Part shown: one piece after another, positions 1-64,000 of the stretch
Layout of the letters: each line of letters begins with the position of its first letter
Position numbering within the stretch: position 1 is the stretch's first letter
From: Cetorhinus maximus
Taxonomy: Eukaryota
Length of the DNA: 64,000 bases
Assembly (NCBI RefSeq): GCF_964194155.1
Contig: NC_135893.1
Location: 94,922,001 to 94,986,000, forward strand
Direction: 5' to 3'
Program-made: the position numbers and the translations under genes
Notes under the pieces: model-generated
Databases searched by the model: none
What the model was told of the DNA's origin: nothing
The model's input: only the letters and a program-made list of their open reading frames with translations

Positions 1-1624
1 CAGCTGCTTTCTTTGCTGGAGAGAGTTTGTTTATGACGTAGCTCACAGTCAACACTACTCCCAACCCCCAGTGTCCCAGCTATCCCCATTCATAGGTGTA
101 CAAATACCCATCACCTGTTTAACAATGTAGTTGCCATTTAAACCGCAACATTGTAATTAAAAAAAGACATTGACAGACATCAGGGCCTGATCCACATGCA
201 GCAAGTAACTGTGATTTTTGGGTTGCTGCAAGATGCAGATTGTAGGTTTCAGAATATAGTTTTCGGCGGATAAAAGACAAGATGAGAATGATCAACAAAG
301 GGGATTTGTGACTGTAAATAAACCATTTCCTAATTGCTGTCTGTCTTTTGCAGGGAAACAGTTGCCCAAATCGTAGGTCGATGTTACCAGAGCCTGCACA
401 CAGTGACTGATCTTTGGCACGCTGGCATGGTGGGATTTGTAGCACAGTCGCTTCACCATTACCCTTGAAATAAGTTGCAAATGAAAGGACAGACTGCAAA
501 CCGCAAGGCAAAGATGCCGATTGTGGTCTTGGACATGCCCGTCTAAAGTGGCGACGGACACACTGAAGCAATTAATAAAGATCGGCACTTGCGAACTAGC
601 TTCTAACTCCCTTAACTTTATGAGCACACGCGCACAGACAAAAAACCGACGGACAGAAAAAGACCAGCTGGCTCACCAAATCTGGCCAGAGTGCAATTGA
701 GCAACACATTCCCCTAGGCTACTAGCAACTACTTCCTACGAAATATAAGAACCATAGAAAAGAACTCTTGCTAAATCAGAGAGAGAAAAAAATCTGCAAA
801 ATTCCTCTGACCCTTGAAGGTGATCAAAATAATTTCCAGGAAATCACATTTGAGGCACATCAGCCAACATCCCAACTGCATGATCCGATCAGAACCAGGA
901 ACTCATTCAGCTCGCTTTTGAACGATTGCAACAAATCACAATCACTGGACAACCCAACAACGTATCCCAAAGTCAATGAACTTCTGAAAAGGAGACTATC
1001 TCGTTACGTCCGTCCTAAGATCTTTGTTTATGTAACAGTTACACGTGTCTCTTGGTTCTCCTTTTCCCAACAAATTCAACCAGCCTATCCGCATGAACAC
1101 AATCTAATCACTTCATTATTTTGAATTACTCAATCAAAGCCCTAATGTCAATGCTTTACTCGAGCTAAAGGGCCCAACTCCTTAAATCTATGATGGTAAC
1201 TAAGAGCCTTTAAAGCCATCAATCTAGTATCCCTCCTCTGAATCCTTTTAGACCATAAGACGTAGGAGCAGAAATTAGGCCATTCGGCCCATCAAACTTT
1301 TCAGGTTCTCAACATCACCCACTTTGAGGGGGCCGACTACGCACATAGTATGAGGCCTAACGAAGGTCTTGTACTAAGGCAAAATAGTGTTTTTCATTTT
1401 ATATTGAATAGCCCTAGCAATTAGGTATCCAAATACTCTATTTGTTCTTGTAGCCAATTTGTTATCACCTATTTCGCAGTATCACACAAAGTCAAACTTA
1501 CCCCCAGTGTGTGCTCAAATTGAAAACTGCCTCCAGAATATCCAATACCCACATCAAGGTAATCACATCTTCTCAACCCCCGGGGTTACACTGTAAAGTG
1601 ATTTGAGGCAGCCCAAGTTTGTGA

Positions 1625-2525
1625 ATATACAAACATGCGAACATATGACTTAGGAGGAGTAGGCCATTCGGCCCCTAGAGCCTGCTCCGCCGTTCAATAA
1701 CGTCATGGCTGCTCTGATTGTAACTTCAACCCCACATTCCTGCCTACCCGCGATAACCCGATAACTTTCGCTCCCTTGCTTATCAAAATTCTACCTAGCT
1801 CAGCCTTAAAAATATTCAAAGACTTTCTTCCTCACCACACAGTGGAAGCAGAGTTCCAACGACTCACGACCCTCGGAGAAAAAAGTTCTCCTCACTTCTG
1901 TTTTAAATGAGCGAGCCGTTATTTTTAAACAGTGACCCTTAGTTCTAGATTCATCCTCTCCACACCCTTCCTGTCAAAACCCCCAGGATCTTATATATTT
2001 CAATCAAATCACCTCTTACTCTTCTAAACTCCAGAGGGTTTCAAGCCTAACCTGTCCAACCTTTCCTCATAAGACAACTCGCCCATTCCTGGTATTTGTC
2101 TAGTAAACCATCTCTGAACTGCTTCTAATCCATTTACATCCTTCCTTAAATAAGGAGACCAATTCTGTGCACGGTGCTGTAGTTGTAGTCTCACCAGTGC
2201 CCCGTACAACTGAAGCATAACCTCAAATCCACCCGCAATAAACAATAACATTCCACTAGCTTTAATTACTTGCTGTGCCTGCATACTTAACTTTTGTGAT
2301 TCATGCACTAAGACAACCAGATCCCTTTGCATCTCAGAGTTCTGCAATCTCTCACCATTTTTAGATAATATATTTTTTTTTGTTCCTCTTGAAAAAATGG
2401 ACAATTTCACATCTGCCCACCTTATACTCCATTTACCAGATCTTTGCCCACTCACTTAACCTATGTCCCTTTGTAGCCTCCTTAAGCCCTCTTCACAACT
2501 TACTTTCCTACCTATCTTTGTGTCA
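1625..2525 (-). mobile_element. CR1 LINE, 3' portion (decayed ORF2 C-terminus and 3' UTR)
   Basis: ORF 2024-2455 reads LYGALVRLQL..AQNWSPYLRKDVNGLEAVQRWFTRQIPGMGELSYEERL, the vertebrate CR1 RT C-terminal signature; CR1-type 3' end near 1630-1700. Confidence 0.85.
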
Positions 2526-2611
2526 TAAAGATATTTATGCTTAAATTTGAAACAACAAGCCAAAACAAAAGGACAGCCATGATAAACAATTCCCAAAAGG
2601 TGACACTGGCA

Positions 2612-3050
2612 AAGAACAACAACAACAACATGTATTTATATAGCGCTTTTAATGGAAGGAAATGCGCCAAGGCGCTTCTCAGGGGCATTATGAAACAAAA
2701 TATGACACCGAGCCACACAAGGAGTTTTAGGTCAGATGACTGAAAGCTTGGTCAAAGAGGTGGCTTCTAAAGAATGTATTAACAGAGGAAACGAGAGAGA
2801 GAGGCAGAGAAGTGTAGGGAGGGAATTGCAGAGCTTGAGAACTAGGCAACTGAAGGCACATCCACTAATGGTGCAGCTATCAAAACCCAGGTGCTCAAGA
2901 GGCCAGAATTGGGGGAGCACAGATATCTGGGATGGTTATGGGGCTGGAGGACATCACAGAGATAGGGAGAGATGAGGCAATGGAGGGACTGAAAGCAAGG
3001 ATGAGAATTTTAAAATCAAGGTGTTCCTTGACCGGGAGGCAACTTGGCTC
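2612..3050 (-). mobile_element. L2-like LINE 3' fragment
   Basis: Minus strand ends in AAGCGCCTTGG...AAAAGCGCTATATAAATACA followed by a (TTG)n tail, an L2/DeuSINE-type terminus. Confidence 0.6.
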
Positions 3051-4053
3051 AGGAAAAAAATGAGTACAGAATCAACCTGTGTTAACAATACCAAAATCTG
3101 CAGGTCACTTTGCGTCAGGATGTTATGAAGGGAAGAGCCAGCATATGTTTACCCAAATGCTGTCCAGTAGCTCTGGACCAGAATACGAAAGCCCAATGAT
3201 AGTTAGCAAACAATTCACAAATGTTTATATCAAATTATAAAAATAAGTTTATGCTCTACTTTTCCATAAAGTTCAGAACAAGATATCAGGGTAATGACCA
3301 CTAGGGCCCACTTCTCAAGAAAGCCAGTGTTCACCCATTACCCAAGGGTTGAAACCATATGGACAAACTTCACTTGGGACTCTTACAGATAGGGAAGCGA
3401 GGAGACTTTGACTCTCTTGGTCTTGGGTGGATTTAGGCCAAGGTCCCTGGGATGAAATACTTTGCTAACTCTTGGCCCAACCTTCAATACCTAGAACACA
3501 CTTTATCTGAAGTGAATTAATAATTAAACTTACAAGAACTTTTTGTTCAAAGAAATACAATTTTTCCCAGTTAAAAAAAAAACTTTGGAAAAATTCTCTT
3601 CCCCGTTTCAAAGTTTTAAAAATTCAGTGCAGCAAAAATTTGTTAAGACCCAAAAATGGGCCTGGGGATCATGATATGTGATTAACCTGCCTTTAAAGCA
3701 GACAGCATACAAACCTTACACTGCCTGCACCTTTAAATGATTGCAACCAATGCTGAGTGACTACCCACCTAAGAAGGGGGCACAAAATCATAGGAGGCTT
3801 GAACAAATTCAAACAAGCCTGCACTACTTAAAACCAGCCTGCATCTCTTAATTGGGAAGTGTGTTTTGGCTGGGATAGGTGGAAGTCATTCTAGAAGTTA
3901 AGACTTGGGAAAGATACAGGAATAGCACAACATGGCAGAGGGCGGGTTCCAATGCCACTCCACCAAGGCCCTTGTTATTAACTGTCAGTGAACCTGCCAA
4001 GACTGCGATCATCCGTGCCAAGGTGGTGCAGTCCAAAGCTGGGCTTTCTAATA

Positions 4054-4712
4054 TATTACCTCCAACAGCATGAGCTCTTATCTTGTGCAGTAACCTTTTA
4101 TGTGGCACCTTATTCAACACCTTTTGGAAATCCAAATACACCACATCTACTGGTTCCCCTTTATCCATTCTGCTTGTTACATCCTCAAAGTTGTCAAATA
4201 AATTTGTCAAACACGATTTGCCTTTCAGAAAACTATGTTGACACTGCCTAATTATATTATTATTTCCTAAATATACTGCTACTACCTCGCTAATAATTGA
4301 TTCTGCATTTTCCCAATGACAGATGTTAGACTAACTGACCTATAGTTTCTGTCTCCCTCCTTTCCTGAATACTAGTGTCACATTTATGGCTTTCCAATCC
4401 ACTGGGACCTTTCCAGAATCTAGGGAAGATTACAATCAATGCATCCACTAGCCCTGCAGCAGCTTCCTTTAAGACCCTAGGATGCAGGCCATCAGGTCCA
4501 GGGAACTTGTCAGCCAATTAGTCCCATAAATTCTCCTAGTATATTTTTTCCTGTGAATGTTTTAAGTTCCTCTATTTATTTTGCCCCCATGCTTTTCTAC
4601 TATTCTTGGGATGTTTTTTGTGCCTTCTACTGTGAAGGCAGATACAAAATACCCGTTCAAAGTCTCTGGCATTTCCTTGTTTCCCATTATTAATTTCCGA
4701 GTCTCACCCTCC
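4054..4712 (-). mobile_element. CR1 LINE internal RT fragment
   Basis: ORF fragments TNLFDNFEDVTSRMDKGEPVDVVYLDFQK..KVPHKRLL and DKFPGPDGLHPRVLKE. Confidence 0.85.
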
Positions 4713-5619
4713 CAGAATCGGGACGCGCCCAACATTTTTAACGGGCTCCCGGGGCGTCCTGGATCGGCAAAACTCAGGCCCATATCTTCAACCTACCAGA
4801 AAAAGAAGAAACAATTCTGCAAATTGAAGCTTTACCTATCAAGTTCAAAACATACAATTCGCAAATCTGTATCAGACAGGTTAATGATAAAATGGTTGAA
4901 CACAAATAATGAATATGGTCATTCAATCATCCCTCTGATGTAGAACAAGATTTTATTCTTCTACAGGTGTCCTTTCCCACACTCACGCATTATTTTTTTT
5001 GTACCTGTTATATTTGATGAATATGACACCTACAGTCCTCGATTTTCAGAAACTCATTGTTCCTTTGTTTGTCTTCTGAAGTTTGCTTTGGCAATCATCT
5101 TCAACTGGAATTGTTGCCAGTGCCCTACATGTACACTGACTGTCATGCTCTGTATTGACTCTGTAACTGTTTAGTCAACCCTTGGTCAGCCTTGCTGATT
5201 TTTCCCTGGTGCATTCAAATGATTTGCAAGATTGTATTATTACTGGTGTACTCATTTGCATTTCTGCGCTGCGTTTGGCTTCTGAATTTCTATGCAAAGA
5301 CACCAAATTATAGCAGCTAGGTAGAACGTACATCTAAAATAATAATATACACAGTTTTTGTCTGTTCGCACTCTTCTGATTGGTCGGTGGGTTGATTTGG
5401 TGGGTGAAGCCTGCTGCGTGTGGGTTGCGTGAAGGGCTGAATTGTGTGAAGCATGTCCAGTTGCCAATGGTTGGTGGTAGCAGCAGCAGGGTGGGGGTTG
5501 ATGTGAAAAAGAACAGCTAAGGGTAAGGGGAGCCCAACAACAAAGTAACCCTGGCTGGAGGGAAGAGGCAGCAAGGTTGTGGGCTGACGGCATGAGGGAT
5601 GATAGCGTCGGGAGGGGAA

Positions 5620-5795
5620 ATGCATGGATTTGAGGGATGAGAATTGGGATGGCATGGGAGGAATGGAATTGGGAATAGGACTGGCACAGGAAGAAGTGGT
5701 GGGATGAGGATGAGATGAGAGGGATGAAAGGAATGGGATGGGTATGGCATGAAATGGATGGCACGGGGAGAATGGAAGGGCAGGGGACGGGAAGT
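5620..5795. repeat. Purine-rich low-complexity tract (GGATG/GGAAT/GAGAT-like pentamers)
   Basis: Degenerate G/A-rich pentamer repeats; these explain the spurious P/S/H-rich minus-strand ORFs at 5252-5764. Confidence 0.6.
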
Positions 5796-6029
5796 TAAAG
5801 AATTACTGTTGCAGTCAAGATACTAGTTTCACTGTAAATGCTCAGAGTTTCTGCTAATTAATAATATTTTACTCAACTATTTTGCAATTGTGTTATTTTT
5901 CCATTGCATTTACCTCCTATTTATCTAACTTTGTTGTTGCTAATTTTTGCATTGTCTCTTGTGAGAAATAGCTTTGGAGTTTAAGAAACAAAAATTTAAA
6001 TAGTCATTTGATAGTATAGAACTTGAGTA

Positions 6030-7380
6030 TTGTTGAAAAAAGAGACATGTCAAAGTTTTTTTGTCTTACACTCATTAGGACACTTCACAAGAATACCAAT
6101 ATAAGGGGAAAACAACAATTTATACTGTATGTGAAGAGAGTGCTGATTGGTTGGCAAGTGGCATTGCCATGGAGAGTGCACCAGTGATGGTGACTGACAG
6201 TTAACTGCCAAGCATTGTTTGAAATTTAAACCAGGCTGCTTGACCCTGATTGGTCAAGGCCTTGCCGTGAGGAATGAGTCAGTGAATGGTTGTCACTTAC
6301 TTTGTTTAGCTGAAACAGGCGCAATGTATGTACATGTTCTTTCTGTCTGCAGAGAACAGGGCCCTGGGTATTAATAGATGTAGCTTCCAGTGCGTATAAA
6401 TGCCCCACATTGCGAGTCCGACTGACAATGTTAAATTGGTCACCAGTGTAATTCTTAACACACTGAGGATTATTTAGCAAATGTTGTCTAAGTGTGGAAT
6501 CACATCTAATGTTGGACAGTGTGTTTGGAATTTTACAAGCACGGGCTGGTTGGGAAGGGTCTGTACCCTGCCGTTGCGAGCAGCGGCTAGGACATGTTGC
6601 TTGATATGATCTGCCAGTCTTTGGGACTTGCAGCCTGTATATCTAGCGTCACACTGGCACCGAAATTCATATGCCACGTTATTCATTTGTGTGGTAGGCA
6701 GAATGTCTTTTTGGCTTGACGGCAGCATCCTGTTAGTGGTGAATACCACTCGTGTTGCTACTACATAATAGCAGCTTGAAACAGCTAGCTTCACCTGTTG
6801 CTCAAAATTTTGAGCTACCTTGCCCCTCCAGGGTAATCTGAGGTAGGCTGGATATTTTTCGGGGCCGAAAGTGACGGCTTTAGGCCCGTTCATGAGTTTG
6901 CGTGATATACAGAGCGAAATGATCTGATCAGGGTAACCATTAGGATATCTTTGATGCGCCCTATTTCAGCATCGAGCTTGCATGGTGAGCAAATGGCTTG
7001 GGCCCTATTTACAAGGTTGCTGATAAGACCAATCTTATAGCTTGTGGTACTGTAAGAATCCCAACGCATATATTGACCAGTGAAGGTAGGCCATGGTAGA
7101 GAACCTCCTGGCAGGTTTCTCAACTAGTATGTCAAGGAAGGGGAGTTCATTTTACTGCTCCATTTCAAAGGTGAATTTGAGCACAGGATGGAGCCCATTA
7201 AGACATCGAAGGAAATTGTTATATGCAGCTGCTGATTTAAATATAGCAAACATATCATCCACATATCGGAAATATAAAAGGGGTAGGAGGCTAGGTGTTA
7301 TTCCATTGAAGACACATTTCTCATGGAACCCGACAAAGATGTTTGTAAGAGCTGGGCCTAGAGGAGATCCCATGGCAATA
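6030..7380 (-). mobile_element. Penelope-like retroelement, 5'-truncated (RT plus GIY-YIG endonuclease)
   Basis: Frameshifted ORFs: IAMGSPLGPALTNIFVGFHE..YFRYVDD..LNGLHPVLKFTFEME (PLE RT), PTFTGQY, NVAYEFRCQCDARYTG..QRLADHIKQH (GIY-YIG) and LEATSI..PVLCRQK; degenerate hammerhead motif at 6047-6083. Confidence 0.9.
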
Positions 7381-8127
7381 AACAAAAAAATTTAGAAATA
7401 GACACTACACATTTAAAGGCAAACCAATAAAGGCCAAATGATTACATTGTTGATTTGGCATGATGGTCACACACAGACACATTCATTCATTCACACATGT
7501 CCTGAAACAACAATATACATGTAATTCAACCTCGATTATCATTATTTTTTGATGTAATATAACTACAATCAGTAGTTTTGACAAAGGTGGCATGGGTGAA
7601 ATATGGGCTACTTTGGGTTAATTTATTCAAATTTTTCAGTTCCTCAACTTGAATAATCATTTTTTTTCCCAATATGCATCCATTTGGTTTACTTTATGTT
7701 TTATATCAAGTAGAATAAGCAAGGGTCTGAACAAACAGAAGATTCTGGAGGCCAAAACTATTTTAGGTATACTTATCGCCTTTGACCTATGACTGAATTT
7801 TGACACTCATCAAATCTTCCATCATTGGAGGATCTGGTTTATTGGGGATTGGCTGGATACCTTTTTCCCCCCACTTCAAATTGTTTCACTACTTCTCAAT
7901 TTCTTTGCCCCCTCCCCCCACCCCTCGCATAATTATGCTGCCCTCGAACAACAGCCCAAACTATGATAGTCAGGCTGGTTTTTGGTGATCTATTTGCAGA
8001 GCCAGAATATTTCATCATTTTTGCAGCCACGACAAATTTTCTTTCTGTAACACAAAAGTGAACCATCCTCTTGCTGGATTTTTCACTCCCTTTGCTGTTA
8101 TGGGACATATTTTCTCCCATCTCATAT

Positions 8128-8587
8128 TATAAGAAATAGGAGCAACAGCAGGACATACAGCTCCTCAAGCCTGTTCCGCCATTCAATAAGATCATTGGCT
8201 GATCTTCAACCACCACTCCACTTCCCCACTCTAGACCACGCTGTCCAATCTCGCGACCTCAGTCTTGAATATACTCAGCAGCCCACAATCCACAGCCCTC
8301 TGAGGTCGAGAATTCCAAAGATATGAAACCTTCTCAGTGAAGAAAGGTCTCCTCATCTCAGTCCTAAATGGGTGACCCCAAATCCTGAGACTGTGCACCC
8401 CCCCACCCCCCTGTCCCCCACCTAGTTTCAGACTCTCCAGCCAGGGGAAACAACCTCTTAGCATCTACTCTGTCAAACCTCTACAATTTTTACATGTTTC
8501 AATGAGGTCACTTCTCATTCTTTTAAACTTCAGGGAATATAGGCCCAATCCACTCAATCTCTTCTGATAGGAACAGCCCCATTCCAG
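8128..8587 (-). mobile_element. CR1 LINE 3' end
   Basis: ORF 8231-8464 HSLRIWGHPFRTEMRRPFFTEKVSYLWNSRPQRAVD and a CR1 3' UTR. Confidence 0.8.
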
Positions 8588-9613
8588 CGGCTAAATTTTC
8601 CGGCCCCACCCACCGCAGGAATTGTTGCGGGTAAATCTGAGGGACCGTGGCACGTGGGACCGGAACATCCCGCCAGGAATCTTTCTGAGTATCGTCATCC
8701 CCCTTTAAGAGAAGCCTATCTTCCCTCAGTGACGGAGATAAGAATAGCCAAGCTATCCCCAAGCCTACTTGAAAGGGTGATTGAGAACCAATCAAAAAGC
8801 ATGTGTATATTATCAATACTTTCGTATTTGTGGATTATTTTTGATCGATGATGTAATCACGAATGCGTATATACATCGTTGCCGCGCAGAAAAGTACATC
8901 ATCATTCGGAGCTGAGTTAAGGTCTCTTTTATGTTTAAAAACTGTTAGAATCAACAATTCAAAAGAACAGCAATGCAGAAACAAATTTTAAATATTTACC
9001 TTTGCCGCTGATTGGAGCCAAAGTCTTGTTAAAGTAAACCCACGGGTACTTTCAATAACTCCCTGTCACAGTCAGCACTTTCATGGTTCAGTAAGTTTAA
9101 GCGGTTGAAAATATTCATTGTGCCATATTTTGCTATGGGAGTGGCTCTAACGTCAAGGGAAACAACATCTGGGACCTGGGTGAACAGGGCAAGCAGCGTT
9201 GTATCTCCTTAATCAATCAGGTTGGAGGATTATGGAATTGACAGTGCAAGGAGCAACAAGGCAGTGTAAACTAAAGTGGGTGAATTCAATGCACATCCCA
9301 GTGCAGCACCTTATGGATTTCTATATTTAAACGCACAGCTGCCCTCACTTAACTTTGCTGCAGCATTTACGCTATTAGCCTCACCTTTATTGTAAAAGCA
9401 AATTCTTATATTCTTCTGCTCGGCAAAAACCTCCATTCCAGGTTACACATCAATGTTACTATGAGCAACATTTAACCTTTTCGGGACTGCAGTAACATTC
9501 CTGCACCAAAAATGGGACAAGTTTTTGAAATTCAAATAACATTTACGATATGAGAAATGTTCTTGCTTTGATCGTGTTAAGCATTAATGGTGATGGTGAA
9601 ACATTGCATACTA

Positions 9614-9810
9614 GGCCGGTTAGCTCAGTTGACTAGCATGCGGTTCAGAATAATGCCAGCAAGGGTTCAATTCACATTGTGGCTGAGGTAGACTTGCCTC
9701 CTTGCCTGCCCCATGCTTGATACGGAGTGGTGCACCCAAGTTATAAAAACATCTGTCTCTCTCCCATAGTGATGCCTACAGTCCTTGTGGACTAATTACC
9801 TACCTACCTA
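9614..9810 (+). mobile_element. tRNA-Ile(AAT)-derived SINE or tRNA pseudogene
   Basis: GGCCGGTTAGCTCAGTTG...AATAATGCCA...GGGTTCAATTC resembles vertebrate tRNA-Ile(AAT) with A and B boxes, but the stems are degraded; (CCTA)n-like tail near 9800. Confidence 0.55.
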
Positions 9811-10742
9811 GGAGCGCTGCACAAACCCGTTGTGCCACAGGGTAAAGAGACACGGATTCAGTCACTCAATTTATTATAGCTTCAATCTCAAGCATTCTGC
9901 ATGGGGAGGTGCTCAGCAGCAACCTCTTGTACATATTGTGAAAGGGCTAGTCACTATTTTTCTGAGCCCATGTCCTCAATACCTGGCAATGGTCACCCTG
10001 AACCAAAATTAACGTGAAGGAAATGTAGCACTAAAAAAGGAGCTCAATGGCTGAAGGCCACACTGGTCTTTAGTCACACTTTATTTGGATCATCATTTTC
10101 CTCAGGCAAAATCCTCATTTTTTTTTTCCGGTTTGAGCAAAGTCTAAGTTTTGTATTTCAAAAGAACACGGCTGAGAAATTGGTTTTGCACCAGGAATGA
10201 GATCACCTTCTCAATCTTTTAAGCTTCAGAAAATACAGGCCCAATGCAGTCAATCTCTTCTCATGGAACAACCCCATTCCAGGAATCTATTTGGAGAAGC
10301 TTTGTTACATGCCCCTCTATATCTTCCCTGAGTGACTGGGGTAAGAGTAACCAAGCTATCCCCAAACCTGTTTGAAGGGATGACTTCCCTTCATAACATA
10401 CATGATCATAAATCATGTGTATGTTATCAAGACTTCCACATTTGAATATTATTTTTGAGATGATGTGGCAACAAACGTGTATATACATTGTGCTACAGAG
10501 GACACACGCCTGAAGAGGAAGACACAAGGTTCAGTCATCCCTTTGAAGTCATCCATTTGCTTCATTTCTATAAAATCAGCCAGCTGCAGTTGCCAGGTTT
10601 GAGCGTCAAGATAGAGGTTGCTGGTCAGGAGAAGGTAGGGGGGATTTGGATGTAGGGAGTGAGCTCAGGTCGCCAGTAGCCCACACTCCCACTACTCATT
10701 GCTCCACACATTACGGTAGATAAAAATACACAAAATCTTCCT

Positions 10743-10843
10743 CTCTGAAGAAGAGTCATACGGACTTGAAACATTAACTCTCTTTCTCACTCCAAAGATG
10801 CTGTCAGGCCTGGTGAGCTTTTCTAGCGTTTTCTATTTTTATT
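10743..10843 (+). mobile_element. Solo Penelope pseudo-LTR with hammerhead motif
   Basis: CTGAAGA-A-GAGTC-ATACG-GACTT-GAAAC from 10745; flanked by a 13-bp TSD, ACAAAATCTTCCT (10730-10742) and ACAAAATTTTCCT (10844-10856). Confidence 0.75.
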
Positions 10844-11087
10844 ACAAAATTTTCCTGTTCTTTGGAAACCTTGAGAGGTCCTTTTAAGGACAGTTTAGGC
10901 TCCTATAGACCAGGAGAAATAGGGCAGAGCATCTGCAGATAAACATACAAAATAGGAGCAGAAATAGTCCATTTGACCCCAAGAGCCTGCCTTCGCCATT
11001 CAATAAAATCATGGCTGATCTGTTTGTGTTTCAAGTTCCACATTCCCATCTCCCCCTGATAACCCCTGAATCGGGCAAGCAAGATGA

Positions 11088-11310
11088 GAAAGGTAGTTCT
11101 CCCCAGTGTCCTGACCAATATTTATCCACCAACCCATATCACCCAAATAGAATATCTGGTTCTATCATATTGCCATTTGTGGGACTTTCCTGTTCGCAAG
11201 TTAGCTTTTGTGTTTCTTACATTACACTATGCTTCAAAATGGCTTATTTGATGGTAAAATGTTTTGGGTCAATCCAAGGTTGTGAAAGGCACTGCATACA
11301 TGCAAGTCAT
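11088..11310 (+). mobile_element. DeuSINE (SacSINE1/AmnSINE1-like) 3' half
   Basis: GTTCTCCCCAGTGTCCTGACCAATATTTATCC...TGTGAAAGGCACT..ATGCAAGTC resembles the Deu-domain and tail as I recall them. Confidence 0.65.
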
Positions 11311-11525
11311 TACTCCTCTCTATATCAGTCTGGTGTGTTTTTTGGAAATGGATATGCTGGAATACCTATAATGTTCTGGACTCAAGAACTAATGAGAGTT
11401 GAATTCTAAACACTAACCTGCCTCTGTGGGTCAATGCATCACATGGTGTGCTGTTAAACTGTAGAGACCCATCTTTTGACTCCTCCACCGAGCAGTCATT
11501 TAGAATCAATCTCTCCGTTAGCTGG

Positions 11526-12037
11526 AATAAAAACAGCCAATGCTGGAAATACTCAGCAGCTTAGACAGCATCTGTGAAGAGAGAAAAAGAATTAACATTT
11601 CATCTTGATCACTCTACATAAGAACAGGAAAAGGTTAGAAATTTAACAGTTTATTATCAAGTTCAGAGCCAAGAGGAAAGGGGGGGGATGGGAACAGGGA
11701 GAAATGTTCTTTGACAGAGTGGAAGGCAGGAATGACAAAATAAAAAAGGAAGAATGTGCAGGGTTATGTGGAGAAGGCGAGAGAACGGTAACAGGGGAAT
11801 TGCTCAGTCAGGGAGCTGGTGCAGACACAATGGGCCGAATGGCCTCCTTCTGCACTGTAACAATTCTGGGATGACGGAGCCAGGCAAAGGAGAGGCGGTA
11901 GTAGGAGAAGAAACAAAAAATGGCTCCAGAGGAGCTGTAAACGTCCATATTATGATGCGAAATTGTTGAATTCAATGTTGTGTCCAGAAGGCCGAAAAGT
12001 GCCTAATCAAAAGATGAGGTGATGCTTCTCAAGCTTC
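11526..12037 (-). mobile_element. Penelope-like 3' end with pLTR, interrupted by a short CR1-type 3' fragment (~11750-11870)
   Basis: Minus strand encodes KLEKHHLIF*LGTFRPSGHNIEFNN (PLE endonuclease C-terminus), followed by the shared pLTR (GATGCTG..CTGCTGAGTATTTCCAGCA). Confidence 0.65.
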
Positions 12038-12719
12038 TGACCGTGTTAGTGGATCCTGGCTGAGACAGCAGTGGCAACACGTTTGGCCTCTTGGTCATGA
12101 GAAGCGAAAATTCAGCCAATGCTGATCACTACCAGATGGTCAATGCTGCATGTGCTTGTGTGTGGACAGTGGGTGTTATATATATATATAAAACATGCTA
12201 TTGAGAGAGGAAGGAAGAAAGAGGGGCCAAATTGGAATAAAACTTTTAAATTTAACAAAGTAATTCTGTCAATGCTACCCTCATGTGCTGTGTTATCACT
12301 ATGATCTTTCCAGCATTTTTTGAAATCAGTAGCCTTGACCATTAGTGAGGTGCTTTCCTAACATTAACTGAACGTTATCACCAGGGCATTATCAGGGTTT
12401 GAATTCCTGCTCATGCAGACTGTTAACTTCAGTCAAGTATGCAAGTTCAGGTTGACATAGTCTGAATAAGTAAACTGGCTCCAACAGGTAGGTGTTGTTT
12501 GAAGGAATTGGAATAGTATCGGAATAAAGTGCAGTCAGTTTAAATTTTATCCAACCAATTATAAAATTTAATGTCTCGAGATACCAATCACTTCAATTGC
12601 TTCATTTTCAGGATCTACTTATTTTGATGCCTACTACGAATTTTAACAAAATGATTAGAATGACCTGAAGCTTCTAAGGCACAGCCTTCGTTCTGATCCA
12701 CTTAAAACCTTGGAGCGTT

Positions 12720-12876
12720 GTTTTTTTTTCATTCACGGGATGTGGGGCTTCGCTGGCTGGGCCAGCATTTATTGCCCATCCCTAGCTGCCCTTGAGAAGG
12801 AGATGGTGAGCTACCTTCTTGAACCGCTGCGGCCCATGTGGTGTAGGTGCACCCACAGTGCGGTTAGGGAGGGAGC
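12720..12876 (-). mobile_element. 3' tail fragment of the CR1-group LINE/SINE family described in the findings
   Basis: CTCAAGGGCAGCTAGGGATGGGCAATAAATGCTGGCCCAGCCAGCGAAGCCCCACATCCCGTGAATG-poly(A) on the minus strand. Confidence 0.75.
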
Positions 12877-13864
12877 TGGCAAATGCTGAATGATCACTTG
12901 GGAGCGCTCGAGACTAAAGCCCTCTTCCCATGACTTCAGCATTGAAGCAAGCGCTGATGTGGAATGAGTTTATTACAACAACATACTGCTCTCCCTCAAC
13001 ACTCTTCATCAAGTAAGTGTGCATGATGGCTGCAACCATCTCAGTTCACCTGAGGTATTCTGTAGGCTACAAGGTAAAATTCAAAATACCGTCATTTCTT
13101 ATCTGACAAGCTGGGTGATAACTACATCACTCTTCCCTGGAGTATTCCTTCAATTATTGTAGATGTTAAGAAGTTACTCTTTTGAGTGGAATAACTCTGT
13201 TCATTTATTAACAAGTCATTTCCCACTGACTTTACTCTTTGCCTGCTGGTACAAGCACTCTGATCTGAAAACTGCTACGAAAATGCAATGTCTTGCTATA
13301 ATCACAAATTTATGCACAGAGTAAATACCGGTTAAGATGGCACCAGTTAATATCACAACACATTTTAACGGTGCTAAATGAAGGTAAAACTGACAAGATT
13401 GCATAACGCTTTAAATAAGTGCTTCACCCTGGCCAGACAGGGTGACTTTATCAGACTTTTTTTTTTAAACTGAGTGTACCCGGTGTCCAGGGGGACATTA
13501 CGTTGGCAGCATGCTTTGTGGCTGCAAAGTAGCTAAATATTGCCACATGTGGATGCACTAGGTAAACACTATTGATTCTTTCCTTACCATGTGCCAGGTG
13601 TTTAACTTTCTGCTGACCCCATTTTGGCTCACTGCCAACCCTGTCCACTGATCAGTGGGGGAGTCAAAAGATTCCTGTAATAAGAAAAGAATGAGATGTT
13701 TGTAATGTTGTGCTGGTTAGCTGGTGAAAAGAAGTTATCCCGTGCTCCTGAAGGTTTTTCAAAATAAGGCGATAATTCTGTATACAGTTTGTATCCTGTA
13801 TCATTCTGACCAGGACAGAAGACAACCAGAAAATTACATTTGGTAGAAAAGGCTTCTAAACAAA

Positions 13865-13880
13865 ATGCACAAATCAGTGG
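13865..13880 (+). CDS. IGFALS: IGF-binding protein acid-labile subunit, coding exon 1 (MHKSV, phase 1)
   Basis: ATG CAC AAA TCA GTG G|GTAAG: 16 coding nt and a strong donor. The phase matches the acceptor at 15465/15466 and the length matches the short first coding exon of mammalian IGFALS. Confidence 0.75.
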
Positions 13881-14837
13881 GTAAGATGCTTTTTTTCAGG
13901 AGGAGGGGTTGGGGGGGGGGTGGTGGTGGTGGTGAGGGTGGGGTTTATTAATAGTTAATACTCTGTTTTCTATACCAGAGCCTGTGATGGGATTTCTACA
14001 TTGCATACAAGTTGTGTGTTAGTTTCTTTTCCCCCTTCCCACAATTTTGTTATATTTGCCTAAGATAAGGATCCCTCAGTAACGCTGGCTCATGAAGATT
14101 TCATAGATTTGAAATGACAAAGAAACTTCCAGAAACACAACTTTGTACTAATTGTGGTTACAAATCTATTCAAAGATATGGATTTTTTTTTTTGCTGGGA
14201 ACTTGGAACCAATTTGAATAAATCATTTTATAAGAGCTTCATCCATTTCTCTCCACAGTGAAAGAATTCTTTTCAGAAAAGTGTCAAAACAAAGCCTTCT
14301 TTGTAATACCTGCTGTAGAAAAAAAAATAGAAAATTAAAATGAAATACGCCTTCGTAGACTGCCACGTGTTAGTGTTTCACGCACTTTCCCCTTGCAGGG
14401 GCCCCATGCAGAAGTTTGATTTGTCGATCGATAAAGTCGGGATTGCTAAACGTATCACTGGATCCGCTCATGGTCCCTGGCTGGCTTAGGGCTGCGTGCA
14501 ACTAAATTGTAACCACAATTAATCAACCCTACTGCCGTTTCATATATACTTAAATGCAGCGACCATTCTGTACCACCACTGCCTCACAAACAGCAGCGAG
14601 ATGAATGGCCTGTTAATCTGGTTTCCTTCTGGTGGCGTTGGTTGAGACTGTTGCCAAAGGCTCATCAGATGGGATCTTTAACATCCTCTCAAACTGTCTC
14701 TGTAGGACCCTCAGCGGCTACATCTTTCTATATAATCCTGTCTTTTTTAAAAATTAATTTTAAAGATGACCCAAGCTGGTAAAATTGATTGCACTGACTT
14801 CTTGTGGTACCAAACAGGAGGACAGGCATCGTTAATC

Positions 14838-14961
14838 TTGGATTGCACGTAGTGAGGAAATCTGGGATTTGGATTGCAAGTAGTGAGGAAATCTGGGATT
14901 TGGATTGCAAGTAGTGAAGAAATCTGGGATTTGGATTGCAAGTAGTGAGGAAATCTGGGAT
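14838..14961. repeat. 31-bp tandem repeat x4 (minisatellite) in IGFALS intron 1
   Basis: Unit TTGGATTGCAAGTAGTGAGGAAATCTGGGAT, four near-perfect copies. Confidence 0.95.
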
Positions 14962-15465
14962 GATGACTTGTTTGTCGAAAACATGAAATTCTGGGCTATC
15001 CTTTAATGTGAACTGAAAATCCTCAATTCAAGTGGTATTTTGGATTAAAATTAATTGTTATCTTTCCCAATTAAAGTTATTTCCCATTGCAATAGCAAAC
15101 ATTATGCAGAGATTTAATATTACAACTAGATAACAGTTCTCAATTATATTTAAAAAACTTCACATTCAAACGTAATAGATGCAAAGCAATCTTTTTTTTA
15201 AAAAAAGTATTGGAAAAGAATCTCCAAAACGCTAACGTATTGCAGGGTGCATCTGAGAGCAATTAAGCTCTAATTGCCCTCAGGATGTATTACCAGTTCT
15301 TATGGTCTTAAAGGGACTGTCCAGGTTACACTCAGCAGTACTTTAGCAGCAGAATAATATTGTGTGCTAGATGGTCTTTGTCTCTTTCCCAAAGTGATAT
15401 TATAATATAAATATTATCCAAATGCTTTATAACCTCTGACTGTATGTTGTGTTTATTTTTTTTAG

Positions 15466-17276
15466 ACTGTTGGCTTGTATCGGTTATTGTTTGTTTATGG
15501 TTCCTCTCACTGTTGGGAACAGGATCACAGCTACCATCAGAAGAGTCAGATGATGAAAGTTTCAATTGTCCCCATGAGTGCACCTGCATTTTTGATGACT
15601 ACAGTGAAGAACTAAACGTCTACTGCAGCTCTCGGTATCTTACCAGCATTCCAAACGATCTACCAGTCAATGCTAAAGCTGTTTGGTTTGACTCTAATAA
15701 CCTGACAGCTCTTCAATCCCATGCCTTCAGAAACATGTCTAATCTGGACTTCTTGAACCTGGGGAATAGCCACATAGTTAGTGTTGAGCAACATGCCTTC
15801 TATGGTTTAAAACTGCTCGCCCATCTACATTTGGAAAGAAACAAATTGAAATACTTGGTACCAAATGCATTTCTCCACACTCCGTCTCTTGTCTCACTTA
15901 GTCTGAATAATAACAACTTTGGTAAAATTGAAGATGGGTTGTTTTCTGGCCTCTCTCACCTCTGGTACCTGAATCTGGGATGGAATAATCTGGCGGTTTT
16001 GCCTGCTACAGGCTTTCATGATTTACCAAGCTTAAAGGAGCTTATTTTGGCAGGAAATAGATTAACTTATCTGCAACCCCAACTGTTTATAAGTTTGACA
16101 GAGCTGAGGGAACTCGATTTGTCAGGAAATCTGCTGAGAATCATTAAGGGGAACATCTTTGTGAAGCTGCAAAAGCTTCAGAAGCTTTACGTGAGTTGTA
16201 ACCAAATCAGCACCATTGTACCAAGGGCTTTCATGGGAATGAAATCCCTCAGATGGTTAGACTTGTCCCACAATCGCATCGCTGCATTACATGAAGAAAC
16301 ATTCGCTGGACTCCTAAACCTCCATGTGCTTAGGTTGGTCAACAACTCCATCACAGGGTTAAGACACAAGACATTCAGAGAACTTCAGTTTCTGGAGGAA
16401 CTCCAATTTGGGTACAACAAGATCAGAAGCCTTTCTGAAAACATATTTGATGGCTTAGTACAGTTGGAAGTCCTCACTCTAAACAACAATCAGATTGAGG
16501 ATATCAAACCAGGAGCATTTGTTGGCCTTCGTGAGGTAGCTGTGCTCAATCTATCCAGTAACTCTTTAAAGAATTTATCAGATCGCACATTTAAAGGTCT
16601 TCTTAATCTTCATAGCCTGCATTTAGAAAACAACGCAGTCACGAGAATTCAACCAAGCACATTTTCTGGATTGTCCTGTCTTCGAAGGCTCTTCCTGCAA
16701 AACAATTACATTTCAGTTATTGACAATCAGAGCCTCAGTGACTTGAAAGAGCTTTCGGAACTGGATTTCAGATACAACAAACTAACGCAGCTAACTCCTC
16801 AGGCTTTCATAGGTGTACCAAGTTTGGAGTATCTTCTACTAAAGCGCAATGAACTTCAATCCATTTCTGATACCGCCTTTCAGCCCCTTCAACGTCTCTC
16901 GTGGCTTGATTTATCAGAGAACTTTATTGAGTGTTTCTATAATCACACTCTTACACCATTGACCAAGTTAAAGTATCTGAACCTTAAGGGCAACTCTTTA
17001 AGGCATTTCCCGCAACAGTTTTTGGAGCAGTCATCACAATTGGAGCAACTATTGTTAGAGGGTAACAGTTGGCACTGTGACTGCTTACTCAAGACACTCC
17101 GGAATTACTGTCTGAAGAATCCCCATGTGGTTCCTCGTTATTTCGAATCTGCAATAGAAAGAGATGGAACTCATGCCATCAGGTACACATACAACAACAT
17201 CACATGTGCAAGCCCACAAACCATTGCTAATATGGATCTGAGAGACATCAGTGATGACTATTTTGGTGACTGCTAA
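15466..17276 (+). CDS. IGFALS: IGF-binding protein acid-labile subunit, coding exon 2 (signal peptide, LRRNT, about 20 LRRs, LRRCT)
   Basis: Acceptor TTTTTTTTAG|AC at 15465/15466; CPHECTC..DDYSEELNVYCS LRRNT, LWYLNLGWNNLAVLP, LILAGNRLTYLQP, LRWLDLSHNR, LEGNSWHCDC, YTYNNITCASP and DLRDISDDYFGDC* match ALS; lies next to NUBP2 as in human. The ORF track ATG at 15444 is intronic. Confidence 0.95.
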
Positions 17277-19972
17277 AGTCAAGTACAACATGGATTCCTG
17301 CAATCATCACATGCATATTGTTCAAGCAGCAATGCCCTGGTATTTCAGCTTTGACAACTAGATGTAACTTGTTTATGCAGTTATGACTATACCAAATGAA
17401 ATCAAGGCTAGACATGCCTATTTGGTTTGGAACCCAATGTTCCCCATCTAAATTTGCTAATAATAGGATGATTCTTTCTGGCTTACTAAGCATATACCAA
17501 TAAGCTTATCATAATAATTTCAGAAACAAAGCTTAGCTGATCATGTTAAAATCAGAGCAAGTGAACTGACCAGTGTGTTAGGCTGTGTAAGCTTAGTAAA
17601 ATACCTACACTTTATTTCAAGCTTATCGCAGAAAACAAAAATTGTGGCTGGAGCAAATTCCTTATTATTTTTCCTGTTTCTGCCTTAACTAACACAGTGC
17701 AAACTGCTGGGGTTGGTGAAGAGGATATTTTCGGTAGGAATATGAGCAACAAAATTGCTAATTATACTAGATACATATATGAGTAAGAAGTTATAGCCCA
17801 AGCTAGACTTACAGCCCAGTGATGCCTAAGGGCAATTTTTGATTAATTGATTTTAAAACAATTGGCTCATTTTCATTTGGATCTACACTAAAATTAACAA
17901 GAACAGAAATATTGCCCTCATTACTAATTCAGATCATAAATTATCTCTTACATCATATCCCAAGGAAACAAAGTGTGGTCTGCTAGCCAATGGCTATAAA
18001 TGTTTATTGAATATAATTTATGAAGTGCACGCTAGCAATAAGCAATGTAGAGATACTAGATTTCTGCTTTTCTGACAAGTTAGGTTCAGGGGCCAAATGC
18101 TTTGTTGCCAACCTTTAATTAACAACATATAAGGAGGCTTGTTTTGAAACAAATTCATGCTCCAAGATTATTTTTTTTTGTAAAAGTTGGAGTGCCTCTT
18201 CCCCTATTTTTGCATCATTTTTTCCAGTAGTCTCCCGAAAGCTCTACTTCCAAGTCTCCGCAAATCCCATTCTGAGCAAGGTCTGGGGGAGTCGTGCAGT
18301 CAAAACTCTTGACTTTCCCTCCAAATGAAGAAATGCCCCTAGTTTCTATTATGATTCCCCAGAACATCACGGCTGAAAACAAAAAGCGGAAGTATAGGGA
18401 CTGTTTATTAACGCCTCTGCCAGCAAAAAAGTTCCTCTTCAAAAGAAGTTGCACGCTCAGTATTATCCACAATTCACCACAGCCTCTCTCATATTTGAAA
18501 GGCGACTTTGGAATGTAATTAGAGAAAAAAAGGAAGGTCATTCTGCACAGGTAACATAGGAGATAGTGCAGGCAAGTGGAGCTGAGGTGGATGATCAGCC
18601 ATATTATTGAACGGCAGAGCAGGCCGAAGGGTCCACATCACCTACTCCTGCTTTTATTTCTTATATTCTTAAGAATTACACGCAGAAAATGGAAATTCTC
18701 TCGAGAGTAGCACAGCAAGGTCGGAGTAAAGGCACATTGCTGTATAAGAATAGCAGGATGTTATGCACAACAGTGTCTGGTGAAATCAGCAACTTCTTAC
18801 CCAGGGCCTACTTTCCTTACCTTAATCAGAAAATCCCTTCTTCCAAAATATAAAATTTAATTTAACTCAGGGGGAAGAGAATCACCAATTTTTACCCATT
18901 CCTAATAGGAATACTCCTTACTTAGATCAAAAGATCATGAAGATTGGAGGCAATCAAAAACCAACACTATTCAGAACACTTGTAACACAGACCATCCAGA
19001 TATTCTAACTGTGGCCCAGGTTAATTTACATCTTGCACAACAATAATAAAAGGATGGAAATTTACAGCATCAGACTGTAGTTAAGAATGTTGACATATTT
19101 ATGCTTTAATTATAACTCCAGTCATTCCAGGATCTCTCTAGTAATGCCTTTATTCTTTTTAATCATTTCTGAATGCTCCTTCATCCACTCAAGGATGTCC
19201 TACCCTGCTTGTAGCTACTCCTACCAGGAGATCTGCTGCCATGGTATGTTGATGACTCTGGGTCTTATAGTGTACGAGGTCCGAGACTCTTCACAGGTGA
19301 CTAGCCACTTGCCTTACTAAGCTTCATGACAGTGCCACACACCTTTGGAGCCATTGTCCTACTAACTAGCTGGGATCCGCTGCCTCATCCGCCGTTACCA
19401 GTCTTTGTCCACGTAGAAGGGGTGATATCCCCACACACCAGCCGAAGCTGATGGGGCCCTCACTTGGTCTTGCATGACTGCTGAGTCAAGATGCCAGGGT
19501 ATGGCCGCTGGTGTGCACAGCCAGTTACTTGAGTCATAAGTGAGAGTTGGAGGACACCGGTTTTGACATGGGTGTGGGGCTTGGCAAGGGATCAAGGGCA
19601 CTAGCCCTCACAGATATCTTCTTAATACCCCAAACATGTGGGTGGAACAAATCCTGCTTCTTGGTCGCTGAATCCTAATCCTGAGTTAAGCCCCTGCTCA
19701 CAATGCCACAAGGAACTGCACAAGTATCTCCTATTCCTCACTTGCAGATGACACTGCAAGAATAGCAGGAATTGCCTCCAGGTGAAATCCCAAATGCAAC
19801 CTTGTCATAACTAGAACTCAAACTTCAGGCTATGAATTAGTCATTCAGCACAAACATTTGTGTTACTGCGCTAACCAATGATGCCATTTTCCTGTCACCT
19901 TATCATGAAGCTAACTTAGATCATGTTACTAAGTAATCTTAGTCAGTATGTAATATATTACTTAGCCAGCAT

Positions 19973-20338
19973 GGGGGAGATGACGGCCTAATGGTAATGT
20001 CACTTGTAATGGTAATGTGCAGGCTAATTCTTTGGGGACAGGGGTTCAAATCTCACCATGGCAAATTAAAATCTGAAATATAAAGCTCTCCTGAATAAGT
20101 GACCATGAAACTGTCATTAAAAACCCACCTGGTTCACTAATGTCTCTTTAGGGAAGGAAATCTGCCATCCTTATTTGGTCTGGCCTACACATGACTCCAG
20201 ACCCACAGCAATGCGATTAACATAGTTAACACGTGCCCTCTGAAATGGCCTCACAAGCCACTCAGGTTCAAGGGCAATTAGGGATGGGCAACAAATGCTG
20301 GCCTTGCCAGCAACACACATCCCATGTGAGAATAAAGA
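19973..20338 (+). mobile_element. tRNA-derived SINE (head, conserved core, LINE-shared tail)
   Basis: B box GGTTCAAATC; core CTGGTTCACTAATGTC..TTAGGGAAGGAAATCTGCCATCCTTA; tail CAAGGGCAATTAGGGATGGGCAACAAATGCTGGCC. Confidence 0.8.
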
Positions 20339-20986
20339 CAAAATATATAGTCAAATTAACATAACTATCTGCAGCATACCACTATGAACTTTAATCATTC
20401 TCTTTAGTTCATGATTCAGTTAGGTTATTGTTTCTTGCAAATAAAAAATACTTTCAGGAATCCATTTCTGAAGCAAATCACTTTGGCTTTAATTATTGCA
20501 ATGAATATTGAAGTTTATATAACATGATAATCCTTAACAAAAGTGAATACCCCAGATTCAGGTGGCATTCTTAATAAGCAGAGGTATATACACAACCACA
20601 CAATGAACTATTTTTACATAGTTTCCAGTGAGAGCTTGGTTTCAGCAATTATTGCAATATTAAATGTAATCTCATACCTAGGACTGATTTCTAACCAGGA
20701 GGCTGTGCTTTCAATTCCTGAAATGTAGTCATTACGCTCCATAAAGGACCTGCTTAGTTAGGCTGCTTGATGGAGCACTGTTCTGCAAAGTATTCCACCT
20801 CAAGGAATTATAACTAGTAAGAGCAGGGTGACCTCCTAAATCAGCTGCTCTTCATGCAGCATTGTTGAGATTGGTTCACCAAAATTGACACCTAGAATAG
20901 AATGTCTAGCACTGCAAATATTCTTCATTTTAAGCACATGTTGTCGGTGTTCTAGCACATTCACAAAAATAACTGGGTACAAATAG

Positions 20987-20992
20987 TTTATT
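20987..20992 (-). promoter_or_regulatory. Candidate NUBP2 polyadenylation signal
   Basis: First AATAAA I see on the minus strand downstream of the NUBP2 stop codon (about 180 nt). Confidence 0.4.
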
Positions 20993-21171
20993 TTTAATTG
21001 CACATTTCTGTAGGTATAACAAAAGGCATTATTGGTCCAGTACTCAAGTGTTTCCATTTCTGGAAGAAATATTGATTATTGTATTCTTGCATTCCAAGAG
21101 GGGTTTCTTATGCTTCTATTCTGCAATCCCCCCACCCCCCCAGCAGTTCAATGAGTACACAAGGAATGATC

Positions 21172-21326
21172 TCATGTATGAAGTGCAGAGGATTCACTGT
21201 CATTACTTAAAATCTTCTCCACTATGTTATTAATGGCATCAAAAGTTGCACTCTTTGGAAAGGCTTGGATGAAATTTCGGCCTTCTTCCAGGCTATGCGA
21301 CAGCTGAGGATCTAGAGGAACACGCC
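21172..21326 (-). CDS. NUBP2: Cytosolic Fe-S assembly factor NUBP2 (Cfd1), exon 7 (terminal)
   Basis: CAG|GG CGT..; (G)RVPLDPQLSHSLEEGRNFIQAFPKSATFDAINNIVEKILSNDSESSALHT*. Confidence 0.92.
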
Positions 21327-22547
21327 CTGGGGAAGAGAAAATATAAACAATGATACTTCAAGAACTAAAAGGAAAACTACCACTGACAAATCAATTCAGT
21401 CTATGGCTCTGTGAAGCCTTAACTAAAGCAAGCCACTACAAACAGCTGCAGTAAAATGAGGGGGCAAAAATCCTACAGCCCTGAAATTACTGTGTGAAAT
21501 AATAGATCTGAACTTGTGTTTGCCTGATATTCCCTTCCCCAATGAAAGAGAAAATAATTCAGACACTTTTGCACCTTATACTTATAATTTCAAGACCAAA
21601 GTAAAAGCTCCAGCACATTACAGTATAACACTCAATTTGAATTAGTTTTGGAAAGAAACCAAATTTAAATAAATATCCAAAGATGAACATTATAATATAG
21701 AGCTCCACACAGTCCAGCTTTTCTTTTCACCTTATCTGAATATTACCACTCCAAAGGTGAGAATGTCAAAATGAAAACAATTATAGAGGCATAAGGGGGC
21801 TTTTTCAAAAAAAATGTACTTCTTTGATATTGCTAAGGAGGAATGCTTCTGTTGCTCACAATAAAAATTCTCTCTCTTCATGCAGCTATGTACTATTTTC
21901 CCACATTACAATTTTGCTTACACGCCTGTTTCTGTTAAATGCTTCCCCTCTACACGCAAGGCTGAACAAGTGGGCAACGGTTAGCACATTTAGGACAAAT
22001 ATCAAATGGTCTGCCCATCAAAAAACATGATTAACACTCAAAGGACTTCCAGTAGTAGAGTAATGCTTGGAGTTGGAAAACCTTGGCATCAGTTAAGATT
22101 TGACTGAATGCTGTAATTTAGAGGGTATGGGGAAATTGTAACTTTTTATTTAGATGGGTCTAGTGGTCTCCCTGATCCGTGACCTTGTTCTGAATGACTC
22201 AAATTTCATGTACACGTTCACCAAAAAAAAACTATCAGCATGCTGCATGTCCTACAGACACGCCAGGTAAAAGGAGTCCTGGAGAAGCGTTAGGAGTCTT
22301 AGAACAGCTACAGCACTACATACTCAAACTGAAATATTGCCTCAAATTATAAACTTGCTTTGCTCAATGCCATTCCTCGAAATGAATGCAAATCATACCA
22401 TGTACTGATCATTAAAAAAATATTTTTACAGGTTATATTTTGTAAAGAAATCCTTTTATTATATAAATGTCACCAAGATGGTTGACCAAGATCCACATTC
22501 CAACACAAGTGATTTACAACCTCAAAAGTTCACTTTAGGATGCTTAC

Positions 22548-22617
22548 CTAAAAATGGAACTCCAGACTGCTCAGCAAGTGCTTCTCCCCCTCCTCTGGAA
22601 AATACATTAGTGCATTC
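22548..22617 (-). CDS. NUBP2: NUBP2 exon 6
   Basis: CAG|ECTNVFSRGGGEALAEQSGVPFL(G)|GTAAG, 70 nt. Confidence 0.93.
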
Positions 22618-23149
22618 CTGAAAAGCAATGATTTAGTGAAGTTAAAACCAGAATCAGCACCATTGTATTCCTCTACAATTCATTAGTCTTGAAACTTTGA
22701 TAAGTTTAGTCAAACATATTTAGCATTATTCAAGCAGAGATGCGCTCTTTGTAACAGCACATCAATTATCATTTCATCCTCTTGTTCTTCAAGTGGAAAT
22801 CCAACACAGGTGCACTGTTTTCGGTTTTAGAGCACTCGCGATATTTTTGTTTAAAAGGGGAACAGAAATCGCAGACTAACACTTCAATATACTGAAAGAT
22901 CAGATTTTTTCCTCAACTCTTAAATGTTAGGAAGGTTGTGAAGCTAGAAGCATATTTCACCACCAGCTAAGATTAACGGGGCGAAATACTTCAATCTTAT
23001 GTTTAACAGACTCTTGTAAGTAATGTCTATTAATGTTGACAATATCAGCAACTAGCCCAGGTTTTTAAATTCCATGCAAGTTTCTTCACTTGTTCACAAT
23101 GGCCTAATAAACTCTCAATTAACACGATTGAAAATTTTTTAATACTCAC

Positions 23150-23260
23150 TGAGCAGTTAGGGCAAACAAAGCCACTCATGTTTTCAATTATCCCCACCAC
23201 CGGTAACCCAGTTTTCTTGCAGAATGTCAATTCTCTTCTTACGTCTCCTATAGACACAGC
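23150..23260 (-). CDS. NUBP2: NUBP2 exon 5 (CxxC Fe-S motif)
   Basis: CAG|[37 protein letters not shown]|GTGAGT, 111 nt. Confidence 0.95.
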
Positions 23261-23823
23261 CTGTTAATAAAACCAAAACATTTTGGAACTGTATTCAAAG
23301 GGCTGAAAATGGTGATACTGTTGTTTCAAAATAAAACTTCTCAACGCTCATGATCAAGGATCATATCTGAATAATAATCAAAGGGGCAAGGTAGTCTAGA
23401 TCGATCACTGCTCACAGTCCAGGAGCTTTCAGGAGAGATGGGAAGAATGCTTTTATCAAGCGCAAAAGCAGAGATTAAAAAACAAATAATGCTTGAGTTA
23501 TTAGAGGTCTAGAGACTGTTGGAGGTTAGAAAGGCTGAGAGAAGTCAGCAGTTTGATATAGTTGAGACTCAGCAAACGAATGAATTACATTATGAACTTG
23601 CAGCATGATTTGAACTGAGTGAGGATGTGGGTAGAGGAGTCTGAAAAATGGCATATTTAAAGCAGAGAGCAACTTGCAGTGGAGCACTGACGAGGCCCAA
23701 TTCAGTAAAATAGTGAAGAAACAAGGAAGTTTGCATCAAAGAAACAAATGATGAACCACCGAACCAGAAGGTAAGGAAATATATTTATTTATATCAAGAT
23801 GTATTTAGCATTTTTAATACTGG

Positions 23824-24965
23824 ATTTTAGGCTCTGCTCCATAACGTTCCTTAAAGGTCTGTTTGCAGCATGATCTGCCACCCTGGAAAACCTGCCTGTT
23901 CTTCACAAAGGGGAGCGTCTACTTCTGCTTTCAATCTGTTGAGATCATCCATGCTGAAGACCTTGCTAGGTACTGACAGCAGTGTTATTGCCCCTCCAGT
24001 TGTTGCTGTCTGAGGTTCCCTTTCCAAGGCGACTTGGCGATTACTTCTCTCAGTTGTCTGGGAGGTCCTTCACAATCCAGATCTTGTCGAACAGGTACAT
24101 GAACTCTGTTGTGACTGTGTTCCTGCCATCTTTCAATAGCTCTGCTAGTAATCTCATAGATCCCAAGTGCCTTGTTGGTCGTTGGGCCTCTGATCTGGCA
24201 ATTTCTCCCAGGTTGACATTCAGCTGTTGAAGTGCACTGTTGTTGTCAAACTCAAACGTGGAGCTGGGGCTGGGCTGGTTGAGGGTCTCCTGGAAGTGTT
24301 CCACCCACCTTACCTCCTGCTCCTCGTCTGTCAATGGCATCCTTGCCTTTGATTAGCACAGTGGTGTTGCTTCATGCACCAGTTCCCGTACGGTCCTTTT
24401 AACTCCATCCATCCTGGTTTGTCTTTCCTGCAAATCATCTGCACAGTTTCATTCAATCTTCTGTATTTACCATTTTCCTTGTCTTTGCTCAATTTCTTTT
24501 TCTGGTCCATATTGCTCTTCGCCAGCTTTCTTTCATCAATCAACTTTTATGTTGGGTCAGTGATCCATTGTTCTTTGTTGGTTCCTCTCCTCTGCCCAAT
24601 GGCAACTTCGGAAATCTCCTTAATCCCTCTTTTGAAGATTTCCCACTGTTCATCAACACTGGCTGACTCCAGTAGTACTTCGAATCTGTTGGAAGGGGCA
24701 AGTCGGAAACTGTCCGACATGTCCTTATCCTTCAGTTTCTCTGTTGCATATGGCCATTGTCACTTCATAGGTGTTGCCTTCTTCAGCTTCAGGTGGATCT
24801 TGCCTAACACAAGATGGTGGCCCGATCCTACATCGGCACCTCGACATGTCTGGACACCTCGTAGAGGTGGCCTCCTTCTGCTGCTGATGCATACATAGGC
24901 AATCTCGTTCAGAATGTTACCATCTGGAGACATCCATGTCTTTGTGAATGTCCCTGTGTTTAAAG
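23824..24965 (-). mobile_element. RTE LINE, inverted 5' segment (EN C-terminus to RT start)
   Basis: TWMSPDGNILNEI..RGADVGSGHHLV (APE), RWVEHFQETLN and EQAGF..RSC..LRNVMEQSL. Confidence 0.8.
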
Positions 24966-25587
24966 AAGGAATGCTGAGAAGCCACTTGTTATCAACATCA
25001 TCGATTTCAAGATGACTTTCGATAGCATCCATCAGCAGTCACTCTGTTACATCACAAGACAGTACGGCATCGGAACAGTATATAAACATCTTCAAAGCCT
25101 TATAATGTGACACCAGCTGCTGCGTCAAGACGAGCACAGGCACCACGGGCTCCTTCAATATCATCGCGAGAGTACATATAGCAAAGCTGCATACTCACCC
25201 CATTCTTTTTCTTCTTGTTATTTATTTCATCATGAGGAAGGTGATGGTGGGACTCAACATCCTGTGGTAACATCACCAGCTAACAGACCTGCAGATTTTG
25301 CAGAAGACATCGCCTTTCTGGCCAGAGAATTGCACTCGCTCAAAGATATGACCATCAGTCTTTGAGAGTAACTACGCCAAGGTTGGTCTATGCATCAGCT
25401 GCGAGAAGACTAAGTCAATAATGACTGGGCGATAACACTGTCCTCCCATCACCATCAAGCAATAGAACATCGAAGACATCAACCACTTCCCCTTACTTGG
25501 GGAGCAACATCTCCAGGGAAGGTGATGTAGAGATCGACATTCACACAAGAATTGGCAAAGCAGCAGTCTTCCAGCGGCTCCACAGGG
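24966..25587 (+). mobile_element. RTE LINE RT segment (continues at 30250-30609)
   Basis: KPLVINIIDFKMTFDSIHQQSL..RQYGI, DFAEDIAFLA and YLGSNISREGDVEIDIHTRIGKAA. Confidence 0.8.
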
Positions 25588-25905
25588 TCTTTTTTTTAAT
25601 TCTTTGGGATGCGAACATTCTTGGCAAGGTAATCGCCCTCGAACTGAGTGGCTTGCTAGGTCATTTGAGGGCAGTTAAGAATCAACCACACTGCTGTGGG
25701 GCTGGTGTCACATGTAGGCCAGACCAGGTAAGGATGGCAGGTTTCTTTCCCTAAAGGACATTAGTGAACCAGATGGGTTTTTACAACAATCAATGATAGT
25801 TTCATGGCATCATTACTGAGACTAGCTTTCAATCCCAGATTTAATTCACTGAATATGTATTCCAACATGAGCCATGATGGAATTTGAACCCGTGCCCCCA
25901 GAATA
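25588..25905 (-). mobile_element. tRNA-derived SINE (same family as 19973-20338)
   Basis: Reverse complement shows B box, core and LINE-shared tail with poly(A). Confidence 0.75.
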
Positions 25906-25909
25906 ATTT

Positions 25910-28694
25910 TCCTTCTGGGTGGTAGTGGTCATGGGTTTGGAAGATGCTGTCTAAGGAGCCTTGATGAATTCCTGCAGTGTATCTTGCAGATGATGTACAC
26001 TGCTACTACTGTGCGTCAGTGGTGGAGGGGGTAAATGTTTGTGGATGGGGTGCCAATCAAGCAGGCTGCTTAGTCCTTGATGGTTCAAGCTTCCAGTGTT
26101 GTGGGAGCTGCACTCATCCAGGCAAGTGGAGAGTCTTCTAACACAATCCTGACGACTTGTGCCTTGTAGATTGTGGACGGGTTTTGGGGAGTCAGGTGAG
26201 TTACTCGTCACAGGATTCCTAGCCTCTGAGCTGCTCTTGTAGCCACAGTATTTATATGGCTAGTCCAGTTCAGTTTTTTGTCAATGGTTATCCCCAGGGT
26301 GTTGATAGTGGGGGATTCAGCGATGGTAATGCCATTGAACGTCAAGTAGCGATGGTTAGATTCTCTTTTGTTGGAGATGGTCATTGTCTGGTACTTGTGT
26401 GGTGTAAATGTTACTTGCCAATTGTCAGCCCAAGCCTGGATATTGTCCAGGTCTTGCTGCATTTGGACATGGACTGCTTCAGTATCTGAGGAGTCGTGAA
26501 TGGTGCTGAACATTCATCAGCGAAAATTCCCATTTCTCACCTTATGATGGAAGGAAGGTCATTGATGAAGCAGCTGAAGGTTGTTGGGCCGAGGAGAGTT
26601 TTCTCCCTGATTCCCATTGACTCCAGTTTTGCTAGGGCTCCTTGATGCCACACTCAGTCAAATATAGCCTTGATGTCAAAGGCAGTCTGACTCACCTCAG
26701 GAGTTCAGCTCTTTTGTCCACATTTGAGCCAAGGCTGTAATGAGGTAAGGAGCTAAGTGGCCCTGGCAGAACCCAAATTGGGCATCAGTGAGCAGATTAT
26801 TGCTAAGCAAGTGCTGCTTGATAGCACTGTTGATGACCCCTTCCATTACTTTACTGATGATCAACAGTAGACTGATAGGGCGGTAATTGGCCGGGTTGGA
26901 TTTGTCCTGCTTTGTGTGTGGACATACCTGGGCAATTTTCCACATAGCCAGGAAGATGTACTGTAGCGTTGTAGATGTACTGAAACAGCTTGGCTAGGGG
27001 CACAGAAGTTCTGGAGCACAAGTCTTCAGTACTATTGCAGGAATATTGTCAAGGCCCATAACCTTTGCACTATTAACTCCACTATTAGGTGGAGAGAATT
27101 GAATTGGTTGAAAACTGGCATCTGTGATGCTCGGAACCTAGGAGAAGGCCAAGATGGATCATCCACTTGGCACTTCTGGCTGAAGATTGTAGTAAATGCT
27201 TCTACCTTATCTTTTGCACTGATGTGCTGGGCTCCCCCATCATTGAGGATGGGGACATTTGTGGAGCCTCCTCCTCCAGTGAGTTGTTTAATTGTCCACC
27301 ACCATTTACGACTGGATGTGGCAGGACTGCACAGCTTTGATCTGATCTGTTGGTTGTGGAATCACTTAGCTCTGTCTATCACTTGCTGCTTACGCTGTCT
27401 GGCACACAAGTAGTCCTGTGTTATAGCTTTACCGAGTTAACGCTTCATTTTTAGGTGTGCCTGGTGCATGCCCTCCTGCACTCTTCATTGAACCAGGGTT
27501 GATCCCCTGGCTTGATGGTAATGGTAGAGTGGGAGATAATCTCACTGAGGTTACAGGTTGTTTTCGAGCGCAATTCTGCTGATGGCCCACAGCACTTCAT
27601 GGATGCCCAGTCGAGTTGATAGATCTGTTCGAAATCTATCCCAGTTAGTACGGTGATAGTGCCACACAACACGATGGAGGGTATCCTCAATGTGAAGATG
27701 GGACTTTGAGTCCACAGCAACAACACGGTGGTCACTCCTACCAATACTATAAAGGACAGATGCATCTGCGGCAGACAGGTTGGTAAGGATGAGGTCAAGT
27801 ATGTTCTTCCCTCTTGTTGGTTCCCTCACCACCTGCAAACCCCAGTCTAGCAGCTATGTCCCATAGGACGGCCAGTCGTGGTGCTACCGAGCCATTCTTG
27901 GTAATGGACATTGAAGTCCCCCAGAGTATATTCTGCGCCCTTGCCACCCTCAGTGCTTCCTCCAAGTGGTGTTCAACATGGAGGAGCACTAATTCATCAG
28001 CTGAGGGATGGTGGTATGTGGTAATCAGGAGGTTTCCTTGCCCATGTTTGACCTGATACCATGAGGCTTCATGGGGTCCGGAGTCAATGTTGAGGACTCC
28101 CAGGGCAACTCCCACCTGACTATACCACTGTGCTGCCACCTCTGCTCGGCCTATACTGCCGGTGGGACAGGGCATACCCAGGGATGGTGATGATGTTGTC
28201 TGGGGCATTATCTGTAAGATATGATTCTGTGAGGGTGACTATGGTCAGGCTGCTGCTTGACGATTCTGAGAGACAGCTCTCCCAATTTTGGCACTATGTT
28301 AGTCAGATGTTAGTAAGGATCATTTTACAGGGTCGACAGGACTGAGTTTGCCAGTGTCATTTCCGGCACCTATGTTGATGCTAGGTGGCCCGTCTGGTTT
28401 CATTCCTTTTTTCAGATTTTGTAGCGGATTGATACAACCGGGTGGCTTGCTAGGCCACTTCAGTGGGTCTGGAGTCACATGTAGACAAGGTAAGGACAGC
28501 AGATTTCCTTCCCTAAAGGGCATTAATGAACCAGCTGGATTTTTACAACAATCGACAATGGTTTCATGGTCATCATTAGACTTTTAATTCCAGATTTTTA
28601 TTGAATTCAAATTCCACCATCTGCCGTGGTGGGCTTTGAACCTGGGTCCCCTGGGTCTCTGGATTATCAGTCCAGCGACAATACCACAATGTCA
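25910..28694 (-). mobile_element. CR1-group LINE (APE plus RT) with tRNA-derived 5' head, copy A
   Basis: Decayed ORF2: QVVREPTRGKNILDLILTN (EN), WKIAQVCP..KQDKSNPANYRPISLL..QFGF and MQQDLDNIQAWADNWQVTF (RT); 5' end has A and B boxes at 28684-28694 and 28632-28642. Confidence 0.85.
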
Positions 28695-30250
28695 CACTCG
28701 ATCAAATGCTGCCTTGATGTCAAAAGCAGTCACTCTCGCCTCACCTCTGGAGTTCAGCTCTTTTGTCCATGTTTGAACTAAGGCTGTAATGAGGTCAGGA
28801 ACTGAGTGGCCCTGGCAAAACCCAAATTGACCATCAGTGAGCAAGTTATTGCTAAGCAAGTGCCACTTGATAGCACTGTTGATGAACCCTTCCATCACTT
28901 CACTAATGATTGAGAGCAGACTGATGGGGTGGTAATTGGCCGGGTTAGATTAGCCCTGCTGTGAGTGTACAGGACATACCTGAGCAATTTTCCACATTGC
29001 TGGTTAAATGCCAGTGTTGTAGCTGTATTCGAACAGCTTGGCTCTGGGTGCAGCAAGTTCTGGAGCACAAGTCTTCAGTGCTATTACTGGAATATTGTCA
29101 GGGCCCATAGTCTTTTGTAGTATCCAGTGCCTTCAGCTGTTTCTTGATATCACGTAGAATGAATCAAATTGACTGAAGACTGGCAGCTGTGATGCTGGGG
29201 ATCCCTGGAGGAGGCTGAGATAGATTATCCACTTCAGCACTTCAGGCTGATTCTTGTTACAAATGCTTCCGCCTCATCTTCTGCACCGATGTGCTGTGCT
29301 CCTCCATCATTAAGGATGGGGATATTTTTGGAGCCTCCTCCTCCAGTGAGTTGTTTAATTGTCCAGCACCATTCATGACTGGATGTGGCTGGGACGCAGA
29401 GCTTAGATCTGATCCATCGGTTGTAGGATCGCTTAGCTCTGTCTATTACTTGCTGCTTATGCTATTTGGTATGCAATTGGTCCTGTGTTGTAGCTTCACC
29501 AGGTTGATACCTCATTTTTAGGTATGCCTGGTGCTGCTCCTGGCATGCCCTCCTGCACTCTTCATTGAACCAGGGTTGATTCCCTCGCTTGGTGGTCATG
29601 GTAGAGTGGGGGATATGCCAGGCCATGAGGTCACAGATTGTGTTCGAGTATAATTTTGCTGCTGCTGGATGGCCCACAGCAGCCTCATGGTTGCCCAGTC
29701 TCGAGTTACTTGATCTGTTCGAAATCTATCCCACTTAGCATGGTGGCAGTGCCACACAGGATGCTGGAGGGTATCCTTAGCGTGAAGATGGGGCTTCATC
29801 TCCACAAGGACTGTAGTGAGTGACTGCGGTCACTCCTACCGATACTGTCATGGGCACATGCATCTGCAGCAGGCAGGTTGGTGAAAATACGATCAAGAAC
29901 GTTTTTCCCTTGTTAATTCCCTCACCACCTGCTGCAGGCCCAGTCTAGCAGTTATGTTCTTTAGGACTCGGGCAGTTCGGTCTGTAGGTGTGCTACCGAG
30001 CCACTCTTCATGGTGGGCATTGAAGACCCCAGCCCAGAGTGCATTCTGCACCCTTTCCACCTTCAGCACTTCCTCCATGTGGTACTCAACATGGAGGAGT
30101 ACCGATTCATTAGCTGAGGGGGTGGGGGGGGGGGGAGAATACACGTGGTAATCAGCAGGCAGTTTGACCTGGTGCCATGAGATCTGGTAGGGTCCAGAGT
30201 CAATGTTGAGGACTCCCAGGGCAGCTCCCTCCCAACCGTATACATCTTTC
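28695..30250 (-). mobile_element. Second partial copy of the same CR1-group LINE
   Basis: TAFDIKAAFDRV, NQPWFNEECRRACQ and ANESVLLHVEYH, collinear with copy A. Confidence 0.8.
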
Positions 30251-30609
30251 ACCAGTGCTGCCTACGTAAGATCCTGGGCATCACATGAAGAGACAGCATC
30301 ACCAACGAAGAAGGTTTACAGAGGGCTTGTCAGAGGTGCCCACAGGGCATTGCAACAGAGGGGCGACTGAGGTTTGCAGAACACTTATTTTGCCTCCCTG
30401 ACGTACAGAGTGGCAGTAGAGTGGACACCACCAGCTGGAAAAAGATGGGGGCCAACCAAAGAAGAGCTGAAGTACATTTAAGGAGGACCTTCAAGGGCAG
30501 GACACCGCCTGGACAGGAGTGAATGAGATTGCAATGAAATGGGGCCGGTGGCAGAGTCTTGCTGCCCCTAGTTCCTCCAGTCCCACATGGGACAGTCTAA
30601 ATGAGTAAG
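30250..30609 (+). mobile_element. RTE LINE 3' end
   Basis: RLRFAEHLF..TFKEDL..RWQSLAA C-terminal motifs and a (AAGT)-like short tail. Confidence 0.6.
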
Positions 30610-31060
30610 TAGTACTGGTTTGACTGAAGTTGAGAGTGGAAATAAAGTTGACTTGAGGTGCCTAAACCCGATCTCAATCCCAAGCGCAGAATTTTTGAGA
30701 TGCAGATCAATAGCCATAGTTAAATGGTGCTGCAGTACAAGGTCCAACAGAAGGGTATCAGGGAGCCAAGCTACTTTCAACGCCAGGTAGAACAGCATCA
30801 CTTACAATGGAAGAGTGAAAAAACAGCAGTTAAGAGTGAGGAAAATCAACAAAGAAATTCTTAAATATCACCCCCAGTTAGTTGAATTATGATGCCAAAC
30901 AAAAATGGAATTGATTTACAAAATGAAAGATGCCAATGATGCTATGTTAAATTTTACATGAATTGCAGGGCCATTTCAGGATTAACAAGATCAACTCAAT
31001 TGTCTTTGCAATGTCCATTGCTGACATTAGAGGGCAATCTCGACAAAAGCTGGAACCGAG

Positions 31061-31210
31061 AATAAAACCAGAAAATGCTGGAAATACTCAGCAGGTCTAG
31101 CAGGCTCTGTAGAAGGAAGGAGAGTTAATATTTTTTGAGTCAAATATGACTCTTCTTCAGACTTCTGTTTTTATTTCAGATTTCCAACCCCACATTATTT
31201 TGTTTTTATT
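31061..31210 (-). mobile_element. Penelope pLTR remnant with decayed hammerhead motif and short inverted tail
   Basis: Minus strand CTGAAGA-A-GAGTC-ATATTT-GACTC-AAAA..TTAACTC, followed by the pLTR body. Confidence 0.6.
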
Positions 31211-32706
31211 CCAAAACGGAGGCTATTCAACATCGCTCACGAGGACTCTTGCAGCATCATATTAAACAAAAATGCCTGCTATCTAAATCAAATCCAAATC
31301 TCATTTTTTATTAAGAAGCTCCTTTTACTTTACGTCACTCCATTTCATGCATTTCAGATTGCGCTGCATGAAATGGGACAAAGCAAGACTTTACGGAAAA
31401 AGCTGAGGAACAGGGATATTTCGGAACTGAAAAAATAAATTTAAGCCCGAGGGGCGGGGGCTGCTTCATTAGCAAATATTTTTCACCTTCAAATCAGCCT
31501 CAGCTCTGTATATTTTATTTTTTCAAAAAAAGAAATTAGGCCCAAAGACCCACAAGTATTTTCGTGCATCCGAGGTCCTATCAGGACAGGCAGAGGTGGC
31601 CGTAGGGCAGAGCAGAAATTCGCAGGTTCCCTGTCCCTCATCCAGTCAGAAATTCCGGCCTATACGGGGGGCAGCTGCACAACATACCTATCCACAAATA
31701 GATGAGCACGTGCAGGAATGATGTAATTTGATGAGACGCCCACATTACTGTCTTCAGTAACACTGCCTGCAAAGTCATGTCCCTGACATCAGCGCCGTTT
31801 GACTTTTAAAAGATGGCAGAATCTTTACCACAACCGACTGCAGAGGATGGAAACAGCCTCTCGGGAAACAAAAGCGCCAATTGTTTTCCTTTTTTTTTGG
31901 CTGAGTGTCATCATGCCACCAGCTAAATCCAACCACGATTCCTCCTCTCCCCACCTGAGACAGGTGCCCTAGCTGCACTTAAAGTGACAGGTGCCTATCC
32001 TACCTATACAGATAAACCAACTTCAGAATTTGGGGTGAATCAAGCATACAATGAGTGGACATAAGGAGGTTCTGCCGTGCCTCATCTCTGACAGCAAAAT
32101 GGCCTCCTGTGAAACCTCGTGCCCAAATTAACAGAAGGCATCTAACGCTGGTGTCACAACCAAATCCTGGAAACTAATTTGAGCCTTGGACAACAAATAT
32201 ACTTTAACTGGAACGAAAACGGATTTTGCGTTTTAAGGGAAAAATTCTCGAGCGCTGCTCCATTGCTGCATTTTGTTCCTGCTGAAATGGTCAACAGGGA
32301 GGTAAAAGGCCATAGTTGCATAATTTATTCAGAATTACGCGCCAGCCTTCTGAATAAACATTTGGCATTTGTCTGTCACTCAAAAGCTCAAGCTGAAACC
32401 AGGACTGAAAGTATGGAACCCAATTGTCAAAGCTTCATGACAAATACCAAGTCTGTCATCGAGGATTCTAGCTCAAACACGTTTTTATAAATTTTCCACA
32501 ATTTTGATGCGCTTGCTTGGGATATAAGCTGTACATTTTGCCAGGATGGAATTCAGAGCTCCATGATTTAAACATCCAAGTAACCAATAACAGAAGCAAT
32601 TAATGTACACAACATTCAACTACCTGGACCAGCATTTATTGGCCTGAGGCAGGCAAAACAAGCTTTAAAAAAAACTCAAGAAGCTGAAATCCCTCATTGA
32701 ACTCAC

Positions 32707-32861
32707 CTGAGGTGTTGTAACCAACAGAGCTCCATCAGGTTCATATCGACGAAGGGACTCCACCACCGAGATGTGTTCATCCGAGGTCCCAGGTGGAGTG
32801 TCTACAATGAGATAGTCGAGCTCTCCCCAGGCCACATCGGAAATGAACTGCTTGATAAGAG
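32707..32861 (-). CDS. NUBP2: NUBP2 exon 4
   Basis: TAG|(A)[51 protein letters not shown]|GTGAGT, 155 nt. Confidence 0.95.
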
Positions 32862-34277
32862 CTAAGTGGAGAGGGGAGAAACGATTTTAAAAGCCTAAAG
32901 CAAACACAAGAAAATGTAGTTATTTTATAAATTCAGAAAAGAATTAATGTCTCTCAGTTCGATTTGAGTGCTAAGTTTAAAAAGATAATTTCAGTACTCT
33001 ACCACCTTTACCACAAGATTGCAAGTCAAAATCCCAGGATTACAGGTCACTCAACTGCACCTACTTCAATATCTCTCCATCAATCTCCCACCAACTGCAT
33101 ACAAACATTCGAGACCAAGCGCAGTCTGCAGGTGAAATAGGGTTAGAGGGTCGGGTGGCTTTCTTGCCTCTCCTAGGAGATTGCATGGCTGCTAGTGGGA
33201 TCAGGTGCTCCAAACATCATGAGTATGGGACAGTCTTGATGGACTACTTGATCCTTTCCTGTCAGTCATTGACAAGGGTGCACAGACATAACTCCTCCTC
33301 GTTTTAGTCAAATTGTATATTTAACATTTAAGCGCCATTATCTTTATATTTCCATGTCCACATTTATTATGGAAACAAAATCACAGAAACTGCTCATGTA
33401 GCCTTGTGTTAAACTGCAATCACATCCTCATGCCTGTGGATGAAGTTAGCAGGCAGTACACACAAACATGAAGACCTTGAAATTTCATGGGGGCTCCACT
33501 GGGAACTCAAGACAACGTAAGTGGCTGCATTCATCCAATGCGCCATTTCACTGGGTGCTACGCCGGTCTCCCATTTGAGTTACACTGGGGAGATGGATAG
33601 GACACTTGTGGAATTTCACTGCCTGGATCAAATATTCTCCAGTGTTGCTCATAAGAAGTTGGAGGATATGGCATTTCAGTAACAGCAGTAGTGCACCACG
33701 TAACACAATGTACCTTTCCGCTGCCTAGTTGCAGTTGTGTTAAACTGGATCTAAACCTTTAAAGATAAAGTCTAATTTCTGTCTACACAAAACATAAAGT
33801 TAATTAGGGGTTGATTGATGTTCAAATTTTGCAGATTGGCAAGTACTTGTAAATGTTTGGCTGCAGGTCAGAAAAAATTTGTCAAATGACTGCCTTTGTT
33901 TTTTATTTTTATAAAAATTCCTAAGTACAGTGTTTGAAGTGCAACATTCCTAACACGCATGTTTATGACTAATTATGCTCATATAGAAATATCAGTCTCA
34001 AGTAGAGCTTTCAATTTCAGGGAAGCACCTATACCAGGTAACTCAGGTCACTTGCATGAATGTTATTACAATCATTTCGTATTTAACACTACATAACAGG
34101 GCAAAAGAATCAATTCCTCATCAAAATTAATTGCCTGCTGTAACCTAAGCACTGTTTGAAAGAGTCACCAACACACTGAAGGAAGGCTCCAAACAGTAAA
34201 AAAATTACTTGTAATTAACTGCGGATGAACCACAACACAAGCTTCTTTTGCTCCGTGCTAAAGTAATATGACCTCAC

Positions 34278-34476
34278 CTGTTTTCTTTGGCCCTCTCCAT
34301 ATCACAGCATCATCTGGAGTCTCCAAGAGAAAGCCTATTGACATCAAGCACATTGTTTTATCTTTGTCTACATAAACTGGTACCCAACCAGCATCGCATT
34401 GATGTACAGCGCTATTCAGAACATTCAGCATCCGAGGGATGCTGGGGCCACACAAATCAATGTCCAGAATTCCAAC
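34278..34476 (-). CDS. NUBP2: NUBP2 exon 3
   Basis: TAG|[17 protein letters not shown]...[23 protein letters not shown]|GTGAG, 199 nt. Confidence 0.95.
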
Positions 34477-36344
34477 CTAAAATAAAACAATTCAGCAATA
34501 AATTAAACAAGCAACTGAAAGGGCTTGAAAGCAGAGATTGCCTAGAATGATAGCAAAACTAGAGGTTATAATAATGAATAACTGTAATTTCTTTTAGGAA
34601 GAGGTTAAATTAGTTGGGGGGTGGGGGTGGAGGATGATCAAAAGGAGGTTTACAAAATTATGCAAGGATTTCAAAGAGCACAGTGAAAAACTGTTACCAA
34701 CATAAACCAGACTCAAAATAGCAAAAATAGAGGGAAGCTGGAATATTTCACAGCGTCATCGGAACATGGAATGTTTTACCGCAAATGGTTCGAGACATAA
34801 AAACTAAATTAAAAAGTAAATTGGATAAGCACTTGGTAAGACCGCAAAAGGATTTGAACATTTGAAATATTTTCTTTTTAAATGTATCTATTCCACAAGT
34901 GTTTTAAAGCATTCAATATTTTTCTTAGTTACATACCACTTTCTTTTCCCTCTGATGAGATTTGGAACAAATTTAAGAAAATTTTAGACTGCTTCGGCCA
35001 GCAGACTAGAAACAATCTGCGACAGTGATCAGGAAGTTTTTCTTGCTGGCAAACTATCCAGTTGCACTGTGAAATTCTGGAACAAAGGATTGCCTTATAT
35101 GCTGTAATTCTCCACAATGAGTTCCTTGTGACAAATAGATTGACCATGAGGTATTGAGCAGTCGTGCATATGCCCTTACTGATTGTTCAGAAGCGGCACC
35201 AACAAAGTTTTGGGAAGTCGTTGCTTGGCCTACTGGTGGGAACACTGTATGGATCAGCGGAACAAAGTTCAGGAGAAAACACTTTCACAAATTAAGCCAA
35301 GGGGGTAACGTATGCATTAATTGTAAATTAATTGCAAGTTGGGGTAGAGTTTCAGCTAGGTTACACTGGGTCATTCAAAAATTGGCCAAAACGTAAGACA
35401 AGATACAGGGTTTTCAAGCGCAAATTGAGGTTGAGGTCTTTTGAGCTGGTTTAAAAATGGACGCTGGGCCTGCCCACAAAACAGGCACCCAACCGGGGGT
35501 GGGGGGAGAAAATCAAATGGATGTTTTCAAAATTATGCAAGGATTGAGCTAATCACCATGTTGCGTTTCCACTACGCGTGCCTACGTGTAGCCCTTTGAG
35601 GATGCTCTTAAAATTGATTTGCTTTTTCTTTTAGGCGCAAGGACAATGATAGGCACCTTTTAAAAGCTTTTTAAAATATTAAAACTGACTGCTTTACACC
35701 AACGAAACTAGTATATGGTATTTTATTTTTAAAAGTTGTCTTCAGTTATTTAAGATCAGGTGGTGGACGAGACACTTATTAAGCATGCTTACTTTATGTG
35801 ATGAAACATATTTTCAGCTGTATTAATAAAACTGCTCCAGGTTGTTACTCTTAAATATATCAAGCATTATTTTTCAATGTAAGAAAACAAAAATAATGTA
35901 ATTATGCTCTAAAACACTGCCCATTTTATGTTCGGTGATTTGCAAATAAGCAGAGATTTCAGCAAAAAAAATTCAATTTAGGAAACCAGTGTGATTCTGA
36001 GCGCATTTTGCACCCAAAACAGAAAGGTCAGGAAAAGTAAACTTGAGTTCTTGCTCTGGTGCAGAGTCAGCAGCTGCATGGGCATAAAGGGAAGAAATAG
36101 ATTCCTTATGTCTTCAAACTTCTAGATTTGTGTTTGTTTCTTTTGCCACCATCAGCATGTTTTGCATAGTTTTTTTCTTTTCTGCTGCCATGTTGTGCCT
36201 TAATGGACTCATCAATGAGGTAGCATCCTGTGACAGAAAAGGTACTCATTTTTTAAAGCAATATCCTTTCACACAAAGTTTCAATCGTTTTTGTTGAGCA
36301 TCAGTAGCATATTCCCCACCTTTTCTACATTTATTTCATCTTAC

Positions 36345-36457
36345 CCTTTTCCCTGCATTTCTCAGTGCAAGCGCTAACTCTGTTGTTATGGTACTTTTCC
36401 CAACTCCTCCTTTGCCAGAAAGAACTAGCAGGATGTGGTCAACAGCAGCTAGGTTAT
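36345..36457 (-). CDS. NUBP2: NUBP2 exon 2 (deviant Walker A)
   Basis: AAG|(D)[37 protein letters not shown]|GTAAG, 113 nt. Confidence 0.93.
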
Positions 36458-37169
36458 CTTGGTTTAAAAAAGAGAGGTACATTATTAAAATTATGCACAT
36501 TTCAGCAACTTAAATAGATCAAGACACAGCCTAATTTACAGGGCAAATAAATGTAGGTTAATTCCAGTGGTTTCAAAACTTTCAGGTCCTTACTTATTTG
36601 TCAATTGCAATACTACTGGGTTTCTGTTGTCCCCTGAATAAGTGCTACATTCAACCAAGAGATCACCCTCCCCTGGCAGGGAATGTGCACTTGTCACTTT
36701 ACTCCATATGTCCTAAGGATTTCATACAAATATTTGAGCCTAATGTCTTTCTTCACACTGTTTGTTTTTAAATAGCCCTACAGAGGACTTAAAAAGACAA
36801 GTGAGGAGGCTGTTGGTGTAGAAATAACACCATTCAACAAGTTCATATAGTTTCCTTTCCATTTTATTGAGATGTTTAATTTTTCCACTTTACTCCCTAA
36901 TCTCCTGAAGATGGTAATCCATACTGCGCATTGGCAAACTCGTCGTTCAAGTGGAAATTCTCATAAGCTACAGGACACATAGTGCTATTTGACTTTTGGT
37001 GGTATTATAGCCAAATTTGATATTCATGTTCAGGTGCTTCCACCAGGAGGTCTCAGATAGCTGGCACCTTGACTGACTTCAGCTCAATGGTCACAGGAAC
37101 TAACTGCAGCACTCTGCCCTCTATACAGATCAGCACTAAACCTGGAACCTTCCTGCACCTTAAACACAC

Positions 37170-37290
37170 AGGTCATTGACCTGAAACGTTAACTTTGTTT
37201 CTCTCCACAGATGCTGCCTGACCTGCTGAGTGTTTCCAGCATTTTCTGTTCTCATTTCAGGTTTCCAACATCCACAGTATTTTGCTTTTG
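37170..37290 (+). mobile_element. Penelope pLTR fragment, truncated within the hammerhead
   Basis: GGTC-ATT-GACC-T-GAAACGTT-AACT followed by GATGCTGCCTGACCTGCTGAG. Confidence 0.65.
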
Positions 37291-37726
37291 TAAACATTCA
37301 GGGGTGCCCATTTGTTTGAACTTAAACTACTAAAATAGTGTGCATTTAACAGCAGTCGTATTTGTGTTCAGCTGAAAATTTTCAGGTGCAGAACATTTGC
37401 AGCATCCGGCATCTCTTATTAGGATCACTTCAATAACATAAAAGATGTTTTTCATTATATAGTCTGAGCCAAGTTCAAAGCAAGATGTAGTAAATTGCTG
37501 CACATTTAAGCAGCTTTGCCTTCATATGTTTGGCAAATGTTTCGCCATTTCATAACCAGCAATACAATTAGTTAAAACTGCAATTATTATTTTCAATGCA
37601 GTGCTTCCACATAGTATCACAGCCAAAATATATTTTGATTTTCTCCCTTCCCAAATAGGATTAAACACTATTTTCTTTTGACAAAAAATAGCCTTTGAAT
37701 TGTAAAAAAAATATTCATTTACAATT

Positions 37727-37985
37727 CCTTAGTTAATATCACCACCGTCAACACCCCTTTGTCCTTTTGTCTATGACATCTTTGGCAATCTCTTCTTTGC
37801 CTCCACCTATCACTGGCTCTCTATCCAGCTCTACCTGGCCCACCCCTCAATCAGCTCATATTTCGCCTCATTTCTATATTTCCTTAGTTCTGATGAAGAG
37901 TCATACGGACTCAAAACATTAACTGTGTTCCTCTCCACATATGTTGTCAGACCTGCTGAGTTTTTCCAGCTATTTTTGTTTTTGT
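37727..37985 (+). mobile_element. Penelope 3' UTR plus pLTR with hammerhead motif
   Basis: 13-bp TSD TTCATTTACAATT (37714-37726 and 37986-37998); AGTT-CTGATGA-A-GAGTC-ATACG-GACTC-AAAACATT-AACT at 37886-37924. Confidence 0.8.
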
Positions 37986-38571
37986 TTCATTTACAATTAT
38001 CCTTTTTCACCCCCCAAAAAAAATCCACTCTTCTCCTGAAGGTGGCAATACTTGACTGGGTACATTGCATAGTCGCTTGTCCGGTACTTTGGTTAAATAG
38101 TAATTTTTCAACACACAGACCAGTCAGCATCAACAGGCTTTTCAACTCTCTCCTGTCCTGATCCAATAACCACGTAGGCCTAATTTTAGCAAGTGTGACT
38201 AGATAGAAATCAGAGGCAGGGAGCTAGCCAATTTATCCTTTCCTAACTCAGCAGTATCAAAGATAACGGAAGTGCCCACACCTACCTGTACCAGTAGGGG
38301 GCAACGTGAGTCAGTGCTGGAATCAAGGGCTTTGCTTGACAGAAACAGGGATAGAAACTGGAAACGCTACGAATTATACATGTCTGTCAGTATCTTTGAA
38401 AGGCAAGCTACTTGTCAGATGTACACCCTCCCTCAGACCTTTAAAACTAAATGATAAGCAAGCCCCTTATCAGAGGAGAAAGAGAAGGGAGAGAAAGGGA
38501 ACAAGACAACAAATACATTAATCCCAAGAGGAATTTAACAGGTTGAATAACCTGGAAATTTAATAGATTAG

Positions 38572-38930
38572 CAGGAGATGGTGGCGTAGTATAATGTCAG
38601 TGGACTAATAATCCAGAGGCCATGGCTAATGCTCTGGGGACAGAGGTTCGAATCCCACCATGGCAGCTGGTGAAATTTGAATATAAAGCTAATCTCAGTA
38701 ATAGCGACCATGAAACAATCATTGATTGTAGTAAAAACCCATCTGGTTTACTAATGAATGTCTAAATCTGCTGTCCTTACCTGGTCTGGCCTACATGTGA
38801 ACACAGACCCATAGCAACGTGGTTGGCTCTTAACTGCCCTCTGAAGTGGCCGAGCAAGCCAGTTCAAGGGTCATTTGGACCGGGCAACAAATGTTTGGTC
38901 CTGTTGCCCACATCCCATAACAGAATAAGG
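38572..38930 (+). mobile_element. tRNA-derived SINE, full length
   Basis: A box TGGCGTAGT, B box GGTTCGAATCC, core and tail; TSD AATAGATTAG (38562-38571) and AACAGATTAG (38931-38940). Confidence 0.85.
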
Positions 38931-39367
38931 AACAGATTAGTTAATACAAAACATCTCATCGGTGCCACGAAAAGGCGGAGAACAAAATAACAACACAAAT
39001 AGTGAAAAGCATGGAGAAAGCTACTAAGAGAAAGTCAGAAAAGCAGGAAAATGTGCAGGGTCTGAAAGAAACCAGGAAACTTTGGACCCAGACAAGGGCT
39101 ACCAGACCCAAAAAGCAAGGGGGGGGGGGGGGGGGGCAACTGCCTGAATGGTGAAACCCCCAGCAGAGCCAAGTTCTAATGGAAGACTTTACAGTCGAAG
39201 CCCCAGTCTACCCAACAGTACCCCTTGCGAAAAAGACGATGAGATGTTGAAGTCTGAAGTTACTGAAGTTAACGTTCATATCTGAAGGTTTCTGAATATC
39301 CAGGAGAGAGAAGATAGTGTTTTTGAAGGTGGCATGGAGTTTGGTTGGAGCAGTGGAAGAGGGGTCA

Positions 39368-39503
39368 GGGCTGGAATTGGGGGGGGGGGGGGGGGGGGGA
39401 GTTAAGAGTTGTATTGTACTTTCGGCGTAACTCACGCCCAAAATTGCTCGTATTTGAATTGTGCCTGGTCTCTGGTCTCAAAAGACCCTGGAAATTCCAG
39501 CCC
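39368..39503. mobile_element. MITE-like element
   Basis: Perfect 11-bp terminal inverted repeats GGGCTGGAATT and AATTCCAGCCC. Confidence 0.5.
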
Positions 39504-39844
39504 AGGGCGCTTTCCCTGGGCTATTTACATTGATTTATATCCAATTGGGGTGGGGAGGCCAGGATGTGACTTTCATTGATTAGAACACCCATAACTCCAC
39601 ATATAAAACTAGACAGCAGTTAGATTAACATTTTTAAAGGACCATTCCATGAAGTGAGGCCCGCGTTGAGACATGACTCCACCCCTTTAAAAACTCATCG
39701 ACAGAAGAAGCTCGACAGTCGGATATATGTCTTTCCAGTCTGTGGGAGCAGTGGTTCCCAGGCCCTGACCAAGTCACCAGCCCTTCCCCGCCCGTCACTT
39801 TCCAAACGCAGCCGTCTCCTAGCCCCGAGGCCTCGAAACCTTAC

Positions 39845-39860
39845 CTTCCGCGGCCGCCAT
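39845..39860 (-). CDS. NUBP2: NUBP2 exon 1 coding part (MAAAE, phase 1)
   Basis: AAC ATG GCG GCC GCG GAA G|GTAAG inside the CpG island; the phase fits exon 2. Total spliced CDS is 819 nt (272 aa). Confidence 0.9.
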
Positions 39861-40249
39861 GTTGCCCGGCTTCCGCGCAACAGCCGCCGGGCGCATGCGC
39901 GCAGACGCGCACGTCGTCACGTGGCCGCTCACGCCATCACGTGCCTACGCGCGCAACGGCACGCACACTGTCACGTGGACCTACCTCCTCCTCCTCCACC
40001 TCCACCACCCACCCAGGGGCACGCAACGCTTCCGATCTCCAAGCGCGCTCGCGCTGATCGCCTCAGCTTGAAGGCTGTGGAGAGAGTGGGCGGGGCAATC
40101 GAACGCGGTATGATCGACGCGCGTATTATCCACTCAGGATACAGATCTTTCGGACGGCGTTGGGTCGGATAGACGAATGGAAAACGGGCGGGAGGGGAGT
40201 GGGCGGGGATTCAAGTTTGGTTGAGCACTCAGCCCTCTATATATATAGA

Positions 40250-40364
40250 GGAAAGGCGAGTGGGTTAGGTTGAGCGGGCATTGACTAGTGGTGGGGAGGA
40301 GAGAAGCTGTGTTGTTGTTGTAGTAAAGGGCAGGAAGCTCGGGAGAGCCAGGGCGTTAATCAAG
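40250..40364 (+). other. SPSB3: Putative SPSB3 non-coding exon 1
   Basis: Donor-like AAG|GTGGGT at 40364/40365, downstream of the GC boxes and TATA-like palindrome. The ATG exon at 52649 has an acceptor, so an upstream exon is required. The start position is a guess. Confidence 0.35.
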
Positions 40365-41349
40365 GTGGGTGTCCGTTGAACGTAAACAGCTTTTATTCGG
40401 AAGGTGCCGCCGCGGTGTAGTTTGTGCCGGGGTGGAGAAGGCGCTTTTCTGTGGTGTTTTTTTTATTTGTGTGAGTGGGGCCTGCGGATCCGGGGGCTGG
40501 ATTCACCAGGCTCCCCTGGTTTGTGTAGCGCTCTCCGGGTGTCGTCGCCACCCCCCCCCCCCCCCCTCAAAAAAAAAATTAAAAATCCGTTTTATACAAA
40601 ACTGACCAATTGTATAAAATCCTTAACCCGTTGGCATAATTCGTTGTCCGTTGGTTTATCTTCCACTGTAAACTTAATACATGAATTTTGGGGGAAGAGG
40701 GGAACGGCTGCTGTGCACCCGCGCAATGAGGGAAAAAAATATAAATAAATATATATATAAATAAATAAATAAAGGCAAATCCCTTTTTCTTACAAGTGTT
40801 TTTTTTTGTTGGAGCTCCAAATCTAATCACCACTCCAATCTGATATTTTAAACCGCGCCAACTCCTTGAATTTCTTTAGCTCCCTGTTTCTTCCCCCCAC
40901 CCTCCTTTTTTTTACACACACAGCTTAAGCCTTTGTACATTGAAATAAATACACACCATTCATACCTGAGCGGCTTTTACACGTCTGTTACCTGCGTGGA
41001 GATGCGTGACCTGACTGGTCATATTGGTACTCTGGTGAAGGATGAGCTGTCAGTTTTATTTTTTTGTTCTTGGTTCAGGTGAGCGAGCTGTGTGTGTGTG
41101 TGTGCGCTCCTCTCTTCACTCTCTTCGTCTGTGAACGAGCCTGTGAAGTTGCCAAGTAGTCCTGACACTGCTTCCGATGAAATGCAGGTCGGTTTCATTC
41201 TCAGGAATGCAAAGGGGGGGTAGAGAGATCTAGAATTTATCTGGTCGTATCTCCTTTTTTTTTTACTCCAGTAATTAGTCAGTTGTAACTCTTTCGAGTT
41301 ATCAACAGATCGCGTGTAACTCTTTCGAGTACATTCACAGTTCTTGGTT

Positions 41350-41428
41350 TCCCGGAGTGGGACATGAACCCACAGCCCTCTGAGTCAAAGGCGAGAGTGC
41401 TATGAACTGAGCCACAGCTGACACCTCA
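41350..41428 (-). mobile_element. tRNA-derived SINE head (SacSINE1-like)
   Basis: GTCAGCTGTGGCTCAGTT..TAGCACTCTCGCCT..GGGTTCATGTCCCACTCC on the minus strand. Confidence 0.6.
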
Positions 41429-41835
41429 AATTAGTCAGTCGTACAAGCATTTTTTTTTAAGAAGATAAAGGTAGATAATTAGGTTGTTTTAGACTTGAAC
41501 TTTATCTGTTACCCAATTGAACAAGGAATTGTGGCACTGTGGAATAAATACTAGTACACTACGATGTACCCTTGAGCCTAAACACTTAAGATGTGATAAG
41601 GGTCCCTATGATGTGTTGCTGGACCCTTTAGACAAATTGAATTCTACTTTAGTAGAGTTGCAAGTGCTTTATTTTTAAAATTTTTATCCTGATTAATGAT
41701 GTTGCAGAGCTTCTTTTGAAAGTTTTTTTTTCTCTGATGTATCCATTATTCAGTTGGTGTGGGACCAAACAGCTTTCAAATTTCTGCAAGTGCCAATTAC
41801 TAGGCATGCTTAAAGCCAGTGCATCATGTTTCTCT

Positions 41836-42896
41836 GAAATAAAAACAGAAAATGCTGGGAAAAGCTCAGCAGGTCTGGTAGCACCTGTGGAGAGACAAAC
41901 AGTTAATGCTTTGAGCCTGGATGACTCCTTCAGAATTGGAAAGGTAGAAATGTAATGGATTTTATGCTGTTGAAGAGGGGGTGGAGCAACAGAGAAGGTC
42001 ATGGATGGGTGAGGGCCAAGGAAAGATGTCATGGACACAGGACAAAGGGAGTGTTAATGGTAGTGGTAAAGACTGAAGAAGGTGCTGATAGTGGCATAAT
42101 GGTAAGATAGCAGAACAAGGGTCAGTGCTCTGACCACGAAACATAACGAGTGATAGTTGGCCCTGTTTTTGGGGGTTGGGGGTGGTTGGGGTAAAAAAAA
42201 ATTGGATTTTAAAAAGGGGTCTTGGTCTGAAGATGTTGAACTCTATGTTAAGTCCAGAAGGCTGTAAAGTGCCCAGATGGGAAGATGAAGTGCAGTTCCT
42301 CTAGTTTGTGTTGGGCTGCACTGGAACATTGCAATAAGCCAAAGACAGACATGGGTGCATGAGAACAAGTTTCTGCTTTGAGAGCATAGTGGATTCCCCC
42401 GCTCTCAAGTTTGTATGTATTAAGTTTATAGTGGAAGATAGTGAATGCATGTGATAATGTCCATGAGAATAAGAGGGTTGTCCACTTCTTCCTTGAACAG
42501 AGGTCCAAACAATCCCCCCTCCACCTGGCTGAACTTGTTCTCTCTGAACAATTTCTCCTTTAATTTGTATCACTTCCTCCAAGTAAAAGGTGTGGCTATG
42601 GGTACCCACATGGGCCCCAGTTATGCCTATCTTTTTGTGGGATATGTGGAACATTTCTTGTTTCAACCCTACTCAGGCCCCCTCCCACAACTCTTCCAGT
42701 ACATTGACTGTATTGGTGCCATCTTGTCAACCTGGAAAAATTCATTGGGTTTGTTTTTTTGCTTTCAATTTCCACCCCCCTCTCTCCTTCACATGATTCA
42801 TCTCTGACACTTCCCTGCCCTCCCTTGACCCCTCTGTCTCCATTTCTAGTGATAGACTGCCTACCAATATTCATTACAAGTCCACCTCCCATCCAC
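41836..42896. mobile_element. Penelope-like insertion with internal inversion (pLTR and EN tail on -, RT fragment on +)
   Basis: Minus: QHKLEELHFIF and pLTR. Plus: LNNFSFNLYHFLQVKGVAMGTHMGPSYAYLFVGYVE. 11-bp TSD CATGTTTCTCT (41825-41835 and 42897-42907). Confidence 0.8.
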
Positions 42897-45829
42897 CATG
42901 TTTCTCTCTCTTTGGACGGGAATCAAAGTGGCAGCTTTCATGGAATAAATGCCTGCTAATTAAAGGACATTTCTTTGAAGGTTTGGGAACATTTCTTTTC
43001 TGGTGGAGTTTCAGTATTGGAATTGCAAAATGTTATGCAGATATTAACCCTTCCACCTATTTCTGTGCTGTGTACTGTACAATGGAATCAGTCCATCTAG
43101 CTATAACTGAGACTTTTTCAACTGAATCAGTTTCATCAGACCCTGATGGCTTTCCTAAGACAGAATACAGAAAGAATTATGCTTTTCACTGTAGTGAACA
43201 CATTTATTTATCTGTATTATTATTTTATTATCTGTATTTTTGCTAATGGTAAATAATGCACCCTTCTCCTGGCGAGAGCTTCCTTTCTGTGAGCTCTCAC
43301 ACAGTAGTAAATAGACAACTTAATTTTGCACGCATCCACATTTTAAAAACTTCATGCAAAATATGTGATAATGAATGCGTAATAGAAGCTTACAACTCAA
43401 AAGACTGTATTATCAGTGTCGGACTAGACCTAATGCTGCACTGTCCTAATCACTATAACTTTGTAACTTCCTTTGTTTTCAGTATTTATTCATATTTAAT
43501 CTTAAAAGATGCTGAGACTTCTGCCTCAACTACTTGTGGTGAAGCATTCTATGCTCCAGCTCTAAGAGTTTTATTAATTATTTTTTTCCTTTTTTGGCCC
43601 CAAGACACTGCTTAATCAGAGGAAATTATCTTTTAATACCCCTCTCACCATTATATCACCCCCCCCCCCCTCCCCCCTCCCAAACTAGCCCTGCCATCAA
43701 AACCCTTTCTTAATAAATCTCCTCTTAGCCTCCTCTGCTCCAAAGTTTGAAATCTCTCTTCATAACTGTAGCTCCCTAACTCTGGAATGATCCTGGTGAA
43801 TGTATACTGTTTGCTTTAATGCCCTTTTAAACCCATAGACTGAGGTAAACTGAATTAAGGAACCTATTTGTTTTGGATTTATCTTCTTTCCCCAGATCCC
43901 ACAGCCAGTGTGATATATGGGTTAATTGTTATTCTACCTGATTTCTGCTGTTGCCTCAGTTCAGTTGCCTTGACAAAAATTCTTCCACCCCTGACTTGGA
44001 GCTTCTCACTGAGAAGCCCTGCTTTCATGTAAATATATGCAGGTGCAAACCCACTAAAACATATCATGGTCTGTATCAAACCATGGCCTGAGAGAACATG
44101 GATGTTCTGTGTTTTGCAATTTTCCTTTTGAGCACTTCAGGCCAAGTGGTGCTGTTTTACATGCTGTTGCTAAAATTTGGGGCTCGCAAGCTTGGCCCTC
44201 TTGTGTCTAGATTCTTCCATCACCTTGGCTCTTGCAGTCTGTTAAATACTGAACCCAAATAACTTCTCAGCTCACTTAAGATTCCTCCCTGCATAGGTCT
44301 TGCCTTTAAGCTTAAATGTTATCAAGGGATTGCTTGGAGAAGTGCTTCTGTGTTTCAAAGAGTAGGAATCAAACCACCTTGCAGACTGATATTGTTGAAT
44401 TGTGACGGTAGGCTGTTTGCCTATATTGTGAACCAATCTAAACAATAATCGATAAAATGATCAATCCAGCTCAATGGATCTTCTTTAATGACTGTCCAAC
44501 ATCTTGCTGTAATTCATGATATCTTAATCCTTACTACAAGGCTCTTTTTCTTCCTTAATAGTCATTAGCTGTCACAAAATAATTATTTCCCTTTTATTCA
44601 AAGGTGTTTCGAGAAATGTTAGAATGTGTTTGTTCATTTCTCACCTGGCAGCTTGTGTATGAACTAAGATTTTCAATGGTGGGGCCCTGAATACAAAATT
44701 TCATTGTGTAACAAACCCCATTTTTGTGCCTTGTCTGACTTATTTCTCCTGTCAGTTTAAAATTAAACATACCATGATGATGGTTCACAGGTCACACCTT
44801 TGTCTTTCCACAGGGCCAATTTTGGCATCTGGGGATGCAAGTCATCCCTGAGTTGCTGGAATGCCAGTTCCTCCCTTGTTGCCCTCTTGGTGTTTATGGC
44901 TGGCTGTTTTTGTTACCAAGGCTTCTTTAAATAATTGGTGAATATTATTATTGTTATTTGTATAATGGGGACTGAGTAAAACCATATTACACTTCTAAAT
45001 CTGGATCAAGCTCAAACCAGATTGGTTGAATAAAATCCCCAGTGAAATGAGAGGTTACTCCAGTACTCGGTGATTGCTGCATGGTTTAATAGATGGTAAG
45101 GATTTAAAATTAAGTGTTCAAATTGTATGTCTATGACTAGATTTCCATTCTGAGAACCTGAACCTGACCACAGGACTAATGGCTTGTTGAGGCACTCCTG
45201 TGCTATCAAAATATCTATCTGGCCAACCGCTTCAGTTTTTTAATATATATCTTGGGCACTCTGGGGATTTGCTGGATATATGCCAGAGAATCCCCAAAAG
45301 TTAATGAATGCAAACAAATATTTACTTGATCTTAGAATGATTAAAAATTTGAATGAAACTGAGAGCTTTTATTTTGCTGTAGTTTGAAGTTGAAAATTCA
45401 GCAGATGGCAGGGGGAGGGTGTGGCGGGAAGCAGCCCATTGGAACAGATGAGGCCTCAAGGCTGCCTGAGGAGAATTGCTACAGTTAATATCAAAACATG
45501 GTAATGTAGAGAGAATGTGATTTGCAGGCTTTGTATTAAAATGTTCCCTCATTAAAACTGTTTTAATTAGTAAATTTAGGGTGATTATGCAGCATAATTG
45601 CTGACTGGCATTTCCTTTATGTCCCTTACAAATTAGCTTTTACCTCCCCCCACCTTTTTTAACATGTTTAGTTAACATCTTTCTTCTGGGTATTACTTAG
45701 TTCAATTTTAATGCTTGTATATTTTAAATGGTTTTCTTCCCTGAGCTTATATTGTTTCACTTTAGTTGTATTTTCTCAATCTTAAAATTTGCCTTGCATG
45801 CCAATTATGACTTCACTCTAGTCTCAATT

Positions 45830-46045
45830 AACTATTTTGAAAAGCAGGAGGGAGTTATCCCCAATGTCCTGGCCAATATTTATCCCTAAAATAACATCAC
45901 TAAAACAGATTATCTGGTCATTATCATATTGGTGTTTGTGGGGGTTTGCTGTATGTACACTGGCTGCTGCTGAGTTTCCTACATTACAACAATGACTATG
46001 CTTCAAAAGTATTTCATTAATTGTAAAATACTTTGGGACATCAGG
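45830..46045 (+). mobile_element. DeuSINE (SacSINE1/AmnSINE1-like) fragment
   Basis: GGAGTTATCCCCAATGTCCTGGCCAATATTTATCCC..AAACAGATTATCTGGTCATTATCA..TTTCCTACATTACAAC, Deu-domain-like. Confidence 0.75.
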
Positions 46046-46652
46046 TGCCCTGCCCTACATTTTCTGCCCTTCAACCACCTGTGTTGCTGCATATGCACCT
46101 TAATTCCATATGTCATTTTCTCCATCAAAGTATCCTTTGAAATGCACTTTGAACACTTATATCCACTAATTTTTTTTTTACTTTTTTGTTTCCTCCAATA
46201 TGAACACAATTGGTTAAGTACCACTTAATCTTTAGAAATGTGTGCTGACTGGCCCTGTTAATCCAACTCCTTAATGTTTTCATTCCATGTTATAGACTCT
46301 GTTAGCTAAGACGAGTTGGCATGTAATTTCCTGACTTAACTCTGTTTTATTTTCTTTCAAAAAGGGCTGTCACATAAACGCCAAGGACTGAAAGGCAGTT
46401 TAAACAGTGTAGCTAGGCTTTGTGGGTTTAACTATTCAGGGCCTGGATGTAACTTTTAGCTTTAATACTATGATGTGTTTGGCTGGTGGCTGTATAGTGG
46501 CTGGTAATATGGATTTTTAGTACTGGTTATAAATTCTTTGTACTATACATTACAACTTTGTGATCTGACCCTTCTGGAGTTGACTTATACTGGGCACCTG
46601 TATATCTTCTGTCCTTGTAAAAACAGAAAATGCTAGAAAAACTCAGGTCATA

Positions 46653-47508
46653 GTCAGAGGTCTACAGCACAGAAAAAGGCCATTTAGCCCATCGAGTCTG
46701 CGCCAGTCAAAGTACCTAACTATTCCAATCCCATTTTCCAGCACTAGGCCCATAGCCTTATGTGCCATGGCATCACGTGCACATCCAAATACTACTTAAA
46801 TGTTATGAGGGTTTCTGCCTCGACCACCCTTTCAGGCAGTGAGTTCCAGATTCCCACCACCCTCTGGGTGAAAAAATTCTTCCTCACATTCCCTCTAAAC
46901 TCCCTGCCCATTACCTTAAATCTATGCCTGCTGGTTATTGATCCCTCCTCCAAGGGGAAAAGCTCCTCCCTGACTACCCTACCTATGCCCCTCATAATTT
47001 TATACACCTCAATCATGTCCTCCCTCAATCTCCTCTGCTCCAGGGAAAATAACCCCAGCCTATCCAATTTCTCCTCATAACTAAAACTCTCCAGCCCAGG
47101 CAACATCTTGGTAAATCTTCTCTGTACTCTCGCTAGTGCAATCAAATCCTTCCTATAATGCAGATTCCAGAACTGCACGCAATACTCTAGCTATGGCCTA
47201 ACCAGCGTTTTATACAGTTCCAGCATAACCTCCCTGATCTTATATTCTATGCCTCACTAATAAAGGCAAGTATCCCATATGCCTTTTTTAACCACCTTAT
47301 CTACCTGCCCGGCTACCTTAAGGGACTGGTGGACATGTACATCAAGGTCCCTCTGATCCTTGGTACTTCCCAGGGTTCTACCATTCATTATGTATCCTGT
47401 GCCTTACTTGTCCTCCCCAAGTACATCACCTCACACTTATCCAGATTAAATTCCATTTGCCACTGATCAGACCGTCTGACCAGCCCGTCTATATCCTCCA
47501 GTAATCTA
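46653..47508 (-). mobile_element. CR1 LINE 3' portion nested in a Penelope pLTR (46619-47597)
   Basis: ORF 46792-47178 QFWNLHYRKDLIALARVQRRFTKMLPGL..FFTQRVVGIWNSLPE; outer TSD at 46603-46618 and 47598-47613. Confidence 0.85.
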
Positions 47509-50090
47509 AGGCCATATGGACTCAAAACTTTAACTGTTTCCCTCTCCACAGATGCTGCCAGACCTGAGTTTTTCCAGCATCTGCAGTATTTTGCTTTTAT
47601 CTTCTGTGCTTGTTGTATGGAGATATTTTTGGCTTTCTTCTTTGGTCTGTGCAGAGTCTTTTACACTCCATTCTAACAAATTAGATTTTCTTTGGTCAGG
47701 AGGGGTCATCATGAAGATCTGATTTTTATATTTGTTTATCTTGTGCTTTATGTAATCCTATTTGGTAAGATGTGTTATGGCAGCCTGCAACTTGTTTAAT
47801 GCTCCTGCATATTAAACAAAGAGTTTAAAGTCACATGCCTTTGTGACCTTGCATGAGTCATCAGCAGAATTGCTATTTATGGCATGATTTTGTGGGACCA
47901 TATGTGGGACATGCTAAAACATTATGGAAGGAAACTTGTAGAATAAATATCCATATTTCATGATGGATCCAAATACATTTCCTTTCCCCTTCAGTGTACT
48001 TGTCTTTTTGGAACAAAGCACTAGTGATCACTTGGCTCTCCTGTGCTTCAGCTTGCTTTCACATTTGGCATTGTATATCTGTTCAGTGACTCAGATTAAG
48101 ATACAAGTCTTTCTTTTATCCTTTCGTTTCATTTTCACAACACAATAACATTGCACCCTGCCACAACCAGTGTATCAACATTTTAAGTCTATGAAAGAGT
48201 CCTGAATCAGTAATGCATATCATAGTCGGTAATACTGCCTGCAAGCAAAACCATTCTCATTTATTAAACAGGCAAGTGATAAAGGAAGATCCAATCATCA
48301 TATCAATAACCATATCTGTCATTGGCTTTCATTTTCAGCACTAGAAAAACCTCTTCAGAACACAGATTTAATAGGAAATTGAAGCCTTGCACCCTTCAGC
48401 CACTAGATATGCATCACCCACCTCTAAAGAAGCCTGTATTATGGATTGGAAATAATTATGCATGTTCTGAAGAATCTATTTGCATGCTGCACAAAGGAAT
48501 ACCTTTCACTTCATATTGCCTGAAGATTGTAAATATTAAGCAACACAAAAAGAAATAACCTTAATCACCAGTTAGGGCTTGTATAAGGAGCTGTTATCAG
48601 CAGACTTGTAGACCTTTATATTAACTCTGTCTTCCTCCACCTCACCCAGCCCCAGTCCCCACAATGGGCAGACAGGGGTCAGGATTAACAATGGGAATGA
48701 AAAGGATGTGACCCCCCCCCCCCCCACCCCAAGGGTGCAGCATTTGCATCAGTTGCCTTTTTGTTTCACAACTGAATTTTGTGGCATTTGCTTTTAAGCA
48801 TAATTTGCATAATATCTTCAAGTAACTTGAACTGTAGGCTTTAAACCTATTTTTATTCTTTCATGGGATGTGAATATCACTGGCTAAGCCAGTATTTATT
48901 GTTCATCCCTAATTGCTCTTGAGAACGTGGTGGTGATGTGCTGCCTCTTGAACTGCTACAGTCCATATTGTAGGTACACCCATAGTGCTTTTAGGGGAAG
49001 GGGTTTCCAGGATTTTGACCCAGTGACAGTGCAGGAATGGCCATATAGTTCCAAGTGTGGTTTGGAGGGGTGCTTGCAGGTGGTGGTGTTCCTAAGCACC
49101 TGCTGCCCTTATCCTTCTAGATGGTAAAGCTGGCAGGTTTGGAAGGTGTAATTGAAGGAGCCTTGATGAGTTGCTGCATTGCATCTTGTAGATGGTACAT
49201 ACTGCTGCCAAGTTGATGATGGAGGGAGTGCCAATCAAGAGGGCTGCTTTGTCCTGGATCGTTGTCAAGCTTCTTGTGGTGTTGGAGCTGTACTCACCCA
49301 GGCAAGTAGAGAGTATGCCAACACACTCCTGACTTGAGCACTGTAGATGGCGGACAGGCTTTGGGAGTCAGGACGGGAGTGACACTGTGCAGAATTCTCA
49401 GCCTCAGATGCTCTTATAGTCAGTGTTTACATGGCTGGTCAGTGGTAACCCTCAATGTTGATAGTGGGGGATTTGGCAATAATGTAATTGAATGTCATGG
49501 GGAGATGGTTAGATTCCCTTGGAGATGGTCATTGCTCAGCACTTACGTGGTGTGAATGTTACTTGCCACTTGTCAGCCCAAGCCTGAATTTTGTCCAGGT
49601 CTTGATCCATAGACAGACTGCTTCAGTATCTGAGGAATTGTAAATGGTTCTGAACATTATGCAGTTATTAGCATACATCCCTGCTTCTGACCTTATGATG
49701 AGTGGGAAGGTCATTGAAGCAGCTGAAGATGGTCGGGCCTAGGACACTACCTTGAGGAACTCCTGCAGTGATATCCTGGAACTGAGGCAATTGACCTCTA
49801 ATAACCACACCACTCTTTGTGCTTAGTATGACTCCAACCAGTGAAGAATTTTCCCCTGATTACCACAAACTTCAGTTTTGCTAGGACTCTTTGATCACAT
49901 GCTACCTTGATGTTGAGGGCAGTCACTCTCACCTCGAATTTGGCACTTTTGTCCATGTTTGAACAAGGGCTGTTATGAGACCAGGAGCTGAGTGGCCCTG
50001 GCAGAACTAAGTCAGCAGCAAAGTTATTGCTGAACTAAGTGCTGCTTGATAGCACTGTTGACACCCCTTCTATTACTTTGAGAGTAGACT

Positions 50091-51990
50091 ATTAGAATCA
50101 ATTGAGACAGGATAAACTGTCACTTAACAAAAACAGAATTACCTAGAAAAACACAGCAGGTCTGGCAGCATCGGCGGAGAAGAAAAGAGTCGACGTTTCG
50201 AGTCCACATGACCCTTCAACAGAACTGAGTATAGTTAGGAGAGGGGTGAAATATAAGTTGGTTTAAGGTGGGGGGCGGGGGGAGAGAAGTTGAGGGTGGG
50301 GTGGTTGTAGGGACAAGCAAGCAGTGATAGGAGCAGATAATCAAAAGATGTCACAGACAAAAGGATAAGAGACAGGCGGAAATCCTGTCGGAGAATAGAG
50401 CAATACTTCTTCAAGGAAGGCATTTCTTGAAGAGAAGTGGCAGTCAATTAAACACAGAGATAAAAATAAAAAACTACTGCGGATGCTGGAAATCCAAAAC
50501 AAAAACAGAATTACCTGGAAAAATTCAGCAGGTCTGGCAGCATCGGTGGAGAAGAAAAGAGTCGACGTTTCGAGTCCACATGACCCTTCAACAGAACTGA
50601 GTATAGTTCAGTAGTTTTTTTGTTTTTATCCCAGCATCCGCAGTAGTTTTTTGTTTTTATCTGTGTTTAATTGACTGCCACTTCTCTTCAAGAAATGCCT
50701 TCCTTGAAGAAGTATTGCTCTGTTCTCCGACAGGATTTCTGCCTGTCTCTTATCCTTTTGTCTGTGACATCTTTTGATTATCTGCTCCTATCACTGCTTG
50801 CTTGTCCCTACAACCACCCCACCCTCAACTTCTCTCCCCCCGCCCCCCACTTAAACCAACTTATATTTCACCCCTCTCCTAACTATACTTAGTTCTGTTG
50901 AAGGGTCATGTGGACTCGAAACGTCGACTCTTTTCTTCTCCACCGATGCTGCCAGACCTGCTGAGTTTTTCCAGGTAATTCTGTTTTTGTTTTGGATTTC
51001 CAGCATCCGCAGTAGTTTTTTGTTTTTAAACTGTCACTTAGAAAGGAATGGATTAATCTGGGATAGTCAACAGGGGGCGGTAATGTCTGTCTTCCTCAAA
51101 ACATTCGGTTAAGCTAGTATCAAGGAGGATTGAGGATAGTGTGGTGGGTGTTGTCTACGTAGATTTTAGTAAGGCATTTGACAAGGTCCCACATGGCCGA
51201 CTGGTCAGAAAAGTAAAAGCCTATGGGATACAAGGGAATGTTGTGATTTGGATCCAAAATTGACTCTCTGATAGGAAACAAAAGGTAATGGTTTGTGGAT
51301 GTTTTTGCAAATGGAAAGCAGTTTCCAGTGGTGTTCCATGGGGCTCGGTGTTTGGTCTCTTGCTGTTTGCTATATTAATGATTTGGTCTTAAATATGGGA
51401 GGCATGATTGGGGAAGTTTGCAGGTGACATGAAATTTGGCTGTGTAGTTGATTGTGTAGAGGATGGCTGACTCCAGAATGATATCGATGGTTTGTTTGAG
51501 TGGGCAGAAAAGTGGTAAATGGAATTCAATCCGGAGAAGTGAGGTAATGCATTTGGGGAGGGCAAACAAAGCTAGGGAATACACAATAAAAAGGAGGATA
51601 TGAGGAAAGATTGGAAAGGCTAGGGTTGTTTCTCTTAGAACAGAGGATGCTGAGGGGTGACTGAATTGAGGTGTATAAAGTTGAGGGGCCTAGATAGAAT
51701 GGACTGGAATGACCTGTTTTCCCCTAGCGGAGAGGTCAATTACTGGGGCATAAATTTAAGGTGTTTGGTATGAGGATTAGAGGGGCCTTGAGGAAAAACT
51801 TCTGGTGGGTGTCTAGAATTCACTGCTTGGTTTGGTGGTGGAGGCAGAAACCCTCAACTCATTTAAATGGGTACCTGGATCTGCACCTAAAGTGCTGTAA
51901 CCCGCAAGGCTACAGCTCAGGTGCTGGAAGGTGGGATTTGATTTTGGCTAATGCAGGCACGATGGGCTGAATGGCCTCATTGTGCCACAA
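50091..51990 (+). mobile_element. CR1 LINE RT/3' portion, itself split by the Penelope insertion
   Basis: ..DRINCHL|ERNGLIWDSQ continues across the Penelope TSD; VYVDFSKAFDKVPHGRLV; CR1 3' end near 51950-51990. Confidence 0.8.
50127..51026. mobile_element. Young non-coding Penelope-derived element with tandem and inverted pLTRs and three hammerhead motifs
   Basis: Perfect 14-bp TSD TAAACTGTCACTTA (50113-50126 and 51027-51040); ~360-bp inverted repeat (50127-50489 vs 50631-50990); direct repeat 50127-50236 and 50499-50608. Confidence 0.88.
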
Positions 51991-52662
51991 CTTGATCAGG
52001 TTGGAGCTGTTTTTTGTGCACAGGACGTACCTGGGCAATTTTCCACATCACAGTGGTTACCAGAGTGTTGTAGCTGTACTAGAATAGCTTGGCTAGGGTG
52101 TGGCTTATTCTGGAGTGAGTGCAAGTCTTTAGTACTATTGTGGGACCCATAGCCTTCGCAGTATCCAGTGCTTTCAGCTGCTTTATCATGTGGTGTGAAT
52201 TGAATTGGCTGAAGACTGACATCTGTGGTGTGAGGAGGCCAAGGTGGAGCATCCACTCTTCACTTCTGGCTGAAGATGGTTGCAAATGCTTCAGCCTTGT
52301 CATTTGCACTGATGTGCTGGGCTCCCCCATCATTGAGGATGGGGATATTTGTAGAGCCTCCTCCTCCAATGAGTTGTTTAATTGCCCTCCACCATCCACA
52401 ACTGGATGTGGCAGGAATGCAGGGCTTGGATCTGATCCGATGGTTATAGAATTGTTTAGGTCTGTCTATCGCATGCTGTTTAAGTGTCTGCTGTATTCTG
52501 CAGAGCCTGAGAGAATCTTGTCATAATGGCTTAATTGGGAAGTTGTTTACTACTTTATTTGAGAGAATTATTTAGTTCTTGAAGTAATTATTTTTTAAAA
52601 AGCTGTCCACTCTTTCTCTAATTTAGTACAAATGTTACTATGTTGCAGGTTTTAGGAGCGCC

Positions 52663-52794
52663 ATGTCTCGTCGTACCAGAAATAATCGTGCCTGGCGGTA
52701 TGTGTACAGTGGTATTCGAGATGCTGAAGCTGTGGCTGTAGTAATGCCTGATGGATCAGTAGGTCCAGGCCCTGGCTATGACTCGGATGGTCAG
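52663..52794 (+). CDS. SPSB3: SPRY domain-containing SOCS box protein 3, first coding exon
   Basis: Acceptor TTGCAG at 52648, Kozak GCCATG; MSRRTRNNRAWRYV...GYDSDGQ|GT resembles human MARRPRNSRAW...GYDSDGQ. Confidence 0.92.
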
Positions 52795-53817
52795 GTAGAT
52801 AATATAACACACAATATTTCATTGCTAATCTATATAAAGAATGAATAGTCTCCCAATGATTGAGATCTTATTGAATTTCCTTCCGAAGGTTATAATCTTT
52901 TTTTTTAGCTAAAGCCAGTTGTAATATTAACCCAGTACAAGCAAGAATCAGACTGATCTGCTAGTCTCTGCCCTCATGATCTTCTATTCTGTGATCAGCA
53001 GAGTTTTTTCTTATAAAATTCACTGTGCTTTTCCTCCTCCTTTTAGACATAGACTTAAATTATATAGGATAAGCAGGGTTACCAATGGGCACGTGTGTGT
53101 GTTCAGAACTGCAGTTTTTGAACTGAGCCATTGTGCTGCCTTCAACAGTTGAGTAACTTTTATTTTTTGAAATTCTAAGAATTTTAAAAATTATTTCTGG
53201 ATTGCAGTATAAGGGTCTGTCACATAGTTAATGTGGGACTGAGTACAGTACCACCCACAGAGAATGCATGACCTGCACCTAGGGTTCAGTAGAGTGTTGG
53301 ACAGATCTATGTACCAGCAAGCATGAAGTTGGTGCCTAGCCTGCACCTTTTTGGAGTATATTTGTAAATAGCTCTTCTTCAATGAAGACTTAGTTAAATT
53401 ATATTTGACTATGAAGCCTTCCTCAGACCTACTGAATGGTAAACACCCTACAACATGGTGACAGTAAAGGATGGACCCTGAAATACAAAAATATGAGGTA
53501 AAACTGCAGTTTGACCTGTGAAAAGTGCTCCTAAATCAAAGGTGCTGCTGGAGATTGCCCTTTTTAAAAAAAAAAAGCTCCATAACCAGACCCGATCAAA
53601 CGGAGTCAAGGGACCTAGATAAATTACGAAAAGGCAGAGCAACCTTAAAAAAAATAAGGGAGAAAGGTAGAAGAAAAATCTGTTGTGCAGATGAAAAGCC
53701 AAACCTGGATGAATGCAGAGTCATAGAATCTAGCAAAATGACAAGGGTAAGCATAATACAGTAAAAAGACAGAAATTAAAATAGGCAGCAATCAGGGTTA
53801 GCATTCCAGAGCACAGC

Positions 53818-55883
53818 TTTTTTAAACTCTGTCATGGGATGTGGGCACTGCTGGCTAGGCCAGCATTTATTGCCCATCCCTAATTCTTCTTGAGAAGAGA
53901 GTGGTGAATCGCTGCCTTGAACTGCTGCAATTGGGAGTTCCTGGATTTTGACCCAGCGACAGTGATATCGTTCCAAGTCAGGATGGTGTGGCTTGGAGGG
54001 AACTTCCAGGTGGTGGTGTTCCCATCTACCTGCTGCCCATGTCCTTCTAGATGGCAGCGGTCGTCGTTTTGGAAGGTGCTGTCTAAGGAGCCTTGGTGAG
54101 TTCCTGCAGTGCATCTTGTAGATGGTACACACTGCTGCCACTGCACTGGTGATGGAGGGAGTGAATGTTTGTGGATAGGATGGCAATCGAGTAGGTTGCT
54201 TTGTCCTGGATGGTGTCAAGCTTCTTTGGAGCTGCATTCATCCAGCCAATTGGAGAGTCTTCCATCATACTCCTAACTTGAGCCTTGTAGATGGTCACAG
54301 GCTTTAGGGAGTCAGGAGGTGAGTTACTTGCCACTCCCTAACAGCACTGGCTTTACCCACACCACATGGACTACAGCAGTTCAAGAAGGCAGCTCACCAC
54401 CACCTTCTCAAGGGCAATTAGGGATAGGCAATAAATGCTGGCCCAGCCAGCAAAGCCCACATCCCATGAATGAATTTTTTTAAAAATAAAAGGATTCCTA
54501 GCCTCTGACCTGCTCTTAACTCTTATGGCTAGTCCAGTTAAATTTCTGGTCAATGGTAACCCCAGGACGTTGTTAGTGGGGGATTCAGCAATGGTAATGC
54601 CATAAATGTCAAGGGGCAATGGTTAGATTCTCTCTTGTTGGAGATGATTATTGTCTGGCACTTGTATGGTGTAAATGTTACTTGCCACTTGTCAGCCCAA
54701 GCCTAGATATTGTCCAGGTCTTGCTGCATTCAGACATGACTTGCTTCAGTAACTGAGGAGTCAAGAATGGTGCTGAACATCCCCACTTCTGAAGTTATGA
54801 TGGAAGGAAGGTCACCGAAGAATCTGAAGATGGTTGGGCCTAGGACACTACACTGCAGTGATGTCATGGGACTGAGATGATTGACCTGTTTACTGATACT
54901 GCCATGGGCAGATCGGTCTGCCTGCTGCAGATGCATGAGGATGAAATCAAGAATGTTTTCCCATTTCCTTGTTTCCCTCACCACCTACTGCAAACTCAGT
55001 CTAACAACTATGTCCTTTAGGGCTCGGTCTGTACTGGTGCTACTGAGCCACTCTTGGTGATGGATGTTGAAGTCCCCCAACCAGAGTTGTACCCTTTTGC
55101 CACCCTTGCCACCCTCAGTGCTTCCTCCAAGTGGTGGTTAACGTGGGGTATGGATTTGTCAGCTTGGGAGCATAGGGGGTGGTGGGCAGGCAGGCAGTGT
55201 GGTAAACAGGAGGTTTCCTTGCTCTTGTTTGACCTGATGTCATGAGACTTCATGGGGTCCATTGTTGAGGACTCGCAGGGCAACTTCCTCCTGACTGTGT
55301 ATATCACTGTGCCACCACCTCTGCTGGGTCTGTCCCACTAGTGGACAGGACATACCCAGAGGTGGTGATGGTGTCTGGGACAGTATCTATAAAATATGAT
55401 TTCATGAGTGTCTGTCAGGCTATTGCTTGTCTAGTCTGAGACAGCTTTCCCAATTTTGGCACTAGCCCCCAGACATTAGTAAGGAGGACTTTGCAAGGTT
55501 GACAGGGCTGAGTTTGCCGTTGTCGTTTCCAGTGCCTAAGTCAATGCCAGGTGCTCTGTCCAGTTTCCTTTTTTAGACTTTTTAATGGTTTGATACAACT
55601 GAGTGGCTTGCTCATCCATTTCTGAGGGCAGTTAACAGTCAAGCACATTGCTGTGGATCTGGAGTCACATGTAAGCCAGACCAGGTAAGGACAGCAGATT
55701 TCCTTCCCCAAAGGTCATTAGTGAACCTAAAGGGTTTTTACGACAGCAATGGTTTCATGGTCATCATTAGACTTTTAATTCCAGATTTTTATTGATTAAA
55801 TTCAAATTCCACCATCTGCCGCGGTGGGATTTGAACCTGGGTCCCCAGAGCTGGTCCAATGACAATACCACTACACCACCGCC
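53818..55883 (-). mobile_element. CR1-group LINE with tRNA-derived head, copy B (internally deleted; opposite-strand tail fragment at ~54335-54490)
   Basis: A box TGGTGTAGTGG (55868-55878), B box GGTTCAAATCC (55827-55837), core, then APE start KVLLTNVWGLVPKLG; 3' tail at ~53820-53900. Confidence 0.85.
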
Positions 55884-57217
55884 TGTAAAATACTGGAAGA
55901 AAGCTGTAGCACAGGTCCATAACAATTTTGTGACTAAATTTTGAGCAAGAGAACTCTGCAGGCAGCCATTGTTCAAAATGTCTTTTCTAACTGAGCGCAA
56001 TTGCCATTGTAGCAGTGCCCTCCATAATGAGCAAGCACAGGAAATCCCTTTGTCTCCCAAGTGAATGGCAATGTCATCTTGAAATTCAGAAAGCTCTTAA
56101 AGCAGAATCTACACTTAAAATTTAACCATGGATTAGAATTCCACACTTCCAAATCAATTTGGACTTATCTGGGGCCCAGATCAAATGCAAAATTGAGCGT
56201 CCTGAAAAAGAGAATTTCTAAACTACCTGAGCACATCAGGTCTAAGTAGAAAGTCAAATGTCCAGATTAACACTTTTTTTTTTATACTCATTTGGTGAAC
56301 TTGCTGATGAACTAATCCTAATGCAGTGAATTGAGTCCTCAACCAGCTTCGATGAAATATTAAAAGCCTTTGACAAATATTTTAATCTTCAAGTTGTGGA
56401 GTGTGCAGAACTTAAAAAGAGGGAGAGTGAGGAAAAAAAAAGTGAAGCTACAAAAGGAGGGAAGGTGAGCATGCCAGAGGCAGGGAGCTTTCCAGGAATC
56501 CCAAAAATATATATTTTTGGAAACCCTGACACATTACCTGAATTGCAAAAGTAGGTGTCAGTGTGAATGTGTGCAGCTAACTGAATGAAGGCAGGCTATC
56601 TGATGGAATTCAAAATAAACAAACCCTGCAAAAGGAAAATGTTCATATCGAAACTGAACTGGGAGATTTGAAACATAAGATTCAAGCTGAGTATATTACT
56701 TTGAAAAACTCTGAACTAAAGCTTTCAGTGAACCAAATTGTTTGAGATCTGAGCAAGCATGTGAGGTGTGACAGAGGTGCCAGGAGGAAAGAACAACTCT
56801 GAATTCCATTGTTGACAAATCAAAGTAGGAGTTGAGGATATATATATAAAGTTGAATACAACTTCAAATAAAGCTGCATTGGCATTGGAACTAGAAAGCA
56901 ATGCACAAGAGCAGAGTGAGAAGGCAAGAGCTGAACAAGAAAACAAATGGTTGAAAGAGCAGTTAACTATCTGTGAAGATCAAACTCAAAACAGTACAAA
57001 ACCCTTCATCAGCATGAAGAAATAAAGACTATCTTGAGCAACAGAATAGACTTGAGTTACTTTCAACTTTATTTTTTTTGTCATTTGAACTTTGCAAAAG
57101 AAAGGAGAACCTGCTAAAGGACCTTCACATGCTACAAGGATCCTTCAGGTCAAAGTACTTTTTTTCCTCCGGAAAATTACAAAGTGAAGCAAAATGAATT
57201 TCACCTCACCAGTGTGG

Positions 57218-58525
57218 AAACATGGAGCAGGCCCTTCAAGCCTGCTCCGCCATTCATTATTATCATGGCTGATCATCCAACTCAATAGCCTGCTCCAGCT
57301 TTCTCCTCATACCCTTTGATCCCTTTCGCCCCAAGAGCTATATCTAACTCCTTCTTGAAAACATACAATGTTTTGATCTCAACTACTTCCTGTGGTAACA
57401 AATTCCACAAGCTCATCACTCTCTGGGTGAAGAAATTTCTCGTTATCTCAGTCCTAAATGGTCTACCCCATATCCTCAGACTGTGACCCCTGGTTCTGGA
57501 CTCCCCCCACCATCGGGAACATCCTTCCTGCATCTACACTGTCTAGTCCTGTTAGAATTTTATAGGTTTCCATGGGATCCACCCCCATTCTTCTGAACTC
57601 CAGTGAATATAATCCTAATCGACTCAATCTCTCCTCATATGTCAGTCCTGTCATCCCAGGAATCAGTCTGGTAAACCTTCGCTGCACTCCCTCTATAGTA
57701 AGTACGTCCTCCTTCAGATAAGGAGACCAAAACTGCACACAATATTCCAGGTGTGGTCTCACCAAGGCCCTGTACAATTGCAGCAAGACATCCCTGTTCC
57801 TGTACTCTACTCCTCTGGCTATGAAGGCCAACATACCATTTGCTTTCTTTACCACCTGCTGCACCTGCATGCTTACCTTCAGCGACTGGTGTACAAGGAC
57901 ACCCAGGTCTCGTTGCACATTCCCCTCTCTCAATTTATAGCCATTCAGATAATCTGCCTTCCTGTTTTTGCTACCAAAATGGATAACCTCACATTTATCC
58001 ACATTATACTGCATCTTCCATGCATTTGCCCACTCACTCAGCTTGTCCAAATCACACTGAAGCATCACTCATCCTCCTCACAGCTCACCCTCCCACCCAA
58101 CTTTGTGTCATCTGCAAATTTGGAGATATTACATTTAATTCCCTCATCTAAATCATTAATATATATTGTGAATAACTGGGGTCCCAGCACCGATCCCTGC
58201 AATACCCCACTAGTCACTGCTTGCCATTTGGAAAAAGACCCGTTTATCCCTACTCCTTGTTTCCTGTCTGCCAACCAGTTTTCTATCCATCTCATACACT
58301 ACCCCCAATCCCAATTTTACACATCAATCTCTTATGTGGGACTTTGTCGAAAGCCTTCTGAAAGTCCAAATAAACCACATCCACTGGCTCCCCCTCAACT
58401 CTACTAGTTACATCCTCAAAATTCCAGCAGATTTGTCAAGCATGTTTTCCCTTTCATAAATTCATGCTGACTCTGTCCGATTCTGTCACTGTTTTCCACA
58501 TGCTCAGCTATTAAATCTTTTAAGA
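57218..58525 (-). mobile_element. CR1 LINE (RT to 3' end), relatively intact, nested in the Gypsy element
   Basis: [42 protein letters not shown] and LYRALVRPHLEYCVQFWSPY. Confidence 0.92.
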
Positions 58526-60376
58526 CATACTTGGGAATGTTAAATATTCCAGGAGGAAGCCAAGAGATACAAAGGCTACAGAGCTGAAGAAAATGGTTGG
58601 ACATTTGGAAGAAAATGTTACTTTTCCAGAGATACGAGATGAGAAGCTAAGGAACCTAGAATGACAAGAGCAAGTAAAGCTTCTCAGCATGAGTCTCAAA
58701 CAATTGGCAGAAGTGCAATTACAGAATGAGTTTGAAGGATAGTGCAGAGGAATTATGCCCTGCTCAAGAAAAACCCATCAGCATAGAGAACCAGCTTTTA
58801 TGTACAAAAGATGAGTTTGTAAAGGAAAAATGAAAACTGGTGAGAACACTGAAATGTCACTCGCAGAAAGTAGAACACTTGAAAAGAGGACTTAACACTT
58901 ATATGATCTTTGTAGAAACAATTTCAAGGATGGATCTTCAATTAAAACTTGAACTTCAAACATCAGTCTCCAGTAAGCATCGTGCAAAATGCCTGGAACG
59001 GGGGGAGAGAACTGCTGATGAATTGGAGCAATTTCTTGAAAGCAGAATTAATAACCAAAACTGAACTACTGATCTTCAGTACAATCTGAACATAAAGGGT
59101 GATGTGCATTATGGAAGAGCAAATCCAGACTTTGAAAGCAGATAAGAGAAATTCTACAAAACAGATTGAGGATCTAAGTGAATTAAAGTCTAAGGAGCAG
59201 GCAGTGACCTTAGAATAAAGATCCTGAACAGAACCGAATGCCCAGTTGAAATTGTCAGAATTCTGCAGGTAACTCTGAAACAAAAACAACTCTGCTTACA
59301 AGAGTAGTTGCTGGGTTGAATGAAAAGATTCATAAGCTCAAAACAATTGGAAAGAGAGGGCTCAAATTGAGTGAAATTGTGAAACAAGTGGGAATGTGGG
59401 TTCAGTTTTTGAAACGTAAACTTCCGCAGACATCGCAACAACCCACACCATGATGGGAGAAGCAAGAAAAGGCGATGATAAGACGAGTGCAATATTCGTC
59501 CGCACCACAAGAAACTAGCAACCACCAACTAGCAAAATAGCTGAACCGACTAAGTGCAGTTCAACATGAATGGAATAAAGGATGAAAACGAGCCCTATGC
59601 CCCAACCTCAATCTAGAGGAAGAAACGGCAGCAACGGAGCCTGTCACTCCCCCATCAGTAGTGCGAACAAGATTTGTAAGGCCCCCCCAGACCACCTGAA
59701 TTTTTGAATTCAAGGACTTGGAGGGAGATGGGATAATAATGTAAATATCTGAGAGAACAATGTAGGACACAAGGTAAACAATCACTTAATGAATTGGATA
59801 AAGTCTTGGGTGGAGGTGTAGTATAAGGGTCTGGCACATATGTAGAAATAATGTGGGACTGAGTACAGTACTGCCCACAGTGAAAGAGCACATGAACCAC
59901 ACCTCTGGGTCTGTTGAGTAGAGTCGCGTGTACCAGCAAGCATGGAAACAACTAGCTTGTACCCTTTATACCCTGTATAGTTGTAAATAGTTCTGAGAAT
60001 TAAAGACTAGAGACTTCTTCAGCCCTATCGAACTGTAATCAATGCCCTATAACACTGATCAATCTAGAACAGTTTTTCTAACATCAGCTTCCTATAGATG
60101 CACATTTGATTATTTTGGAACGTCATTTCAAATGCATTTGACTTGATACCTAATTATAAGGCCGTATCTGGCTCAAACCTGTACTGTAAGCCATAACTTC
60201 AGTTTCTTGATTCAGTTGAAACTAGTATAGCAATTTTTGTTTTGATTAGAAATTGAGTGATAGTAAACAATTTTATATTATCATTTTGATATTCTGGATT
60301 CTGCACTATTAAATGTGAATATTTCATGAAATTGAAGCTCTCCAAAACCCACCACAAACTATTTTTTGCTAAATAA

Positions 60377-60510
60377 AAACAAAATGCTGGGAATACTCAA
60401 GTCAGGCAGCATCTGTGGCAAGGAACAGATACTATCTAACATGCTGAGTATTCACAACATTTTCTGTTTTTATCTCAGGCTTCCAGCAGCTGCAGTATTT
60501 TGTTATATTA
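60377..60510. mobile_element. Inverted Penelope pLTR remnant
   Basis: Head-to-head pLTR pieces; TSD TTGCTAAATAA (60366-60376 and 60511-60521). Confidence 0.6.
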
Positions 60511-61183
60511 TTGCTAAATAATTTTCGCTGTATTTCTATGAAGTTGACAAATCTCAAATTTCTGTGGTTTTTCTGTAATGTATTGGACATTGCCCAGATG
60601 CATGATAATTATCCACTGTGACAATGGTGTGACGTTAACATGGTTATATACAATCCATGCTGCTTTTTTTTAGTAATTTTTACACCAGAGTTTTTTGTTT
60701 TCTTCTATATCATTAGTCCCCAGGTTGGGTAAGCCTAGACTATATTCCTTTGCAGCTGATGAGAGCTGACCAAATATTCCCTCAGAGGTGAAGCTGTTGC
60801 TCCTTTTGTAGCAGTGTAGTTTTGTCTTCATTGCAAAGCTGTGAAGTCTTGTCTCTGGCAGCTTTCACAAGCATTTTCCTAGGGGAAAAAATCGATTCTC
60901 ACTAATCTTGGTTTTGCTGCTTATTTACAAACCTCACCAGTTTGTTGGATAGAAACAATCAAATATGGGGCAGTTTTCAATTTTACCTAGTTATGGAGAT
61001 TTAAAAAGAATCTTAACCTTTGCAACTCTCTCATTGATTGATTGATTAAATCTTGCTGTTGCAAAATGAGGAATTCTTGCTGGAAAAGCTGCTCACAGTA
61101 CAGTAACAAAATGTTGGTGTTGTGAGACCGTTCTAGAAATATACAATGTTTTTTCACGTGGCTTTTATTTTAATCTCTTAAAG

Positions 61184-61358
61184 CACAGCGACTCCGATTC
61201 TGAATCAGAATTCCATTTGCCGTCATCGATCCCAACAGCATTACCTGTGACAGGGGAGTCATACTGTGACTGTGTAAGCCAAAGTGACACCCGATATTGT
61301 GGTAGTATGCGTAGTTTCCATCGCATGAAGGACTGTCACTGTGGCGAGGAGGATGAAT
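61184..61358 (+). CDS. SPSB3: SPSB3 second coding exon
   Basis: AAG|[30 protein letters not shown]...[10 protein letters not shown](Y)|GTAAG, 175 nt; missing from the ORF track. Confidence 0.93.
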
Positions 61359-61902
61359 GTAAGAATGAATAAAAATTGCCTTTACTTTCAAGGGATTTGG
61401 TAGCACTTCAAGCTTAGCTGTTAATAAGTGCATAGGAAATGTATAAGTATCATGTGGAATGTTTAATCCTGGTGCTTTATCAGTGTTCTTCCAGAGTTAC
61501 AGCATCAGAATTTTTCATTCTATAAATCGGGGCTTTTAAAAAATCAGCCATCAGCAGATCTGTGACAAATTGATAAATTTGCAGTAACTATTTCTGATTG
61601 TGCCAGTGGAAATCTCACCTTAGTCAAGTTAATATTAATTGAGGTGCAACAGTCAACTTAGCCAAATTGAGGTTGCAGTACATTGCGGCAGCTGGTGTTT
61701 CAGTATGGCTTGCACCTTTTACCAATTTGGAGTCTCCTGGCATCATTATGATTTTTGACTTTAACTGCTGGACCTGCCCTCAAATGGACTAAATGGAGAA
61801 GAATGACTGACTCTGTTTAAGATGAAATTTAATCCGAGTTCTAATGTCCATTATGGCAGAAATCTGAACCATGCACGTCTTATAGCCAACAAATCACTCC
61901 CA

Positions 61903-61995
61903 AAGAGGAGTCCTATTGGACTCAAAACATTACTGTTTCTCCCTCCACAGGTGCTGCCAGACCTGAGTTTTTTTTCAGCATTTTTGTTTTAATTT
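61903..61995 (+). mobile_element. Solo Penelope pLTR (partial hammerhead)
   Basis: GAGTCC-TATT-GGACTC-AAAAC stem; perfect 12-bp TSD AAATCACTCCCA (61891-61902 and 61996-62007). Confidence 0.75.
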
Positions 61996-62435
61996 AAATC
62001 ACTCCCATGTGCCTGGTTGATCCATATTATGCTGTTGGTGAGTGTACACTTTTTTTTTTTCTTTTTGTCGACTTCAGCTGTCATGGAATGGACAGGAGAA
62101 GTTGATGTGCTCTGTCTTTGGCTTTCCAGCATTGACTGAGTAACATTTACCTTGAAGGTCCAGTAGTTGGGTTGCAACCGCTGCAGTTTTTCTAAATTGA
62201 TCAACAGATGATTACAGAAAATATTCTGTAATTGGGTGCTAATTTGAAGAGAATTTAAAAATGTTCTTTCCTGCTCTGCCCTAAACATCTTAGAATACAT
62301 GTGTGCCTTTTATAAGTTTGCTTCAGTTTATCTCAAATAGTGCCAACTGCTCTTGATCTTCCAGTAACAAATGTTAAAATGAGCAAAACATGACTGGTGG
62401 TGGTAATGGTAATTTACTAAAACTCCTTCCTGCAG

Positions 62436-62623
62436 ATTTTGAATGGATGTGGGATGATTCTACCAAGTCCTCTGCTACATTGCTGAGCTGCGAGAACAGA
62501 GAAGTAAATTTCCACATGGATTACAGTTGTGGAACTGCGGCCATTCGTGGGGACAAAGAAATGAGTGAAGGTCAACACTTCTGGGAAATAAAAATGACAT
62601 CCCCTGTATATGGTACAGACATG
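62436..62623 (+). CDS. SPSB3: SPSB3 third coding exon (SPRY domain start); the gene continues beyond the window
   Basis: CAG|(Y)[56 protein letters not shown]|GTAAG, 188 nt. Confidence 0.95.
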
Positions 62624-64000
62624 GTAAGTACAGTAAAACTTATCAAAGATGCAGACAGGAATTACATTATCACATGGTAATTGAGGTTTGATTTACACAC
62701 TGGCCTTCTCTGGAACGGTGATGACCTCTAAGGAATGTTGCACTATATAGTGCAGTACTAAATGCTGTTTGCTTTTCCTTTTTTGTATGTGATTAAAAGC
62801 TGGGATCAAGAACTTGGTAACTGGTTTTGTACATATTCATGTTCATACTGTCGTCTTCACTTAATCGCTAATGCTGAGTTGATATTTTTGTCATGCTATA
62901 TTTTGATTTCTTTTTGAACGAAAGCCTTTTTGAACAATGCTTTAGGGAAGTGCTTATTACAGTTGTCAATCCTTTATTAACACAGTTCCTGCTGGAACAC
63001 TATTTCCTATGTTATCACAGAAGATAGTAATCAAAATATTATGTATATGTCTTCTCCACTATTCCCTATGGGACTAGAATGGGATGATCTTTAAAAGCCC
63101 TAATTGCAGTCTGACCCAAAAAGTTTACTCACTGGCTTTTTTAATCATGTTTTGTTTGGGACTGTGCCAGTTCTTCCTTTCATCTTACAAGGATGTCAGC
63201 AAGTGAATGAAATAAAAGAAAAAAAAATTCTACAGTCCCCACCAATTAGCGAGTGAGTTAGCTTAAAGAAGTAGTGCTAGTTCTAGTGAACAAGACTAGT
63301 AAATCATGATTGAAGCTGTAACCCCACAGCAAATGGAGGGGATTAAGTACATGTAGGTAAGTGGACTATAAGGCAATGCTAGTTATTTATTTAACATGTT
63401 AATGCAGTCAGTGCTGAGTAATGTGAATTGTAACTGGCTACCTATTAGAGTTCTTTAAGTATACAAGGGAATTTACTAATGCTATTCACTGCCTTCTGCC
63501 TGAAATAGACTATGCTTAACGGTCTTAAGTGGCAGTTGATACAATTTGGTGCTTTTTGACCAATTTGAAATGATAACTCACTAAGTGGTAGGGACTGTGA
63601 CGTACAGTAGATCTATTGACATCTGAAAAAAGATAAGATGGGTAACATCTGAGACTGATCAGAACTGAAGTGGAGACTGAATCCTTTGGAGGTCTTTGGC
63701 TACCCAGCAATGCAGATTTGGTCAAACAAAATAATTCAACCATTTGATCCCAAAGCTGAGGATCCATCCAAATTTAATATTTAAAATTATTCTAAACAAT
63801 GGTTAAATTATGAACTGACCTGTGAAAGTTTTTCCACAGTGCAGGAGTCTGGCTGTCAGGTTTAATTACTGACTGACGGACTACCTTTGAGCTTAAATAC
63901 AATCTTTGTGACTGAAGATGATCCGACCTTGTACTCATAATGTTATCTTAATCGAATAACCTTTTGGGCAGTATTAAGTCCAAATACTGACATAATTTGC

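What the first reader, a model, noticed from the sequence alone, without database searches (positions are those of the whole stretch)
50127..51026. Young retrozyme-like element with three minimal hammerhead motifs, two in tandem 372 nt apart
Seen: on + at 50891-50929, AGTT-CTGTTGA-A-GGGTC-ATGTG-GACTC-GAAACGTC-GACT. This gives stem I (AGUU/GACU), the core, stem II (GGGUC/GACUC), GAAA, a loop-less palindromic stem III (ACGU) and a predicted GUC cleavage after 50925. Identical copies lie on - at 50188-50226 and 50560-50598. The TSD is a perfect 14 bp, CpGs are intact and there is no real ORF. Established: Penelope-like pLTRs carry minimal type I hammerheads that can cleave as dimers, and metazoan retrozymes are tandem non-coding units that yield small circular RNAs. 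Inference: a minus-strand transcript could fold a double hammerhead in cis and release a 372-nt monomer, and the + copy lies in SPSB3 pre-mRNA. Caveat: all three read CUGUUGA, with U at the conserved A6, so they may be inactive or a core variant.
Basis: partly seen in the sequence, partly recalled or inferred. Interest (0 to 1): 0.7.

Follow-up and report, generated by a model that had tools for sequence, protein, structure and literature searches.

The report
Deleted Penelope insertion, not a retrozyme
The three ribozyme-like motifs are the normal end signals of a very common Penelope-type jumping gene whose coding middle is missing in this one insertion; the 372-base repeat was found nowhere else in the genome, so it is likely a one-off copying by-product whose ribozymes likely cut little or not at all, rather than a self-spreading circular-RNA element.

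Summary
In detail: three identical 39-nt minimal hammerhead motifs, two on minus 372 nt apart, inside a 14-bp target-site duplication. The retrozyme reading mostly fails. The unit is the first 19 codons of a Neptune-type Penelope-like element (PLE) ORF joined to that element's 3' pseudo-LTR, in the textbook head-to-head layout with a one-sided tail. The joint occurs only twice in 4 Gb, both here; 22 other insertions carry such joints, none the same as this one. U at core position 6 is the family norm (U 18,939, C 9,617, A 1,436, G 54), also in a copy with an intact 919-codon frame. Copies' 5' ends pile up at the hammerhead's first bases, behind a TATA-like box and initiator, not at the predicted cut (20 of 37 breaks versus 0; A6 subfamily 16 of 40 versus 1), so uncut RNA is the likely template. 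In SPSB3 pre-mRNA the plus motif is predicted to be buried in a ~380-bp hairpin. Still open: both arms share the private joint, so one joint-bearing template was likely copied twice. The scan noted the core change, the pile-up and similar one-off tandems before, on other DNA.

The parts
50113..50126 (.). target-site duplication, left copy (14 bp)
50127..50608 (-). inverted arm: truncated pLTR (50463-50608), ORF-start piece (50367-50462), joint, 3' pLTR without tail (50127-50366)
50188..50226 (-). minimal hammerhead motif, U6 core (second in tandem)
50249..50255 (-). TATA-like box 29 nt before that motif (promoter role inferred)
50356..50377 (-). deletion joint, ORF start to 3' pLTR, minus-arm copy
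50367..50423 (-). first 19 codons of the PLE ORF
50560..50598 (-). minimal hammerhead motif, U6 core (first in tandem); only 10 nt of pLTR upstream, no TATA-like box
50609..51026 (+). direct arm: two tail fragments (50609-50659), ORF-start piece (50660-50751), joint, 3' pLTR with tail (50752-51026)
50695..50751 (+). first 19 codons of the PLE ORF (MPSLKKYCSVLRQDFCLSL)
50741..50762 (+). deletion joint (between 50751 and 50752, short microhomology), plus-arm copy; about 2.9 kb of the element absent
50862..50895 (+). TATA-like box (50862-50868) and initiator-like TTAGTTC (50889-50895); likely RNA start near 50891
   Evidence: promoter function inferred
50891..50929 (+). minimal hammerhead motif, U6 core, predicted cut after 50925
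50992..51026 (+). 35-nt PLE tail, present at this end only
   Evidence: definition
51027..51040 (.). target-site duplication, right copy

Best explanation
This is a single insertion of an internally deleted copy of a young, abundant Neptune-type Penelope-like retrotransposon, likely made when the protein of an intact family member cut both DNA strands and reverse-transcribed one short, joint-bearing, uncut RNA template from each end, and its hammerheads are likely slow or silent passengers. Shown: the unit is ORF start plus 3' pLTR of a protein-coding family; the two arms meet head to head with a tail on one side inside a 14-bp duplication; the joint is private to this locus and identical in both arms; U6 is a family trait; family copies start at the motif's first bases, not at its cut. 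Inferred: staggered cutting and priming from both ends in trans; a microhomology-guided template switch or an earlier deleted source copy as origin of the joint; RNA start at the initiator-like first base of stem I; weak catalysis.
For: Upstream of unit position 93 in most top genomic hits lies the GIY-YIG end of a PLE ORF; downstream of unit position 97 in many copies lies the ORF itself. L062 holds a 919-codon stop-free frame with RT (E 1.5e-5) and GIY-YIG (E 2e-4) matches, both below Pfam cut-offs, a Cys-rich linker, and CTGTTGA in both pLTRs. The exact window 39-mer sits in the 5' pLTR of full-length copy L064. Joint count 2. 16 of the first 21 insertions sampled on contig 1 are inverted pairs and 2 of 21 carry start-to-pLTR joints (read); sister insertions have 12- and 14-bp duplications. 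3' ends cluster at unit 334-341 and 372. Same layout, tail and microhomology deletions are described for PLEs (passages). 5' breaks: 20 of 37 at -1..+5 and 0 of 37 at the cut (young sample, 101 copies); 16 of 40 and 1 of 40 (A6 sample, 100 copies). TATATTT at -28..-30 in 57 of 68 and 44 of 58 copies. In vitro, the anole PLE inserts uncut RNA and its protein cuts and extends both strands. A natural A6C core slows cleavage.
Against: No cleavage or RNA-end data: only contigs of runs guessed to be RNA were available. The motif is still conserved between A6 and U6 majorities (1 of 32 core and stem positions differ against 29 of 121 flank positions, p 0.006) and G5 changes stay at background (362), so it does something. 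A re-ligated circle would leave no 5'-end footprint at the cut. No source copy with this joint was found, and the minus arm begins 10 nt upstream of the inferred RNA start, which a simple two-hammerhead linear transcript does not explain. The -1..+5 window was chosen after seeing the data, arms of one insertion are not independent, and the junction search was exact-match only. I found no measured rate for A6U.
Confidence: 0.78

Rival explanations
1. The template was a small RNA circle cut from the element's own 5' region (pLTR positions 98-372 plus the first 97 nt after it are contiguous in intact copies); the reverse transcriptase ran round it more than once from both DNA ends. Such one-off circles would be the birth stage of retrozymes.
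For: The same joint recurs within a locus in 6 cases (this one, L006 and L052 in both arms; L058 and L101-103 twice; L016-18 four times) but between loci in only 2 pairs; the L040/L047 joint has just 2 genomic copies; no source copy for this locus. Rolling-circle copying was proposed for PLEs.
Against: A transcribed deleted source that was later lost, or copying of the first cDNA, gives the same pattern. The three inner units of the L016 tetramer are identical over 300 nt, which points to recent local expansion. The predicted monomer is not unusually structured (z -1.4). No RNA evidence.
Confidence: 0.12
2. An active retrozyme: a minus-strand transcript folds a double hammerhead with U6, releases a 372-nt monomer that circularises and spreads.
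For: Two complete motifs in tandem, unit length in the retrozyme range (150-450 bp; mean 363 bp in one cartilaginous fish); retrozymes are reported to derive from pLTRs; PLE hammerheads can be protein-assisted.
Against: No family; 1.3 units only; non-canonical core; no TATA-like box before the first motif; antisense arm pairs with a motif in read-through RNA; 28 kcal/mol gap (no known active dimer was run as control); 8 of 9 predicted Xenopus dimers did not cleave in vitro.
Confidence: 0.05
3. The tandem and inversion arose after insertion by DNA rearrangement of a longer PLE copy (deletion, then fold-back or gene conversion).
For: Microhomology at the joint; local expansion is seen at L016-18.
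Against: Both arms end at the family's priming sites right against an intact duplication, and inverted arms are the family norm; two identical independent deletions are unlikely.
Confidence: 0.05

Closest known systems
Endonuclease-bearing Penelope-like elements, Neptune clade (Arkhipova et al. 2013, PMC3846280; Craig et al. 2021, PMC8557442; passages read)
   Same: Two direct pLTRs plus an adjacent inverted truncated pLTR, one-sided 30-40-bp tail, TSD, pLTR region running into the first codons, microhomology-mediated internal deletion; parent ORF has RT, Cys-rich linker and C-terminal GIY-YIG.
   Different: Almost the whole ORF is missing and the same private joint is in both arms; clade assignment rests on the linker motif, not on a tree.
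[quoted passage not shown]
   Same: Short stem I, extra base before stem II, G10.1-C11.1, palindromic loop-less stem III, opposite-strand pairs 100-700 bp apart, predicted dimer action.
   Different: A6 is U or C in 95% of 30,046 pattern-matched copies; the only core variant in the parts read is U3-A8.
Non-LTR retrozymes of animals (Cervera and De la Pena 2020, PMC7229834, passages and one section; Li et al. 2026 bioRxiv 10.64898/2026.07.22.740005, parts 1-3 of 5)
   Same: Non-coding unit of 150-450 bp, two hammerheads in tandem, long TSD, pLTR origin.
   Different: Not a multi-copy family, non-canonical minimal core, no evidence for cleavage or circles, monomer not strongly self-paired.
Poseidon of Anolis carolinensis (Frangieh et al. 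2024, PMC11167929; parts 1-2 of 4)
   Same: Two internal priming sites defining the tail; both strands cut and extended; uncut RNA is the template; no RNA ends at the cut.
   Different: Other clade; its hammerhead cleaves with protein help, which is untested here.

Membership tests
EN+ Penelope-like element (derivative of) | Single ORF with RT and C-terminal GIY-YIG in the parent family | tested here: met
   L062 and L063, 919 and 924 codons; weak Pfam hits below cut-off; absent from this copy except 19 codons
EN+ Penelope-like element (derivative of) | pLTRs in partial tandem with adjacent inverted truncated copy | tested here: met
EN+ Penelope-like element (derivative of) | 30-40-bp tail at one end; TSD | tested here: met
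   35-nt tail at right end only, 14-bp TSD
Neptune clade | Zn-finger-like motif between RT and EN | tested here: met
   CPRKRCNTC before the GIY-YIG in L062; criterion
Neptune clade | RT phylogeny with reference elements | not tested
   no reference PLE proteins were fetched
Minimal type I hammerhead | Stems I and II, GAAA, palindromic stem III, H17 | tested here: met
   sequence
Minimal type I hammerhead | Core C3 U4 G5 A6 N7 G8 A9 | tested here: not met
   U6 in all three copies; family U 63%, C 32%, A 4.8%
Minimal type I hammerhead | Stem covariation | tested here: inconclusive
   25 recurrent types: 0 of 11 pairs change on both sides, 4 vary on one side with pairing mostly kept; not above shuffles; rows were pre-filtered for pairing
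Minimal type I hammerhead | Self-cleavage | not testable with these tools
   indirect only: no 5'-end pile-up at the cut
Non-LTR retrozyme | Non-coding tandem unit of 150-450 bp with two consecutive motifs | tested here: met
   372 nt, two motifs, 1.3 units
Non-LTR retrozyme | Multi-copy family amplified as its own unit | tested here: not met
   joint 22-mer: 2 matches, both here; no other full-length hit above 92% among 40 scored of 3277 candidates
Non-LTR retrozyme | Canonical, efficiently cleaving type I hammerhead | tested here: not met
   minimal architecture with U6; Rfam no hit; activity itself untested
Non-LTR retrozyme | Abundant circular RNA | not testable with these tools
   no raw reads offered
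Non-LTR retrozyme | Highly self-paired monomer | tested here: not met
   z -1.4 linear; 44% paired as circle

The most novel reading that the evidence does not exclude
Neptune reverse transcriptase routinely copies short one-off RNA circles (about 240-600 nt) made from its own promoter-hammerhead end, from both ends of the cut target, so that this locus and many sister loci are retrozymes caught at birth; the U6/C6 hammerhead sits at the very start of the RNA and is kept as a slowed, protein- or Mn2+-gated switch that removes the capped first 35 bases.
Probability: 0.13. Interest if true: 0.68.

Novelty: new variant of a known kind. Interest (0 to 1): 0.34.

Why it matters
The locus itself is an ordinary by-product and a caution: two hammerheads a few hundred bases apart do not make a retrozyme in a genome with about 30,000 pLTR motifs. 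The family-level facts are more useful. A lineage that replaced A6 in 95% of matched copies while staying mobile is a natural test of whether PLEs need their ribozyme to cut. 5' ends at the motif's first base place the ribozyme at the RNA start. A private joint present in both arms constrains how the inverted structure forms, which the literature read here calls undefined, and offers a concrete route from pLTR to retrozyme.

Tried and rejected
Rfam scan: no hammerhead family hit. SPRY family search of the genome: top 150 matches lay elsewhere and did not help place SPSB3; PDB search did. PDB search with the PLE ORF: no hit. Sequencing runs: no RNA holder listed on record; all were contigs, so no start, end, strand, level or circle could be read, and the letter at core position 6 in other organisms was not among the rows shown; an empty allele of the site was not seen or excluded. 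Covariation count: no two-sided change, not above shuffles. Idea that the L016 tetramer proves rolling-circle copying: rejected, inner units identical. Idea that A6 copies show a cleavage footprint lost in U6/C6 copies: not supported, 1 of 40 against 0 of 37. Idea that joints are splice products at the YAG before the motif: only L042 of the joints comes near, with a mismatch; not pursued. Idea that the L040/L047 joint marks an amplified retrozyme family: rejected, 2 copies. Literature searches for an A6U hammerhead or a shark PLE ribozyme: 'hammerhead + catalytic core + A6U' 0 papers, 'CUGUUGA' 333 papers of which the 15 listed were unrelated, 'ribozyme + Penelope + shark' 2 listed, not opened, listings only. 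Lunse et al. 2017 on PLE hammerhead variants was not held and may already describe position-6 variants; one of three supplement files of PMC4209133 could not be searched and the other two gave no hit; the supplements of the 2026 preprint were not seen.

Full report
1. Observation. The 39-mer is identical at 50891-50929 (+), 50560-50598 (-) and 50188-50226 (-), and the 14-bp duplication flanks 50127-51026. The repeat finder shows one direct family at 372-nt spacing and long inverted arms. The arms differ at 7 of 332 columns. The window lies on contig 15 of a 3.99-Gb genome; a cartilaginous fish is my inference from recall, not from a call. An SPSB3 exon on + is confirmed; a likely first coding exon near 52650-52794 and a CpG island at 39.5-41.5 kb (that exon was found with recalled motifs) put the insertion probably in the 5' intron. 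NUBP2-like exons lie on minus at 34-36.5 kb (name recalled).

2. What the unit is. Of 40 scored candidates (3277 found), most match only unit positions 92-372 at 94-99%; upstream of that point they read into the end of a GIY-YIG ORF. The first 89 nt after the tail match many loci at 99-100%; there they run on into a long ORF starting MPSLKKY, as both arms here do for 19 codons. Of 14 stretches fetched, L062 and L063 have stop-free frames of 919 and 924 codons, with weak RT and GIY-YIG hits and a Cys-rich linker. So the unit is ORF start joined to the last 275 nt of the element, about 2.9 kb missing, at a short microhomology. The joint 22-mer occurs twice in the genome, once in each arm here.

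3. The layout is standard. Direct pLTRs with an adjacent inverted truncated copy, a one-sided 30-40-bp tail, a TSD and microhomology deletions are described for PLEs (PMC3846280 and PMC8557442, passages), and opposite-strand hammerhead pairs 100-700 bp apart in PMC4209133 (parts 1-2 of 4). In the first 30 pattern matches on contig 1, which I read as 21 insertions, 16 are inverted pairs and 2 carry start-to-pLTR joints (two-armed insertions are favoured by this sampling). Among the 29 other loci kept, 13 carry such a joint; with 8 and L101-103 that makes 22 other insertions, none with this joint; left breaks fall mostly 55-100 nt after the ATG and right breaks never pass the hammerhead's 5' edge. 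3' ends cluster at unit 334-341 and 372; this insertion uses one of each.

4. The core. With fixed flanks, position 6 is U in 18,939, C in 9,617, A in 1,436 and G in 54 matches (reversed controls 0); these counts cover only subfamilies fitting the pattern. G5 is changed in 362, about the level of decay after insertion. Intact L062 has U6 in both pLTRs, so the change did not stop mobility. A6 and U6/C6 copies mostly form two clades about 23% apart, with 5 of 101 U6 copies on the A6 side. Between the majorities 1 of 32 core and stem positions differs against 29 of 121 flank positions (p 0.006; 0 of 17 for positions not fixed by the selecting pattern, p 0.023). Covariation was not shown: no two-sided change in 11 pairs over 25 recurrent types, chosen from 129 types and pre-filtered for pairing. 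A natural A6C slows cleavage in Mg2+ and keeps it in Mn2+ (PMC3088659 passages; PMC7151607 part 1 of 4). My searches found no A6U report, but Lunse et al. 2017 was not available (title seen) and some supplements were not seen.

5. Does it cut? Indirect test: if cut RNA were copied, 5' ends would fall just after GUC. In 101 young copies anchored downstream of the cut, 37 break within the 56-nt window, 20 at -1..+5 of stem I's first base and 0 within 2 nt of the cut; in 100 A6-subfamily copies, 40 break, 16 at the edge and 1 at the cut. The window was set after seeing the data, paired arms are not independent, two A6 breaks are internal deletions, and the young pattern required A or T at one far position. 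TATATTT lies at -28..-30 in 57 of 68 and 44 of 58 copies that extend that far, and the edge reads as an initiator (lead from an earlier scan note). The likely RNA start is therefore the motif's first base and uncut RNA the usual template, as in vitro for the anole element (PMC11167929, parts 1-2 of 4). Re-ligated circles would escape this test. Sequencing runs offered contigs only.

6. This locus as RNA. A plus read-through such as SPSB3 pre-mRNA is predicted to form one hairpin of about 380 bp (-738 kcal/mol, z -57), with the plus motif paired to an antisense copy. A minus read-through pairs one of the two motifs likewise. A transcript of the tandem alone needs a start at 50598, which lacks the TATA-like box; its double hammerhead is 28 kcal/mol above the best fold (the model ignores tertiary contacts and protein, and no active dimer was run as control). 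The monomer is unremarkable (z -1.4), unlike the self-paired retrozyme circles described in PMC7229834 (one section and passages).

7. Mechanism and what stays open. Most likely the family protein, in trans, cut both strands 14 bp apart and primed cDNA from each end at the two tail sites; the two cDNAs were joined head to head. Because both arms carry the same private joint, the template already had it. The same within-locus recurrence is seen at L006, L052, L058, L101-103 and L016-18, while only two pairs of loci share a joint and one of these has just 2 genomic copies. A deleted source copy since lost, re-copying of the first cDNA, or a one-off RNA circle all fit; I could not separate them. 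The 2026 preprint (parts 1-3 of 5) argues that animal retrozymes derive from pLTRs; these loci show a route, but this one has not amplified.

8. Verdict. Works like a non-autonomous, internally deleted PLE copy; member of the PLE insertion class; not a member of the retrozyme family on three tested features. The class 'new variant' rests on the family-wide U6/C6 core. The scan noted the core change, the 5'-end pile-up and other one-off tandems before, on other DNA; a search for the shared-joint idea and for this sequence returned nothing. Interest 0.34.

Noticed in passing
window 50862-50980 (+): The plus arm has an intact TATA-like box and initiator followed by a donor-like CAG|GTAATT at 50974/50975, in SPSB3's orientation and 1.7 kb before its likely first coding exon: a possible alternative first exon.
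   Followed up: no
window 50127-51026: The insertion would put a ~380-bp near-perfect RNA duplex into SPSB3 pre-mRNA, a likely substrate for A-to-I editing or dsRNA sensors.
   Followed up: partly
L016-L018 (G000:C11:102663590-102665040): Four tandem 367-nt deleted units with a C6 core, three identical over 300 nt: the most retrozyme-like locus seen, probably a recent local expansion; its joint was not counted genome-wide.
   Followed up: partly
L033, L042, L060: Three deletion joints land exactly at the hammerhead's 5' edge, the inferred RNA start, as expected for a template jump from the RNA's 5' end.
   Followed up: partly
L123 (G000:C1:11019252): One A6-subfamily copy begins at the predicted cut site; 1 of 40 breaks, compatible with chance.
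   Followed up: yes
window 34261-36509 (-) and 39500-41500: NUBP2-like exons on minus and a CpG island suggest a head-to-head promoter shared with SPSB3 (name recalled).
   Followed up: no
window 11543-11587, 31078-31103, 37171-37283, 37883-37987, 41837-41903, 47510-47577, 61917-61965: Older, decayed pLTR fragments of related families; those with a readable core show A at position 6.
   Followed up: partly
G000:C22:1.2-30.8 Mb: A very large cluster of SPRY-domain exons, over 100 of the 150 listed matches.
   Followed up: no
window 51040-51700: The right flank runs into a decayed LINE-like reverse-transcriptase stretch that is highly repeated in the laid runs (CR1-type by recall).
   Followed up: no
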